This document shows positions 1-64,000 of a DNA stretch of 64,000 nucleotides, in pieces; position 1 is the stretch's first letter; the number at the start of each line of letters is the position of its first letter. The notes beneath the pieces are model-generated. The model was not told the DNA's origin and did not search any database. It worked only from the letters and a program-made list of their open reading frames with translations. The DNA is taken from the NCBI GenBank assembly GCA_002427605.1, contig DIRT01000037.1:20073-84072 (forward strand), given 5' to 3'. Both the position numbers and the translations under genes were made by a program. The DNA comes from Bacteroidales bacterium UBA5429. Its GTDB lineage: Bacteria > Bacteroidota > Bacteroidia > Bacteroidales > WCHB1-69.

Positions 1-1
1 T

Positions 2-286
2 TCAGAGAAGAACTTTCTGGCTGTTTTTGAAGGTGTTCCAATGTTTGAAGTCTCTCGGGATCAGATCGATGCACAAATCTCTATAGTGGACTTTTTAACA
101 GAACAAGCGCCTGTTTTTCAGTCTAAGAGTGAAGTGAGACGGACTCTCAAAGAGAATGCACTTTCAATCAACAAGAGTAAAATAGATGACTCTTTTGTGG
201 TTTCAGCAGATAGTTTGCTGAATAACAAATATATTTTGGTACAAAGAGGAAAGAAAAATTATTATATTATTCGTGTTAATTCATAG
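2..286 (+). CDS. tyrS: tyrosyl-tRNA synthetase, C-terminal end only (gene starts upstream of window)
   Basis: Frame open from base 2; S4-like RNA-binding tail SKSEVRRTLKENALSINKSKI...KYILVQRGKKNYYIIRV as at TyrRS C-termini. Confidence 0.7.
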   Translation, partial: SEKNFLAVFEGVPMFEVSRDQIDAQISIVDFLTEQAPVFQSKSEVRRTLKENALSINKSKIDDSFVVSADSLLNNKYILVQRGKKNYYIIRVNS

Positions 287-289
287 ATT

Positions 290-748
290 ATGGGCTGGTT
301 TGTTATCATTTTTTTAATCGTTTTGGGTGTTCTGGCGTTGATGTTGGAGGTGTTGGTGTTGCCGGGAGGAATTGTGGGAATTATTGGAGCACTTTTTGTT
401 ATTGCCGGAGTAGTACTCTCTTATGTCCATTTCGGTTTGTGGGCAGGGAATATTACTTTGCTGATCACAGCTGTTTTTATTATTGGTACAGTGATTCTCT
501 TTTTACGCTCCAAGACGTGGAAAAAGATGGCACTAACGACTGAAATTGATAGTAAAGTGAATGTACTGCCTTCTGAACTGGAAGTAGGAATGGAGGGGGT
601 AACTATTTCACGTTTGGCACCCGGAGGAAAGGCCCTTTTCGGAGATCAGGAAGTAGAGGTGTTCTCAAACTTAGGCTTTATTGATCAAAATCAAGAGATT
701 GTCATATTTCAAATTGATGAAAATAAAATTATTGTTAAACTTAAATAA
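290..748 (+). CDS. NfeD-family membrane protein
   Basis: N-terminal TM helices then OB-like C-terminus GVTISRLAPGGKALFGDQEVEVFS; lies 6 nt upstream of an SPFH/flotillin gene, the classic NfeD-SPFH pair. Confidence 0.75.
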   Translation: MGWFVIIFLIVLGVLALMLEVLVLPGGIVGIIGALFVIAGVVLSYVHFGLWAGNITLLITAVFIIGTVILFLRSKTWKKMALTTEIDSKVNVLPSELEVGMEGVTISRLAPGGKALFGDQEVEVFSNLGFIDQNQEIVIFQIDENKIIVKLK

Positions 749-754
749 ATATTT

Positions 755-1723
755 ATGGATCCTTTTTCAATTTTGATTATTGTTGCAGTAATCTTTTTAG
801 TATTTTTATTTTTGTGGCTTGTACCACTGGGATTGTGGTTTAATGCCTTGCTTAATGGGGTTAGAATCTCGCTCCTTCAATTGATTTTGATGAGATGGAG
901 AAAAGTACCCCCAAGCATTATTGTAAATGGATTAATTACAGGAACCAAAGCCGGAATCAAGTTAAATAGAGATGAGTTGGAAGCACACTATTTGGCGGGT
1001 GGTCGTGTTCCTGCCGTTATTAATGCATTGATATCTGCGGATAAAGCCAATATCCCTTTGGATTTTAAAGCAGCTACTGCTATTGACTTGGCGGGTAGAG
1101 ATGTTTTGGAAGCAATCCAAACCTCTGTTAATCCAAAAGTGATTGACACTCCTCCTGTTGCTGCTGTTGCGAAGGATGGGATTCAGTTGATTGCCAAGGC
1201 AAGAGTAACCGTGAGAACCAATATCAGACAATTAGTTGGAGGTGCCGGAGAAGAAACCATCGTAGCCCGTGTAGGTGAAGGGATTGTATCTGCTATCGGA
1301 TCTGCAGCTTCACATAAAACGGTGTTGGAAAATCCTGACTCAATTTCTAAGTTGGTGTTGTCCAAAGGGTTAGACTCCGGAACTGCATTTGAAATTCTAT
1401 CTATTGACATTGCTGACGTTGACGTAGGTAAAAACATCGGTGCTATTCTTCAGATGGACCAAGCCAATGCGGATAAAAATATTGCGCAAGCGAAAGCTGA
1501 AGAGAGACGTGCTATGGCAGTTGCAACTGAACAAGAAATGTTGGCTAAAGCGCAAGAAGCCCGTGCGAAAGTGATTTTGGCAGAAGCTGAAATTCCATTG
1601 GCATTGGCAGAAGCTTTTAGAAATGGCAATTTAGGCGTTATGGACTATTACAGATTAGAAAACATCAAAGCGGACACCCAAATGAGAGATTCTATCGGTA
1701 AGCCTAAAAAAGATGGCAAATAG
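755..1723 (+). CDS. floA: flotillin-like protein FloA (SPFH/band-7, UPF0365 family)
   Basis: N-terminal TM, SPFH core, Ala/Glu-rich coiled tail ([37 protein letters not shown]), about 320 aa as in FloA/YqfA. Confidence 0.85.
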
Positions 1724-1750
1724 CGAATAATTTAATTTATCTGTTCGATT

Positions 1751-1797
1751 AGTAGAGACGTTGCACGCATAGAGACGTTGCATGCAACGTCTCTACT
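1751..1797 (+). terminator. GC-rich hairpin after floA, member of the GTAGAGAC...GTCTCTAC hairpin family, with a duplicated left arm
   Basis: Perfect palindrome agagacgttgca/tgcaacgtctct (1771-1794). A second copy of the left arm agtagagacgttgca (1751-1765) can pair with the same right arm (1783-1797). Confidence 0.5.
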
Positions 1798-1846
1798 GAT
1801 TTTGTATTATATTTATTTGTATATCAATGTGTTATAATTTTGATAA

Positions 1847-1867
1847 CGTAATTTGGTAATTCGTAAT
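1847..1867. repeat. short 7-bp-period array (cgtaatt tggtaat tcgtaat)
   Basis: Three heptads in register, same family as the arrays at 2573, 3000 and 6096. Confidence 0.4.
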
Positions 1868-1953
1868 TGTTTTTGTCGTATTTCATTAGTTTCCCAAATA
1901 TCATTGTTGCTTCTAATTCGTAGTCATTGCCATCAGATTTATATTCAATTTGA

Positions 1954-2493
1954 TTAGCAAAAAGTCGTTCTCTTTACTTTAAATGACTTTATACTCTTTT
2001 TCCGTTCATCAATACTTTGTTGACTAAGTTGGTTAATGAAATAGGTCAGTTCTAATTCGTCAATATTTATTTGTCCTAAATACAGGTTGAGATTTTGTGC
2101 TTCTGCAAATTCATTAATTTTTGCAGCCCACTTGTATGGTTTTTTCTTAAAAACGAAAGTGTCGTCAGTTACTAATGAGATAAACTTTTGTCCGCTAATA
2201 TCGAGAAGATATGCTTCAATTATTTGCTCCCATTTTACTTCGTCTTGATTTGTAGTTCTGTCCCAAATGCCATTTTCTGTGATTACAATCTGTGGTCTTC
2301 TGTCGAAAGTATGAAAAAGTCCAACGGGTAAACCAAGTCCAAAAAAGCAAGTGCTTACCCAACCTATAATGTGTTCGGTGCTTCCATAAGGATTGTCTGT
2401 TATCATCCATATTCCAACCGCCACGAATGGTAAGCACATACAGATAGTTTTCAGTCCTTTTGTTGTTGTCTTATATAGTTTAATCTCTGTCAT
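1954..2493 (-). CDS. hypothetical membrane protein (two N-terminal TM helices plus a soluble PH-like tail)
   Basis: 179-aa ORF bounded on both sides by repeat-filled spacers. Function not recognised with confidence. Confidence 0.55.
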   Translation of the reverse strand: MTEIKLYKTTTKGLKTICMCLPFVAVGIWMITDNPYGSTEHIIGWVSTCFFGLGLPVGLFHTFDRRPQIVITENGIWDRTTNQDEVKWEQIIEAYLLDISGQKFISLVTDDTFVFKKKPYKWAAKINEFAEAQNLNLYLGQINIDELELTYFINQLSQQSIDERKKSIKSFKVKRTTFC

Positions 2494-2555
2494 TAACCAC
2501 TCCTATGCCGTTACAGTCGTTTTTAAATATTACCGCCAACCTATATTTTACGCAA

Positions 2556-2563
2556 CAAAAATA
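2556..2563 (-). promoter_or_regulatory. Bacteroidota -7 box TAnnTTTG (tatttttg on minus strand) for 1954-2493
   Basis: Motif match 63 nt upstream of the start codon. Confidence 0.35.
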
Positions 2564-2572
2564 TTAAAAAAA

Positions 2573-2614
2573 GTCGAAAGTCGAAAGTCGAAAGTCGAAA
2601 GTCGGAAGGCGAAA
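2573..2614. repeat. heptad tandem array, gtcgaaa x4 then gtcggaa, ggcgaaa
   Basis: Six consecutive 7-nt units read directly. Confidence 0.9.
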
Positions 2615-2623
2615 GTTTTTTCA

Positions 2624-2644
2624 ATTACGAATTACGAATTACGG
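2624..2644. repeat. heptad tandem array attacga x2 then attacgg
   Basis: Three consecutive 7-nt units. Confidence 0.85.
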
Positions 2645-2649
2645 AACCG

Positions 2650-2703
2650 CAAAATTTTAATTAAACGTGATTGTTGTAGGGACAGGTCGCGATCTGTCCT
2701 GGG
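2650..2703. repeat. repeat module copy 1 (caaaattttaattaaacgtgattgttg) plus degenerate hairpin gtagggacaggtcgcgatctgtcctggg
   Basis: About 85 percent identical over about 30 nt to 2824-2848. Stem ggacag/ctgtcc. Confidence 0.7.
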
Positions 2704-2731
2704 AATAATGAATAAAAATAACGTCACGGTC

Positions 2732-2757
2732 GTAGAGACAGGGCATGCCCTATCTCC
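2732..2757. repeat. degenerate hairpin gtagagacagggcatgccctatctcc
   Basis: Same GTAGAGAC..GCATGC.. design as 1771-1794, with two mismatches in the right arm. Confidence 0.6.
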
Positions 2758-2823
2758 ATGATATTATTATGCAAGACCATTAAAATGGCATTAAATAATT
2801 GATAATCAAGAAATTGCAAATCA

Positions 2824-2870
2824 CAAAATTTGATTAAACGCGATTGTAGGGGCAGGGCTTGTCCCTGCCC
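2824..2870. repeat. repeat module copy 2 (caaaatttgattaaacgcgattg) plus perfect hairpin gggcaggg-cttgt-ccctgccc
   Basis: 8-bp all-GC-rich stem at 2849-2869; flank matches 2650-2676. Confidence 0.75.
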
Positions 2871-2876
2871 TTTGCC

Positions 2877-2939
2877 GAGTGGGGTGATAAAATAACAGAA
2901 AAGTAAAATATGATCTGCCCCCCTATTTTTTTTATTTCA
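2877..2939 (+). repeat. two-box intergenic element, copy C (GAGTGGGG, 30-nt A-rich spacer, CTGCCCCCC, T-run, ATTTCA)
   Basis: Box 1 at 2877-2884, box 2 at 2915-2923, box-to-box offset 38 nt. Confidence 0.8.
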
Positions 2940-2999
2940 AAATAGTATATATGATTAAATTTCAATGGGTTATATTAAAAATAATCCAATGTCAAAATA

Positions 3000-3027
3000 T
3001 CGAAATCCGAAATCCGACATCCGAAAT
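3000..3027. repeat. heptad array tcgaaat ccgaaat ccgacat ccgaaat
   Basis: CG dinucleotide recurs at 3001, 3008, 3015 and 3022. Confidence 0.85.
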
Positions 3028-3122
3028 CAAATTGCAGTACTTCATCTTTACTGATTATTATTATGTAAAACCGGATTCAAATTATAAACGTACCTTTTTT
3101 GTTTTTATTGAAAAAAAAATTA

Positions 3123-3130
3123 TACTTTTG
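3123..3130 (+). promoter_or_regulatory. -7 box TAnnTTTG (tacttttg) for yebC
   Basis: 32 nt upstream of ATG 3162. Confidence 0.55.
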
Positions 3131-3161
3131 CAAATAGAAAAAAACATTATCAATATTTACT

Positions 3162-3872
3162 ATGGGAAGAGCATTTGAATTTAGAAAAGAAAGAAAGTTC
3201 AAACGTTGGGGAAACATGGCAAAGGTTTTCACACGTTTAGGTAGAGAAATTACAATGGCAGCTAAAGCGGGCGGTCCTGACCCGGCGTCAAATGCTAAGC
3301 TGAGATTGTTGATGCAAAATGCACGTTCTGAAAATATGCCTAAAGATAATGTCGAAAGAGCGATTAAAAGAGCATTTGAAAAGGATACTTCAGACTATAA
3401 AGAACATGTATATGAGGGTTATGCACCCTACGGTGTGGCGATATTAATTGAAGCTGCAACAGATAATAACCAGAGAACAGTTGCCAATGTGAGAAGTTAT
3501 TTCAATAAACATAACGGCTCTCTGGGAACGCACGGGATGCTTGATTTTATCTTTGATCGTAAATGTAGATTTACGGTTGCGATGAAAGAAAATCTGGATC
3601 TGGAAGAACTGGAGTTGGAATTGATCGACTTTGAGGTTGAAGAGGTTTTTGAAGATGATGGAGATATTCATATCTATGCTGATTTTCAAAGCTTTGGACC
3701 AATTCAAAAGTATTTGGAAGAGAATGAGTTTGATATCAAAGAGTTTAAATTTGAAAGAATTCCGAACGATTTTAAAGAGGTAGATGAAGAACAAAGAGCA
3801 GAAATTGAAAAATTATTGGAAAAGATTGAAGAGGATGACGATGTAACACAAGTATTTCATAATATGGCCTAA
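3162..3872 (+). CDS. yebC: YebC/PmpR-family transcriptional regulator
   Basis: MGRAFEFRKERKFKRWGNMAKVFTRLGREITMAAKAGGPDPASNAKLR is the family N-terminus; 236 aa. Confidence 0.93.
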   Translation: MGRAFEFRKERKFKRWGNMAKVFTRLGREITMAAKAGGPDPASNAKLRLLMQNARSENMPKDNVERAIKRAFEKDTSDYKEHVYEGYAPYGVAILIEAATDNNQRTVANVRSYFNKHNGSLGTHGMLDFIFDRKCRFTVAMKENLDLEELELELIDFEVEEVFEDDGDIHIYADFQSFGPIQKYLEENEFDIKEFKFERIPNDFKEVDEEQRAEIEKLLEKIEEDDDVTQVFHNMA

Positions 3873-3906
3873 ATAATTAATCACTAACTTTTAATTTTAA
3901 TTGACC

Positions 3907-4518
3907 ATGTATTACTACAAGTTTCGAGTTACTTATGATCACGTTGAGGATTTTGTGAGAGATATTGAGATCCTCGCTTCAGACCATTTTGAATCCTTCC
4001 ATCATATCCTGTTTGAATCAATAGGATTGGTAGGAAATGAGTTGGCATCCTTCTATATTTGTGATGCTAAGTGGAATAAGAAAAAGGAGATTACACTGAT
4101 TGATATGCATGATGATCAGGATGTGGAAGAGCCTGAATATGAGGATGATGACGATTATTCGGCTAAATCTAACATCCCGAAGTTTATCATGAAAGATTCG
4201 CTGTTGAAAGATTTTATTACCGATCCACATCAGCAGATTATTTATGAATATGATTTTCTGGATCCCTATATATTTTACATTGAATTGTTGAAGGCAGCAC
4301 CTGCTACAGAGGGTGTTGAGTACCCAAGATGTACCAAGAAGGAAAAAGAGATGCAACTGAAAATCGTACATTCAAAATTATTGGAAGATTTAGCAGGATT
4401 GGAGATTCATGAAAAGGGAGATCTTGACGATCTTGATGATCTTGATGATTTGGATAACAGTTTTGACGATGATGATTTCGCCGATTTTGAACAGTTTGAC
4501 CCTTCAGACAAGTTCTAA
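3907..4518 (+). CDS. hypothetical acidic protein with DLDDLDDLDDLD tail (possibly PRiA4b-ORF3-like fold)
   Basis: ATG at 3907 (the track start 3901 is TTG); C-terminal third is Asp/Glu rich. Confidence 0.65.
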   Translation: MYYYKFRVTYDHVEDFVRDIEILASDHFESFHHILFESIGLVGNELASFYICDAKWNKKKEITLIDMHDDQDVEEPEYEDDDDYSAKSNIPKFIMKDSLLKDFITDPHQQIIYEYDFLDPYIFYIELLKAAPATEGVEYPRCTKKEKEMQLKIVHSKLLEDLAGLEIHEKGDLDDLDDLDDLDNSFDDDDFADFEQFDPSDKF

Positions 4519-5374
4519 TCAACCTACTCTTTGTGTTATTACCGGTCCTACAGCAGTAGGAAAAACCGACTTTGCTATCGAACTGGCGCTCCACTTTGAT
4601 ACGGTGATTATTTCTGCCGACTCCAGACAGTTTTATCGGGAAATGTCTATTGGGACGGCGTTTCCTACGGAGGAGCAACAGAGTAAAGTAAAGCATTACT
4701 TCATAGGTCATAAATCGATTCAGGATTATTACAGTGTTTCAAAATATGAACAGGATGTTCTGGAACTGTTGCCCTCTCTGTTTGAGCAACATCCGGTGGT
4801 AGTGATGACCGGCGGCAGCGGACTCTATATCGATGCGGTTTGCTACGGGATTGATCTTTTACCGGATCCCGATCCGGTGGTAAGAGAAGAGTTGACCCGG
4901 GTTTTTGAAAAGGAGGGAGTGGAAGGATTGAGACAACGGATTAAAAAATTGGATCCGCATTATTATCAAACCAGTGATATTGCCAACCATAAAAGATTGT
5001 TGCGTGCCCTGGAGGTGACAATCCAAACAGGAATTCCCTATTCCCAGATGATTACCGGAAAAGCAAAGGAGAGAAATTTTAATATCCAAAAGTTTTACCT
5101 CAACAGACCCAGAGCAGAACTTTTTGAAAGGATTAATTTCAGAGTGGATCAGATGATGCAGGCAGGATTACTGGATGAGGTTCAGCAACTTTATTCTTAC
5201 AAAGATTTAAATGCCTTGAATACTGTAGGTTACAAAGAGCTTTTCACCTATTTAGATGGAAAATATTCTCTGGAACAGGCAGTTGAAAAGATTAGGGTTA
5301 ACACCCGGCGTTATGCCAAACGACAATTAACCTGGTTTAAAAGAGATTCTTCTTATCATGAAGTAAAAATATAA
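4469..5374 (+). CDS. miaA: tRNA dimethylallyltransferase
   Basis: P-loop ITGPTAVGKT, family-typical RQFYREMSIGTA and TRRYAKRQLTWFKR. Start uncertain (ATG 4469/4472 or TTG 4496); the track start 4409 is inside the previous gene. Confidence 0.9.
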   Translation: MMISPILNSLTLQTSSNQPTLCVITGPTAVGKTDFAIELALHFDTVIISADSRQFYREMSIGTAFPTEEQQSKVKHYFIGHKSIQDYYSVSKYEQDVLELLPSLFEQHPVVVMTGGSGLYIDAVCYGIDLLPDPDPVVREELTRVFEKEGVEGLRQRIKKLDPHYYQTSDIANHKRLLRALEVTIQTGIPYSQMITGKAKERNFNIQKFYLNRPRAELFERINFRVDQMMQAGLLDEVQQLYSYKDLNALNTVGYKELFTYLDGKYSLEQAVEKIRVNTRRYAKRQLTWFKRDSSYHEVKI

Positions 5375-5379
5375 GTAGT

Positions 5380-6099
5380 ATGACAGATTGGTTATCCAGA
5401 ACGGAACTTTTGTTGGGAACGGAAAATTTACTTAAGCTGCAATCGAAACATGTGTTGGTAGTAGGTTTGGGTGGAGTGGGAGCTTATGCAGCCGAACAGA
5501 TTTGTCGTGCCGGAGTGGGAGAGATGACCATCGTGGATGCGGATGTGATTGAAGAGACCAATATCAATCGCCAATTGATTGCGCTTCACAATGCTGTTGG
5601 ACAGGCTAAAACCGATCTTTTAGCTGAGCGGTTACTCCAGATTAATCCCAACCTGAAACTCCACAAATTACACGAATTTATTCGCGATGACCGGGCGGTG
5701 ACGCTTTTGGAAGAGCATCAGTACGATTACGTGGTAGATGCTATCGATTCTTTGTCGCCCAAGGTGTTTTTTATATACCATACCTTACAAAAAGGGCTGC
5801 CGTTGATCTCCGCCATGGGTGCGGGTGGCAAGATGGATCCTGCACAAATTCGGGTTGCACCCATCGAGAAAACCTCTCACTGTAAATTAGCTCATTTTGT
5901 ACGAAAACGGCTTCATCGCATGGGAGTTCGTTCCGGATTCAAAGCGGTTTATTCTCCCGAACCGGTTCCCGACCATGCCATTCAGATCGACTCCAATCCC
6001 GAGCAAAATAAACTCTCCGTAGTGGGCACTATCTCCTACATGCCCCCTTTGTTTGGCTGTTTTATGGCAGCAGAAGTAATCCGCGATCTTATCAAGTAA
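5380..6099 (+). CDS. tcdA: tRNA threonylcarbamoyladenosine dehydratase (ThiF/E1-like)
   Basis: VVGLGGVGAYAAEQICRAGVGEMTIVDADVIEETNINRQ nucleotide-binding motif; 239 aa. Confidence 0.88.
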   Translation: MTDWLSRTELLLGTENLLKLQSKHVLVVGLGGVGAYAAEQICRAGVGEMTIVDADVIEETNINRQLIALHNAVGQAKTDLLAERLLQINPNLKLHKLHEFIRDDRAVTLLEEHQYDYVVDAIDSLSPKVFFIYHTLQKGLPLISAMGAGGKMDPAQIRVAPIEKTSHCKLAHFVRKRLHRMGVRSGFKAVYSPEPVPDHAIQIDSNPEQNKLSVVGTISYMPPLFGCFMAAEVIRDLIK

Positions 6100-6214
6100 G
6101 AAGTAAGAAGTAATTTCATATTTCGCATTTCGGATTTCGTAATTGAATTCCGCCTTCCGCCTTCCGATTTCCGCCTTCATTATAATTCTAATTTCTACCT
6201 TCTAAATTCTAAAT
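6096..6214. repeat. 17-heptad degenerate tandem array in perfect 7-nt register
   Basis: gtaagaa gtaagaa gtaattt catattt cgcattt cggattt cgtaatt gaattcc gccttcc gccttcc gatttcc gccttca ttataat tctaatt tctacct tctaaat tctaaat. Starts at the tcdA stop codon. Confidence 0.9.
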
Positions 6215-6220
6215 TTTTTA

Positions 6221-6228
6221 TATCTTTG
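6221..6228 (+). promoter_or_regulatory. -7 box tatctttg for the DUF2851 gene
   Basis: 21 nt upstream of ATG 6249. Confidence 0.55.
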
Positions 6229-6248
6229 CGGAACTAAATATTACTGCC

Positions 6249-7592
6249 ATGATCTCTGAAGCACTCCTCCACTACGCATGGAAACACTCGATCTATTCCC
6301 ATTTCGATTTCAAAACCAGCGATGGTCAGCCATTGCAAATTATTCATCCCGGATTGCCACACCAGGATGCCGGACCCGATTTTAAGCAAGCTGTGATTAA
6401 AATCGGAGATCTGCTGTGGACCGGCAACGTGGAGATTCACGTTAAAAGTTCCGATTGGTTGAAGCACCGACATCATGAGGATGCAAAGTATGAAACCGTC
6501 ATTTTGCATGTTGTTTACGAGCATGATTATGAAATAAATTATAAAGGGGGGAGTCCAATTCCCACTTTTGAGTTAAAGAATCACCTCTCCTCTCAACTGA
6601 TAGAGCGCTATACTCAACTCATGCTCTCCACTTCGCCTCTCCCTTGTGCGCAGTTCGTTCAAAACCTCAAAGCCCATCAGCCCGACTACTATCGCTTGAT
6701 ATTTCACTCATTGTACGCGCGTCTCATTCTGGAAAGACTGGAACAGCGGAGTAAGGATATCTTTGCGACCTTAAATCAGGTATCCGGCGATTGGAATGAA
6801 ACTCTGTTCAGACTGCTGACCGCCAACTTCGGGTTTAAAACAAACCGCGATGCTTTTGTACTTTTAGCGCAATCGATTCCCTACAAAGTAATCCAGAAAC
6901 ATGCTACCAATCAGCTGCAAATAGAAGCTATTCTGTTCGGACAAGCCGGTTTACTGGAAGAACCGTTGGATGATCCTTATTATGTAACATTGCAAGAGGA
7001 GTATGAATATTTGCGGCGGAAAGAGAGATTGCATCCTATTCATTCCAAGAATTGGAACTTATTGCGATTGAGACCTCAAAACTTTCCTTGTATGCGTTTG
7101 GCACAGCTGAGTGCTATTCTGTATCGATATCCGAACCTGTTTACTAAGATTGAACAGCATACCGAAATAGCTCAATTTGCAGAAATTTTCTCCATACCTG
7201 CCAACTCTTACTGGGAAACTCACTATCAATTTGGAAAAGAGAGCAAAAAACATGCCACAACGATTGGAGAAAATACGTTTCAACTTCTGATTATCAACAC
7301 GATTATTCCGGCGTTGTACGTTTATGGAATCTTCTCGGGAAAAGAAGAATTAAGTGACAGAGCAATAGATCTGCTTGCGCAAATGGAAGCGGAGGATAAT
7401 CGTATTATCCGGTTTTATCGCGAGAATCACTTCGAAATCAGCAATGGGATGGAATCGCAGGCGGTATTGGAACTCTCTAAGAGATATTGTCAGCACAAGC
7501 AGTGCCTCTCTTGTAGTTTGGGCTCCAAAATTGTTTCTGAGGATGATATTTTCTACGCCGGCACACCACAGAGGAAACGACCCACTGAATAG
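6249..7592 (+). CDS. DUF2851-family protein
   Basis: N-terminus EALLHYAWKH...GLPHQDAGPDFKQAVIKIGDLLWTGNVEIHVKSSDWLKHRHH matches my memory of DUF2851. Confidence 0.75.
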   Translation: MISEALLHYAWKHSIYSHFDFKTSDGQPLQIIHPGLPHQDAGPDFKQAVIKIGDLLWTGNVEIHVKSSDWLKHRHHEDAKYETVILHVVYEHDYEINYKGGSPIPTFELKNHLSSQLIERYTQLMLSTSPLPCAQFVQNLKAHQPDYYRLIFHSLYARLILERLEQRSKDIFATLNQVSGDWNETLFRLLTANFGFKTNRDAFVLLAQSIPYKVIQKHATNQLQIEAILFGQAGLLEEPLDDPYYVTLQEEYEYLRRKERLHPIHSKNWNLLRLRPQNFPCMRLAQLSAILYRYPNLFTKIEQHTEIAQFAEIFSIPANSYWETHYQFGKESKKHATTIGENTFQLLIINTIIPALYVYGIFSGKEELSDRAIDLLAQMEAEDNRIIRFYRENHFEISNGMESQAVLELSKRYCQHKQCLSCSLGSKIVSEDDIFYAGTPQRKRPTE

Positions 7593-7698
7593 GTTCGTTG
7601 TTTGCGATAGTCAGCAGTGTAATACCCTTCCTTCCCCCCTTTTTTTATTAAATCAAAATAAAAAGAATAAAAATTAGGTTATTAATCATTTATTTTTG

Positions 7699-7706
7699 TA
7701 TTTTTG
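7699..7706 (+). promoter_or_regulatory. -7 box tatttttg (tandem duplicate at 7691-7698)
   Basis: 20 nt upstream of ATG 7726. Confidence 0.5.
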
Positions 7707-7725
7707 CAGAATCATATTGTTAGCA

Positions 7726-8034
7726 ATGGGCTCTTTTACGGCGTTATATAATGAAGTTGAATATAAATTGAAAGTGGCTGTTGCTGCATTGGATAGATTA
7801 AAAAAAGAAAATGTTGAACTAAAAAATAAATTAAGTGAATTTCAACTGGCTGTGGAAGAATTGAGTGTTGAAGTTGAGGATTTACGGGAAAAGAATAAAA
7901 TATTAACAATAACAAAAACAGTTTTACACAGAGAGGATAAGAAGGGAACGGAAGAAAAGATAGACAATTTAGTGCGGGAGATTGACAGATCTATCAAGCT
8001 TTTAAGTAGAGTTGAATGGAAGACACAAGAATAA
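7726..8034 (+). CDS. coiled-coil protein upstream of zapA (ZapB-like role possible)
   Basis: ATG 7726; heptad-rich sequence LKKENVELKNKLSEFQLAVEELSVEVEDLREKNK; overlaps the next gene by 19 nt. Confidence 0.6.
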   Translation: MGSFTALYNEVEYKLKVAVAALDRLKKENVELKNKLSEFQLAVEELSVEVEDLREKNKILTITKTVLHREDKKGTEEKIDNLVREIDRSIKLLSRVEWKTQE

Positions 8035-8312
8035 AGATAAAATTAACTATAGCTCAGAGAGTTGTAGAATTGACGATTGAGAAGGAGTGGGAAGTGTACT
8101 ACAGAAAAGCTGAAAAAATAATTAACGATAGTTTTTTTGATTTTGCAAAAAAATGGAGTTTTACGGATCATCAAGATATATTAACAAAAATATTAATAAA
8201 TTTTGTGGTAGAGGGAGTAGAAACAGAAGAAAGATTAAATGCTTATGAAGAGAATTTGATTCCCAAAATGAGAGATTTAAAACAACTTGCAGATCAAATA
8301 ATAATCGATTAG
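8016..8312 (+). CDS. zapA: cell division protein ZapA-like
   Basis: 98 aa, IKIKLTIAQRVVELTIEKEWEVYYRKAEKIIN pattern, positioned before an RNA gene and rny. Confidence 0.6.
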   Translation: MEDTRIKIKLTIAQRVVELTIEKEWEVYYRKAEKIINDSFFDFAKKWSFTDHQDILTKILINFVVEGVETEERLNAYEENLIPKMRDLKQLADQIIID

Positions 8313-8330
8313 GTTCTTTGAAAGAGAAAT

Positions 8331-8524
8331 ACCCCGCATTTGCTCGGATACGTTTGTTAAACTCAACAGTAACAAATTAAGAAGGTAAGCTTGCTTATAT
8401 CAAAAACAGGCCCAATTATTGAAAAATAAGGTGTTATACCCGGGGACGTTTGCGATATAGGGGCCCCTTTATCTTGAATTTTAGGAGTTTTTCGAAACCC
8501 TATGGAGCGATGCGGGTTTTTTTT
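8331..8524 (+). ncRNA. ssrS: candidate 6S RNA (ssrS, flavobacterial type)
   Basis: About 190-nt ORF-free block directly after zapA (zapA-ssrS synteny as in E. coli). 5' ccccgcatttgctc pairs with 3' gagcgatgcggg (8505-8516), followed by T8. Fold not verified. Confidence 0.45.
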
Positions 8525-8564
8525 ATATTTTTTTATTTACAAATTAGATAATATTATAACATTT

Positions 8565-10136
8565 ATGACTACTCAAATTATTATTGGACTGCTGGTAGGT
8601 GTACTCGTTGGGACGGGAGTTGGAATTGCCCTGTCATATACATTTCTGAAAAAAGCGATTACCAAAAATAGTCTAAACATTCAAAAAGAAGCGGAAGCTT
8701 TGATGAAAAAATCGGTGGAAGATGCCGAATTAGTGAAAAAAGAACGTATTTTACAAGCCAAAGAGAAGTTTTTGCAATTGAAAAGTGAGCATGAAGCATT
8801 GGTAAATGAGAAAAATCAACAGATTGCTTCGGCCGAAAATAGAATCAAACAAAAAGAGAATACTCTGAATCAAAAAATGGAGGATCTCAATCGTAAGAAT
8901 AACGAAAACAATCAGTTAAGAGATAACTTAAATAAGCAGTTGGCGAGTGCAGAAGCGAAAAATGCTGAGTTGGATAAACAAACTGCAATTCAAAAAGAAA
9001 AGCTGGAATCGATTGCAGGATTAACATCACAACAAGCAAAAGAGCAGCTGATGAATTTAATGGAGGATGAAGCACGCTCACAAGCGATGGTTCTAACCAA
9101 TGATATCATTGAAGAAGCGAAGGCATCGGCCATGATGGAAGCTAAAAAGGTGGTGATTAAAACAATTCAACGTACCGGTGTAGAAGTTGCCCTCGAAAAT
9201 TCAGTTTCTGTCTTTAATATTGACAATGAAGAGATTAAAGGAAGAATTATCGGTCGGGAAGGAAGAAATATCCGTACATTGGAGAACCTGACCGGAGTGG
9301 ATGTAATCATTGACGATACTCCTGATGCGATCCTGCTTTCAAGTTTTGACCCTGTGCGTCGTGAAATTGCACGTTTATCACTGGAAAAACTGGTAACTGA
9401 CGGTAGAATTCACCCGGCACGTATCGAAGAAGTGGTGGCAAAAACCAAAAAGCAGATTGAACAAGAGATTTTAGAGATTGGTAAGAGAACTTGTATCGAC
9501 TTGGGTATCTTTAACATGTCTAACGAGTTGATGCGTTTGGTTGGGAAGATGAGATATCGTTCTTCTTATGGGCAAAATCTGTTGCAACACTCTAAGGAGG
9601 TGGCTAATTTGGCTGCAACTATGGCGGCTGAGTTGGGATTGAATCCTAAAATTGCAAAAAGAGCCGGATTATTGCACGATATTGGTAAAGTGCCGGATAC
9701 AGAACCGGATCTGCCACACGCCGTGTTTGGAGCGCAGCTGGCAGAGCAATATAAAGAGAGAGCAGAAATCGTGAATGCGATCGGTTCTCACCACGATGAG
9801 CAAAAGATGAATAGCTTGTATGCTCCTATCGTTCAGGTTTGTGACGCTATTTCCGGTGCCAGACCCGGTGCCAGAAGGGAAGTGGTAGAAGCTTATATCA
9901 AGAGATTGAATGATCTTGAAAATATCGCACTAACTTATCAGGGAGTGAATAAAACCTATGCAATTCAAGCAGGTAGAGAACTTCGTGTGATTGTGGGTGC
10001 TGATAAAATATCTGATGAACAAGCTAGCGAAATATCATTTGAACTTTCTAAAAAGATTCAAAATGAAATGACTTATCCGGGACAGATTAAAATTACAGTG
10101 ATTAGAGAAACCAGATCGGTTAATTACGCAAGATAA
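8565..10136 (+). CDS. rny: ribonuclease Y
   Basis: N-terminal TM, long coiled coil, KH motif [14 protein letters not shown] motif LLHDIGK. True start ATG 8565, not 8502. Confidence 0.95.
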
Positions 10137-10150
10137 TAATTTGTAAAGCG

Positions 10151-10435
10151 GTGAGATTGAAGAGAAAATGGAATATTTTGGGTGCAATTTTAGTCCTAAT
10201 TATAGGACTGCTCCTTATTTTTGTTGTTTCAAATAACAACTATAAGGTACACGCAGAACTGAACAAAAAGACTAAGTATCTTCAAAACAATATTACCAAA
10301 GCAAAAAATCAGGTCAATAATTCTTATACTTTTCAAGAACTGAGAACAGATAGCTTTTTGTTGGAAAAATATACCCGCGAACAGTTGAATTGGCAGAAGG
10401 AGGATGAGGATGTTTTTATTTTTGTGTACGAGTAA
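10151..10435 (+). CDS. septum formation initiator (FtsB/DivIC-like) small membrane protein
   Basis: GTG start, one TM, coiled segment, C-terminal EKYTREQLNWQKEDEDVFIF motif. Confidence 0.5.
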   Translation: MRLKRKWNILGAILVLIIGLLLIFVVSNNNYKVHAELNKKTKYLQNNITKAKNQVNNSYTFQELRTDSFLLEKYTREQLNWQKEDEDVFIFVYE

Positions 10436-10441
10436 TTGAGC

Positions 10442-10861
10442 ATGAAAAAGATCATTATCATTAACGGCGTTAATCTTGGTGAATTGGGGAATAGAGAGCC
10501 TGAATGGTACGGATTTAGTTCGCTTGAAGAGTATTTGGAGAAATTGAGAACCGATTTTCCTCAATTGGAGATTGATTACTTTCAGTCGGATAGTTTGGAT
10601 CAATTGGTGGATCGGATTTTATCTTCCAGGCACTATGATGGAATAATCCTTAATCCGGGAGCCTTTACACATACTTCTATCGTATTGGCAGATGCGATTA
10701 AAGCGATTTCCGTTCCGGTGGTGGAGGTGCATATCTCCAATGTGGCAAAACGGGAAAAATTGCGTCGAGAATCTTTTATCTCTGCTGCAGTGATAGGAAC
10801 AATTACCGGGTTTGGATTGAAAAGTTATCGATTGGCACTTGATTTTTTTTGTATTCATTAA
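10442..10861 (+). CDS. aroQ: type II 3-dehydroquinate dehydratase
   Basis: INGVNLGELGNREPEWYG and EVHISNV signatures; ATG 10442. Confidence 0.9.
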   Translation: MKKIIIINGVNLGELGNREPEWYGFSSLEEYLEKLRTDFPQLEIDYFQSDSLDQLVDRILSSRHYDGIILNPGAFTHTSIVLADAIKAISVPVVEVHISNVAKREKLRRESFISAAVIGTITGFGLKSYRLALDFFCIH

Positions 10862-10948
10862 ACTTAACCCATTTTCTGTAGTCAAATAGATGAAAAATAA
10901 TAAATAAATTAATCAATCAACAAGTTTGCTGATATAAAATCAAAAATT

Positions 10949-11425
10949 ATGAAAAAGGTACTATTAATCAGTCTGTTACTTCTTGGCGTAATCACTTTGA
11001 ATGCTCAGGCAACAAAAAAGAAAGCGGATAGAAATACCGTAACAACAGAGGAATCTGTAGAGAAAAAACCGGAAATAACTTTTGAGAAAAAGGTTTATGA
11101 TTATGGTCAGATCTATGTTGGCGATAATGGAGAGTCTTATTTTAAATTTAAAAATACTGGTAATGCAGATCTGATTTTGACTAATTGTAGTTCATCTTGT
11201 GGGTGTACAGTACCTGAATGGCCTAAAGAACCAATTCCTCCCGGTGGAACTGCTGAGATTAAGGTGAAATATAATACCAACAGACAAGGAGCGATTAACA
11301 AACAAGTGTATGTGGACTCTAATACTGGTCAAAGAGTAATATTGACCATTACCGGTAATGTTAGTAAAAAGCCTACTGAAGCAGTACCTGAAAATTCAAA
11401 TAATAACATGATACAAACAAGATAA
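10949..11425 (+). CDS. DUF1573 domain protein, secreted
   Basis: Signal peptide; FKFKNTGNADLILTNCSSSCGCTVPEWPKEPIPPG. Confidence 0.8.
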   Translation: MKKVLLISLLLLGVITLNAQATKKKADRNTVTTEESVEKKPEITFEKKVYDYGQIYVGDNGESYFKFKNTGNADLILTNCSSSCGCTVPEWPKEPIPPGGTAEIKVKYNTNRQGAINKQVYVDSNTGQRVILTITGNVSKKPTEAVPENSNNNMIQTR

Positions 11426-11458
11426 GATATTTAATTCACTAAATAAGCTTAAATTTTT

Positions 11459-11848
11459 ATGAAAAGAATAGTTTTGATATTGATTGCAGTTTTAACTACA
11501 TCCTTTGCGATTGGGCAAACGGCTACTAAAGTCAATGGTGCGGAGATTAAATTTGAATCTATGACCTGTGATTTTGGAACGTTAAAGGTGGGTGAAGTAA
11601 AGGTGGGTTATTATACATTTACGAATATTGGTAATAAACCCTTAATTTTGGATGATGTGAAAACATCTTGCGATTGTACAACTATCGAATATCCCAAAGC
11701 TCCTGTCATGCCCGGTAAAACCGGAAAAATAAAGGTAACTTACACTGCGGAGGATCCGGGACAGATCAACAAATGGATTACCGTTTTCTCCAATGCAGAG
11801 TCTTATAGGGTGGTATTAAAAACAAAAGGAAAGGTTCTTTCGAATTAA
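11459..11848 (+). CDS. DUF1573 domain protein, secreted (tandem paralog)
   Basis: Signal peptide; YTFTNIGNKPLILDDVKTSCDCTTIEYPKAPVMPG. Confidence 0.8.
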   Translation: MKRIVLILIAVLTTSFAIGQTATKVNGAEIKFESMTCDFGTLKVGEVKVGYYTFTNIGNKPLILDDVKTSCDCTTIEYPKAPVMPGKTGKIKVTYTAEDPGQINKWITVFSNAESYRVVLKTKGKVLSN

Positions 11849-11869
11849 TAAGCGAACACTATATAACTA

Positions 11870-12255
11870 GGGGTCGTTTGGTTTTGACAGCTAGTTTGTA
11901 GATTTGTAAGCACGTCGGAGGTTGTGAGACGGTTCCGTTAAAAACTAACTCTCGTAGCCAATAAATGGCAACTCTTATGCAATCGCTGCTTAATTGTGGC
12001 GGTTCCGAAGCCTAAACCAGGTTTAGAGCATCGGATGTTTCCCCGGAAGCATTGCCAATCTGCGTCCGGATCGAAGCATCGTAAAAGATTGGATAGCAAG
12101 TACCGGCTTCGCGGTATGCGCGAAATAACAGAAGATAAGTGCAGCATAGTGTGCCTAAGCATGGTGTTGTGCCGACAAGTTTCTCTTAGGATAAACGTGT
12201 AGAAAGCATCTTTGCAGCAAGTTTGGACGCGGGTTCGACTCCCGCCGACTCCACA
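11870..12255 (+). ncRNA. ssrA: tmRNA
   Basis: 5' ggggtcg pairs with 3' cgactcc. T-arm gggttcgactcccgcc. Tag ORF ggc aac tct tat gca atc gct gct taa (11967-11993) gives GNSYAIAA*. Confidence 0.93.
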
Positions 12256-12256
12256 C

Positions 12257-12290
12257 TAAAAGTGAGGGCAATGTACCCTCACTTTTTTTA
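12257..12290. terminator. bidirectional intrinsic terminator (agtgaggg-caatgta-ccctcact flanked by an A-run and a T-run)
   Basis: 8-bp stem at 12261-12283, T-run at 12284-12289. Sits between the convergent ssrA and the thioredoxin-fold gene. Confidence 0.8.
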
Positions 12291-13805
12291 TTCCTGAACC
12301 ACTACCATAGCAGCTTGTATCTGTTTTTTAAACTCTTCCCAATCGGTTGGAGTGGCTAGGTCTGCAACAACAACTTCACCCAAAGGATTGATCAAAAAGT
12401 AGCGGGGAATCCATAGGGAACTACTCCCTAATAGGGTGTACAAATCTTGTTTGAGTGTCTTGTCGGCTAAAACATGATATCCTTTCAATCCGTAGTGTGA
12501 AATATACTTTTTCCAACGCTCCCGGTCGGGAGAACGCTCTAATGCGATATACAAAGAACTAATCTGTTGTGAACTTAACCAGGCATCAACCTTCTCTTTA
12601 TGCTCAAATTCTGCAATGCAATCGGGACACCAGGAAGCCCAAACATCCACTAACAGATACTTACCCCAAAAGAGATTTCTGATCTGCTGAAACTGTGTAA
12701 TAGGAGACTCATCATCTAAGATAACTGCTTGATTGGAAGCTAAATCTGCTTTTTTGCTGTTGAATTTCTCAATTTGTGGTATTTTTTCATTAACTAACAG
12801 TTGATAAGAGAGATAACCCTCCAATTTTGGATAGTTTTTTTCAAGTTCTTTGAAAAGTGTAATCGTCTCTGTATCAAGTCGTACTGACTTGTCAGAAAGA
12901 TATTGCAAAGCATAGATAGGGTAGAGGTCGGGATTAATCAACGGTTTGATGTGAGTCAACACCCAGGTTTGTCCTGCCGATTGGCGTAGCGCTTCATCAT
13001 ATTCAGCCCGATTTTGATCGATCAGTTGATAAAGTGCCTCATTGATGTAATCTTCAAAATGGTTACTCCATTGCAATTCTGCTGATGTGGTTGAAAATGA
13101 ATTAGTTAACTCCTCTTTATGTCGCAACCATAATTCCCTTTCCTCAGCCAACTCCTCCTTTTGCGTCACCTTCAAATTCTGATTAATCAACTCCAATCCC
13201 TGATAGGCGTACCAATAAGAGATATATTGCGTTGCAAAATTCAAAAAAGAAGCATCAATCTCTACATTTTCATAAAAATTCACAAATGGCTCCAGTTCCC
13301 GGGTTATCTCATCACCTAAATGCTCCATAAAAGAATCTGCAGGACCTTGATAATTTAATTTAGTTTCGGTAGAATTAGTACGTGTAAACTGCACGAAATC
13401 AAGAAATTGCATTATTCCTTTCCAGTTTTTACCTTTAAAATTTGTGACGCTCAATTCTTTTTGTTCGGGGTTGTTTTTTAATTCTATTTTATATTTTTCT
13501 GGAGAAGAAATAAAAAGGGGGGAGGACACGTATCGGGACTCGCCACTGCCCAGCTCAAATTGAAATACCTGTCCTCTCGGATGGGGCGTGGTGTAGATAT
13601 AACGCCCTTTGCTATCAGGGTACAAGGTGTCGCCCGGCACATCAGAAATGGAAGCGATATTAGGAGCACGGTAAACAATCAGCGGCTGTTCTGACTCAAC
13701 TTCCGGGATTAAAATAGAGATGGTAACCTTTTTTTTGTTGGAACAGCTCATCATCAATACTCCTAAAATGAGCAGACTCCAAATCATAATTCCTCTTTTA
13801 TTCAT
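12288..13805 (-). CDS. TlpA/thioredoxin-fold lipoprotein with a large N-terminal domain
   Basis: Lipobox LMMSCS after ATG 13805; C-terminal VDVWASWCPDCIAEF (WCxxC) thioredoxin motif. Confidence 0.7.
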   Translation of the reverse strand: MNKRGIMIWSLLILGVLMMSCSNKKKVTISILIPEVESEQPLIVYRAPNIASISDVPGDTLYPDSKGRYIYTTPHPRGQVFQFELGSGESRYVSSPLFISSPEKYKIELKNNPEQKELSVTNFKGKNWKGIMQFLDFVQFTRTNSTETKLNYQGPADSFMEHLGDEITRELEPFVNFYENVEIDASFLNFATQYISYWYAYQGLELINQNLKVTQKEELAEERELWLRHKEELTNSFSTTSAELQWSNHFEDYINEALYQLIDQNRAEYDEALRQSAGQTWVLTHIKPLINPDLYPIYALQYLSDKSVRLDTETITLFKELEKNYPKLEGYLSYQLLVNEKIPQIEKFNSKKADLASNQAVILDDESPITQFQQIRNLFWGKYLLVDVWASWCPDCIAEFEHKEKVDAWLSSQQISSLYIALERSPDRERWKKYISHYGLKGYHVLADKTLKQDLYTLLGSSSLWIPRYFLINPLGEVVVADLATPTDWEEFKKQIQAAMVVVQE

Positions 13806-13851
13806 AAATGATACAGTTAAGCAGGTAATTGAAAATAGAAAGTACAACCTA

Positions 13852-13859
13852 CAAAATTA
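13852..13859 (-). promoter_or_regulatory. -7 box taattttg (minus strand) for the TlpA-like gene
   Basis: 47 nt upstream of ATG 13805. Confidence 0.45.
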
Positions 13860-13915
13860 TATATTTTTTTGATATGAAGTGCTGTTTGATTTTGGAGTTT
13901 TTTCTTCTTCCTTTA

Positions 13916-13976
13916 TGAAATAAAAAAAAAGGGGGGCAGGAAATTCATCGTACAAATAAAAAGTTTACCCCCACTC
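13916..13976 (-). repeat. two-box intergenic element, copy A
   Basis: Minus-strand reading gagtggggg...ctgcccccc tttttttttatttca; boxes at 13969-13976 and 13931-13939, offset 37 nt. Confidence 0.8.
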
Positions 13977-13995
13977 GCATATTAAAAACTTTATT

Positions 13996-14003
13996 TATCT
14001 TTG
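13996..14003 (+). promoter_or_regulatory. -7 box tatctttg for the restriction-modification gene
   Basis: 84 nt upstream of ATG 14087. Confidence 0.45.
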
Positions 14004-14086
14004 TCGTGCCTTTTTGTTTCATAAAACCCCAAAAGCTCAAAATGACTCAATTTAACTTATAACTAACTTCATAAAAATAACTGACA

Positions 14087-17000
14087 ATGACCTTAAAAGA
14101 ACTCAAACCGCGAAAAGCACTTAATAAAGCTTTCTTAAAAGTAAAACCGAATAGGAGTGAAATTGAGCTTTTTAAGACCCATCTCATCACATTGCTCGAT
14201 AGAATTAACGATTCAGAAAGCGAGGAGTTTCATAAGAACCTGATTTCAGACTTTCTTAAAGATACATACTACAAACAAAATCATTTCATCAATACCAAAG
14301 GTCGCAATGACCTGGTGATTCATAATGGACCCAATGCAAATTCAACAGTAGGAGTAATCATTGAAGCAAAGAAACCAACCAATAAAACTGAAATGGTTAC
14401 TACTCAAAATCTGAATGTTAAAGCTTTTCAGGAATTGGTATTGTACTACTTACGTGAAAGAATTACAGATAAAAACTTGGAAGTCAAGCATTTGATAGTT
14501 ACTAATGTCAACGAATGGTTCATTTTTGACGCTACAACCTTTGATAGGCTTTTTGCTCAAAATAAGAAGTTTGTTCAGCAATTCACTGATTTTGAAGCCG
14601 GACGATTAGCGGATACAACTACCGATTTTTTCTATAAGCAAATTGCAGAACCCTTTATTGAGAGTATCACTTCTGAAATTGAATTTGCATACTTTAATTT
14701 TCAGGATTATCAAAAAGTTATACGTAATCCTGAAAAAACTGACGACAATTCACTGATAGCTCTATTTAAACTGCTTTCACCCGAACATCTTTTAAAACTT
14801 CCTTTTGCCAACGACAGTAATACTCTCGACAAAAAATTTTACGGCGAATTGCTACATATTATTGGACTGACTGAAACTAAAAAGGGAGGTAAAAAACTGA
14901 TTGAACGGAATAAAGTAGGTGAGAGACACACAGGAACCATTCTTGAAGATACGATTATTCAATTGGATAGCTTAGACAAACTGAGCAGACTTGAAAAGCC
15001 AAGTCTATTCGGAAAAACAGAGGAGGAACGACTTTTCAATGTTGCATTGGAGCTTTCTATCACCTGGATGAACCGTATTTTGTTCCTAAAATTACTAGAA
15101 GCTCAGCTGATTACCTACAATAAAGGCGACCAATCTCACTCCTTTATCAATTTCGATAAAATCAAAAGTTTTGATGATCTCAATACGCTCTTTTTTCAAG
15201 TTTTAGCTCGAAAACATGAAAGTCGAAACCAAGATGTCCAAAAAGCTTTTGAGAAAGTTCCCTATCTCAACTCCTCACTCTTTGAGCCAACAGATTTGGA
15301 ACATTCAATGTTCTTGATCAGCAATTTAAGTGATGATAAATCGATACCTATTTTTTCGCAAACTGTTCTGAAAGATGAACATGGAAAGAAAATAACAGGG
15401 AATTTAAATACACTCGAATATCTATTTTCATTTTTGGATGCTTATGATTTTGGTGCAGAAGGTGGGGAGGAAATTCAAGAAGAGAACAAAACATTGATTA
15501 ATGCCTCAGTTCTCGGTTTAATTTTTGAGAAAATAAATGGCTATAAAGATGGCTCCTTTTTTACTCCGGGTTTCATTACAATGTATATGTGTCGTGAAAC
15601 AATTCGTAAAGCAGTTGTACAGAAGTTTAGCCAGGAGTTTCCTGATTATAAGATTAATAGGATTGAGGATATCTACGATTTGATACCACAAAAAATATCC
15701 AGAAAAAAAGCCAATAAGGTTATTAATTCCTTAAAAATATGCGATCCTGCGGTAGGTTCAGGACATTTTTTAGTGAGTGCACTGAATGAACTCATTGCAA
15801 TAAAAAATGATTTAAAAATTTTGGAAGATCGCGAAGGAAAATCGCTACATCGTTATGAAGTAGAAGTGGTTAATGATGAGTTGATTGTAACCGATGAAGA
15901 GGGGGAACTCTTTGAATATAATCCCAATAATAAAGAGAGTCAACGCGTACAGGAAACGCTGTTCCACGTAAAACAAACCATCATTGAAAATTGTCTTTTT
16001 GGGGTAGATATTAATCCCAATTCAGTCAAAATTTGCCGGTTACGCCTTTGGATAGAGTTATTAAAAAACGCGTACTACAAAAACAAGATTGAGCTGGAAA
16101 CTCTGCCCAATATTGACATTAATATCAAATGTGGAAACTCCTTAGTAAGTCGATTTGGCATAGATGCTGATTTAAAACAAGCTTTAAAGAGAAGCAAATG
16201 GACAATAAATAGTTATCGTTTAGCCGTATCTACTTACCGAAATGCTGAAAATAAGGAGCAGAAAAGGGAGATGGAACGACTGATTGATGAGATTAAGAAT
16301 AATTTTAGGGTAGAGATCACTAACAATGATCCTAAAAAAACACGATTATCAAAATTAGCTTATGAACTGTATAACCGTTTTACGGGGAGTATGCTTTTTG
16401 AACCCGAAATACCTTACGGGAGTAATGTGGAAAAAAGACGAAAGGATGAACAGTGTAAAATAGAGGATGAAATAACTAAGCTACAGAAGGAGATTGATGA
16501 AATTGAAAGTAATAAGATTTATGAAAATGCTTTTGAGTGGCGTTTCGAATTTCCTGAAGTATTGAATAATGATGGCGATTTTGAAGGTTTTGATGTAGTG
16601 ATTGGTAATCCGCCGTATGTTGATTTAAAGGAATTAGATAATGATCTGGTTAAGTTTATTTTTACTCATTATAATACATCTTCGAATCGTGTAAACTTAT
16701 ACTCCACTTTTGTAGAAAAAGCTTATTCGCTCCTAAAACCGGAAGGTTATTTCTCTTTTATTATTCCGAATTCTATTTTAATGGGTTCGTCATATCAAAA
16801 TCTAAGAAACCTTATAAAGAAAGAGATTTATGGTATAGTAAAGCTTCCGGAGAAAGTTTTTGAGGATGCAATAGTGGAAACGGTAATTATTGAGTTTAAG
16901 AAAAATAGCAAATTTGAAACTTGTCAAACATTGATTTATAAAAAAGATGAGAAAGTAATTCAACTTGACCCAACCCTAAAACAGATGGTTTCTAAGAAAT

Positions 17001-17749
17001 CTTGGGAAATTTATAATGAACCAAAATTCAATATTTACATTTCTGATAAAATAATAAAACCTCTGATGAAAATTCACGGTAAGGGGAAGAAATTAGGAGA
17101 AATAGCTGATTTTACTCTTGGTATTACACCATATGACAAGTACAAAGGACATTCAAAAGAACTTATTGAAAACAAAGAGTTCCATTCAGATGTAAAATTA
17201 TCAGATGAATATAAGCCACTGATCAAGGGTGAAAATATAGTTCATTATTACGTTGATGAAACAGTAAATAGCTACATCAAATATGGGTCTTGGTTGGGTG
17301 CACCAAGAGAGGAAAGGTTTTTTACCGAACCAAGAGTGATTGTCCGACAAATAGTTTCAGGTAAACCCCCGAAGATTTATGCGGGTTACACGGATAAGCC
17401 ACTATATTTTACTCAAATTGGTTTTTCTATAATTCCCAAATCATATATTACTGTTTTTGAATTAACAGCTTTACTTAATAGTAAGTTGATGAATTTTTAT
17501 CATAAGTATTTGTTTTTGGATATTGAAAAAGAACTGTTTCAAAAAATTTTGATTGAAAATTGTAAGCTTTTTCCCTGCAAATCTTTTAAAAATAGTGATT
17601 TAGTAAAGAAAATAGTTGAACAAATTATAGAAATAAAGTCAACTAATGCTGAAGCTGATACAACAGATCTTGAAAACCAAATAGATCAATTGGTTTATGA
17701 ATTGTATGGTTTGACAGAGGAAGAAATAAAAATTATAGAGAATAGCTAA
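14087..17749 (+). CDS. type IIG (MmeI/Eco57I-like) single-chain restriction endonuclease / N6-adenine methyltransferase
   Basis: N-terminal PD-ExK (D at 14309, E-A-K at 14363-14371), SAM motif DPAVGSGHFL (15743-15772), catalytic NPPY (16607-16618), TaqI-like C-terminal specificity region, 1220 aa. Confidence 0.85.
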   Translation: MTLKELKPRKALNKAFLKVKPNRSEIELFKTHLITLLDRINDSESEEFHKNLISDFLKDTYYKQNHFINTKGRNDLVIHNGPNANSTVGVIIEAKKPTNKTEMVTTQNLNVKAFQELVLYYLRERITDKNLEVKHLIVTNVNEWFIFDATTFDRLFAQNKKFVQQFTDFEAGRLADTTTDFFYKQIAEPFIESITSEIEFAYFNFQDYQKVIRNPEKTDDNSLIALFKLLSPEHLLKLPFANDSNTLDKKFYGELLHIIGLTETKKGGKKLIERNKVGERHTGTILEDTIIQLDSLDKLSRLEKPSLFGKTEEERLFNVALELSITWMNRILFLKLLEAQLITYNKGDQSHSFINFDKIKSFDDLNTLFFQVLARKHESRNQDVQKAFEKVPYLNSSLFEPTDLEHSMFLISNLSDDKSIPIFSQTVLKDEHGKKITGNLNTLEYLFSFLDAYDFGAEGGEEIQEENKTLINASVLGLIFEKINGYKDGSFFTPGFITMYMCRETIRKAVVQKFSQEFPDYKINRIEDIYDLIPQKISRKKANKVINSLKICDPAVGSGHFLVSALNELIAIKNDLKILEDREGKSLHRYEVEVVNDELIVTDEEGELFEYNPNNKESQRVQETLFHVKQTIIENCLFGVDINPNSVKICRLRLWIELLKNAYYKNKIELETLPNIDINIKCGNSLVSRFGIDADLKQALKRSKWTINSYRLAVSTYRNAENKEQKREMERLIDEIKNNFRVEITNNDPKKTRLSKLAYELYNRFTGSMLFEPEIPYGSNVEKRRKDEQCKIEDEITKLQKEIDEIESNKIYENAFEWRFEFPEVLNNDGDFEGFDVVIGNPPYVDLKELDNDLVKFIFTHYNTSSNRVNLYSTFVEKAYSLLKPEGYFSFIIPNSILMGSSYQNLRNLIKKEIYGIVKLPEKVFEDAIVETVIIEFKKNSKFETCQTLIYKKDEKVIQLDPTLKQMVSKKSWEIYNEPKFNIYISDKIIKPLMKIHGKGKKLGEIADFTLGITPYDKYKGHSKELIENKEFHSDVKLSDEYKPLIKGENIVHYYVDETVNSYIKYGSWLGAPREERFFTEPRVIVRQIVSGKPPKIYAGYTDKPLYFTQIGFSIIPKSYITVFELTALLNSKLMNFYHKYLFLDIEKELFQKILIENCKLFPCKSFKNSDLVKKIVEQIIEIKSTNAEADTTDLENQIDQLVYELYGLTEEEIKIIENS

Positions 17750-17791
17750 ATTAGTGTAATTTTTACAAGTTGTTAATCCGGATTTTATCTG

Positions 17792-17799
17792 TACCTTTG
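17792..17799 (+). promoter_or_regulatory. -7 box tacctttg for rmuC
   Basis: 35 nt upstream of ATG 17834. Confidence 0.55.
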
Positions 17800-17833
17800 C
17801 AAGTTGTACTTTCCATTAAATTTTTGAACCATT

Positions 17834-19207
17834 ATGACACTGACCATTTTAGCTATTGTAATTATCCTGTTGATAATTGTGAATATAATTATTACTTTCT
17901 CGAAAAAGGGAAAGGATGAGGTGAATCCGCAAATTAAGAATCTGGAAGATTCGATGATTAAGTTTGATGCTACTTTGGAGAAGATAGACAAACTGGTTAA
18001 GGATGAATTCCAAAGAAACAGGACGGAAACCCACGATATTACTCAGAAAAATCGCGAGGAACTTTCGAAAAGTTTGAAGTTGTTTGGGGATCAGTTTACC
18101 GAAAACACAAAGGAGTTGAAGGAGTTGCTGAGACTCAATTTTGGAGAGTTTTCAAAACGACAAGTTGAAATCAGTGAGCAAACGACAAAGCAAACCAAAG
18201 AGATCAAACAGTCGGTTGAAACGGAGTTGAAGAATATTCGGGAAGATAATACCAAACAGCTGAACGAAATGAGAAATACTGTTGATGAAAAATTGCAAAA
18301 AACCTTGAATGAGCGGTTAAGTCAATCGTTTGAAACCGTAGGAAAGCAATTGCAGGCTGTTCAGGAAGGATTGGGAGAGATGAAAAACCTCGCAACCGAT
18401 GTGGGTAGTTTGAAACGGGTGTTGAGTAATGTCAAGATGCGTGGTGGGATTGGAGAAATTCAGTTGGAGATGCTATTGGAGCAAATTCTGGCTCCGGATC
18501 AATATGAAGCTAATGTAAAAACCAAAGCAAACAGCGATAATGTTGTAGAGTTTGCCATTAAACTGCCGGGTCGGGACGAAACAGCACCCAATGTGTGGTT
18601 GCCGATTGATGCCAAATTCCCTAAAGATCGATATGAACAGTTGCAAGATGCTTACGACGATGGAGATCCTGCTCATATTCAAGCTGCGCAGAAAAGTTTG
18701 GAAGATACCATCAAAAGTATGGCTAAAGATATCAGTGATAAATACTTGGATCCGCCCAACACAACTGATTTTGGAATTATGTTTTTACCGTTTGAAGGAA
18801 TCTATGCTGAAGTGGTGCGTAAAGCAGCTTTACTGGAAGATTTGCAAAGAAATTATAAGGTGATTGTAACCGGTCCGACTACTCTGGCAGCGATTTTGAA
18901 TAGTTTACAAATGGGATTCAAGACGTTGGCTATTCAGAAAAGAAGTAGTGAAGTTTGGCAAGTTTTGGGAGCAGTGAAAAAAGAGTTTGATAACTTTGGT
19001 GGGTTAATTGAAAAAGCGCAAAAGAATATTCAGACAGGTCTTAATCAGTTGGATACACTGGCAGGTACAAGAACTAGGGCTATTCAACGAAAATTGAGAA
19101 ATGTTGAGTCTTTGAGTGAAGGTGAAGCCCAAGCTATACTTTCTCTTCCGGATTCCGTTTTATTGGATGATGATGAAGAAGAATACGAAGAAGAAAATGA
19201 ATTATAA
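17834..19207 (+). CDS. rmuC: DNA recombination protein RmuC
   Basis: N-terminal TM, long coiled coil, C-terminal RmuC nuclease-like core (FAIKLPG...VWLPIDAKFP...MFLPFEGIYAE). Confidence 0.9.
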   Translation: MTLTILAIVIILLIIVNIIITFSKKGKDEVNPQIKNLEDSMIKFDATLEKIDKLVKDEFQRNRTETHDITQKNREELSKSLKLFGDQFTENTKELKELLRLNFGEFSKRQVEISEQTTKQTKEIKQSVETELKNIREDNTKQLNEMRNTVDEKLQKTLNERLSQSFETVGKQLQAVQEGLGEMKNLATDVGSLKRVLSNVKMRGGIGEIQLEMLLEQILAPDQYEANVKTKANSDNVVEFAIKLPGRDETAPNVWLPIDAKFPKDRYEQLQDAYDDGDPAHIQAAQKSLEDTIKSMAKDISDKYLDPPNTTDFGIMFLPFEGIYAEVVRKAALLEDLQRNYKVIVTGPTTLAAILNSLQMGFKTLAIQKRSSEVWQVLGAVKKEFDNFGGLIEKAQKNIQTGLNQLDTLAGTRTRAIQRKLRNVESLSEGEAQAILSLPDSVLLDDDEEEYEEENEL

Positions 19208-19227
19208 AAGCAAATAATAAGTAAAAG

Positions 19228-19626
19228 ATGAGTACAAAAAGAGTTTCCCCCCAGTGGATTAATAAATTAGAAGCTAACGAAATTTTTGTTTTTGGAAGTA
19301 ATTTAGAGGGAATGCATGGCGGTGGTGCAGCTGCAGTAGCCAGGAAGTGGGGAGCGATTTGGGGACAAGGGGTTGGGCTACAAGGACAAACCTACGCTAT
19401 TCCGACCATGCAAGGTGGAGTTGAAACGATTAAACCCTATGTGGATGAGTTTTTAGCTTTTGCAAAATCACATCCGGAGCTCAAGTTTTTGGTAACGGAA
19501 ATAGGCTGTGGTATTGCAGGTTTTACAGTACAAGAGATTGCCCCTTTGTTCAAAGCAGCACTGGATGAAAATATTGAAAATGTTTATCTACCTCAGCGCT
19601 TTTACGAGGTGTTGAGTCCGATGTAA
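19228..19626 (+). CDS. small conserved protein, A1S_2505-like phage non-structural protein family (SLOG/LOG-like fold suspected)
   Basis: NEIFVFGSNLEGMHGGGAAAVA...GQTYAIPT pattern recalled from that family; 132 aa. Confidence 0.55.
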   Translation: MSTKRVSPQWINKLEANEIFVFGSNLEGMHGGGAAAVARKWGAIWGQGVGLQGQTYAIPTMQGGVETIKPYVDEFLAFAKSHPELKFLVTEIGCGIAGFTVQEIAPLFKAALDENIENVYLPQRFYEVLSPM

Positions 19627-19687
19627 TAAACGATAGTATCCTGTGCAAACAGAATAATTGGTGCTTTCCTCAAAGCGTGTAATGTTA

Positions 19688-19746
19688 GAGTGGGGAAAGG
19701 GGACAACAAAAGAGTAATTCCTATGCTGCCCCCCTTTTATTTAAAA
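19688..19746 (+). repeat. two-box intergenic element, copy D
   Basis: gagtgggg at 19688-19695 and ctgcccccc at 19726-19734, offset 38 nt, then ttttatttaaaa. Confidence 0.75.
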
Positions 19747-19778
19747 TACCAAATAAGAAATAAGAAATTAGAAATATG
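19744..19778. repeat. heptad array aaatacc aaataag aaataag aaattag aaatatg (plus ctaaatt x2 at 19824-19837)
   Basis: Five units in register, abutting element copy D. Confidence 0.75.
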
Positions 19779-19855
19779 AAGTAAATCTATTACTAAGTGT
19801 AAATAGCTGATAGTTAGATAGTACTAAATTCTAAATTTGCTATCCGGTTGAGGTA

Positions 19856-22312
19856 TTAGATGAAAAGATTGATTCTTGCATCGTCGGCGCGTTCCATATA
19901 GGTGGCAACACCGCCCACTGTAACGACATCAAGAAGTTCCTCTTTTCTTACGCCCATCATATCCATTGACATTTGACAAGCGATAAACTCAACTCCATTT
20001 TGAAGTGCTTGTTCACGTAAAGATTCTAATGAATCGATTCCTTTTTCCTTCATTAAGTGGCGCATTAATCGATCACCCAAGCCCCACATGGAAAGTTTGG
20101 AAAGTTTGAGTTTGAGCGAGTGAGAAGGTAACATAAAGGAGAACATTTTGTCAAAGAATCCTTTTTTAAGTTTGGGCTTGTTTACCTTTTTAATTACATT
20201 CAATCCCCAGAAAGTAAAGAATATGGTTACTTTATCGCCTGAAGCGGCTGCTCCATTAGCCAATACCATGGTAGCCAATGCTTTATCCAAGTCATCACTA
20301 AACATGATGAAAGTTCTGTTTTTCTCTCCGGTGCTCAATGTGGCGCCTTGAGTTGCTCTCTTGATTCCTTTTTCAACAATAGCTTCATAGATTCCTTTGT
20401 CAGAGGAGGTAGAGATTAAAAGGTTCTGTGTAGAGTTGCACCAGGCTTCAACATCTCTGATAAATCCGGGATCAGTTGAGGTTACTGTAATTTGATCACC
20501 ACTGTTGGCATCATCAACTGCTTTGCGTAACTTTAGGATTGGTCCGGGACATTGTAATCCGGTTGCATCAATCGTGATCATATTTTTTACTTCCCGCATG
20601 AAGCTTACCTGCGCGTCATCAGCTAATTTGGGTCCCTTGAATAGAGGGAGTTCTTGATTGACAATTGGAGCTACTGCTACAGAGTAGGTGGTGTATCCCC
20701 CTGATAGATTTTTTACGTCATTGAAGTGATTTGCTTTCAAAATGTTGGAAGCCAGGTAACCTCTCAGACCAATGGCACAAAAGATAACAATCGGTTTATC
20801 TTTTGGAATTTCATTCATTCTGGAGCGTAACTCATCAACAGGAATATTGATAGATCCGGGAATAGTACCCATGGCAACTTCATCCACAGTTCTTACATCA
20901 ATCAAGGTTACTTTTTCCAAATCGAGTTCCTTAACCTCTCTCCAGGAGACAATATCCATCTTTTTACTGAGGATATTGTTAGCAACATATCCGGCGATAG
21001 TGATAGGATCTTTAGCAGAAGAGAATGGAGGAGCATAACAATGTTCAACAGCCATTAAATCGTAGATTGTTTTTCCCATTTTAATGAGTAGGGAGATCTG
21101 GTCGATTCTTTTATCTACACCGTCATATCCAACTCCCTGAGCTCCCAAAATGCGTCCTGTTTCGGGTTCAAAAGTGATTTTTAAGGAGATACGTGTTGAT
21201 CCGGGATAGTATCCGGCATGTGAACCGGAGTGTGTCCAGGAACTGATGTAGGGTATATCCAGTGATTTTAGCTTTTTAGCAGCTAATCCGGTAGAAGCAA
21301 CGGTGATGTCGAAAATCTTAGCGATAGAAGTACCAATTGCTCCCTCATAGGGTTCCTTGTTGCCGAAAACCATATTGTCAGCTACCAGTCTTCCCTGACG
21401 ATTGGCGGGGTTAGCCAGGTAATTCATCCAGGGTTTTCCTGTGATAGGGTGTGGAAACTCAATGGCATCACCCACGGCATAGATATCTTTTACAGAGGTT
21501 TCCAAGTATTCATTAACCCAGATTCCTCTGGCTTCTCCAATTTTAATTCCTGAATCTTGTAAAAAGCCGATCTCGGGTCTAACTCCAATAGAAAGAATCA
21601 CGACATCGGTTTCTATCATTTTTCCACTTTCGAGATAAACGAGAATGGAGTCCTCATTTTTTTGAAATTTGGTAACAGACTCGCCGAGGTGGAGTTGCAC
21701 ACCTTTTTCAGTAAGATGACGGTGAACAAGTTGAGCCATCGAGAAATCGATAGGAGCCATCACCTGATCTAACTTCTCAGCAATATGTACTTGAGCACCC
21801 AGGTGGTGTAAGTTTTCCGCCATCTCCAATCCAATAAATCCGGCACCCACAATCAGTGCTCTTTTGATCACTTTTTCACTGACATACTTTTTAATTCTGT
21901 CGGTATCCGGAATATTTCTTAGTGAGAAAACTCCATCCAGGTCGATTCCTTCAATGTTTGGTCTGATGGGAGCGGCTCCGGGAGAGAGCAAAAGTTTGTC
22001 GTAAGACTCTTGATAAATAGCTCCATTTTCATTTTTAACATGAACTATCTTTTTCTCAGGATCGATTCGTACTACCTCATTTTGAACACGGACATCGGCA
22101 TTAAAGCGAGTTCCAAAAGTGGTAGGTGTTTGCAATAAAAGTCGGCTTCTTTCACTAATCACCCCTCCAATATAGTAAGGTAATCCACAATTAGCGTACG
22201 AAATGTAACTTCCTTTTTCTAAAATGATAATTTCTGCATTTTCATCATTTCTTCTGATTCTGGCTGCTGCGGTAGCGCCTCCGGCTACTCCGCCTACAAT
22301 GACATGTTTCAT
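19856..22312 (-). CDS. CoA-disulfide/persulfide-reductase-like flavoprotein fused to rhodanese, TusA-like and DsrE/DrsE-like domains
   Basis: GVAGGATAAAR FAD motif, redox Cys in SYANCGLPYY, rhodanese Cys in VIFCAIGLRG, TusA motif GLQCPGP, C-terminal DsrE-like FIACQMSMDMMG. Confidence 0.8.
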   Translation of the reverse strand: MKHVIVGGVAGGATAAARIRRNDENAEIIILEKGSYISYANCGLPYYIGGVISERSRLLLQTPTTFGTRFNADVRVQNEVVRIDPEKKIVHVKNENGAIYQESYDKLLLSPGAAPIRPNIEGIDLDGVFSLRNIPDTDRIKKYVSEKVIKRALIVGAGFIGLEMAENLHHLGAQVHIAEKLDQVMAPIDFSMAQLVHRHLTEKGVQLHLGESVTKFQKNEDSILVYLESGKMIETDVVILSIGVRPEIGFLQDSGIKIGEARGIWVNEYLETSVKDIYAVGDAIEFPHPITGKPWMNYLANPANRQGRLVADNMVFGNKEPYEGAIGTSIAKIFDITVASTGLAAKKLKSLDIPYISSWTHSGSHAGYYPGSTRISLKITFEPETGRILGAQGVGYDGVDKRIDQISLLIKMGKTIYDLMAVEHCYAPPFSSAKDPITIAGYVANNILSKKMDIVSWREVKELDLEKVTLIDVRTVDEVAMGTIPGSINIPVDELRSRMNEIPKDKPIVIFCAIGLRGYLASNILKANHFNDVKNLSGGYTTYSVAVAPIVNQELPLFKGPKLADDAQVSFMREVKNMITIDATGLQCPGPILKLRKAVDDANSGDQITVTSTDPGFIRDVEAWCNSTQNLLISTSSDKGIYEAIVEKGIKRATQGATLSTGEKNRTFIMFSDDLDKALATMVLANGAAASGDKVTIFFTFWGLNVIKKVNKPKLKKGFFDKMFSFMLPSHSLKLKLSKLSMWGLGDRLMRHLMKEKGIDSLESLREQALQNGVEFIACQMSMDMMGVRKEELLDVVTVGGVATYMERADDARINLFI

Positions 22313-22342
22313 GGTTTTTAAAGTTTTTATTTTGTTTTATGG

Positions 22343-23503
22343 TTATGAGTTGTTAAAGCTAAAAAGATTGTGCAAAGATAGTTTATTATTCAATGGGTTA
22401 GCATAAATTTCTAAAAATTTTTTCTCTAAGCTACAGTAATCGTCAATATCGGTAATTTTAGAGAGTTGTTTATGCATGTAAGTTTTAAATTGCTCCATCT
22501 CGTCAGAACTGTATTGACTGCTATAGTTAGCTCTTTTACGTAAAAGGTCATGTGCAATGTAATTGTTGTTCCAAAGTTGATAATTATTGATTATTCTTTC
22601 ATCTACCAATTGAGTCAATTCATTACAAAAAAGGGTGTAATTATCTGATAATGAAGCTATTTCTTTTTCTGAAATAGGTTCTGTAATCACCATGGAAACT
22701 TTTCCTTTAGGTTGATTGATTCCGTACAAAATACTTTCTAAATCCTCCTCTTTTCGTTTGTTATAGATCCCGCTTAACTCCTTTAAAAAGACCTCTCTTA
22801 CTTTCATAAAGTCACATGACTCATATTGGTAGGAGATGGCTATAGGTGTTATGTTCATCTCTATAAAATGATCTTTAAAGCGCTTTCTTTGCGACACGGA
22901 ATACATTTTGATTAATCCCGGATCAGTTCTGTCTATTCCATCTTTAGTTCTTCCATTCCGCTGGGCAATCCATGTGGATTTCTTTTTCTGAGTGATGGTA
23001 TATTGCAAATAATCGGATAGGGAAGTTAGTTTGTGATATAATTCCCGGGAGGTTCCGCTTCGGTCTGTTTTGTACATCAGGCATGACTTTCCAATATCGA
23101 TAATTAGGGGATTCATCATCAGATTACTCCCGAAAGAAATTTCGATAAGTTCATCAAGGTTCTCAAAATAAAGTACTTGCAGTATCAATGCATCCATGAC
23201 AATATCTCTATGATTGGAAATAAAGGAGTATGCCTGATCTTTTTTGATTCTCTCCAGTCCGGTAACGATGAGCTCATCTGTTGTTTTCTCAATTGTTTTT
23301 TTCGCTAAAACCCACGCAAATTTTCGATGAAACTCTTTGATCGTTTTAACGTTGATCAACTCTTGTTTAAGCTGTTCAAAGGGAGTTTCTGGGAGTAAAG
23401 AATGACAGATCATTTGAAACTCTTTGGAATGAGCAATTCTAACAAAGGCTTCCTGCGCCTCCTGGTCGTTGTATGGTCTGATATGTTCAAATTGTTTTTC
23501 CAT
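22343..23503 (-). CDS. PlsC-family acyltransferase (last gene of the pigment operon)
   Basis: FISNHRDIVMDA acyltransferase motif and AQRNGRTKDG motif. Confidence 0.6.
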   Translation of the reverse strand: MEKQFEHIRPYNDQEAQEAFVRIAHSKEFQMICHSLLPETPFEQLKQELINVKTIKEFHRKFAWVLAKKTIEKTTDELIVTGLERIKKDQAYSFISNHRDIVMDALILQVLYFENLDELIEISFGSNLMMNPLIIDIGKSCLMYKTDRSGTSRELYHKLTSLSDYLQYTITQKKKSTWIAQRNGRTKDGIDRTDPGLIKMYSVSQRKRFKDHFIEMNITPIAISYQYESCDFMKVREVFLKELSGIYNKRKEEDLESILYGINQPKGKVSMVITEPISEKEIASLSDNYTLFCNELTQLVDERIINNYQLWNNNYIAHDLLRKRANYSSQYSSDEMEQFKTYMHKQLSKITDIDDYCSLEKKFLEIYANPLNNKLSLHNLFSFNNS

Positions 23504-23517
23504 TTTCTGTTTATTTC

Positions 23518-24813
23518 CTATTTACGTTCATCAAAGAATTTAATGGGTTTACGTTTGATTTCAGGGGTTTGAATCTTTTGAATAGTTTCAATTGACTCAA
23601 ATATCACTTCCGGAGCAACCCGTAGTCTGGCTCTGAACTTATCTTTGATCTCTTTTTCCATCTCTTCGCTTTGGGTTCGTGTTCCCACTTTGACAGTGAG
23701 TTGATCCGTTCCAATCTCATTAGTGGATACATAAACCAGATAGTTTTCAACGTAGCTAATTTGCTCCAATACATCAAAAATAGCGTATGGATAAAGAGTT
23801 GTTCCCTTGAATTTAATCATCTGATTTTTTCTTCCGATGATGGGACTGATTCGAGGTGTATTTCTGCCACAGCTACAAGGTTCATAATGAAAACGACACA
23901 TATCACCGGTTTTGTATCGTAACAGAGGCATCGCTTCAACTCCCAAAGTGGTTACTACCAACTCTCCATATTCTCCCTCTTTTACTACATTGCCTTCATC
24001 ATCAATCAGTTCACAGATAATCAATTCCGGATGGAGGTGTCCTCCTTTTTGAGCGGTACACTCTGTGAAGCTGGTAGACATTTCAGTTGAGGCGTAGGTC
24101 GAATAGAGCTCAATATCCCATTTGTCTTTAATTTTTTGTCCCAACAGATTGAGTGAAAAGTCTTGCTCCCGAAGATTTTCCCCGATACAAATTGCTTTTT
24201 TTACTCCAAACTGGTGATAATCAATATTGTTTTCCTCAGCATATTGGATAATCTTGAGTATGAAGGAGGGTACAACAATGAGAGTATCAGGATAAATTCG
24301 TCGGATTGTATCCCACTGTAGTTCAGGAATTCCATTGCCCACTCTAATGATGCCGGCACCCAACATGCGAACACCTAAAAAGTAGGCTAATCCGGCCATA
24401 AACCGTTTGTCAATCGTAGTCATTAATTGAAAAATGTCGCCCGGTTTAGAGCCTGTTCCCATGAAGGAGATCGCTTCATTGTACGCTAAACGCTCCAAGT
24501 CACGATCACTCATGGCAAATGTAACAGGATCTCCTGATGTACCTGAAGTGGTGATATAGTCGATAATTTTCTCTTTTGGAGTACACAAGAATTCTTTGTT
24601 ATGCTCATGTAGAGCAGACTTTTCAGTGAATGGGATCAACTGTAATTGTTCTATTGTTTTGATTGCCTCTATCTCAATTTGCTCCTCTTGAAACAATTTT
24701 TGATAAAATGGAGAATGTGCTTTCAAATATTGTAATGCACTTTGAAGCTTTTCTTCCTGAAAAGCAATGATTTCTTCTAAAGGTTGAAATTCTATAGTAG
24801 GATCTTTAATCAT
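23518..24813 (-). CDS. PaaK-like (phenylacetate-CoA ligase / F390 synthetase family) adenylate-forming enzyme
   Basis: TSGTSGDP, YASTE and RYKTGD motifs; 431 aa. Confidence 0.85.
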   Translation of the reverse strand: MIKDPTIEFQPLEEIIAFQEEKLQSALQYLKAHSPFYQKLFQEEQIEIEAIKTIEQLQLIPFTEKSALHEHNKEFLCTPKEKIIDYITTSGTSGDPVTFAMSDRDLERLAYNEAISFMGTGSKPGDIFQLMTTIDKRFMAGLAYFLGVRMLGAGIIRVGNGIPELQWDTIRRIYPDTLIVVPSFILKIIQYAEENNIDYHQFGVKKAICIGENLREQDFSLNLLGQKIKDKWDIELYSTYASTEMSTSFTECTAQKGGHLHPELIICELIDDEGNVVKEGEYGELVVTTLGVEAMPLLRYKTGDMCRFHYEPCSCGRNTPRISPIIGRKNQMIKFKGTTLYPYAIFDVLEQISYVENYLVYVSTNEIGTDQLTVKVGTRTQSEEMEKEIKDKFRARLRVAPEVIFESIETIQKIQTPEIKRKPIKFFDERK

Positions 24814-24819
24814 AATAAT

Positions 24820-25680
24820 TTAATTGATAATTTTTTCACTTTTAAGCCATTCGATCATATCATTAAACCAGGTGAAGATCTGATCTTTAGGGTTAGGGTG
24901 GGCTCCAAATCCATGTCCACCTGTTTCATACAAAAATAGTTTTGAAGATATATTCGATTTTTTCAAGGCTTCTGCCATGAGCAAGGCGTTATGGTAATCC
25001 ACAACAGGGTCATCTTTTGCTTGAATAACGAGGATATTCTCCATTTCCGGATGAACATTTTTCTCTAATGACATTTTTTGAACTAGTTCTTCCGGTTTTT
25101 TTCTTCCGATGAGGTTTTTCCTGGATCTACGATGAGCGTAAGGGTCTTCCATAGTGACAACAGGATATACCATCACGGTAAATAAGGGTTTGAGAGACTC
25201 CTTCGTTTCAATTCCCAGCGGCTTTAAATAATCCTCATTGAAATAGGTGGCGGCTGTTCCTACCAGGTGTCCTCCGGCAGAAAACCCGATTAGTCCAACA
25301 CGATCTGCCGAATAGCTGTATTCTGAAGCACGTTCTTTGACGAGCTGTATGGCACGCTGTATATCCTGAATCATGGCCGGATGACGATGTCCCATAAATC
25401 CCACCCGATATCTTAAAACTATGGCTGTAAATCCTTCAGCAGAGAGCATTTTGGCAATCTCATGTCCTTCATGTTTCATTCCCAGATGGTGATAACTTCC
25501 ACCGGGACAAATAATGATTGCAGTGTGGTTATCCCTTGCAGAATCTGGGGTATAGTAGTACATTTTTGCCCACCGGCATGGAATTTTGGTGTTTTTCCAT
25601 ATTGTAACATCCTGTGCATTAAGGAGTTGAATTAAGAAGACAAAAATTAAACTATAAATAAATGCTCTTTTCATAATCAT
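24820..25680 (-). CDS. secreted alpha/beta hydrolase (esterase)
   Basis: Signal peptide, oxyanion CPGGSYHH, nucleophile elbow GFSAGGH, C-terminal GGHGF. Confidence 0.8.
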   Translation of the reverse strand: MIMKRAFIYSLIFVFLIQLLNAQDVTIWKNTKIPCRWAKMYYYTPDSARDNHTAIIICPGGSYHHLGMKHEGHEIAKMLSAEGFTAIVLRYRVGFMGHRHPAMIQDIQRAIQLVKERASEYSYSADRVGLIGFSAGGHLVGTAATYFNEDYLKPLGIETKESLKPLFTVMVYPVVTMEDPYAHRRSRKNLIGRKKPEELVQKMSLEKNVHPEMENILVIQAKDDPVVDYHNALLMAEALKKSNISSKLFLYETGGHGFGAHPNPKDQIFTWFNDMIEWLKSEKIIN

Positions 25681-26020
25681 TCAGTTGCGTCCATCGAGGG
25701 TTAGTTAATCTATTTTGTTCAATATCAAATTGAACAAGGTAATACACTTCATCATAAAAGTTCAATTTGGAGTTCATACCCGGTGCACATTCAAGGTAGA
25801 TCATCTTTTCCGGTAGAATATGAAAAGCTTCACAGATCTGTTCCGCCAAGGAGCAGGTTACTGAAGTAATGGTTGTCCCGGGATTCTCTTTGTATAGTTC
25901 TGTAACGATGACAATGGTCTGTTCTCCTTTTTGTGATATTTTCAATCCACAACGGGAGGGCATATCAAAGGAGCCTTTGAAGTCAAATGTTTGATCTATA
26001 TGATAATGAGTTAGTTCCAT
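25652..26020 (-). CDS. hypothetical 122-aa protein
   Basis: ORF in operon register, overlaps the downstream gene by 29 nt; no recognised motif. Confidence 0.45.
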   Translation of the reverse strand: MELTHYHIDQTFDFKGSFDMPSRCGLKISQKGEQTIVIVTELYKENPGTTITSVTCSLAEQICEAFHILPEKMIYLECAPGMNSKLNFYDEVYYLVQFDIEQNRLTNPRWTQLNDYEKSIYL

Positions 26021-26032
26021 TTTACTCTATTT

Positions 26033-27298
26033 TTAACGAATCACTTGTTTCCCAAAGGATTGGTTTGCTAAATCTCTTCTTCTTGGAACAAAGGTGCCAT
26101 CCTCCATTTCTTTCATAATCACTTTTGTAAAGAGTTTGAACATCTTTAGCTCTTGGGATTCATCTTTGTAGAAGCTATCCCAGGCATATTGATAGAGTTC
26201 TTGTAGTCTTTCCGGACTCATATTTTTAGGCTGATATACCACTTGTCCGGCATTATAGTTGTTCCAATCTTTGTCAAATATTCTTCCCTGACGATATAAG
26301 TCATCCCAAACTTTGGTATGGGGGAAAGGAGTGAGGATAGTAAACTCAGCAAGGTCTAAATCAATCTCTAACAGAAAGTCAATCAATCGTTTGATATCAT
26401 CCTCAGTTTGATCATCCAAGCCCAGCAGGATAGTTCCCTCAACGCCAATTCCGTGGTCATGGTATCTTTTAATTCTCTCTTTGATAAAGTCTGAGGTGTC
26501 AAATACAGCTTGGTACACATACCAGGCACCTGCTTTGGCAGCTAAATCAAGAATTTCCGGATCATCAGCAATGGTATGACTGATCCATTTCTTCTTGAGT
26601 GGTGCAATCGCTCTGAACAGTTCCGCTACCCACTCTTTATCCTGGGCAAGCGAGTTATCAACAATAAAGAGACGATTATTTTGTATACTGGCCATCTCTT
26701 CCACTACCTTATCCATGGGACGTGCTCTGAATTTTCTTCCTCCCAAATAGGAAACGGCACAAGGATAGCAACTGAATCGACATCCACGGGAGGCATGGAA
26801 AAGGTCCACCATTTGTACTCCTTTGTGGTTGTACAGAGAACGATTGAGGATATCTCTTCTGGCAGGTCCTACCCATTCAATAGGAGGGTGTTCATTGAGG
26901 AAGTTGTACACCTTTTTAAGTTCTCCCTTTTTGAAATCATTCATCACTTCTTCCATTCGTCCCTCTGATTCTCCCAGGAATATTGAATCTGCATGAAGCA
27001 TAGTCTCCTCTGCGTGCAACATGGTGGAAATACCTCCAAAAATCACTTTAATGCCTTTGTCACGATAAATTTTAGCAATTTCATAACCTCGCTTAATCTG
27101 AACTGTCAGCATCATGGAGATGCCCACAAAATCTACCGCTTCATCAAAATTGAGTTCTTCCACATTTTCATCGGTAAAGGAGACCTCAATATCTTCCGGT
27201 AAGGATGCTGCCATCACTACCGGACCGTGAGGTGGAAGATTAAAAGTGGTCTGTCCTTCCAGTTTTCTCCATTTGGGGTAGATTATTTTAAATTTCAT
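26033..27298 (-). CDS. B12-binding-domain radical SAM enzyme (copy 1)
   Basis: N-terminal B12-like domain and CRFSCYPC (CxxxCxxC) cluster motif. Confidence 0.8.
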   Translation of the reverse strand: MKFKIIYPKWRKLEGQTTFNLPPHGPVVMAASLPEDIEVSFTDENVEELNFDEAVDFVGISMMLTVQIKRGYEIAKIYRDKGIKVIFGGISTMLHAEETMLHADSIFLGESEGRMEEVMNDFKKGELKKVYNFLNEHPPIEWVGPARRDILNRSLYNHKGVQMVDLFHASRGCRFSCYPCAVSYLGGRKFRARPMDKVVEEMASIQNNRLFIVDNSLAQDKEWVAELFRAIAPLKKKWISHTIADDPEILDLAAKAGAWYVYQAVFDTSDFIKERIKRYHDHGIGVEGTILLGLDDQTEDDIKRLIDFLLEIDLDLAEFTILTPFPHTKVWDDLYRQGRIFDKDWNNYNAGQVVYQPKNMSPERLQELYQYAWDSFYKDESQELKMFKLFTKVIMKEMEDGTFVPRRRDLANQSFGKQVIR

Positions 27299-27316
27299 AT
27301 TGTTGATTTTTAATTA

Positions 27317-28813
27317 TTATTCACTGCTTTTTTGGATATCATTCATAATTGTATTGACACCTAGAAACTCGGCACAAGTAATGATGGACCCGATACTTAC
27401 CCCTAAAAAACCGTGAGAATTAATATTTTGTCCGGTTAAAAAGAGATTGGGGATCTTCGTTCTTTGCGATACCAAAGTTTGTACGGGGAAGTTGCAATCC
27501 CGTTGAATACCGAAAAGAGAACCATTCTTGGTTCCGGTATAGTCGCGGTAAGTTAAAGGGGTAGAAATATTGTAGTACGCAATATTCTCTTTAATTTCGG
27601 GGTAGTGCTGTTGCAAAAGTTGAATCATTTTCTCTGCTTTTCCCTCTTTGAACTCGATGTAATCTTCACCTCTTTTACCAACGGTAGTGTGTTCCCATTT
27701 TTTGACTTCATCAAATGAGAGATAAGAGGAGATCTGTGCACTATTCGCAAAAGGACCATCTCCCTCGCGGGCTTGCATCATATAGAGGAAACTTTTGGGC
27801 CACTCCGGAAGTTTATAATCCTGGGCGTACCATACTGAATCACCTTCAAAATGGTAATGATTGTAGTTGAGATAGGGAACAGAATTAGGTTTAAATCCAA
27901 GATAGATAGTCATGTTAGAAGCAGTGTTTTCCATATTTTGAATCCGTGTTCTATATGCATTGCGAATGAGGTGTGATTCGATCAAATCAACCGTGTTGGC
28001 AGGGTGAATATTGGAGATAAACTGCTTGGCTTCAAACTGTTCACCCCATTTAGTTAGTACGGAAACAGCTTCTGTATGGTTACAAATAATCTTTTCTATC
28101 TTACAGTTTTTATAGATTACTCCTCCATTATTTTCAATCGATTTGGCTAAACTTTCAATAATGGTATGACTGCCGTCTACCAGTCGCCAGGCACTACTAA
28201 TGTAGGAGTGGAGCGTTAACGCATGCACATACACCGGTGTTTTATCCGGATAACCTGCATAAAGGGTGTTTGTAGCAGCTAATATGTTTTGTAATACAGG
28301 ATCATCAGTAAAGGAAGCGATAAAGCTACCCACACTCTTTTTGATAAAATCGGACTCAATAAAAGTGGTTTGATTGATCTCTTGTAGGTTGTATAGAGGT
28401 GAAGCATGAGCAATTCGCTGGATCTCTTGAATATAGTTGCGAATTCCTTCCCGTTCTTTTGGAAAATATTGGGATAGTTGTTCTATAAAGTTTTCATATC
28501 CCATGGCATAACCATACTCTTTGCCACCCAATGTGATTTTTTCAAATCGATTTTCATCTAGCTTTCGTAACTCAACATCTTTGAGGATGTCGAAATAGGT
28601 AAACAGTTTATGCAAAATTTCTCCTTCTCCCAATCCTCCAAGATAATGCATCCCGGTATCGAAGGTGTACCCATTCCGCTTAAACACTTGCAAACATCCT
28701 CCCAATTGGTGATGTTGTTCAAAAAGTGCCACTTTATAGCCATGTTTACTGAGAGTATAGCCACAAAGTAAGCCACCCAAGCCGGTTCCGATAATAATTA
28801 CATCATACTTCAT
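27317..28813 (-). CDS. FAD-dependent oxidoreductase, phytoene-desaturase (CrtI)-like
   Basis: DVIIIGTGLGGL...FEQHHQLGGC dinucleotide fold, about 500 aa. Confidence 0.8.
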   Translation of the reverse strand: MKYDVIIIGTGLGGLLCGYTLSKHGYKVALFEQHHQLGGCLQVFKRNGYTFDTGMHYLGGLGEGEILHKLFTYFDILKDVELRKLDENRFEKITLGGKEYGYAMGYENFIEQLSQYFPKEREGIRNYIQEIQRIAHASPLYNLQEINQTTFIESDFIKKSVGSFIASFTDDPVLQNILAATNTLYAGYPDKTPVYVHALTLHSYISSAWRLVDGSHTIIESLAKSIENNGGVIYKNCKIEKIICNHTEAVSVLTKWGEQFEAKQFISNIHPANTVDLIESHLIRNAYRTRIQNMENTASNMTIYLGFKPNSVPYLNYNHYHFEGDSVWYAQDYKLPEWPKSFLYMMQAREGDGPFANSAQISSYLSFDEVKKWEHTTVGKRGEDYIEFKEGKAEKMIQLLQQHYPEIKENIAYYNISTPLTYRDYTGTKNGSLFGIQRDCNFPVQTLVSQRTKIPNLFLTGQNINSHGFLGVSIGSIITCAEFLGVNTIMNDIQKSSE

Positions 28814-31800
28814 TTTTGACTATTAAGAGATTGAACATCAATTTCGAGATCAAATTGGATATCAGTACCAGGCATAGAAAGATGCAAGTTTGCAGGGATA
28901 TTGAGCCCATTTTGTAAAATAGAGCGATGCTCTTCCTCCCCCCCAATTATATAAATATCTAAATAAGGATGCACCTTAGCAGCCAAATAGGGAAGCTCTC
29001 CGTAACCCACATTGGTCATCTTTATGGTCTGATAATCACCCATTTGAGTAATGATATCCTGATAATTATTGTTATTTTTCAAGTTTCGTTTCACCCTTCT
29101 TTCGATACTGTAACCCTTGTAAATATATTGCGCAGCAACCCATTTAGACCAGTAGTGAACAGTTTCTATTTCATTAGCCAATGCGGCGTAAGAGGTGTTG
29201 AAGCGTTGACGCATCTGTTTCGTAATTTCTTGGTATGTTCCCATTTTTTGGCACTCCTGATAGGGAATCCGATCTCCAACTTGAAGTGTAATCTTTCCTG
29301 TACGTAACAGAATCTCCTTTTTAGACAGGATATGACCAAATCCGTGCAGCGTAATGGGGAGCAGATCCAGTTGTAATTCCTGAGCGAGATAAAACGCTCC
29401 TTTGTGGAAACGATTGATAGAGCAATCTTCGGAACGAGTTCCTTCAGGGAAAATCAGAATCAAATAGCCTGCGTTAACAATTTTACGCAGGGGCTCAACA
29501 CTTTGCTCAATGTTTTCCGTGATGGGATAAAAATCAGCAAAACGCAAAGGTAAAGCATAAAAAGGTAGATTCCACGCCCACTTATTGGTCAACGCAATGA
29601 TGTTGGGATGAAGTCCCAATATAGCGGTTAAGTCAATGTGCGACTGGTGATTAGCAATAATAATCGCAGGTTTCTTGAATTTTTCCGGATCATTACCGCG
29701 AATATCGAACCGGACTCCGGGAATCCGCTTGGTGCAGGTATATGAAATAGCTCTGAAAAATCGATGATAAAGCTCTTTCCTTTTCGCTTTGGGTGCAAAT
29801 GGAATCATCATGATTGGAATCATGAGATTGAGCGCCAGTGAGCCTAAAACAAACCAGGTGAATGAGTAGATGGTGTTCAGATAATCCAGTAAAGTAACCG
29901 GTTGGATACGCGGTTTCCCCTTCTTGTAAATCATCCAGTTGAAAACCAAAGGTGTTACCGTGTACGTCATAATCACGACGCTGATCATCCCGATAATACT
30001 CACCTGTGCCAAAGAACGCATGGCAGGGTGTTTGCTGATAATCAGCGTGCCAATGCCGACCAACATCGTAAATGCCGAAAGAATCACAGAGGTTTTATAG
30101 GAAGTCAACAGTTCCTTCTTATGTGCATATTTTTGCACCATGCCTTCCATCATGAAGATGGCGTAGTCGTCTCCCAATCCGAAAATAAAGGTCGCCAGAA
30201 TGATATTGACAATATTGAAAGGAATATTGAAAATGCCCATCAGTCCTAAAATCCAGATCCAACCAATTCCCATAGGTAGGAAAGTGATGAGTGCCAGCTC
30301 GATACGACCAAAAGAGATCAACAGAAAAAAGGAAACCAACAGGGCGCAGACAAAAAGTACAAGGTTAAAATCCTCGTAGAGAATTGACACCATCGATTCA
30401 TTGCTCATGGTTCTGTTGAAAAGGAGCGTATTTTCAAAGCGAGATAAGGGAGAATCGGCTAATTCTTCAGGATCCACAGTGGGGTAGAGTAGTGTGATAA
30501 TCGCTACTTTGCCCTCTTTTTCGATAATATAATCATCCAATAATCTCTTTTGCAAGCCTGAAATATCGATCTGTTCTACCTCGAAAGGGGTATTGATCAT
30601 ATCCACAAAATGGTCAAAAGTATGGGCATGAAAACCTAAATCTGTACTACTTTTTTCAATTGCATTACTTGTTTCTTCTCTATGAGCTTCCCAAAATTGG
30701 TTCCATTGTTCTACTTGAGCGCGATTCCGTTTTTCGGAGTGCATCAAGGTTCCAATGCCCTGAATATGTTTAAAATAACCCAATTGATTCATCGAATCTA
30801 AAGTAGGGTAGAGCGTTTCATATTGTTGAAGCGCTTGTTCTAAATTGGGCGCATGCGTAACCAGGTAAAGGTATGGTTGGTTGGTATTGGTAACTCTGCT
30901 AATCTCTTCCAAATCCCCTTTTTGTTCAGGCGTCATATAACTCAAATTACTAAAATTGACATCGAACTGAACACGTTGCGAGTAGTATCCGAAGATGAGT
31001 GTCAAGATCAGAATGACAAGTCCGAGATAGGGGAGTTTTTCTATTCGGGAAGAAGCAATTCGGTTCCAGAATCGCTCTGATCGATTAGGTTTTCTTTCTT
31101 TTTTTATTTGTTTTTTAAAAAAGGGGGGAAGGAAAATCAAAACAAAAAGCAAAGTTCCTGCCAGAGTAAGTGCAGAAAATAGCCCAAAGTCCTTGAGTGC
31201 ATCAGATTTGATAAAGAGTAAACTCAAAAAGGCACCTATAGTCGTTATACTTCCGACAGTGAGTGGAAACCAAATTTCTCGCGTGGTCTGATCAGGATCA
31301 CCGGTATCCTTAAAGTGGATGATAAAGTGGAGCGAGTAGTTCAGTGCAATTCCAAAAATAGCGGAACCGGCACCAATCGCAATGGTTGAAATGCTCCCTT
31401 TCAGAAATACAAAGGCGGCTAGGCTGAAAAGTGCTCCAAAAATCACCGGAACAACCAGCAAGATGAGGTGAGTAAAGCGTCTCAAATAGCGGTATAGCAC
31501 AAAAAGGATGATCAGTAAAGCGACTACCATGGAGATAGCGCTATCTTTTTTAATCTGTTGGGCATTTGATACACTGACCGGAATGGCTCCAAAAAACGAG
31601 GAGCGATATTGATCTTTAGTTTCAACATGAAATTGCTCCATTTCCTTTTCGATTAACTCCACAAAATGATCATTCTCTTTGGTCTCAGAAATCGCGTTTT
31701 TAGCCACAACCATCATGAAGATCTGATCCTGTTCAGGGGATAGTAAATAGCCTGTTTCAGTGCTAAAGTTCTGAAATTCACCCAGTTTTTGTAATTTTTG

Positions 31801-32352
31801 CAATGTGGGAACAGAGAGATGGAGCGGATCTTTGACAATATTCTCTTTCAGAAAGCCACCTGAAGGGAGTACTAAAAGTTCCTTGTTGCGACTCATCTGC
31901 TCCGGGATGAAAGAGTTGTCTAACTTTTTCTTTAACTCCTCCAGTTCCTCTTGTGAAGCGTATATGGGAAGGTGATTCAATATTACATTTTGAACCTCAC
32001 TGACACTCTCCTGGTCAATCTGATAGATGATTTCTGTGATATAACGATCACCCAAGGCTGCTATCTGTTCGTGTAAAATTTCAATCCCCTCGATTAGCGC
32101 ATCAATGGTGTCTTCAGAAGCTTGATTTAATTTGAGCGAGAAAATAAGTTTATTGGATAGCTTGTTGTTCTCATACACAAAGTTAACCAGCTCGGTTTCT
32201 TTACTATGAGGCAGGAAGCTGGAAATATCTTCTTTAAAACTGATCTTCTTAATAACTAAAAAGAAGCAAAGCACTACAATAGTTAAAAAGGAGAAAAAAA
32301 AGAGTGGTTTTTTTCTAAAATATTGACTACATGCAGTGAGAATTTGTTTCAT
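28810..32352 (-). CDS. MMPL/RND-type exporter fused to a lysophospholipid acyltransferase and a methyltransferase-like tail
   Basis: Two 6-TM bundles, then ANHQSHIDL (HX4D) and FPEGTRS acyltransferase motifs, then C-terminal VGYGELPYLAAKVHPYLDIYIIGGEEE resembling a degenerate SAM-MTase motif I/II. Confidence 0.8.
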   Translation of the reverse strand: MKQILTACSQYFRKKPLFFFSFLTIVVLCFFLVIKKISFKEDISSFLPHSKETELVNFVYENNKLSNKLIFSLKLNQASEDTIDALIEGIEILHEQIAALGDRYITEIIYQIDQESVSEVQNVILNHLPIYASQEELEELKKKLDNSFIPEQMSRNKELLVLPSGGFLKENIVKDPLHLSVPTLQKLQKLGEFQNFSTETGYLLSPEQDQIFMMVVAKNAISETKENDHFVELIEKEMEQFHVETKDQYRSSFFGAIPVSVSNAQQIKKDSAISMVVALLIILFVLYRYLRRFTHLILLVVPVIFGALFSLAAFVFLKGSISTIAIGAGSAIFGIALNYSLHFIIHFKDTGDPDQTTREIWFPLTVGSITTIGAFLSLLFIKSDALKDFGLFSALTLAGTLLFVLIFLPPFFKKQIKKERKPNRSERFWNRIASSRIEKLPYLGLVILILTLIFGYYSQRVQFDVNFSNLSYMTPEQKGDLEEISRVTNTNQPYLYLVTHAPNLEQALQQYETLYPTLDSMNQLGYFKHIQGIGTLMHSEKRNRAQVEQWNQFWEAHREETSNAIEKSSTDLGFHAHTFDHFVDMINTPFEVEQIDISGLQKRLLDDYIIEKEGKVAIITLLYPTVDPEELADSPLSRFENTLLFNRTMSNESMVSILYEDFNLVLFVCALLVSFFLLISFGRIELALITFLPMGIGWIWILGLMGIFNIPFNIVNIILATFIFGLGDDYAIFMMEGMVQKYAHKKELLTSYKTSVILSAFTMLVGIGTLIISKHPAMRSLAQVSIIGMISVVIMTYTVTPLVFNWMIYKKGKPRIQPVTLLDYLNTIYSFTWFVLGSLALNLMIPIMMIPFAPKAKRKELYHRFFRAISYTCTKRIPGVRFDIRGNDPEKFKKPAIIIANHQSHIDLTAILGLHPNIIALTNKWAWNLPFYALPLRFADFYPITENIEQSVEPLRKIVNAGYLILIFPEGTRSEDCSINRFHKGAFYLAQELQLDLLPITLHGFGHILSKKEILLRTGKITLQVGDRIPYQECQKMGTYQEITKQMRQRFNTSYAALANEIETVHYWSKWVAAQYIYKGYSIERRVKRNLKNNNNYQDIITQMGDYQTIKMTNVGYGELPYLAAKVHPYLDIYIIGGEEEHRSILQNGLNIPANLHLSMPGTDIQFDLEIDVQSLNSQK

Positions 32353-32380
32353 AGCTTTCTTATTTGGGGTTTACAAAGGA

Positions 32381-33184
32381 TCAACTCTCCTTTTTAGGAT
32401 TACGTTTAAATAGGTTGATGACAAATTGCAACCCTTTTTTTGGATAAAAATAGATCAAAGCGAGCAAAGTGAGGAGCGTATTAAGCAGAGAGATTCTTGC
32501 AAAATCGACAAAAGGTCTGAAATGAGTTACCCGGATATCTTTTGGGGGATAATAAACGTGGATGGGAATGTCAATAACCTTCACTCCACGCCACACATTT
32601 CTGACTAAGATCTCCAGTTCGAAATTGTATCGGTCTGTAAACCAGCGTTTCTTTTCAAAAACAAAGAGTGGATAGTACCGGAATCCCGATTGGGTATCAG
32701 GAAGTGGAATTGCGGTTTGTAATTTAAACCAAAAGTTGGAAAAACGATTGGCAAAGCTGTTTTTTTGTGGCATATTTTCATGATCAAATCCGCGACTGCC
32801 AACAATAATCGCCTGAGGATCTAATATTGCTATTTCAACAAAAAGAGCGATATCTTTGGGGTCATGCTGTCCGTCACTATCCATTGTGATGATAGCTTTA
32901 TACCCCAATTTACGCGCTAAAGCGGCACCTTTTTTAAGCGCCGCACCCTTTCCCCGATTGGGGTATTGTTCAATATAGTGAAAAGGAAAATCACCATTTT
33001 TATTTTTAAATTCCTCTATGATCTGTTTAGTGTTATCAGTTGATCCATCGTTAACAACCATAATGGGAATGGGCACAGTGGCAGATTGTTCCAGTACTTT
33101 GCTCAAAAAAGAAGCATGGTTGTACGTTGGAATCAGCAAACAGACTTTTAATTCCGCAATTGTATGTTGTAATTCACTATTCAT
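32381..33184 (-). CDS. GT2 glycosyltransferase, polyprenyl-phosphate type (ArnC/GtrB/DPM1-like) with a C-terminal TM
   Basis: LIPTYNHASFL, VVNDGSTDNT, MDSDGQHDP (DxD), hydrophobic tail. Confidence 0.8.
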   Translation of the reverse strand: MNSELQHTIAELKVCLLIPTYNHASFLSKVLEQSATVPIPIMVVNDGSTDNTKQIIEEFKNKNGDFPFHYIEQYPNRGKGAALKKGAALARKLGYKAIITMDSDGQHDPKDIALFVEIAILDPQAIIVGSRGFDHENMPQKNSFANRFSNFWFKLQTAIPLPDTQSGFRYYPLFVFEKKRWFTDRYNFELEILVRNVWRGVKVIDIPIHVYYPPKDIRVTHFRPFVDFARISLLNTLLTLLALIYFYPKKGLQFVINLFKRNPKKES

Positions 33185-33557
33185 TATGATATTCGTAGTA
33201 GAATTCTGCCTTGGTCAGCAATTCACTCTCTTGAGATCTTAAGTCTATTTTGGCGTAAGGACGCTCATTTTTGGTTGTGATCTGCATTTGAACAAGGACA
33301 GTAGGAGTAACTTTTGGGTCAATAGGTGCAATATATTTTATTTGAGGTATTTCTCTGATGATGATATTTTTATTTAATCTATGTTTAATTAGAGTTTTGA
33401 AAATATAAATGAGATAAGCTCCCGGAACTATGGGCTGTCCGGGGAAATGTGCCTCGAAAACAGGATGAGTCAGATCAAAACTAACCTCACACATAGAGAG
33501 AGGATCCGAATTGGGATCAAGATTGTTAAAGTCGAACAGATCGCTAAAAGATTCCAT
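33177..33557 (-). CDS. hot-dog fold dehydratase (FabA/FabZ-like)
   Basis: HFPGQPIVPGAYLI motif. Confidence 0.7.
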   Translation of the reverse strand: MESFSDLFDFNNLDPNSDPLSMCEVSFDLTHPVFEAHFPGQPIVPGAYLIYIFKTLIKHRLNKNIIIREIPQIKYIAPIDPKVTPTVLVQMQITTKNERPYAKIDLRSQESELLTKAEFYYEYHNE

Positions 33558-33563
33558 AAGTTG

Positions 33564-34244
33564 TTATTTTTTTAGTATAAATAGTTGATTGTCAATAGGA
33601 GTATTAACTTTCATTTTGCTGAATTGAATGGTGGTACTATCCCCGTTCTGGTCCAGCATAACAAATTGAGTGGCTAACATCTCCTTCTTATCGATAACCA
33701 AAGTGATTTTTTGAATAAATTTCTTTAAGTTTCTATTTTTAGGGGTCAAAGTAACCCGGTATGAATTGCTGTTTTTCTCCAAAAGTATACTGAAATCCTT
33801 CTGATTCTCAAATATGGAACCATTGATTGAGCTTTGAACCAATTTGGAAATCTCTTCATACAAGCGGACACTGTTGTCTTTAATCACTCTGACAGAATCA
33901 CCGGTTTGAGTGTAAATCTTCGATCCGCTTTGAGCAAAAATAAAGCGTGGATTAGCAGTGTATTCCCAGCGGAATTGCTTCTCCTTTTTGTAGTACATTA
34001 CTCCTTTAAGCACTGATTTTTCCTTGAGAACACTAACCTCCTTGGTTTGTACGAAATCAGAACTAACGGTTTGTAACTGTGCCGTTTTTGACCGAATCTC
34101 TTTGATGACAGCGGGAACCTGTGTATCAGGTATTTTCTTGTAATCTGCTTGAGCAAAGAGTACACCGGAAAAGATGAAGGTCGATAATATGAAAATCACT
34201 GTTTTTTTCATTGGAACATTATTTTTGAACAACCAGAAAAACAC
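33564..34244 (-). CDS. LolA-like outer-membrane lipoprotein carrier
   Basis: Signal peptide, about 200-aa beta-rich protein with the DFVQTKEVSVLKEKSVLKGVMYYKK pattern; standard partner of MMPL in aryl-polyene clusters. Confidence 0.6.
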   Translation of the reverse strand: MFFWLFKNNVPMKKTVIFILSTFIFSGVLFAQADYKKIPDTQVPAVIKEIRSKTAQLQTVSSDFVQTKEVSVLKEKSVLKGVMYYKKEKQFRWEYTANPRFIFAQSGSKIYTQTGDSVRVIKDNSVRLYEEISKLVQSSINGSIFENQKDFSILLEKNSNSYRVTLTPKNRNLKKFIQKITLVIDKKEMLATQFVMLDQNGDSTTIQFSKMKVNTPIDNQLFILKK

Positions 34245-34575
34245 CGACTATGATCACCAATACTCCAATCCATCGGGTGAGTGGGATCGTTTCGTGGAAA
34301 ACAAATCGAGCGGCTAATACTCCGAAAATATAACTGATACTGATCAGCGGATAAGCCATACTAAAATCAAAACGTTTTAATACAAAAAACCAGATCAATG
34401 TAGCAGCTGCTATGGTTAGACCACTCATTGCAAAACTGAGATTGGTAAACACATTTTTAAAAAAATGGAAACTCCACTGAAACGGCCCAAATGCAATTAA
34501 TGCTTTCTTCAAAAATATCTGAGAAGCAGCCAATAGGGCAGATTGTAGTGTAACTAATGATATTAATTTGAACAT
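34219..34575 (-). CDS. small 4-TM DMT/EamA (ArnE-like) membrane protein
   Basis: 118 aa, four hydrophobic helices. Confidence 0.5.
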   Translation of the reverse strand: MFKLISLVTLQSALLAASQIFLKKALIAFGPFQWSFHFFKNVFTNLSFAMSGLTIAAATLIWFFVLKRFDFSMAYPLISISYIFGVLAARFVFHETIPLTRWIGVLVIIVGVFLVVQK

Positions 34576-35627
34576 ACGGATAATAAAATTAAAGCATGTG
34601 TGCTGTTTTTATAGTGATTGTGAAATAAAATATGTCGAATTTTATTTTTTTTGTTCTCTTTTCTAAATAAAAGCGGTTCGATGTTTTGATTTTTTAACAC
34701 CTTCGCTGACTGTATTAGTCCAAATCCGGATGAGGTAAAGAAGTCTCCTGATAAGTGTCTGTATATGAGTTGAGTAGGATTGTTTTCTCCCTCTGTATAT
34801 AGCTTGTCATACACGGCATCATTCTTCATCTCTCCATTGATTCCCGACATCACCGCGTCAATTTCTGATAATGTGAGACCATTTTTATCTAAAAAGTCCT
34901 CTAGTAGTTCTTCAATGTTGTTATTGTTGCGATGATGAATCAATTGAATATCTTTGATTTCAGCGTAGGTATGCTCATTTTTTTCATTGGATAAAAGCAG
35001 TGAGTTGCAGCCCTCTCCGGCTACAGTTCCGGAGGTTATCGCTTGGTACATATCTTCCATTTGAAAAGGAGTATCTTTCCAAAATCCTACTTTCTTGAGC
35101 ATTAAATGATAATCCGGTGTCATTTCATCACAACCATTGATGAGTGCATTGGAGAGCATTCCCATTTTGATTTGTAGAAAACCGTCAAACAGGGCACTCT
35201 CCAGGGAAATTCCCAGGTGTGAAAAAGTGTTGTTGTAGTTGTAACATTTGAGCATGATCGCAATTTGCGAACTGACGGTGTTGTGCGTAGATTGAATAAA
35301 ATGAGTCGGTTGTAAAAACTGTTCATTCTGCTCAATCATGGCACTCAAAAATTTCTCTGTATCTTCGATACAACCTAATCCGGTACCTGAGATAATCGCA
35401 TCAGGCATCTCAATACCGCCATCTTTTAGCGCAAGTAAAGCACTGACAATCCCTCTCTTGACTACTTTACTCATGCGTCTCAGCAAAGCGGGAGAGATAT
35501 ATTGTGCGAATGGAGGATCAATACAACGTAGATAGTTCTCTTCGCCCCAATCCGGCAGAGCTAATGCGCCTTCTTCCTGTATCGATATGGAACCTACTCC
35601 GTTAATATATACGTTATGCTGTTTCAT
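34563..35627 (-). CDS. ketosynthase-like chain-length-factor partner (no recognisable active-site Cys context)
   Basis: Thiolase-fold N-terminus INGVGSIS...; THFIQSTHNTVSSQIAI where a KS has its catalytic Cys; 4-nt overlap with the upstream KS. Confidence 0.6.
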   Translation of the reverse strand: MKQHNVYINGVGSISIQEEGALALPDWGEENYLRCIDPPFAQYISPALLRRMSKVVKRGIVSALLALKDGGIEMPDAIISGTGLGCIEDTEKFLSAMIEQNEQFLQPTHFIQSTHNTVSSQIAIMLKCYNYNNTFSHLGISLESALFDGFLQIKMGMLSNALINGCDEMTPDYHLMLKKVGFWKDTPFQMEDMYQAITSGTVAGEGCNSLLLSNEKNEHTYAEIKDIQLIHHRNNNNIEELLEDFLDKNGLTLSEIDAVMSGINGEMKNDAVYDKLYTEGENNPTQLIYRHLSGDFFTSSGFGLIQSAKVLKNQNIEPLLFRKENKKNKIRHILFHNHYKNSTHALILLSVCSN

Positions 35628-36820
35628 ATGTTGTTGCTGATAATGATAGAACTATTATTCCCGCCAAATCCAAATGAATTTTTAAGAAAGTGTTGTATAG
35701 GGTGATTGAGCATGTTGCTTTTGATCGGTTCAAAGTTCAGTTCCTCAATTTTATCTTGATAGTTGAGGTTTTGAGGTAAAAATTGATTTTTCATCGCCAG
35801 TATGGAGAGAATAATTTCCACTCCTCCCGCTGCACTGGTAGTATGTCCGGTGAGCGATTTAGTGGAACTGATAGGCGGTACCGGGGTGAAAAGCTGTTGA
35901 ACGGCAATTCCTTCCGAAAGGTCGTTGTTTTGCGTTCCGGTTCCGTGTGCATTGATATAATCAATCTCCTGAGGTTTTAATCCGCTCATTTTGAGAGCTT
36001 TCTGCATGGCTAAAAGAGCTCCTTTCCCATCCGGAGAAGACGCAGTTTGATGGTACGCATCACAGGCGTTACCGTAACCACTAACAAAGCAGATCGGTTT
36101 GACATTCCTTTTGGCTGCGTGCTCTTCCGTTTCCAAAACAAGGTAACCGGCGCCCTCACCTAAAGTGATACCACTCCGATTTTGATCGAATGGTTTGCAA
36201 GGGGTTTTATCCAGAATCATCAAGGTGTTAAAGCCATTGAGATGGAATTTACTCAAACATTCCGCACCTCCTACCACAACGATGTCGAGATAACCTGCTT
36301 TGAGCATATTGGCACCCATAATGAGTGCGTTGGCAGCTGAAGAACAGGCGGTAGAGATGGTGGTACAGAAACAGAAATTGCCGGTGTGTTCTACAATCCC
36401 TTCAGTACAAGCCCCACAATCATGAATGTTGATATATTCGTTGTGCAGATCGTTTTGTAAAAAATCGAGATAAAATTGTTCGCTCTTCTCCATTCCCCCT
36501 ACAGTAGTCCCGGAAATTAATCCGATTTTATGCTTTTCAACCTGCTCAATTTGCGCCTCTTTCAAAGCCTCTCTGACTGCTAAAATGCCAAGTAGGGTAG
36601 TCCGCCCAATGATGCTCTCATCATCGATTTGACACAACTTTTTCAACTCCGCATCACTCAGTTTAACCTCCCCAACCGGAAACTCATGGTGGATGGAGTC
36701 AAGAAACTGCATCTCTCCAATGCCACTCTGAGATTCTAACAAAGAGCGAAGCGTATCCGATTGGTTGTTCCCAATGGCAGAGATAATCCCTAAACCCGTA
36801 ATAGCAATTCGTTGATTCAT
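35624..36820 (-). CDS. beta-ketoacyl-ACP synthase
   Basis: Active-site TACSSAANAL, NAHGTGT, GHTTSAAG. Confidence 0.9.
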   Translation of the reverse strand: MNQRIAITGLGIISAIGNNQSDTLRSLLESQSGIGEMQFLDSIHHEFPVGEVKLSDAELKKLCQIDDESIIGRTTLLGILAVREALKEAQIEQVEKHKIGLISGTTVGGMEKSEQFYLDFLQNDLHNEYINIHDCGACTEGIVEHTGNFCFCTTISTACSSAANALIMGANMLKAGYLDIVVVGGAECLSKFHLNGFNTLMILDKTPCKPFDQNRSGITLGEGAGYLVLETEEHAAKRNVKPICFVSGYGNACDAYHQTASSPDGKGALLAMQKALKMSGLKPQEIDYINAHGTGTQNNDLSEGIAVQQLFTPVPPISSTKSLTGHTTSAAGGVEIILSILAMKNQFLPQNLNYQDKIEELNFEPIKSNMLNHPIQHFLKNSFGFGGNNSSIIISNNI

Positions 36821-37077
36821 TATTTTGTTCTGTGTTCTGTGATATAAGCAGCCATTGTAGCAATGGAAGCAAAAATTTCTCTTCCCTGGTTGGGGTCAGC
36901 CAATTTGATGCCATATTTTTTCTCCATCAACACAATAAGTTCCAATGCGTCAATAGAATCCAAACCCAAACCATCTCCGAAAAGAGGAGCATTTTCATCA
37001 ATATCTTCAGGGGTCATCCCTTCAAAATTCAGTACTTCGATAATTTCTTCTTTAAGTTCTAAAATTAAATCTTTCAT
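36820..37077 (-). CDS. acyl carrier protein
   Basis: LGLDSIDALELI phosphopantetheine site; 85 aa. Confidence 0.9.
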   Translation of the reverse strand: MKDLILELKEEIIEVLNFEGMTPEDIDENAPLFGDGLGLDSIDALELIVLMEKKYGIKLADPNQGREIFASIATMAAYITEHRTK

Positions 37078-37087
37078 GATTGATTTT

Positions 37088-37642
37088 TTATGAGTGTATT
37101 AAATAAAATTCAGCTTCATATTTGTCGTTATAATAATCCAGATAACCTATTAGTGCATAACGATTTTCTTCCCATTTTATTTGTTTATGTAGTGTTTTTA
37201 TTATGGAATTAAAATTAAGGGGGGAGGTAAGCTGTAGGCTGTTCTCACCATATATCTTGTGGCGGATGGCTATCTCTCCTATGACAATGTTGGGCAGGGT
37301 GTAGACAAAGAGTGACGGACTGGGATAGTAATCGCTCTCATCACTAATCGTGTTCTGAAACATCGTATCACTCTCGATGGAGGAGTGGGAGCACGCCAGA
37401 AAGATTTTCATCTCTTCTTTATCTTCTGCCGATAAAGGGCTAAGAAGTAGTTCAGCTGCCAGGAATCCCAATTTGGCAAGTGGGTCCATCTTGAAAAATT
37501 TGGGATAAGCTAACTTAAGCTCTCTGTACAGTTCGCTAAAAAACTGAACATTGGGCATCGATTGATCCCGCTGGAACAGGATTTCTCCTTGAAGGATCAC
37601 CTGATGATTTCTGATTGTGATTGCTCCTTGAACGTTACGCAT
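37088..37642 (-). CDS. hypothetical 184-aa protein (half-thiolase-like KS accessory?)
   Basis: In-operon ORF overlapping the upstream KS by 8 nt; function not recognised. Confidence 0.45.
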   Translation of the reverse strand: MRNVQGAITIRNHQVILQGEILFQRDQSMPNVQFFSELYRELKLAYPKFFKMDPLAKLGFLAAELLLSPLSAEDKEEMKIFLACSHSSIESDTMFQNTISDESDYYPSPSLFVYTLPNIVIGEIAIRHKIYGENSLQLTSPLNFNSIIKTLHKQIKWEENRYALIGYLDYYNDKYEAEFYLIHS

Positions 37643-38798
37643 CCTTCCCCCCTTTTTTTATTAATAAAACAACATTACAACCTCCAAAACCGGAAGCAGT
37701 TTTCAAAGCAAACGGCTTATTACAGTTTCTTTCAGTTGTCACAATATCAAGAGGTTCTGAAATACCCAACTCCTGGAAACCCAAAGTTGGAAAGATGATT
37801 CCCTGTTCCAATGCATGTGCCGAAAGGATACTTTCGATTAATCCCGCAGCCCCCAACGTGTGCCCAAAATAGCCTTTGTAACTGTTGACAGGCAGATGCA
37901 GCAGATTGGCACGCCGGAACGCAATTGACTCCATCTCATCATTGTACAGCGTCGCGGTACCATGCGCATTGATAAATGAAATCTCCGACAGATCAACTGA
38001 TTTCAGCGTTTTTGTCAGTGCGCGATAGAGCCCTTCGCCGGTTCGGGAAGGACCGGAAATATGGTTGGCATCATTGGTGACGGCACCATTTTCGATCGAA
38101 ACAATCCCTTTTTTGGTTTTTGAAAGCACTACAGCAGCAGCTCCTTCGCCAATATTCAAACCGTTACGGTTGAGGTCGAAAGGACGACAAGGGGTGGGGG
38201 AGAGCGCTTTGAAAGATTGAAAACCGGCCACGACAAAAGGGGTAACCAGATCAGCACCTACCACAATCAGATGTTCGTAGGGTTGATTTTCTAGTATGGA
38301 CTTGCCCAGTACTAGCGCCTGAGTTCCTGAAATACAGGCATTAGAGAGAATAATAGGTTGATTACTGTTTTGAAAATGTTGAGTGACCAATTCCGCACTT
38401 TCCCAGATGTGAACGCGTTCAGCATCAAAATTGTGTTTCAAGTTTGAATCCAACAACTCAATATTCCCTTTTGTGGTAGAAAAAAGGAATAAAATATTCT
38501 CTTGTTTGGGGTCAATTTGGGCAGTGTCAACTACTTTTTGGATGACAAATATCATCAGTTGTTCGAAAAAAGTAAATTGTTCTCTGGAGGGCATATCATT
38601 AGTTTGATCCCAGATTTGGTTCCATCGAACTCTGTCAATCTGCGACACCATAGCAGTGGGTTCACTGAGTGTAATCCCTTTTACCTCCCGCATCCCTAAT
38701 TTACCGGCTCTCATCTGATCCAAAACTTCTTGAGTGTTGAACCCCAAGCTGTTAACAATGCAGTCTGCAACAATGTTTACCCCCTGATTGTGTCCCAT
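37635..38798 (-). CDS. beta-ketoacyl-ACP synthase
   Basis: SNACISGTQAL, NAHGTAT, GHTLGAAG. Confidence 0.88.
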   Translation of the reverse strand: MGHNQGVNIVADCIVNSLGFNTQEVLDQMRAGKLGMREVKGITLSEPTAMVSQIDRVRWNQIWDQTNDMPSREQFTFFEQLMIFVIQKVVDTAQIDPKQENILFLFSTTKGNIELLDSNLKHNFDAERVHIWESAELVTQHFQNSNQPIILSNACISGTQALVLGKSILENQPYEHLIVVGADLVTPFVVAGFQSFKALSPTPCRPFDLNRNGLNIGEGAAAVVLSKTKKGIVSIENGAVTNDANHISGPSRTGEGLYRALTKTLKSVDLSEISFINAHGTATLYNDEMESIAFRRANLLHLPVNSYKGYFGHTLGAAGLIESILSAHALEQGIIFPTLGFQELGISEPLDIVTTERNCNKPFALKTASGFGGCNVVLLIKKGGKDA

Positions 38799-38805
38799 TT
38801 AATCT

Positions 38806-39231
38806 CTATTTTAGATGCTCTTTTTTCCAATTCAAATAAAATTCAGGTGCATATAGTTCTAATTCATACTCTTTGTTTAAAAAAGTTTGTACGGATTTGG
38901 CTGTTACACACAGTTTGCCGGTTTTAGCATTAATGACCTCATATTCAAAAATAATTTTTGCAGCTTCTGTTTCGATAAAAATAGCTTTAACAGTTACTTC
39001 ATCGCCATATACCAAAGGAGCTTTGTACAAAATGTCCAATGATACCAATGGTGTAAAAAATCCATTGTCAAATACGAAAAGATAGCTTAATCCATGTTGG
39101 GCGCCAAATGCTTCACGGGCATCTTCAAGGTACTTAACGTAGCTTCCATGCCATACTACTCCCATGGAATCTACTTCGCTAAATCTGATTTTTAGCGTTG
39201 TCTCGGCAGTTAAATTTTTCTTTTTACTCAT
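38806..39231 (-). CDS. 4HBT/YbgC-type acyl thioesterase
   Basis: RFSEVDSMGVVWHGSYVKYLEDAREAF; start ATG 39231 (the track start 39300 runs into the upstream gene). Confidence 0.78.
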   Translation of the reverse strand: MSKKKNLTAETTLKIRFSEVDSMGVVWHGSYVKYLEDAREAFGAQHGLSYLFVFDNGFFTPLVSLDILYKAPLVYGDEVTVKAIFIETEAAKIIFEYEVINAKTGKLCVTAKSVQTFLNKEYELELYAPEFYLNWKKEHLK

Positions 39232-39670
39232 TTCTAATTGCAATTTTAAATTCACCATGTGCAACATCCCGACCTGCACACTTGATCGTACCATAGGCAA
39301 TTTTCATATCCCCAAATTCTGTTGTAATCAGAACTTCAGTAGTTAAAAGATTACCCTGTTTTGGTAGCTCAAAAATAATGAATTTTTTGATAGCACCGAT
39401 AAATCCAACCTGAATCTCTTTATGAAGTATATATTTATTGAAGATTCCCAGGTAAAGAGCACAAGTTTGGGCGACAACTTCTACTAATCCACCCTCTGAA
39501 AGGTGACCCTGATCCATCAACAATGTGTCCTCTTTGATTAAAAACTGAGTAACACACCTTTTTTGATCTGGTTCTAACTCTATAACATGATCCACAAAAA
39601 CAAAAGGAGTTTTTTGTGGAAGAAAATCCATAATATTTAAGTTAGTGATGTCAAAGTTAAGTTTTGTCAT
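39224..39670 (-). CDS. hot-dog fold dehydratase-like protein
   Basis: 148 aa, LSEGGLVEVVAQT central-helix pattern. Confidence 0.55.
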   Translation of the reverse strand: MTKLNFDITNLNIMDFLPQKTPFVFVDHVIELEPDQKRCVTQFLIKEDTLLMDQGHLSEGGLVEVVAQTCALYLGIFNKYILHKEIQVGFIGAIKKFIIFELPKQGNLLTTEVLITTEFGDMKIAYGTIKCAGRDVAHGEFKIAIRNE

Positions 39671-39683
39671 AATGAAGTATAGT

Positions 39684-41033
39684 TTATAATTGATATTTAA
39701 GATATTCCCAGAGAGGTCCTCTTTTTTTTCTTTTTCTTAATCGAGAAATTAATTCTTCATGAGATTCATCCGGAAAAACCCATCTATTTTTTGAATGTGC
39801 AGTTATGCTTTTCAATTGACTTATACTGATGGAATCAGAGATATAGTACTGTGGTTCTAAAAGATTATCATTTTTGATTTTTCCTTCTTGGAGGGCCAAT
39901 CGATGTAATTCAGTCCCAGGGTAGATTCTCATTCCAATAAAAGGAAAAATGATACTGTTATCTAATTGGTCACTATTTTGAATGGTTTCCTGTAAACTTT
40001 CTGCTGTTTCACCCCATCCTCCTAAGATAAGAAAATGACTATGGAAAATACCCAGTTGATTGCAAATCTTTGTAGATTCCACAACATCGCTGAATTGGAA
40101 CTCTTTACGGTAGTTGATCAATTGTTGATCAGAAAAAGAGTCTGTCCCAAATTCGATATGAGTCAAGCCCGATTTTTGGTAGAGTTCCATGCGTTTTTTA
40201 TTCAAATTTCGGGGAATAAAATAGGCTCCCCACTTGATTTTTACTCCACTTTCAATAATCCGATGAGCTAACTCTTCATTGTAATCTTCATGTATGTTAA
40301 AGACTGAGTCAGTGAAAAATAGGTAAATGTTTTTCTCTATTTGCGATAATTCTTTGATGTTTTCCACAATCAATTTGGAGTCCAAGGTGCGTACGGTTTT
40401 TCCTTCAATAACCGGATAAGTACAGTAAATACAATGAAATGGACATCCTCTTTTGGTCTGGATATTCAACATTCCCCCTTCATTCAGGTAAAAACTAGCT
40501 AATTCTGATTCAAATCGTACATTCAGATGCGAAGCATATTCAGTTTTATCGTAACTGTTTTGATTTTTCCAAATCCCTGAAATAGTGCCTACTTCTTTCC
40601 CGTTTTTTAAGGCTAAGCTCAGGTCACAAAGTACTTTTTCACCCTCTCCAACAACCACATAATCGACACCTAAATAGTCAGAGATTTCCTGTGGAAAGAT
40701 AGAAACAGCCGGACCACCGGCTACAATGGGAGTGGTACTACTCTCTCTGATTGTCCGGCAAATAGTACGATAATGGGTCATAAAGCTCTCTTGAGCGTAG
40801 TAATTGACATCGTCACTATTGCGAAGTGAGAGTGCAATGAGATCATATTGGTTATTCAACAACTGTTGACGGAGTGAATCGTAGGAGTTGAAGTTGAAGT
40901 CGAACAGATCTACTTGCCAGTCAGGATAATGGTCATGGATATAGGTTTTGATATAGGAAGCACCTATAGGATACACTTTGTAGGGTATTCCGTAAGTATT
41001 AGCCGATATCAATAAGATTTTGTTATGCTCCAT
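39684..41033 (-). CDS. B12-binding-domain radical SAM enzyme (copy 2)
   Basis: N-terminal B12-like domain; CPFHCIYC cluster motif. Confidence 0.8.
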   Translation of the reverse strand: MEHNKILLISANTYGIPYKVYPIGASYIKTYIHDHYPDWQVDLFDFNFNSYDSLRQQLLNNQYDLIALSLRNSDDVNYYAQESFMTHYRTICRTIRESSTTPIVAGGPAVSIFPQEISDYLGVDYVVVGEGEKVLCDLSLALKNGKEVGTISGIWKNQNSYDKTEYASHLNVRFESELASFYLNEGGMLNIQTKRGCPFHCIYCTYPVIEGKTVRTLDSKLIVENIKELSQIEKNIYLFFTDSVFNIHEDYNEELAHRIIESGVKIKWGAYFIPRNLNKKRMELYQKSGLTHIEFGTDSFSDQQLINYRKEFQFSDVVESTKICNQLGIFHSHFLILGGWGETAESLQETIQNSDQLDNSIIFPFIGMRIYPGTELHRLALQEGKIKNDNLLEPQYYISDSISISQLKSITAHSKNRWVFPDESHEELISRLRKRKKRGPLWEYLKYQL

Positions 41034-41952
41034 ATTCCTTTCCGTTGCAAATCAGATCTGTTATTTGTTGATCCCAAAATGGGAAAAAATTGTACCATTG
41101 TGTTGGATGTTGTTTCACAACTTCTTCAAGTTGTGTGACATATGTGTTACCCATTTGAATGACTTGCTCTTTTTTTCTTCCGGTGAACTGTTCATCACTC
41201 ACCTGATGAATGTAAACACGGAATTTTTTATATCCGGTTTTGATTACGAAAATAGATAACACCGGTATTTCCAAAGTAGCAGCAATCTGATATACTCCAA
41301 TGGGAAATTTGGCGTCATATCCTAAAAATGGAACAGTAAAATCTTTGATTTCATTGTAAGTTCTGTCAGCAGGCATGCTGACAATTCCTCCCGATTGCAA
41401 AGCATTGTGAATCTCAAAAATATAATCACCGGTAGGATTGAGAATAATCGGTTTGATTTGATGTTCCATAAAAAGAGATTCGCGCATTCGCTGATAAACC
41501 TCCGCTTCGCCTCCAAAAAGAATGGGATGAACTGTTTTTAGATTCTCTTTAATGAAATAGCCAAAAAGTTCGAAATTACCGACATGGGCGCTGACCAACA
41601 AAAATCCTTTTTCTCCGTGATAAAATTGGTCAAAAAGTTCCTGGTTAACAATCTCAAAATCAAATTTTCGTTTGGGATTACCCAGCATTGCAAAACGATC
41701 TAGAAAAAGTTGTCCAAAACTTTTATAGATCTGAAAGATAAAGGGAAGGTGCCATTTCCGATTTTTATTGCCCACTTTTTGGGCATACCAACGTGTTGCA
41801 CGATATCCCTTGCGATCAAAAATAAGGTAAAAAGGGATCACCAGATAAAGTACAAGATAGAGCAATCTCAGGCTCCCATATCTGAAGTAGTAAAGTACAA
41901 ATTTTTGTCCCCACTTACCTCCTTGAGTTTTGCCGCTCCAAGCTCTCTTCAT
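41023..41952 (-). CDS. LpxL/HtrB-family lysophospholipid acyltransferase
   Basis: SAHVGNFE (HX4E) motif, N-terminal TM. Confidence 0.78.
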   Translation of the reverse strand: MKRAWSGKTQGGKWGQKFVLYYFRYGSLRLLYLVLYLVIPFYLIFDRKGYRATRWYAQKVGNKNRKWHLPFIFQIYKSFGQLFLDRFAMLGNPKRKFDFEIVNQELFDQFYHGEKGFLLVSAHVGNFELFGYFIKENLKTVHPILFGGEAEVYQRMRESLFMEHQIKPIILNPTGDYIFEIHNALQSGGIVSMPADRTYNEIKDFTVPFLGYDAKFPIGVYQIAATLEIPVLSIFVIKTGYKKFRVYIHQVSDEQFTGRKKEQVIQMGNTYVTQLEEVVKQHPTQWYNFFPFWDQQITDLICNGKEYGA

Positions 41953-41959
41953 GTGTGCT

Positions 41960-42205
41960 TTATGAGTTAACCTTTTTTTCTATATAGTCATAAAAAGCGC
42001 CTAATGTTTTTACATTAGTCATCTCTTCGGGTTTTATCTTAAAGCCAAATTCACGTTCTACTATTACAACGACATCTACAAAATCTAAGCTGTCAATTCC
42101 TAAATCTTCTTTTAGCAAAGCCTCTTCATTCAGTAATTCTTCCTCGATCTCAATCTCTTCAATTAGAAAAAGATTAATTTTTTCAATAATTTCGCTTCTT
42201 TCCAT
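41960..42205 (-). CDS. acyl carrier protein
   Basis: LGIDSLDFVDVV; 81 aa. Confidence 0.88.
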   Translation of the reverse strand: MERSEIIEKINLFLIEEIEIEEELLNEEALLKEDLGIDSLDFVDVVVIVEREFGFKIKPEEMTNVKTLGAFYDYIEKKVNS

Positions 42206-42222
42206 CTTTGTGATTTTTAGTT

Positions 42223-43443
42223 TTATTCTTGATGTTTTTTAATTACTAAAGCACTGTTAGTTCCTCCAAATCCAAAAGAATTAGAGAGGATATAGTTTAC
42301 ATTCTTTTCCGTTTTTTTATTGATAACATTGATTCCGGCACTCTGCTCGTCCGGTTCTTCAAAGTTGATATTGGGGGCAATAAAGTCATGGTGCATCATT
42401 AAGACGGAGTAAACAATCTCACTGGCTCCTGCCATCCAGCACTCATGTCCCGTCATACTTTTAGTTGAGCTGACCGGTGTTTGATCCCCAAATAGCTTAT
42501 TGATCGCCATGGCCTCAAAACCATCTCCCAAAGGAGTGGAAGTGGCGTGTGCGTTAATATAATCGATCTGTTCAGGAGTAAGTTGTGCATCCCGTAGTGC
42601 CATCGACATGGCGCGATAGGATCCTTCATTGGTGGGTTGTGAGATATGTGATCCATTGGAAGAGAATCCATATCCGACTACTTCTGCTAAAATAGGTGCT
42701 CCCCGTTTGATAGCATGTTCATACTCTTCTAAGATGAGCGTCGCAGCACCACCACTGGGTACTAGTCCATCTCTGTTTTTGTCGAACGGGCGGGATGCTT
42801 TGGTAGGTTCATCAATCCGCACAGAAAACGCACTTAATGCATCAAAACTTCCCATGGAGTACGCATTGATCTCCTGCGCTCCTCCACACAAAACCATCTC
42901 TTGCATGCCATGTCTGATAAAGTGGTATCCCATACCTAATGCATGAGAACCACTCGCACAAGCTGCACTGATGGTGAAGTTGATCCCTTTAAGTTTAAAA
43001 ATAGTGGACAGGTTCATCGTTACGGTCGAGTTCATAGACTGAAATATGGCACCGGAACCCAATAACATAGTGTCTTTTTTGAGTTTTACGAGTTCATGTG
43101 CTTCAATCACAGCCTTAGCTGAACTGTCATTCCCGTATAGAATTCCGATCTCGTTATTGTCAAGATAATCATCGTCAATCAATGCTTGTTCCAATGCTTC
43201 CAAAGAAGCAACATAAGCAAAAATTCCCTCTTCAGCCAGCCCGGTACGTAATCTTCGGTCTAATTTTCCCTTGAGATTGGGGACTTCTAAGATGCCTGTC
43301 AGTGGGGAGCGAAACCCCATTTCGGTTCTGAAAGGTTCAATCCCAATTCCGGATTTCCCATTTTGAAGGGAGAGTAATACTTCCTCTTTATTTTTTCCAA
43401 TGCTGGAGTAAATTCCCATTCCTGTAATTACAACTCTTTTCAT
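42223..43443 (-). CDS. beta-ketoacyl-ACP synthase (FabB/FabF-like)
   Basis: SAACASGSHAL, NAHATSTPLGD, GHECWMAGA. Confidence 0.9.
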   Translation of the reverse strand: MKRVVITGMGIYSSIGKNKEEVLLSLQNGKSGIGIEPFRTEMGFRSPLTGILEVPNLKGKLDRRLRTGLAEEGIFAYVASLEALEQALIDDDYLDNNEIGILYGNDSSAKAVIEAHELVKLKKDTMLLGSGAIFQSMNSTVTMNLSTIFKLKGINFTISAACASGSHALGMGYHFIRHGMQEMVLCGGAQEINAYSMGSFDALSAFSVRIDEPTKASRPFDKNRDGLVPSGGAATLILEEYEHAIKRGAPILAEVVGYGFSSNGSHISQPTNEGSYRAMSMALRDAQLTPEQIDYINAHATSTPLGDGFEAMAINKLFGDQTPVSSTKSMTGHECWMAGASEIVYSVLMMHHDFIAPNINFEEPDEQSAGINVINKKTEKNVNYILSNSFGFGGTNSALVIKKHQE

Positions 43444-43454
43444 GCTTTTTTAGA

Positions 43455-44183
43455 TTAAGTGTATAAGCCTCCATTGACAGAGATAACTTCTCCGGTGATA
43501 TAAGATGCGTTTTTAGATGCCAAAAAAGCTACCACAGCAGCAACCTCTTCCGGATTTCCAAAACGTCCCATTGGAATTAAAGTTTTGAGTTCTGATTCAG
43601 GTAATTCGGCAGTCATGTCAGTATGAATAAATCCGGGAGCTACACAGTTTACAGTCACTTTTCGAGGTGCTACCTCTTGTGCCAACGCTTTGGAAGCACC
43701 GATAATACCGGCTTTGGCAGCACTGTAGTTGGTTTGACCCGGTAATCCTTTGATTCCTGACAATGAAACTACATTGATAATTCTGCCATATCGTTTGGTT
43801 AGCATCCCCTTAAGCAGTCGGCGAGTAGTGTAGAAAAATCCGTTGAGGTGTGTATTGATGATGGAATGCCAGTCCTCATTTTGCATAAAAATCATCAAAT
43901 TATCCTTACGAATTCCGGCATTGTTAACTAAAACTTCGATTTGATCCTCTGGGTGATCCTTCTCCCACTGCAGAAGCGCCTGGTCAACCTGTTGTTCATC
44001 CGATACATCAAAAGGAAGTAGTTCTCCATCGCCGCCTTCAGCTCTGATCAATCGGAGTGTTTCTTCTGCTGCCTCTGTATTAGAGTGATAGTTGATAATG
44101 ACCCGGTATCCCATCTTGCTGATAGCTAAGGCAATAGCTCTGCCTATTCCTCTTGACCCACCTGTTACTAATCCGTATTTCAT
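43455..44183 (-). CDS. 3-oxoacyl-ACP reductase (SDR)
   Basis: TGGSRGIGRAIA and YSAAKAG. Confidence 0.9.
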   Translation of the reverse strand: MKYGLVTGGSRGIGRAIALAISKMGYRVIINYHSNTEAAEETLRLIRAEGGDGELLPFDVSDEQQVDQALLQWEKDHPEDQIEVLVNNAGIRKDNLMIFMQNEDWHSIINTHLNGFFYTTRRLLKGMLTKRYGRIINVVSLSGIKGLPGQTNYSAAKAGIIGASKALAQEVAPRKVTVNCVAPGFIHTDMTAELPESELKTLIPMGRFGNPEEVAAVVAFLASKNASYITGEVISVNGGLYT

Positions 44184-44192
44184 ATTGAGTTT

Positions 44193-45719
44193 CTATTTAT
44201 CGTTCATATTCATAATCCACTCTTTCACTTTCAAAATCTCCTCATACTTAGGAGTATCCTCAATAAATTTGGGAACAAGAGAGCGGATTTGTTCATATTT
44301 TTCTTTAGTTTGAGATCCTATCTTGGAGTGATCTTCTATAAATTCGTAAGCTTGAGCAAGAGCAATCAAATAGATAGCCATCACTTCAAACCCATTTTCA
44401 ATCACTTGAGCAGTAATGAGAGCACTATTGGTACCCATGCTGACAATATCTTGATTATCATTGTTGTTGGGGATAGAGTGAACATAGTTAGGGAATCCCA
44501 GTGTTTGACTTTCAGCCGTAGTTGAGGTGGCTGTAAATTGCATCGCTTGCATACCTAAGTTGAGTCCCAATTTGCCATGGTTTAAAAATGGAGGGAACTG
44601 TTGATTTAATTTGTCGTTCATAAGGAAGTTTAATTGCCTTTCTGCCAGCATAGTGAGGCGGATGATCGCAATTTTTAACTTGTCCATTTCTAAGGAGATA
44701 TAATCCCCATGGAAATTGCTTCCATGATAAATCGTTTGATCTCGGTAATCAACAACCGGATTGTCATTAGAAGAGTTGATTTCATCAACAATAACCTTTT
44801 CAGCCTGGTTAATAGTATCTAAAATAGGACCCAATATTTGTGGAGCAGAACGAAGTGAGTAGTATTCTTGTACCTTTCTTGATAAAATCTCTTCGGAAGG
44901 AATCTGATCATGATCCTTCTCATATCTTTCTCTCATCAGCTGACTGTCGGCAAGAATTTCACTCATCATACCGGCTACTTTACGTTGCCCGTAGTGATGT
45001 TTTTTGCTATTCAACTGAATAGAGTAGTGGTCATTACAGGAAGAGACTACTTCATTCACCATCGCAGATGTCATTACAGCCAGGTGGAATAGTTTTTTTG
45101 CCTGAACCAGATTGATTAATGCGATACCACTCATAACAGAGGTGCCATTGATCAAGGAGAGACCATCACGAATATAGAGTTGGAGAGGATCTATCTGCAA
45201 GTGTTTAAGTACAGAGCGAGTAGTTGCCTTCCCCCCCTTATATATTACTTCACCTTCACCAATCAAAGCCAAAGCCAGGTGCGCTAATTGAACTAAATCA
45301 CCACTGGCTCCTACACTCCCATGTTGATAAATCACCGGATAGATTTCATGGTTGATAAAAAGCTGCAATTGAGAAATGGTTGACGGGTGTACGCCGGAAT
45401 AACCCCTCAAAAGAGAGACTAAGCGGCAGATTAATGCAGCGCGAACTTGCAGAGGAGTGAGCTCTTTGCCTGTTCCTGTTGCGTGACTGCGAACGAGATT
45501 GTACTGGAGTTGCGTAATATCTTCATCATGAATCCGATATTGAGCCATGGGACCAAAGCCGGTGTTTACTCCATAAACCAATCTCTCTTTTGAAAATTCT
45601 TGTAAAAAAAGGAAGGATTGCTCAACATCCCGGAGAGCTTCACTATCTATTTCAATAGATTCTCCCCAAATGAGCTTAACTAGTTCGTCAAAACTATGAT
45701 AATGATTGGTTAAAATCAT
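44193..45719 (-). CDS. MIO-dependent aromatic amino acid ammonia-lyase, probable tyrosine ammonia-lyase (flexirubin starter)
   Basis: GSVGASGDLVQLAH (Ala-Ser-Gly MIO triad at about 45300-45308), YGVNTGFGPMA; first gene of the polyene operon. Confidence 0.85.
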   Translation of the reverse strand: MILTNHYHSFDELVKLIWGESIEIDSEALRDVEQSFLFLQEFSKERLVYGVNTGFGPMAQYRIHDEDITQLQYNLVRSHATGTGKELTPLQVRAALICRLVSLLRGYSGVHPSTISQLQLFINHEIYPVIYQHGSVGASGDLVQLAHLALALIGEGEVIYKGGKATTRSVLKHLQIDPLQLYIRDGLSLINGTSVMSGIALINLVQAKKLFHLAVMTSAMVNEVVSSCNDHYSIQLNSKKHHYGQRKVAGMMSEILADSQLMRERYEKDHDQIPSEEILSRKVQEYYSLRSAPQILGPILDTINQAEKVIVDEINSSNDNPVVDYRDQTIYHGSNFHGDYISLEMDKLKIAIIRLTMLAERQLNFLMNDKLNQQFPPFLNHGKLGLNLGMQAMQFTATSTTAESQTLGFPNYVHSIPNNNDNQDIVSMGTNSALITAQVIENGFEVMAIYLIALAQAYEFIEDHSKIGSQTKEKYEQIRSLVPKFIEDTPKYEEILKVKEWIMNMNDK

Positions 45720-45774
45720 ACTACTATTATTATTGTTTTAGATTTTCACTGTATCTACTGTAAAATACAACCTG

Positions 45775-45782
45775 CAAAGATA
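45775..45782 (-). promoter_or_regulatory. -7 box tatctttg (minus strand), promoter of the pigment operon
   Basis: 56 nt upstream of ATG 45719; no other box inside the 24-gene run. Confidence 0.55.
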
Positions 45783-45815
45783 CAAATTTTCTGAATAATT
45801 ATTACAGTAAATCAA

Positions 45816-45857
45816 GAAAACAAAAAATCTGAATACAATGTTACTTGTATTCAGATT
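45816..45857 (-). terminator. intrinsic terminator of the OMP gene
   Basis: 13-bp stem aatctgaatacaa/ttgtattcagatt, followed on the minus strand by ttttttgtttt. Confidence 0.85.
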
Positions 45858-45890
45858 CTGAAAAGTAATAAAAGTTAAATTATTATCTTC

Positions 45891-46406
45891 TTAAAATTGG
45901 AAAGTAAGCCCGGCAGAAAGGAAAACAATTCCATATCCGGCTGAGGCATAAACTCCAAAATTAGGGGCAAAGAAATACTTAGCTCCCACGTAAGCTCCGG
46001 GCACAAACAGGGTGTTTGTGGTATTTACTTGATTTTCCCAATAAGTGTGTTGAAAACCAACCATGGGACCTCCAAAAAAGTCAAGATTGTCAACAATAGA
46101 GTAATGCAGTTCTGCACGTACACCCACAAGAGTACTCCACCCTCTATTAGAATTGGGATTATTCAGAACAAACTGAGGCCCCCAAAAAGAGTAACCAAAA
46201 TATCCTCCAACACCCAAGGTGAGTCCGGGAGCACCAAAAAGATTATCAACAATACCTACGGTGTAACTAAATTCTAAAGGTAATCCCCTAACACCAACTC
46301 CCGTACCAATATTAAAAGTATGATCTCCTTTCTTAAAAATGGGAGATTGTGCAGACACTAAACCAGCTGTAAAAACAGCTATAAACAGCAAGGCGATTTT
46401 TTTCAT
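45891..46406 (-). CDS. small outer-membrane beta-barrel protein
   Basis: Signal peptide ...VSAQ, alternating Gly/aromatic strands, C-terminal LTFQF. Confidence 0.7.
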   Translation of the reverse strand: MKKIALLFIAVFTAGLVSAQSPIFKKGDHTFNIGTGVGVRGLPLEFSYTVGIVDNLFGAPGLTLGVGGYFGYSFWGPQFVLNNPNSNRGWSTLVGVRAELHYSIVDNLDFFGGPMVGFQHTYWENQVNTTNTLFVPGAYVGAKYFFAPNFGVYASAGYGIVFLSAGLTFQF

Positions 46407-46486
46407 GATGAATACATATTTAATTTTTAATTCTTTTTGCTAATAAATAGATTTCATGGTCAATTCAAAACATAAATTTAAGATTG

Positions 46487-46494
46487 CAAAAGTA
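46487..46494 (-). promoter_or_regulatory. -7 box tacttttg (minus strand) for the OMP gene
   Basis: 81 nt upstream of ATG 46406. Confidence 0.45.
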
Positions 46495-46550
46495 CAAATT
46501 AAATTGGAAAAATTGGAGACTTATTGATTTTTTTCCAAAGATTTAATCAA

Positions 46551-47210
46551 TTATTTTATGCGTATTACAATATCATGAAGATGTCTCGTTCCTGCCGGAG
46601 ATGTTGCTCTAATTCCTGTGAATAGAATAATTGTTCGGGGAGTTGCATCATTAATTCTGGCTTTTAATTCCTCTGAAAAAGTACCACCCTGAATGGTCAT
46701 AGGTACTTCTTCCTTCCCATCAACAAAAAATATTACCTGATAGGATTGTACACTCCACTCTAAATCATAGGCAAAATCTTGACCCATAGTAACTTCAATA
46801 AATGGTTTTTCCGCTAATTCTTCTTTACTGACACTACCCTCAGTGAACATGCCACTCACTTTTGCAACCGGATTCGGTACACGTTTAACGCGGAACTCTG
46901 AGGCTCCCAGTGTTATATCTCTTTCATCTCACGTGGTTTTAACATGAACAGTTACAGTTTTTCCTATCAAAGTTTCCGGAATAGTGATGTTAAAAGTTCC
47001 GGGACCTGTTTTTGTATATGACCCACCACCTTTTAATTCAATTGAAAGTTCTTCAGGTGCAATAGGAGCATTTACTGTAATAGGGTTGGATAAACCGGCG
47101 TAGAAAACATTCATTCTATCGGCAGAAACAGTAACCCAAGACTTAGTGGTTTGTGCAGTGAGGGAAAATGATAGCATGAACAACGATACTACAATGACTA
47201 ATTTTTTCAT
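46551..47210 (-). pseudogene. secreted GldM-C-terminal-domain-like protein interrupted by one in-frame TGA (46929-46931)
   Basis: ORFs 46929-47210 and 46551-46859 are in the same frame, and the 69 nt between them is open (..VHVKTT*DERDITLGASEFRVKRVPNPVAKVSGMF..). MNVFYAGLSNPITV and FRVKRVPNPVAKV are GldM C-terminal motifs. Confidence 0.65.
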
Positions 47211-47309
47211 AATTGATTTTTTTAATGGGAATAATACTGTTAAAACTGTAAAAAAGTGGGGTTTAGTATGTTGTTTAGCCTATTTTTAATATTTTTTTCT
47301 TCTTTTTTT

Positions 47310-47373
47310 TGAAATAAAAAAAAAGGGGGGCAGGATGGATATACCTCTTTTATTTATACTAATCACCCCACTC
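47310..47373 (-). repeat. two-box intergenic element, copy B
   Basis: Minus-strand gagtggggtgat...cctgcccccc tttttttttatttca; boxes at 47366-47373 and 47325-47333, offset 40 nt. Confidence 0.8.
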
Positions 47374-47426
47374 TCAATATGATCTGAGTGTTGTTAATCT
47401 CTGTTTTTCATATCATTGGATAAAGT

Positions 47427-47457
47427 AATAAAAAAAGGAGCCACAATAGCTCCTTTC
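47427..47457 (-). terminator. intrinsic terminator of tRNA-Ser
   Basis: aaaggagc-tattgtg-gctccttt followed by a T-run on the minus strand, 16 nt after the tRNA 3' end. Confidence 0.8.
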
Positions 47458-47472
47458 GATGTTTAAATGTTG

Positions 47473-47559
47473 CGGAGGGAGAGGGATTCGAACCCTCGGA
47501 AGAGTTACCCCTTCGACAGTTTAGCAAACTGTTGGTTTCAGCCACTCACCCATCCCTCC
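47473..47559 (-). tRNA. tRNA-Ser (anticodon GCU)
   Basis: Hand-folded: acceptor GGAGGGA/TCCCTCC, anticodon stem acagt/actgt with loop ttGCTaa, long variable arm, T-arm gaggg-ttcgaat-ccctc; 87 nt, CCA not encoded. Confidence 0.92.
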
Positions 47560-47662
47560 TTTTGCCTCATAAAAGCGGGTGCAAAAATACACAATTTTTT
47601 TGAATTGATGAGTAAAAATATTTTTTTTTAAAAAAAATGAGCAATTTTGTTTTTTTTTCTTG

Positions 47663-47670
47663 TATCTTTG
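47663..47670 (+). promoter_or_regulatory. -7 box tatctttg for lpxD
   Basis: 17 nt upstream of ATG 47687. Confidence 0.55.
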
Positions 47671-47686
47671 CCGAAATTTTTAGCTG

Positions 47687-48715
47687 ATGAAATTTACTGC
47701 TTTTCAAATTGCTGAACTAATTGGAGCTACCGTAGAGGGGAATCCGGATGCGGAAATCAGAACTTTTTGCAGAATTGAAGAGGGAATACCCGGTGCGCTT
47801 TCTTTTTTAGCCAATCCTAAATATACACAATATATATACCAAACTGAGGCTTCTGCCGTAATAGTTAGTGAAGATTTTGTTCCGGAAGAAAAGTTGACCA
47901 CAACTTTAATAAGAACAAAAAATCCTTATGCTGCTATTGCACAATTAATGGCTATCTATGAAGAAATGGTAAAGCCTAAAAAGATTGGAATATCTGAAAA
48001 AGCATATATAGCTCCTACAGCTCAAATAGGTAAAGATGTTTATATTGCTGAGTTTGTCAGTGTGGGAGAGGGAGCCGTAATCGGTGACTATGCACAACTC
48101 TATCCACATACTGTGATAGGAGATAGAGGTGTAGTAGGTGAGAAGAGTACTCTTTATGCCGGGGTTAAGGTGTACCGTGACTGTAAAATAGGTAAAGAGT
48201 GTATCATTCATGCCGGTGCAGTCATAGGAGCAGATGGATTTGGATTTGCCCCCCAAGATGGGCACTATTTAAAAGTTCCTCAAATAGGAAATGTTATTAT
48301 TGAGGATAATGTCGAAATAGGTGCCAATACCTGTATCGATAGAGCTACAATCGGATCAACTATTATTCATTCTCACGTGAAGCTGGATAATTTGATTCAG
48401 GTAGCACACAATGTAGAATTGGGAGAGAGTACTGCTTGTGCCGCACAAGTGGGAATTTCCGGATCTACAAAAATTGGCAAAAAAGGAATTATTGCAGGGC
48501 AAGTCGGTATCGCAGGGCATCTCCATATTGGAGATAATGTGATTATCGGTGCTCAGTCAGGGGTAATGACAAATATTGAGGATAAACAGATTGTCCTTGG
48601 ATCTCCCGCAATTCCTGTTTCTGAAGAAAAAAAATTAATTATATATAGAAAGAAATTACCGGATCTGTACAAACAAGTGAGGGAATTATGGAAAAAGTAT
48701 CAACAAGATGAGTGA
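47687..48715 (+). CDS. lpxD: UDP-3-O-acylglucosamine N-acyltransferase
   Basis: N-terminal LpxD domain plus long hexapeptide-repeat left-handed helix; 342 aa. Confidence 0.92.
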
Positions 48716-48748
48716 CAATTTATTTTTATTTAGAATTAATTTTTATTT

Positions 48749-49669
48749 ATGACACAAAAACAACAAACAATCGTTGCAGAAGTAACCTTTTCTGGACGAG
48801 GATTACATACAGGAAAATTTGCTAATGTTACAATTAAACCGGCTCCTGAAAATCATGGGGTTCTCTTTCAACGTGTAGACTTGCCGGAGAAGCCTATTGT
48901 TAGAGCTCATGTCGATAATGTAGCAGATACTTCAAGAAGCACTAACCTGAGAGAAAATGGGGTTGATGTTAAAACAGTGGAACACATACTCTCTGTCTGC
49001 GCGGGAATGGGAATAGATAATGCACTGATCGAAATTGACAATGAAGAGGTTCCTATCCTGGACGGAAGTGCCAAAGAATATGTGGAAAAAATTCAAAAAG
49101 TTGGATTACAGACCCAAGAAGCTAATAGAGACTATTATACAGTAGAAGAGGTGGTTATGTTTGAAAAACCGGATCAGGGAATAGAGTTGATCCTCATGCC
49201 CTCACAACACCGGAAGTTTACTGTAATTGTCGACTATGGAACTGACGCATTGTCGAGTCAGTGTGCTACTCTGAAGGATTTGTCTCAATATGTTCCAGAC
49301 GTGTATGATAGCAGAACATTCGTATTCCTTCATGAATTACAATTTTTGGTTCAAAATAATTTGATAAAGGGAGGAGACCTCAATAACGCAATAGTGTTTG
49401 TGGATAAAGAACCGAAACAAGAAGAGTTGGATCAGTTGGCGAACTTTTTTGGAGTTGGTAACGTGAAAGTGAATCAGAATGGGACTCTTGATAACGTAAA
49501 ATTACGTCACTTGAATGAACCTGCCAGACATAAATTGTTGGACTTGATTGGTGATATGTTTCTCCTAGGGAAACCCATTAAAGGTGATATTATTGCAAAA
49601 AAACCGGGGCACTTTGCTAATACTGAGTTTGCAAAATTAATCGCTGAAGTGATGATTCCCAAAAAATAA
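48749..49669 (+). CDS. lpxC: UDP-3-O-acyl-GlcNAc deacetylase, stand-alone (no FabZ fusion)
   Basis: GRGLHTGK, TVEHILSV, HKLLDLIGDM, KPGHFANTEF; 306 aa ending before any hot-dog domain. Confidence 0.9.
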   Translation: MTQKQQTIVAEVTFSGRGLHTGKFANVTIKPAPENHGVLFQRVDLPEKPIVRAHVDNVADTSRSTNLRENGVDVKTVEHILSVCAGMGIDNALIEIDNEEVPILDGSAKEYVEKIQKVGLQTQEANRDYYTVEEVVMFEKPDQGIELILMPSQHRKFTVIVDYGTDALSSQCATLKDLSQYVPDVYDSRTFVFLHELQFLVQNNLIKGGDLNNAIVFVDKEPKQEELDQLANFFGVGNVKVNQNGTLDNVKLRHLNEPARHKLLDLIGDMFLLGKPIKGDIIAKKPGHFANTEFAKLIAEVMIPKK

Positions 49670-49762
49670 TAACTATTTTTTGTAACCTTTTCTTTTCTTT
49701 AACGTAAGAAATTATGTTCTTTGTGTCTGTAAGACATTTAAAGGAAAAGTTAATGGTTTGAA

Positions 49763-49794
49763 TAACGGCGACTGTAAAGTCGCTGTTGTTTTTT
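49763..49794 (+). terminator. intrinsic terminator after lpxC
   Basis: aacggcgact-gtaa-agtcgctgtt, then gtttttt. Confidence 0.75.
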
Positions 49795-49844
49795 GCATTT
49801 TTAAGAACACCATTGAGTGTTGATAATTACTATAATAATTTTTG

Positions 49845-49852
49845 TATCTTTG
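49845..49852 (+). promoter_or_regulatory. -7 box tatctttg for secA
   Basis: 24 nt upstream of ATG 49876. Confidence 0.55.
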
Positions 49853-49875
49853 CACTCAATTTTAAAGATTGAAAA

Positions 49876-52800
49876 ATGGCTAATTTTTTAACTAAACTAT
49901 TTGGGTCTAAGGCAGATAGAGACTTAAAGGCCCTAACACCATATTTGAATGCTACATTAGAAGCACATCAAAAGATTGAAACTCTTTCTAATGATGAGCT
50001 GAGAGCCCTCACAACTGATTTTAAAAACAGAATAGCGACTGCAATTCAAGCTGAAGAATCCCGAATTCAGGAAATTAAAAATGAATTGGATACACGTTAC
50101 GATATCGATGTTGAGGAGGCGGAACTGTTATATAAGGAGTTGGAAAGCCTGGAAAAGAAGGCATATGATAAAACTCAGGATATGCTGGATGAAATATTGC
50201 CGGAAGCTTATGCGGTGATCAAAGAAACAGCCAGACGTTTTAAGGAAAATGATCAGGTTGTGGTGACTGCTACTGAGATGGATCGCGATATTGCAGCATA
50301 CAGAGAAACAGTGCAGATTGAAGGGGATAAGGCAGTTTATAGCTCTACCTGGTCGGCAGGTGGAAATATGCTGAAATGGGATATGTGTCACTATGATGTG
50401 CAAATTATTGGTGGAACAGTTCTACATCAAGGAAAAATTGCAGAGATGGGAACGGGAGAGGGTAAGACTCTTGTAGCAACACTACCAGTTTATCTTAATG
50501 CACTTCCCGGAAAAGGAGTACACGTGGTAACAGTAAACGATTATCTTGCAAAACGTGACTCCGAATGGATGGGACTCATTTTTGAGTTTCATGGGTTAAC
50601 TGTGGACTGTATTGATAAACATCAACCTCATTCCGAAGAGCGTAAAAAAGCATACTTGGCGGACATCACCTACGGAACAAATAATGAGTTCGGTTTTGAC
50701 TACTTGCGTGATAATATGGCAGGTAACATCGGGGAGTTAGTTCAAAGACCACATAACTACGCTATTGTCGATGAGGTGGACTCCGTTTTAATTGACGATG
50801 CAAGAACTCCGTTGATTATTTCAGGACCTACACCCAGAGGAGATCAACAGGAATTTCATGTTTATAAACCGATTATTGAGAAGTTGTATAATGCACAAAG
50901 ATCAATGATCAATGAGGTGTTGGCAAAAGCTAAAGCTTTGTTGGCAGAGAACCCTGATCCCAAACCGGAAGAGGAAGCAGCTATCCTCTTGTTGAGAGCT
51001 CATCGTGGATTGCCCAAAAATAAGGCACTTATTAAGTTTTTGAGTGAACCAGGGATGAAACAATTGCTTCTTAAAACAGAAGGATTCTATATGCAACAAC
51101 AAAATAGAAATATGCCGATTATAGACAAGGAACTCTATTTTGTGATTGAAGAGAAGTTAAACTCAGTGGATATCACTGAAAAGGGGATCGACCTGGTTTC
51201 AAGAACAACAGAAGAGTCTAAAATGTTCTTAATTCCGGACGTAGGAGCAGAGATTGCGGAACTTGAAAAGTTAAATCTGGATCCGCAAGAAAAAACTAAT
51301 CGTAAAAATGAAATCTACCGTAATTTCTCTATAGCATCTGAAAGGATTCACACTATTCACCAATTATTAAAAGCATATACTATGTTTGAAAAGGATGTAG
51401 AGTATGTGATCATAGAAAATAAGGTGAAAATTGTGGACGAGCAAACCGGTCGTATCATGGAAGGAAGAAGATATTCTGACGGTTTGCACCAGGCTATTGA
51501 AGCTAAGGAAAATGTGAAAGTGGAAGCAGCAACCCAAACCTATGCAACCATTACATTGCAAAACTATTTCAGAATGTACAAAAAACTCGCCGGGATGACA
51601 GGTACTGCAGAAACAGAAGCAGGTGAGTTTTGGGATATCTATAAATTGGATGTGGTAGTAATTCCAACCAATAGACCCATTGCTCGTATCGATGCAGAAG
51701 ATTTTGTATATAAAACTAAACGTGAGAAATATGCTGCAGTTATAGATGAAATTATTAGACTGCACGAGGAAAAACGTCCTGTATTGGTTGGAACAACTTC
51801 GGTTGAAATTTCAGAGCTACTTTCTCGTGTTTTGAGTACTCGTAGGATTAAACATAATGTTCTGAATGCTAAATTACACCAAAGAGAAGCAGATATTGTA
51901 GCTGAAGCTGGACAACCCGGTACTGTGACGATTTCTACAAACATGGCGGGAAGGGGAACCGACATTAAGCTGGGACCCGGTGTGAAAGAAGCAGGTGGAT
52001 TGGCAATTATTGGTACTGAAAGACACGACTCCAGACGGGTGGATAGACAGCTCCGTGGACGTGCCGGTCGTCAGGGTGACCCGGGTAGCTCCCAATTCTA
52101 TGTTTCACTTGAGGATGACCTGATGCGTCTTTTTGGGTCAGACCGAATATCAAAGGTGATGGATAGAATGGGGTTGAAAGATGGGGAAGTGATTCAGCAT
52201 GGAATGATTACAAAGTCGATAGAGAGAGCACAGAAGAAGGTGGAAGAGAATAACTTTGGAATCAGAAAACGATTGCTGGAGTACGATGATGTAATGAATA
52301 AACAGCGGACTACAATCTATCGTAAACGAAATAATGCTCTTTTTGGAGATCGTTTGGCAATAGATATTTCTGATATGTTTTATGATGTGTGTGTAAAATT
52401 AGTGGAAGATAACTATGTCAATAAGGATTATGACTACTTTTCAGCACAAGTGATTTCTATCTTTGGAACAGAATCTCCGTTTACATTTGATCAGTTTACA
52501 CAGGAAAGACCACAAGTACTGATTGATAAACTGTATGATACCGTTTATCCTAACTATAAGGTGAAGATGCAACATATTGCACAGCAGGCAATGCCTGTGC
52601 TGAAACGGGTAGCACATGATAGTGGAGGTAGGATTGAGTTGATTGGTATTCCAATTACTGATGGAGTAAAAACGCTCAATGTTGTAGCTCCATTGAAAAA
52701 ATCGATTGAAACTGATGGTCGTGAAATGATTCTTTCCATTGAAAAAGGAATTACTCTTTCAGTAATTGATAATATGTGGAAAGATCACCTTCGTGAGATG

Positions 52801-53157
52801 GATGATCTGAAGCAGAGTGTTCAAAATGCTTCCTATGAGCAAAAAGATCCCCTATTGATTTATAAATTGGAATCTTTTAATCTGTTTGATACCCTTTTGA
52901 ATGATATCAATCAGGAGATTGTTGGATTCTTAAATAAGGGGGGACTCCCTGTTCAGGAGCAACCGCAGTTGAAAGAGGCACAACTTCCTGAGTCAGAGAC
53001 TAAGAAATTGCAAACAGGTCGTGAAGAGTTGGGCGGTGGTAGATCAGTTACAGGAGGAAAAGGTAATGCGCCGATTCGCGTTGAGAAGAAGGTGGGAAGA
53101 AATGAACCTTGTCCATGCGGAAGTGGTAAAAAATATAAACATTGTCACGGGAGATAG
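49876..53157 (+). CDS. secA: preprotein translocase ATPase SecA
   Basis: [14 protein letters not shown] Walker [21 protein letters not shown]-terminal zinc finger [14 protein letters not shown]. Confidence 0.97.
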
Positions 53158-53175
53158 GAGTAAATTGCTCTGATT

Positions 53176-54294
53176 ATGGCTACAGTGACTCTTTCAGTTA
53201 TCAATGATCTATACAGTGATCAGAGGCTTGACAAAGTGTGTAATTCCCTGATTGGGATGGGGTTTGAAGTGAAACTGGTGGGGAGACGCTATAGAAATTC
53301 TCCTGAAGTAAAGCGTGAATATCGAACCAAAAGAATACACCTTTTGTTTAAAAGAGGACCTCTTTGTTATGCAGAGTTTAATTTGCGACTTTTTTTCTAT
53401 CTCTTATTCCAAAAAACTGATATTCTGGTAGCCAATGACCTTGATACTTTGCTCCCAAACCTATTGGTGTCTAAAATCCGGAGGAAAAAATTGGTCTACG
53501 ATTCTCATGAATATTTCTTGGGTATTCTCGAGATTCAGCATCGAGCCCCTGTGAAATGGGTGTGGACACAAATTGAAAAATGGTGCTTCCCCCAATTAGA
53601 TCATATTATAACAGTAAGTCAATCAATAGTAGATCTCTATCGGAAAGAATATGGGAAAGAGGTACATTTAGTACGTAATATCCCGTTACTGCGTGAATAT
53701 AAACCGATTAATAAAGAAGAGTTAAAGTTGGAGTTGGGAATTCCTTTGGATCAAAAAATGGTAATATTTCAAGGTAATGCCATTCACCGTGATCGGGGAG
53801 GAGAGGAGATTGTTCAGGCAGCGCCCTATATTGAACAGGCTGTGATACTCATTGTAGGGGATGGGGATATGGTTCCGGATCTTAAAAATTGGGTCAAAGA
53901 GCATCAGTTGGAGGATAAAGTGATTTTTACCGGAAGAGTGGCACCGGAAACATTGAGAAAATATACCCAAATGGCAGATTTGGGTGTTACTTTTGACAAA
54001 AATGTGAGTCCAAACCATTACTATAGTTTGCCTAATAAACTGTTCGAATATATTCATGCTTACATTCCTATTGTTGCTTCCAATTTACCGGAACGCAAAC
54101 GAATTATTGATACTTATGAAGTAGGAGAAGTAGTTGAAGACCTTTCACCTCAGTCAGTTGCGACTGCCGTCAATGGGATTTTACAAGATCCCGAACGCTA
54201 TGCACGTTATAAACAGAATTGTGTAAAAGCGGCACAAGATCTCAATTGGCAAAAAGAAGAGTTGGTATTGCAAAAAATTTACAAAAATTTATAA
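53176..54294 (+). CDS. GT4-family glycosyltransferase
   Basis: GT-B C-terminal motif LPNKLFEYIHAYIPIVASNLPE (EX7E). Confidence 0.78.
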   Translation: MATVTLSVINDLYSDQRLDKVCNSLIGMGFEVKLVGRRYRNSPEVKREYRTKRIHLLFKRGPLCYAEFNLRLFFYLLFQKTDILVANDLDTLLPNLLVSKIRRKKLVYDSHEYFLGILEIQHRAPVKWVWTQIEKWCFPQLDHIITVSQSIVDLYRKEYGKEVHLVRNIPLLREYKPINKEELKLELGIPLDQKMVIFQGNAIHRDRGGEEIVQAAPYIEQAVILIVGDGDMVPDLKNWVKEHQLEDKVIFTGRVAPETLRKYTQMADLGVTFDKNVSPNHYYSLPNKLFEYIHAYIPIVASNLPERKRIIDTYEVGEVVEDLSPQSVATAVNGILQDPERYARYKQNCVKAAQDLNWQKEELVLQKIYKNL

Positions 54295-54296
54295 AA

Positions 54297-54328
54297 AGAA
54301 TAAGGCGACCGGATGATCGCCTTATTCT
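54297..54328. terminator. 12-bp hairpin between convergent genes (agaataaggcga / tcgccttattct)
   Basis: Perfect stem; the T-run is present only for the minus-strand (rubredoxin) direction. Confidence 0.7.
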
Positions 54329-54368
54329 GTAGTAGAGTCCTTTGATAAGAACTACTAAGTAGGGTTGA

Positions 54369-54527
54369 TTATTCTTCAGGTTCAAAATCCTCTTTTCCTA
54401 CTCCACAAAGTGGACAAGTCCAATCATCTGGAAGATCTTCAAATTGGGTTCCTGGTTGGATTCCATTTTCTACATCACCTACTGCTGGGTCATAAACATA
54501 ACCACACACAACGCATACGTAATTCAT
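54369..54527 (-). CDS. rubredoxin
   Basis: [10 protein letters not shown] ... WTCPLCG; ATG 54527 (the track start 54596 is an upstream extension). Confidence 0.9.
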
Positions 54528-54579
54528 ACTTTTTTTAATTTTTAGGTTAATAATTATTTTAAAGATTGCTATCTGTAGA

Positions 54580-55563
54580 TTACTCCACAGAGGCAAAGTA
54601 TTTCATAAATTGTATTCTTTCAAAAACTTCAGGATGCTCAACTTGATCCATACTTAATTTGCCGCGAAACTCATCAATGGTTTTATATCCTTTGCTCTTC
54701 ATCCAACTTTCAATCTCATCCTTAATAGTTTGAATCACTGAAAGATTATTTTTGTACAAAACACTTGAGATCTGTACAACTTGAGCCCCCGCCAAAAGAA
54801 ACTTTACGGCAGTTTCTCCATTGTGAATGCCTGATGTAGCAGCAATGTTATTCTTAAGTTTTCCTGACAAAATAGCAACCCATCTAAGCGTTTCAGCATA
54901 GTCCGAAGAGGATGAAAATACAGAGGCTTGTACAACTTTTTCATTGTGAATGTCAATATCCGGACAATAATGGCGATTGAATAGCACAAATCCTTTTACA
55001 TTATTGTAACGATCCAAACGAGTAAGCAGATGAGCCAAACTGCTGGAACTATTACTCATTTTGAGAGTAACCGGAATTACAGCGGTCTCAGCAATCTTAT
55101 TGACAATCTTAAAGTAAGTACTCTCAATCTCTTCGGAAGTAACATGAGGGTTAGAAGAGAGTAATGAAATATTCAGTTCAATAGCATCTGCACCAGCATC
55201 TTGAATCTTTTTTACAAAAGAGATCCACTCATTTGAAGTGACACAGTTGATACTGGCAATAATCGGAATAGTACTTAGTTTTTTAGCTTCACGGATCAAC
55301 TCCAGATATTTGTTAAGATTGTTCATGCGAGTATATTCCTTGATATAGTCCAATGATTCCGGGTAACCGTAGTCGTTGAGGTTGATTCCCTGACTTGATT
55401 CTGCTATGATCTGTTCTTCAAAAAGGGATTTTAATACTAAAGCACCGGGACGATATGCTATTATTTTTTTAATCGATTCAATATTGCCGGTAAATCCGCA
55501 ACTGGCAATAACTACAGGATTTTCAATGGATAAGCCCGCATAAGTTGTTTTCATGTCAACCAT
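54580..55563 (-). CDS. dihydroorotate-dehydrogenase-like TIM-barrel flavoprotein (non-PyrD subfamily)
   Basis: class-1 DHOD-like [35 protein letters not shown] motifs; paired with rubredoxin. Confidence 0.7.
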
Positions 55564-55598
55564 AAATCTCTCTTTTTTTTGTTTCCAATTTCAAAATA

Positions 55599-55606
55599 CA
55601 AATGTA
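55599..55606 (-). promoter_or_regulatory. -7 box tacatttg (minus strand) for the DHOD-like/rubredoxin pair
   Basis: 36 nt upstream of ATG 55563. Confidence 0.5.
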
Positions 55607-55653
55607 TATAAAAAACATGATATAAAAATGACCAAAGTATGAAAAAAAATACT

Positions 55654-55661
55654 TAATTTTG
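55654..55661 (+). promoter_or_regulatory. -7 box taattttg for the OMP gene
   Basis: 59 nt upstream of ATG 55720. Confidence 0.45.
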
Positions 55662-55719
55662 CGGATTCAAAAATAAAACTCTTTTTAACGAAGAAAATAA
55701 TTATTAAAATTTTAAAAAT

Positions 55720-56382
55720 ATGAAAAGAAGATTAATTATCGTAGTAGCTCTTTTGAGCATTTTGACTGTAAGTCAGGTATCTGCACAAACTCGAGTTGGA
55801 GTAAAAGCAGGAGCAAATTTTTCAATGATGACAAAGAAATACACCCTTTTGGGAACTGAGAACAAAGCGGATCTCGGTACACATGTGGGTTTTCATGTTG
55901 GATTTATTTCTGAAATTCCGCTGATTGCTAACTTGTATTTTAATCCAGGTTTATTCTTTAGTTCTAAAGGTTACATACAAACAACAGAAGTAGCTGGATA
56001 TACAAATAAATACACATTCAACCCTTATTTTGTAGAAATTCCACTTCATATAATGTTTAAATTACCGATCTCTAATTCGGCTATTTTTGGATATGTAGGA
56101 CCCTATTTTTCTTATGGTATTGCAGGAAATTGGACTAATAAAGCAGAATTACCTATAGTGGAGCCACAGATAACAAAAGATAAAATAAAATTTGGTTCAG
56201 ATAATGGTGATCATATGGAACCATTTGATATGGGATTAGATGTTGGTGTAGGATTTGAAGTAAATAAATTTCAAGTTTCAGTTCAGTATGCTATAGGGTT
56301 CTTAAATCTTGTTCCATCTCGTCCTGAAAATAGTACAATGAAAATGAACGTTCTTTCTGTATCTGCTGCATATTTATTTTAA
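55720..56382 (+). CDS. outer-membrane beta-barrel (porin-family) protein
   Basis: Signal peptide ..VSAQ, beta-strand periodicity, C-terminal SVSAAYLF. Confidence 0.68.
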   Translation: MKRRLIIVVALLSILTVSQVSAQTRVGVKAGANFSMMTKKYTLLGTENKADLGTHVGFHVGFISEIPLIANLYFNPGLFFSSKGYIQTTEVAGYTNKYTFNPYFVEIPLHIMFKLPISNSAIFGYVGPYFSYGIAGNWTNKAELPIVEPQITKDKIKFGSDNGDHMEPFDMGLDVGVGFEVNKFQVSVQYAIGFLNLVPSRPENSTMKMNVLSVSAAYLF

Positions 56383-56417
56383 TATCCTAAAATTTTTAAA
56401 AGTACTATTGTAGACAT

Positions 56418-56458
56418 AAAACAAAATGAACTTATGGTAAGTTCATTTTGTTTTTTTA
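56418..56458 (+). terminator. intrinsic terminator
   Basis: 17-bp stem aaaacaaaatgaactta/taagttcattttgtttt, then ttt. Confidence 0.85.
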
Positions 56459-56460
56459 TT

Positions 56461-56468
56461 TATATTTG
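56461..56468 (+). promoter_or_regulatory. -7 box tatatttg for the transketolase subunit gene
   Basis: 19 nt upstream of ATG 56487. Confidence 0.5.
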
Positions 56469-56486
56469 CAAAAAAAAAGTTATAAA

Positions 56487-57440
56487 ATGAAAATGCTTGA
56501 TTGTAAAGAGTTTAAAGAAACACGCTCCGGATTTGGAGACGCTTTATTAGAAATAGGAAGAATAAATCCCGACTTATTTGGAATTTGTGGTGACTTGACA
56601 GGTTCTGTTAAGATGAATCAGTTTGCTGAAGCGTTTCCGGAACGTTTTGTTCAAGTAGGAATTGCAGAAGCGAATATGGTTGGTATCGCTGCAGGGTTGG
56701 CGTTGAGTGGGAAAATTCCGGTTGTCGGTGGTTTTGCAGGATTTATTACAGGCAGAGTGTATGATCAGATCCGAATGGTAGTTGCCTATTCCAATAAAAA
56801 TGTTAAAATTGCAGGTTCTCACGCGGGAATTACATCTGGAGAAGATGGTGCAACGCACCAAATTATGGAGGATCTTGGATTGATGAAAATGTTGCCCAAT
56901 ATGGTAGTATTAAATCCTTGTGATTATAACCAGACAAAAGCAGCTACTCATGCTGCAGTGAAACATATTGGACCGGTATATTTGCGTTTTGGAAGACCGG
57001 CTGTGCCAAATTTTACACCGATGGATCAACCTTTTGAAATAGGTAAAGCAATTCAGTTAAAAGAAGGGAGTGATGTTTCTATATTTGCAACAGGACATTT
57101 AGTGTGGCATGCTTTGGTTGCAGCAAAACAACTTCAGGAAGAAGGAATTTCAGCAGAAGTAATCAATATTCATACAATTAAACCGTTGGATGAGGAAGCA
57201 ATTCTTCGAAGTGTGACAAAAACCAAATGTGTGGTTTCTGCGGAAGAGCATTTGATGAATGGAGGATTGGGTGATTCTATAGCTCAATTGTTGTCCAGAA
57301 AATTACCCACACCTATGGAATATGTTGCAGTAGATGACCGATTTGGTGAGTCCGGAACTCCGGAATTACTTCTGAAAGAGTATGGGTTGGACGCTTCCAA
57401 TATTGTTGATGCAGTTAAAAAAGTAAGCCAGCGCTTATAA
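56487..57440 (+). CDS. transketolase, C-terminal (pyrimidine-binding) subunit
   Basis: FPERFVQVGIAEANMVGIAAGLA, GEDGATHQ; ATG 56487; about 317 aa. Confidence 0.85.
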   Translation: MKMLDCKEFKETRSGFGDALLEIGRINPDLFGICGDLTGSVKMNQFAEAFPERFVQVGIAEANMVGIAAGLALSGKIPVVGGFAGFITGRVYDQIRMVVAYSNKNVKIAGSHAGITSGEDGATHQIMEDLGLMKMLPNMVVLNPCDYNQTKAATHAAVKHIGPVYLRFGRPAVPNFTPMDQPFEIGKAIQLKEGSDVSIFATGHLVWHALVAAKQLQEEGISAEVINIHTIKPLDEEAILRSVTKTKCVVSAEEHLMNGGLGDSIAQLLSRKLPTPMEYVAVDDRFGESGTPELLLKEYGLDASNIVDAVKKVSQRL

Positions 57441-57458
57441 GTTGCTTTTAGTTGTTCT

Positions 57459-58010
57459 ATGAATAATATTTCAGACGATCAAATTCTTGAACTTTTTGCT
57501 TCTGAAAAAAATAAGGAGAAAGCGTTTGGTATGCTGATGCGTAAATATAATATGAATATTTATCAAACAGCACGCCGAATTGTTTATGTTCATGAAGATG
57601 CGGATGATATTACTCAAAATGTGTTGATTAAAATATGGAACAATCTCTCCTCTTTTAGAGGTGATTCCTCCCTTAAAACATGGATTACCAGAATCTCTGT
57701 GAATGAGTCGTTGACCTTTGTTGAAAAAAAGAAAAGAATGCTTCAATTGGATGATGAAGAGTATGTAACCAGGATTCTGAACTCAATTCCTGATGCTGAA
57801 CAATCTATTTCCAGTGAACAAATAGTTGAGTTAATACAGAAAGGAATTCAATCTTTGCCTGAAAAACAAAGAGTGGTTTTTACTTTACGTTACTATGATG
57901 AGATGCCTTATGAAGAGATGTCTAAGGTTTTAGGAACATCTGTCGGAGCATTGAAAACATCTTATCATTTTGCAGTAAAAAAGATTGAAGAATTTATAGA
58001 AAGACATTAA
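57459..58010 (+). CDS. ECF-type RNA polymerase sigma-70 factor
   Basis: Region 2 (DADDITQNVLIKIW) and region 4 (LPEKQRVVFTLRYYDEMPYEEMSKVLGTSVGALK). Confidence 0.88.
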   Translation: MNNISDDQILELFASEKNKEKAFGMLMRKYNMNIYQTARRIVYVHEDADDITQNVLIKIWNNLSSFRGDSSLKTWITRISVNESLTFVEKKKRMLQLDDEEYVTRILNSIPDAEQSISSEQIVELIQKGIQSLPEKQRVVFTLRYYDEMPYEEMSKVLGTSVGALKTSYHFAVKKIEEFIERH

Positions 58011-58057
58011 ACTTTTGCAAAATAAAGTAGTCCATAATACGATAGAAGGTAAAACTA

Positions 58058-58594
58058 ATGACAAACAATATCGATAAATATAGAAAACAATCTGATTTTA
58101 CAGCTCCGGAAGGCTATTATGAGGAACTGTATGAAAAAATGATGAATAAAATAGCGAAAAAGGGAAAAACTATTTTGTTTACTCGTCGCTCTTTGCTTTA
58201 TTCATTGGTAGGTGGGGCTATCGCCGCAGCTGTGGCTCTATTGATTGTTTTTAATCTTTCCATATTTACAACTCATAATCCTCAAACTCAAACTCAAACT
58301 ACTCCGTTATTACTTGTTGAAGAAACCGGGGAAACCCCTGAGGTTAATACAACAACAATTGTTGAGAGACAAGAGAGTGCTCAGGTTTTATTGGCTGATA
58401 ACAAATCGAGTTCCTCAAAAGCAGAGGATAGATCAACGCAATCCGATAAAACTCTATTGATTTCGGATAATGAAGAGGAGCCTGTCCGGTTGGATGATCT
58501 TTCTTATTCTGTTATTGAATTTTATAATGATGCTGCCCTAGATAATCTATTCCAGGAAACTATGATGGATTTAGAATGTTACGTAGATTTTTAA
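58058..58594 (+). CDS. putative anti-sigma factor (single TM)
   Basis: Position after the ECF sigma gene, one TM (LVGGAIAAAVALLIVF), low-complexity periplasmic part. Confidence 0.5.
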   Translation: MTNNIDKYRKQSDFTAPEGYYEELYEKMMNKIAKKGKTILFTRRSLLYSLVGGAIAAAVALLIVFNLSIFTTHNPQTQTQTTPLLLVEETGETPEVNTTTIVERQESAQVLLADNKSSSSKAEDRSTQSDKTLLISDNEEEPVRLDDLSYSVIEFYNDAALDNLFQETMMDLECYVDF

Positions 58595-58604
58595 TGAATA
58601 ATTT

Positions 58605-59120
58605 ATGAAATCACATATATTTTACTTTTTGGTTTCTATTCTTAGCATTACTTTGATTTCAACAGGTAAGCTTTGCGCACAACAAAAGGATACTACATGT
58701 TGTATCCATAATGAGACTCAGACACATGAACAGTGTCAGTCGATTATGAAAATAAAAAAAGATTATATTCAGAAAAATTTAGTCTTGACAGAAGCTGAAA
58801 GCCTCAAGTTTTGGCCTATTTATAATGAATATTTAAGACAAGAAGCTTCGATATACGATTCACACCGATATACACTCGATAATATTAAAATTAAAGGAGG
58901 AAGGTTGAACCTTTCTGAAGCATCAGATGAAGAGATTTTATTCTATTTGGATCAATACTATAAAACACGTGAGGCAACTACTTCCCTCGAAAAACAACTC
59001 TATTTAGATCTGAAAAATGTTTTAAAACCTGAGACTTTATACAATTTTCTACAGATTGAAAGGTCTTTTAAATCTCGGGTAAGGGAGAAATCAAAGGGTG
59101 CTTGTCCTAGATCTCGCTAG
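58605..59120 (+). CDS. secreted helical protein, third gene of the ECF module (Spy/CpxP-like sensor possible)
   Basis: Signal peptide; LTEAESLKFWPIYNEYLRQE pattern. Confidence 0.5.
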   Translation: MKSHIFYFLVSILSITLISTGKLCAQQKDTTCCIHNETQTHEQCQSIMKIKKDYIQKNLVLTEAESLKFWPIYNEYLRQEASIYDSHRYTLDNIKIKGGRLNLSEASDEEILFYLDQYYKTREATTSLEKQLYLDLKNVLKPETLYNFLQIERSFKSRVREKSKGACPRSR

Positions 59121-59179
59121 GAAAAAGCCCTTTTTTTGAAAAAAATAGCAAACTCCTATTTTTGCATTGTTTTTTTTTG

Positions 59180-59187
59180 TACTTTTG
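59180..59187 (+). promoter_or_regulatory. -7 box tacttttg for the str operon
   Basis: 58 nt upstream of ATG 59245. Confidence 0.55.
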
Positions 59188-59244
59188 CAGTCCCAAAAAA
59201 AGGGTCGAATTTATTGTAAATTAAAAGATTAAATTTTAGATTGT

Positions 59245-59625
59245 ATGCCAACAATACAACAGTTAGTAAGAAAAGGAAGAAAAAGTTTGACTTCGCAAAG
59301 TAAGTCAAGAGCGTTGGACAATTGTCCCCAAAGACGCGGCGTTTGTTTGAGAGTGTATACTACTACTCCTAAAAAACCTAACTCTGCTATGCGTAAAGTA
59401 GCGAGAGTACGTTTAACTAATGGTAAAGAAGTGAATGCCTACATCCCAGGTGAAGGACACAACTTACAAGAACACAGTATCGTTCTGGTTAGAGGTGGTC
59501 GTGTGAAAGATTTACCCGGTGTAAGATACCATATCGTTAGAGGTGCTTTAGACTCTGCAGGTGTTAATGATAGAGTGCAAGGTAGAAGTAAGTATGGAAC
59601 TAAACGTCCTAAGAAAAAAGCTTAA
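59245..59625 (+). CDS. rpsL: 30S ribosomal protein S12
   Basis: [12 protein letters not shown]...[16 protein letters not shown]. Confidence 0.98.
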
Positions 59626-59715
59626 TACTCTAAAAAATTAAATTGTTAATGGGATAACATATTATAATATTGTATATCCGATAGTAAATAACCATTTTAT
59701 TGAAGTTACAAAGAA

Positions 59716-60183
59716 ATGAGAAAAGCAAAACCAAAAAAAAGAATTATTTTACCAGATCCAAAATATAATGATGTACTGGTAACTAAATTTGTCAATAATC
59801 TGATGTTAGATGGAAAAAAAGCAACCGCTTTTTCTATTTTTTATGAAGCATTGGATATTATTGAAGATAAATTAAAAGAAAATCCACTGGAAGTGTGGAA
59901 AAAAGGATTAGCTAATATTACACCGGCTATCGAAGTGAAAAGTAGAAGAATTGGAGGTGCCTCTTTCCAAATTCCCACAGAATTACGCCCCGAACGTAAA
60001 CAATCGGTTGGGATGAAAAATTTAATCTTATTTGCACGTAAAAGACACGAAAAAACAATGGCTAGTAAATTAGCTGCTGAAATTATGGCTGCATATAAAG
60101 AGGAAGGTGCAGCATTCAAAAGAAAAGAAGATATTCATAGAATGGCAGAAGCGAATAAAGCGTTTGCTCATTTTAGATTTTAA
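59716..60183 (+). CDS. rpsG: 30S ribosomal protein S7
   Basis: [19 protein letters not shown]..., ends in AFAHFRF. Confidence 0.98.
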
Positions 60184-60212
60184 TAATTACTCTCTCCGTT
60201 GTACTCCTTTCT

Positions 60213-62312
60213 ATGAGATCTGAAGAATTACTTAAGATTAGAAATATTGGGATCATGGCTCATATCGATGCCGGGAAAACTACTACTACGGAGAGAATAT
60301 TGTTTTATACCGGGAAGAATTATAAGATTGGTGAAGTGGATGAAGGTACGGCTACTATGGATTGGATGGTGCAGGAGCAGGAGAGAGGAATTACCATTAC
60401 AAGTGCCGCAACAACAGTGTACTGGGATTGCCAGTCAGAAAACTATAAAATCAACATTATTGATACACCCGGACACGTTGATTTTACAGTTGAAGTTGAA
60501 CGTTCTTTGAGAATATTGGATGGAGCTGTTGTTCTTTTTTGTGCAGTAGGTGGAGTGGAAGCTCAATCTGAAACAGTGTGGAGACAAGCTACAAAATATA
60601 ATGTGCCCAGAATCTGCTACGTAAATAAAATGGATAGATCAGGTGCTAACTTTAATGCTGTCTTAAAACAGATTAGTGATAGATTGGATGCAGTACCTGT
60701 GGCTATTCAATTGCCGATTGGAGCTGAAGAGGATTTTATAGGTGTTGTGGACCTAGTCGAAATGAAAGCCTATGAGTGGTTGGAAGATAACCTCGGTGTG
60801 GAATTCTTTGAGATTCCTATTCCCCAAGCTATGATGGAAGAGGTGGAAGAGTATAGAATCAAGTTGATCGAAAAACTAGCAGAGTTGGATGAAGAACTCA
60901 TGATTAAATATTTCGATGCACCTGAGACTATTACAGCTGATGAATTGTTTGCTCTCTTGAGAAAAGCGACAATCGCCGGAAGAATTAATCCCGTTCTGTG
61001 TGGATCATCATACAGAAATAAAGGTGTTCAGAAGTTGTTGGATGCGATCATAAGATATCTCCCCTCACCAGCTGATATGCCATCTGCAAAGGGTGTGAAC
61101 CCCAGAACTGAAGCGGAAGAGATTAGAGCAATGGATGATAAGGCACCTTTCGCAGCTGTCGTTTTTAAAATCTTAACAGATCCTTACGTGGGTAAACTTA
61201 CTTTTGTTAAAGTTTATTCCGGAAAGCTAAATACAGGTGAAACAGTCTATAATGTTACAACCGGTAAACGCGAGAGAGTTGCTAAAATTCTAGAAATGCA
61301 CTCGAGTAAACAATTTCAACTAGATTCTGTTATTGCAGGAGATATTGTTGCATTTGTAGGGATGAAAGAAGTGAGAACAGGGGATACCCTATGTGATGAA
61401 AAACATCAGGTGAGACTTGAGAATATCTCATTCCCGGAACCGGTAATTCAAATTGCAGTTGAGCCCAAAACAAGAGATGATGAGGATAAATTACTTCAAT
61501 CTTTGAGTAAACTTTCAGAAGAGGATCCCACTTTTGTAGTTCAACAAAATGAAGAGTTGGGACAGTTATTGATTGGTGGAATGGGGGAACTGCATTTAGA
61601 AGTACTGTTGGATCGGTTGAAAAGAGAGTTTCATGTTTCATGTAATCATGGAAAACCTCGGGTGGCTTATAAAGAAGCATTGGTGAATGAAATTTTTCAT
61701 ACCGAAACCTTTAAAAGACAAACCGGAGGCAAAGGCTCTTATGCGCAAATTAAAATTCAGATTGAACCAACAGACCTTACAAAGAAAGGTCTGCAGTTGA
61801 ATGATCAAACCAAGGGTGGGGTAATGACAAAAGAGTACCTTTCAGGATTGGAAAAAGGCTTTTCTATTGCAATGAATAATGCGAAATATGGATTTCCATT
61901 GGAGTCTTTACAAGTTAACTTGTTGGATGCTGATGCGCATGTAGTTGACTCAGATGCCATGGCTTTTGAAATTTGTGCAAAAATTGCATTTCGTGAAGCG
62001 GTTAGAAATTCAGAAACAATCATTCTGGAACCTATTATGAATGTAGAGATAGTTACTCCGGATGAGTTTATTGGAAATATAACCAGTGATTTGAATAGAA
62101 AAAGAGCAATAGTTGAAAAAGTAGACGCTAAAATTGGTTATCAGGTTATTAAAGCTCAAGTGCCATTAGCCGAAATGTTTGGCTATGTTACCGGTCTAAG
62201 ATCTATATCAACCGGAAGAGCAACCTATAGTATGGAATTCTTGAAATATGCAAGAGTTCCTGATGAGATTCAAGAAGATATTATTACAAAAGGAAGATTT
62301 GCTTTACTGTAA
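60213..62312 (+). CDS. fusA: elongation factor G
   Basis: [30 protein letters not shown], 699 aa. Confidence 0.98.
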
Positions 62313-62347
62313 AATAAAAATTATAAAATTTCATAATTAAATATAAA

Positions 62348-62662
62348 ATGAGCCACAGAATTAGAATTAAATTAAAATCTTTCGACCACACATTGGTCGA
62401 TAAATCAGCAGAAAAGATTGTTAAAACAATTAATGCTGTTAGAGAGGATAAAGTTGTCTTGGTTGGACCTATTCCTCTTCCTACTCAAAAGAAAATATTC
62501 ACAGTGAATAGAGCTACATTTGTGAATAAAAAAGCGAGAGAACAATTCCAACTTTCAACCTACAAAAGATTGTTGGATATTTATGGAACAACATCTAAAA
62601 CAATCGATGCATTGATGAAACTGGAATTACCTAGTGGAGTTGATGTTGAGATTAAAGTGTGA
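62348..62662 (+). CDS. rpsJ: 30S ribosomal protein S10
   Basis: [21 protein letters not shown]. Confidence 0.97.
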
Positions 62663-62735
62663 TGAAATAGCTTAGTTTAACTATGTATAACAATTAAAAG
62701 CGAAAATCGCGAAAAAATAATTAAATCATTTAAAA

Positions 62736-63365
62736 ATGTCAGGATTAATAGGAAAAAAAATTGGGATGACTAGCGTCTATGATGCCTCTGGCAAGATCGT
62801 GCCATGCACTGTTATCGAAGCTGGTCCTTGCGTAGTAACGCAAGTTAAAACCGTCGAAAAAGACGGTTATGAAGCCATCCAATTAGCATTCGATGAAAAG
62901 AAAGAGAAGAAGACTAACAAAGCAATGAAAGGACACTTTGAGAAAGCAGGAACTACTCCTAAAAGAATTCTCAGAGAATTTTCACGTTTTGAGGCCGGTA
63001 ATAGAAAAGCTTTCGGAGAAGTTTTGGATGTTTCTATATTTGTAGAAGGTGAATATATTGACGTTAGCGGTATTTCTAAAGGAAAAGGATTTCAAGGTGT
63101 AATGAGACGTCATGGTTTTGGTGGTGTGGGTGAATCAACTCACGGACAGCATAACCGCTTAAGAGCTCCCGGTTCATTGGCAGCTTCATCTTGGCCTTCA
63201 AGAGTAATGAAAGGTAAGAAAATGGCCGGAAGAACAGGTGGAAAAAAGGTGAAAATGATCAACCTTGAAATTGTTAAAATTGTACAAGAGAAAAATTTAT
63301 TGTTAGTAAAAGGTTCAGTTCCAGGACCTAATGGTTCATATTTAATTATTGAGAGATGGAGTTAA
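62736..63365 (+). CDS. rplC: 50S ribosomal protein L3
   Basis: [14 protein letters not shown]...[15 protein letters not shown]. Confidence 0.97.
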
Positions 63366-63985
63366 AAGTATATAAAATTGACGGAAGCGAATCATCAAAG
63401 GTGATTACATTGAATGAACGTATTTTTAATGTAGAACCCAATGATCACGCAATTTGGCTTGATGTTAAACATTATTTAGCCAATCAAAGACAAGGTACGC
63501 ACGATACGCTAGAGAAATCTACAATTTCAGGAAGTACCAGAAAGTTAAAAAGACAAAAAGGAACAGGTGGTGCACGTGCAGGTAGTATCAAAAATCCTTT
63601 ATTTAGAGGTGGAGCTACTGTTTTTGGACCACATCCAAGAGATTATAGCTTTAAATTGAATAAAAAAATTAAGAGATTAGCTCGTTTTTCCGCTTTGTCA
63701 TATAAAGCTAAAGATCAGAAGATTTTAGTATTGGAAGATTTAGCACTAGAGAATCCTAAAACTAAGACAATGATTGAATTGCTTAAAACATTTAACCTTC
63801 AGGGAGTGAAAACATTATTCCTTGTGAATAATGAAAACAAGAATGTATATCTTTCTACTCGTAATATCCCTAAAGCTAAAGTGTTAAGAGCTAGAGACGT
63901 GAATACATACGATGTATTGAATGCAAATCAACTCGTTATCTTTGAAAACAGTTTTCCTGAATTCGAAGTAATGATTAATGATTAA
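63356..63985 (+). CDS. rplD: 50S ribosomal protein L4
   Basis: [28 protein letters not shown]. Confidence 0.97.
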
Positions 63986-64000
63986 TTTTTTATAACTATT

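Follow-up and report, generated by a model that had tools for sequence, protein, structure and literature searches.

A non-palindromic two-box intergenic repeat of one uncultured Bacteroidales lineage, possibly a module of a REP/BIME-like mosaic system

What is a bipartite intergenic sequence doing at four places in a single 64-kb stretch of a Bacteroidales genome: does it signal to the genes beside it, does it encode a small RNA, or does it belong to a repeat family of the DNA itself? An earlier note on this stretch (64,000 nucleotides, hereafter the window) had listed four copies, and their coordinates and strands hold: copy A at 2877..2939 (+), copy B at 19688..19746 (+), copy C at 13916..13976 (-) and copy D at 47310..47373 (-). 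The core of copy A consists of box 1 (GAGTGGGG), a 30-nt spacer, box 2 (CTGCCCCCC), a T-run and ATTTCA. The pattern GAGTGGGG-N{25,40}-CTGCCCCCC matches the window exactly four times against 0.00 expected from 100 dinucleotide-preserving shuffles, and the narrower GAGTGGGG-N29-32-CTGCCCCCC likewise yields four matches and none expected. Indeed, GAGTGGGG occurs only four times in the window, each time as part of a two-box copy. The distances from the start of box 1 to the start of box 2 (38, 38, 37 and 40 nt in copies A to D) were also reproduced.

Other details of the first description required revision. The unit is larger than the ~60 nt originally given, as the family profile, built from 158 aligned copies, has 193 positions (193 nt). 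In the window, this profile aligns to 2797-2968 at copy A, to 13983-13883 at copy C, to 47377-47280 at copy D and to 19664-19785 at copy B, where it takes in the upstream module and an AAATAAG heptamer tail. The motif GAGTGGGGTGAT, once assigned to the copies at 19688 and 13976, is actually shared by those at 2877 and 47373. Copy B does not precede a same-strand gene; it lies between convergent neighbours (19228-19626, +; 19856-22312, -). Copies A and C are both found between divergent genes, the latter between a thioredoxin-like gene and a type IIG restriction-modification gene. Copy D follows the compact canonical terminator hairpin of a tRNA-Ser gene by ~50 nt and lies 100 nt upstream of a small GldM-domain gene. 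Two supposed relatives lacking box 1 fared differently. The one near 7631 is a true partial member (7611..7676, +; nhmmer E=1e-7), which starts 19 nt past the stop of a DUF2851 gene and retains only the 3' half, namely CCTTCCCCCC, the T-run and the ATTAAATCAAAATAAA tail; the match at 37644, located within coding sequence where two genes meet, falls short of significance (E about 0.1-0.3). A possible fifth, degenerate copy at 6527-6585 was rejected as a chance match because it is enclosed by the DUF2851 coding region, whose Pfam match runs from residue 4.

The genes flanking the window copies are functionally unrelated: yebC, a thioredoxin-like lipoprotein, the type IIG enzyme, a CoA-disulfide-reductase-like enzyme and GldM-domain ORFs. 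Two of these neighbours can be described further. The type IIG restriction-modification enzyme adjoining copy C (1220 aa; 14087-17749, +) has an Eco57I/MmeI methylase domain, a TaqI_C specificity domain and N-terminal DUF7149 and DUF7814 domains. At 46551-47210 (-), two adjacent small ORFs (93 and 99 aa) match only GldM domains three and four (PF21602, PF12080), and full-length gldM is absent there.

Across the 158 copies, the family unit has a fixed order: a (CGTAATT)n array, an upstream module of ~45 nt, box 1, an A-rich spacer of 30±1 nt, box 2, TTTTATTT and a purine-rich tail. On the 5' side, the consensus reads (CGTAATT)n, then GATCAC.CAT.T.C.AAAAGG..TAATATTCCA, then GAGTGGGG; on the 3' side of the spacer, it reads CTGCCCCC(C), then tTTTaTTT, then one of several tails. 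These tails begin with ATTTTTATTTCAAAAA, AAAATACCAAATAAGAAAT or GAAGGTAGAAATAAGAAGG, or belong to a long sub-type ending in (CCGAAAT)n. Copy A carries the long sub-type, …TCAATGGGTTATATTAAA…(CCGAAAT)n, which is common to 14 copies and which its heptamer array at 3001..3028 (+) closes. A further sub-family contains a GC-rich block of ~45 nt directly after box 1 (L003 ~7915, L015 ~4342, L025 ~3953, L092 1781-1883, L098 1092-1191 and others). This block, CCACCCC-GCCCTTCGGGC-ACCCCTCC…GGAGGGG, includes a cUUCGg hairpin, and its 3' arm restores a sequence resembling box 1, GAGGAGGGG, which pairs with CCCCTCC. As first described, the element lacks terminal inverted repeats and an ORF; direct inspection of the copies revealed no consistent ATG or reading frame for a small ORF on either strand.

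The contrast between boxes and spacer, already suspected from four copies, persists in the 158-copy alignment. The spacer is tightly fixed in length (30 nt in 112 of 158 copies, and 29-31 nt in 96%), whereas its sequence is largely free: across the wider family there is a weak A-rich consensus over the 5' two thirds, and the last third is unconstrained. Within the related metagenome-assembled genome (MAG) discussed below, paralogous spacers have a mean pairwise identity of 0.59 versus 0.54 after shuffling, in agreement with the initial statement that spacers do not align. Spacer sub-families nevertheless exist, as 12 of 46 MAG copies have a neighbour at >=90% identity. Among copies caught only as by-catch in fetched loci, the boxes are nearly always intact; one CCGCCCCC variant and the GC-rich insert sub-family were noted, and no decaying copy was seen.

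How widely, then, is the element distributed? The earlier note had held that an absence of further copies beyond chance would count against the element; a genome-wide pattern check instead returned dozens to hundreds. A scan covering one genome per GTDB species gave 39 loci, 34 of which lie in one MAG, 'Bacteroidota bacterium USPA_maxbin.052'. This MAG is 90-96% identical to the window and carries orthologues of copies B (locus L010) and C (L029). One GTDB locus was rejected as a GC-rich archaeal chance match. The other four (L012, L022, L036 and L037) have the element with the same characteristic flanking modules and are assigned to MAGs that bear the labels Clostridium, Salinivirgaceae, Pseudomonadota and Bacillota. 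L037 matches parts of two Bacteroidota MAG loci (L004 and L024) at 97-98.5% identity, and L036 is a ~90%-identical orthologue of L039. These four contigs are probably relatives or mis-binned, and since mis-binning is likely, the element could serve as a lineage marker. A scan of metagenomes gave at least 120 loci, with digesters and activated sludge as the source of nearly all of them, and at least 158 distinct AT-flanked copies. No copies occurred in viral contigs, and plasmids gave no meaningful match to the two-box element.

The nearest other homologues of an enzyme neighbouring the element share 70-73% amino acid identity with it and come from Bacteroidales where they are named. In these relatives, no copy lies within ±10 kb of the syntenic gene; hence, the family is confined to roughly one genus, an uncultured Bacteroidales lineage from anaerobic digesters. 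In the literature, both box sequences together were found in no bacterial paper. Short-read contigs from other runs begin exactly at 'gccGAGTGGGG', i.e., at box 1, which implies that assemblers break at the two-box element. A different upstream neighbour at locus L047 was set aside as a probable assembly chimera because the join falls at a heptamer array 86 nt from the contig end. As a separate observation, L029 of USPA_maxbin.052 contains a segment of ~5.1 kb (2473-7561) that is missing from the window and whose junction falls where the tmRNA gene starts. The junction corresponds to window positions 11860-11888, at the 5' end of that gene (11870-12256), with 29 nt present on both junction sides, and the segment looks like an integrated island.

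The placement of the copies bears directly on function. Almost all are intergenic (169 of 171). The 119 copies with calls for both neighbouring genes fall into 39 tandem-sense, 38 convergent, 26 tandem-antisense and 16 divergent cases. For the upstream gene, co-orientation with the element was recorded in 95 cases versus 44; gene 3' ends are favoured. Adjacent copies that have no ORF between them form 14 head-to-head pairs, one tandem pair and no tail-to-tail pair, while a random arrangement would give 1:2:1; tail-to-tail pairs were seen only twice overall. In head-to-head pairs, the box-1 ends lie 25-630 nt apart and the U-tracts point outward. It follows from this geometry that, in convergent regions, each copy is antisense to its adjacent gene. 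The ORFs that do occur between head-to-head pairs were considered as possible insertion sequences or transposases and proved to be unrelated small accessory genes. Similarly, a multi-copy gene found beside elements encodes T9SS-secreted Fn3 surface-protein paralogues, not a transposase.

Comparisons between loci indicate how the copies change. Modules swap among copies, with junctions at the two boxes. For example, copy A and the unrelated locus L027 have a composite of ~215 nt in common (two REP hairpins and the 5' edge of the element) while their spacers differ. In another instance, L072 and L165 represent one locus with 100% identical flanks in which the spacer has been replaced (47% identity). 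Other pairs of copies have an identical core and tail with different upstream sequence. In all ~9 diverged orthologous comparisons (flanks 88-97% identical), the copy is retained. Among ~90 flank-matched locus pairs, a sample biased to element-containing loci because loci were fetched for an exact match, no clean empty site was found, nor did a target-site duplication or presence/absence polymorphism come to light. Separately, L004 (1360-1522) and L037 (5430-6622) represent two alleles of one locus, one with an extra gene of ~310 codons followed by a different element copy and the other with only an element of another sub-family. This difference looks like a cassette-like replacement of 'gene + element'.

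The element shares its intergenic regions with other repeats. A GTAG-tagged REP hairpin, GTAGGGGCAGGGCTTGTCCCTGCCCT, at 2846..2871 (+) ends 5 nt before box 1 of copy A; the composite that recurs at L027 consists of this hairpin, the REP at 2732-2756 and the 5' part of the element. Hairpins of two GTAG families end 5-10 nt before box 1 in eight of the 158 copies. In the window, GTAG REP hairpins occur at 2676-2699, 2732-2756 and 2846-2871 (+) and at 1772-1796 (-); more are present in L092 (4480-4510, 5270-5410), and at least three stem families exist overall. L092 further contains a RAYT-like tyrosine transposase gene (4519-5163, -) flanked by GTAG REPs, three in tandem upstream and one downstream, with another REP inserted in frame within its coding sequence (…SCRDDVCKDAMLCVSK…). 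Its match to NF047646 (NCBIfam REP_Tyr_transpos) scores 48.6 bits, below the cutoff of 80. One two-box copy lies 45 nt beyond the 3' REP of this gene, the sole adjacency seen. An internally deleted RAYT-like copy is present in L038 (7088-7372, +) and L071, and the sampled DNA contains only two RAYT loci. In a 2013 survey (PMC3733652), the GTAG REPs listed came from other phyla, and Bacteroidetes had CGTC repeats only.

Heptamer arrays are the third component. The usual 5' neighbour of the element family-wide is (CGTAATT)n, and the mosaic intergenic region of copy A includes (AAAGTCG)n and (AATTACG)n arrays at 2570..2643. Intergenic regions packed with heptamers are found in the window at 2570-2643, 3001-3028, 6094-6215 and 19751-19784 and at many MAG and metagenome loci, with units such as AAAGTCG, AATTACG, CGAAATC, AAGTAAG, TTCCGCC, AATTCTA and AAATAAG. 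A relative at 70% identity (GCA_942493315.1) has other heptamers, GGTTTTG, ACGTTCG and AATGAAA (L178 8200-9950). Heptamer repeats of the TAACTGA type have been reported from Beggiatoaceae, Cyanobacteria and a few Bacteroidetes (PMC4679880). The 7-nt arrays in which the element is embedded, and with one of which its consensus begins, are comparable to these repeats and to cyanobacterial STRR (PMC4679880); the two-box core, however, is not tandem, and the arrays are a separate component made of many different units.

Taken together, these findings point to a repeat family of the DNA itself rather than to a regulatory signal tied to genes. The best explanation, held at about even confidence, is that the two-box element is a module of a new, lineage-specific, non-palindromic mosaic system of intergenic repeats resembling REP/BIME. 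This reading is based on the intergenic and 3'-end bias, the head-to-head dimers, the mosaic with REPs and other motifs and the restriction to one lineage. Like REP/BIME and REPIN-RAYT systems, the element is high-copy, intergenic and mostly located near gene 3' ends. Copies occur singly or as inverted doublets, with a strong preference for head-to-head over the rare head-to-tail arrangement (PMC3733652); the element is combined with other short motifs and persists vertically at orthologous loci. In REP families, too, head-to-head dimers are preferred and most copies are found downstream of coding regions (PMC3733652). The same genomes also contain a RAYT-like gene and genuine GTAG REPs.

The resemblance has limits. 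A REP is a stem-loop of 20-40 bp with a stem of 5-13 bp and a loop of 2-20 bp, whereas the two-box element has no compact palindrome: only 4-8 complementary positions surround the 30-nt spacer, with GGGG:CCCC plus GAG:CUU closing its 29-31 nt. Nor does it carry an unpaired GTAG or CGTC tag, its invariant 5' tetranucleotide being GAGT, and true GTAG REPs adjoin it as separate units. It is also 60-190 nt long and strongly asymmetric, with a T-run and purine-rich tail, and its doublet distance is variable (25-630 nt). What it does have in common with REPs is a high extragenic copy number (169 of 171, with 38 convergent versus 16 divergent regions) and head-to-head dimers (14:1:0). As for MITEs, there are no terminal inverted repeats, only an AAAAGG/CCTTTT complementarity of 6-7 nt that is absent from many copies. 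Lacking the compact palindrome and tag of REPs and the terminal inverted repeats of MITEs, the element is classed in neither family.

Two other comparisons are instructive. The pneumococcal BOX, enterobacterial ERIC and neisserial Correia elements are lineage-specific, modular repeats of ~100-200 nt present in dozens to hundreds of copies. They are often co-transcribed with their neighbours, sometimes with terminator or promoter side effects, and have long imperfect palindromes or terminal inverted repeats and predicted stable RNA folds. The two-box element is likewise lineage-specific, modular and multi-copy but has no terminal inverted repeats, no excess folding stability and no sequence similarity to them. 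By structural analogy only, it may also be likened to the attC sites of integrons, with short complementary boxes at both ends of a variable centre and, at some polymorphic loci, a position 3' of small accessory genes. Unlike attC sites, the copies are not arrayed but lie scattered over both strands between housekeeping genes, with no integrase and no R''/R' core consensus.

Several observations could instead point to transcription termination. The best-surviving rival, albeit a doubtful one, is an unusual intrinsic terminator or insulator cassette under host selection that stops transcription entering from the 5' side. In its stem, GAGUGGGG would pair with CCCCCCUU through G·U, A-U and G-C pairs, one U×C mismatch and four G-C pairs, closing a 30-nt A-rich loop followed by UUUUAUUU. 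As in Rho-independent terminators, the 5' arm is rich in G, the 3' arm is rich in C and the U-tract is conserved; GAG can extend the stem into this U-tract. Conservation of the G4/C6 complementarity and the T-run matches that of the boxes, which seem to be constrained in situ, and GGGG:CCCC pairing is part of the minimum free energy (MFE) fold in 103 of 158 copies. The prevalence of co-oriented upstream genes and the over-representation of convergent regions noted above would also be expected of a terminator.

Folding and placement weigh against such a cassette. As the earlier note had recognised, this is not a canonical terminator: the loop is ~30 nt instead of the usual 3-8 nt, and with the boxes fixed, real spacers confer no more stability than shuffled ones (mean z -0.14, p=0.2), predicted energies of -6 to -19 kcal/mol being equal to those with shuffled spacers. 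The RNAalifold consensus comprises the 4-bp GGGG:CCCC stem only, and the upstream AAAAGG:CCUUUU pairing appears in just 26 of 158 copies. The terminators this organism uses after its tmRNA and tRNA genes are compact hairpins. Among tandem regions, sense copies (39) only modestly outnumber antisense ones (26), and 16 copies lie between divergent genes, two of the window's four being so placed. Paired terminators would be expected tail-to-tail, the arrangement that was not seen without an intervening ORF, and not head-to-head. In 30 of 93 co-oriented cases, a compact canonical terminator already lies between the upstream gene and the element, as at copy D. Nor does a terminator account for the invariant T of GAGT or for the CTG. 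With orientation untied to genes, pairs facing the wrong way and prior terminators in place, the original suggestion of a terminator or insulator is weakened, and on the best reading any terminator activity is incidental. A general C-run/T-run terminator signal of the genome was also considered and rejected; the window has only nine C5+T3+ sites, several of them inside ORFs.

A protein might alternatively recognise the element as double-stranded DNA. This rival, which we regard as unlikely, proposes a bipartite site for a lineage-specific nucleoid-associated, insulator or recombination factor, with contacts at box 1 and at box 2/T-run ~38 bp apart across a bendable A-tract spacer. In the RIP/BIME-1 elements of E. 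coli, IHF sites lie between REPs, and the proposed arrangement may be likened to this placement of a protein site between repeat modules. Invariant boxes, a spacing of 29-31 nt in 96% of copies and a free spacer sequence are in line with such a site, as is an orientation independent of flanking genes, and the consistent head-to-head pairs could reflect cooperative binding. The protein partner, however, is purely hypothetical, and the boxes are not inverted copies of each other, so the element is not a simple dimer site. The pair distance also varies from 25 to 630 nt, and the dozens to hundreds of copies beside unrelated genes in one genus argue against a regulon.

The strongest fact still calling for an explanation is the invariance of the boxes beside near-saturated spacers, which keeps the three host-function alternatives (terminator, protein-binding site and small RNA family) alive. 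Intact boxes around such spacers resemble the result of per-locus purifying selection, a pattern no less compatible with a role for the host than with an element that is purely selfish. In addition, G4/C6 complementarity beside a conserved U-tract is a terminator signature that would be a coincidence under a model acting purely at the level of DNA. On this basis, the copies could be individually selected units used by the host, each with an 8-nt 5' handle, a 9-nt 3' handle with the U-tract and a free segment of 30±1 nt, which would constitute a library of small RNAs or a set of bipartite landing sites. We judge this quite improbable. If it were true, the copies would be either dispersed small RNAs loaded into an effector or landing sites for a lineage-specific chromosome-organising protein, and the head-to-head geometry would be part of the mechanism.

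Least probable of all, and very unlikely, is a family of stand-alone small RNA genes with a promoter in the upstream module and a transcript of ~55 nt from box 1 to the U-tract, its GGGG:CCCC ends enclosing a variable 30-nt loop: the element is intergenic and independent of its neighbours, its upstream module and U-tract are conserved, and a sigma-70-like TTGATC-N17-TATAAT is correctly placed in 30 of 158 copies (19%, versus 1.4% of shuffles), but 81% of copies lack even that match, the Bacteroidetes -7 motif TAnnTTTG occurs within 60 nt upstream of box 1 in only two of 158 copies although it is present upstream of the window's tRNA-Ser gene, in some copies the upstream module gives way to REP hairpins, two head-to-head copies have only 24-40 nt of upstream DNA in common, and spacers evolve about as fast as flanks, with outright replacement at L072/L165. 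The idea that the element is the 3' module of a small RNA further loses ground to its lack of excess stability and to searches in which Rfam covariance models matched nothing at gathering thresholds in the whole window and nothing at E<=10 overlapping the copies in L012, L013 and L019, and in which mutual information and complementarity across all column pairs detected no covariation in the spacer.

How might a REP/BIME-like repeat family keep its boxes intact? A trans-acting factor that recognises the boxes and the T-run may keep them invariant; candidates would be a host protein or an enzyme involved in copying or repair of the family. In solo copies, box 1 is predicted to pair with box 2, while in head-to-head doublets and in the GC-rich insert variant it would pair with an inverted box 1. 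As a side effect, the G4/C6 hairpin with its U-tract may end read-through transcripts or stabilise them, an activity that presumably does not set the position or orientation of the copies. For the spread and maintenance of the family, whose mechanism we infer, the RAYT-like gene is a candidate machinery, although its association is with the GTAG REPs and it adjoins an element only once.

For gene regulation in the window, the element is probably of little consequence. Its interest lies instead in the lineage. Bacteroidota are poorly represented among known carriers of REP/BIME repeats, and this lineage combines GTAG REPs and a RAYT-like gene with many heptamer arrays and a non-palindromic two-box element. 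From a practical perspective, short-read assemblies break at a defined position in the element, which may also lead to mis-binned contigs. Finally, with boxes that never decay around a spacer that does, the family offers a good natural system for distinguishing among selfish replication, gene conversion and use by the host.
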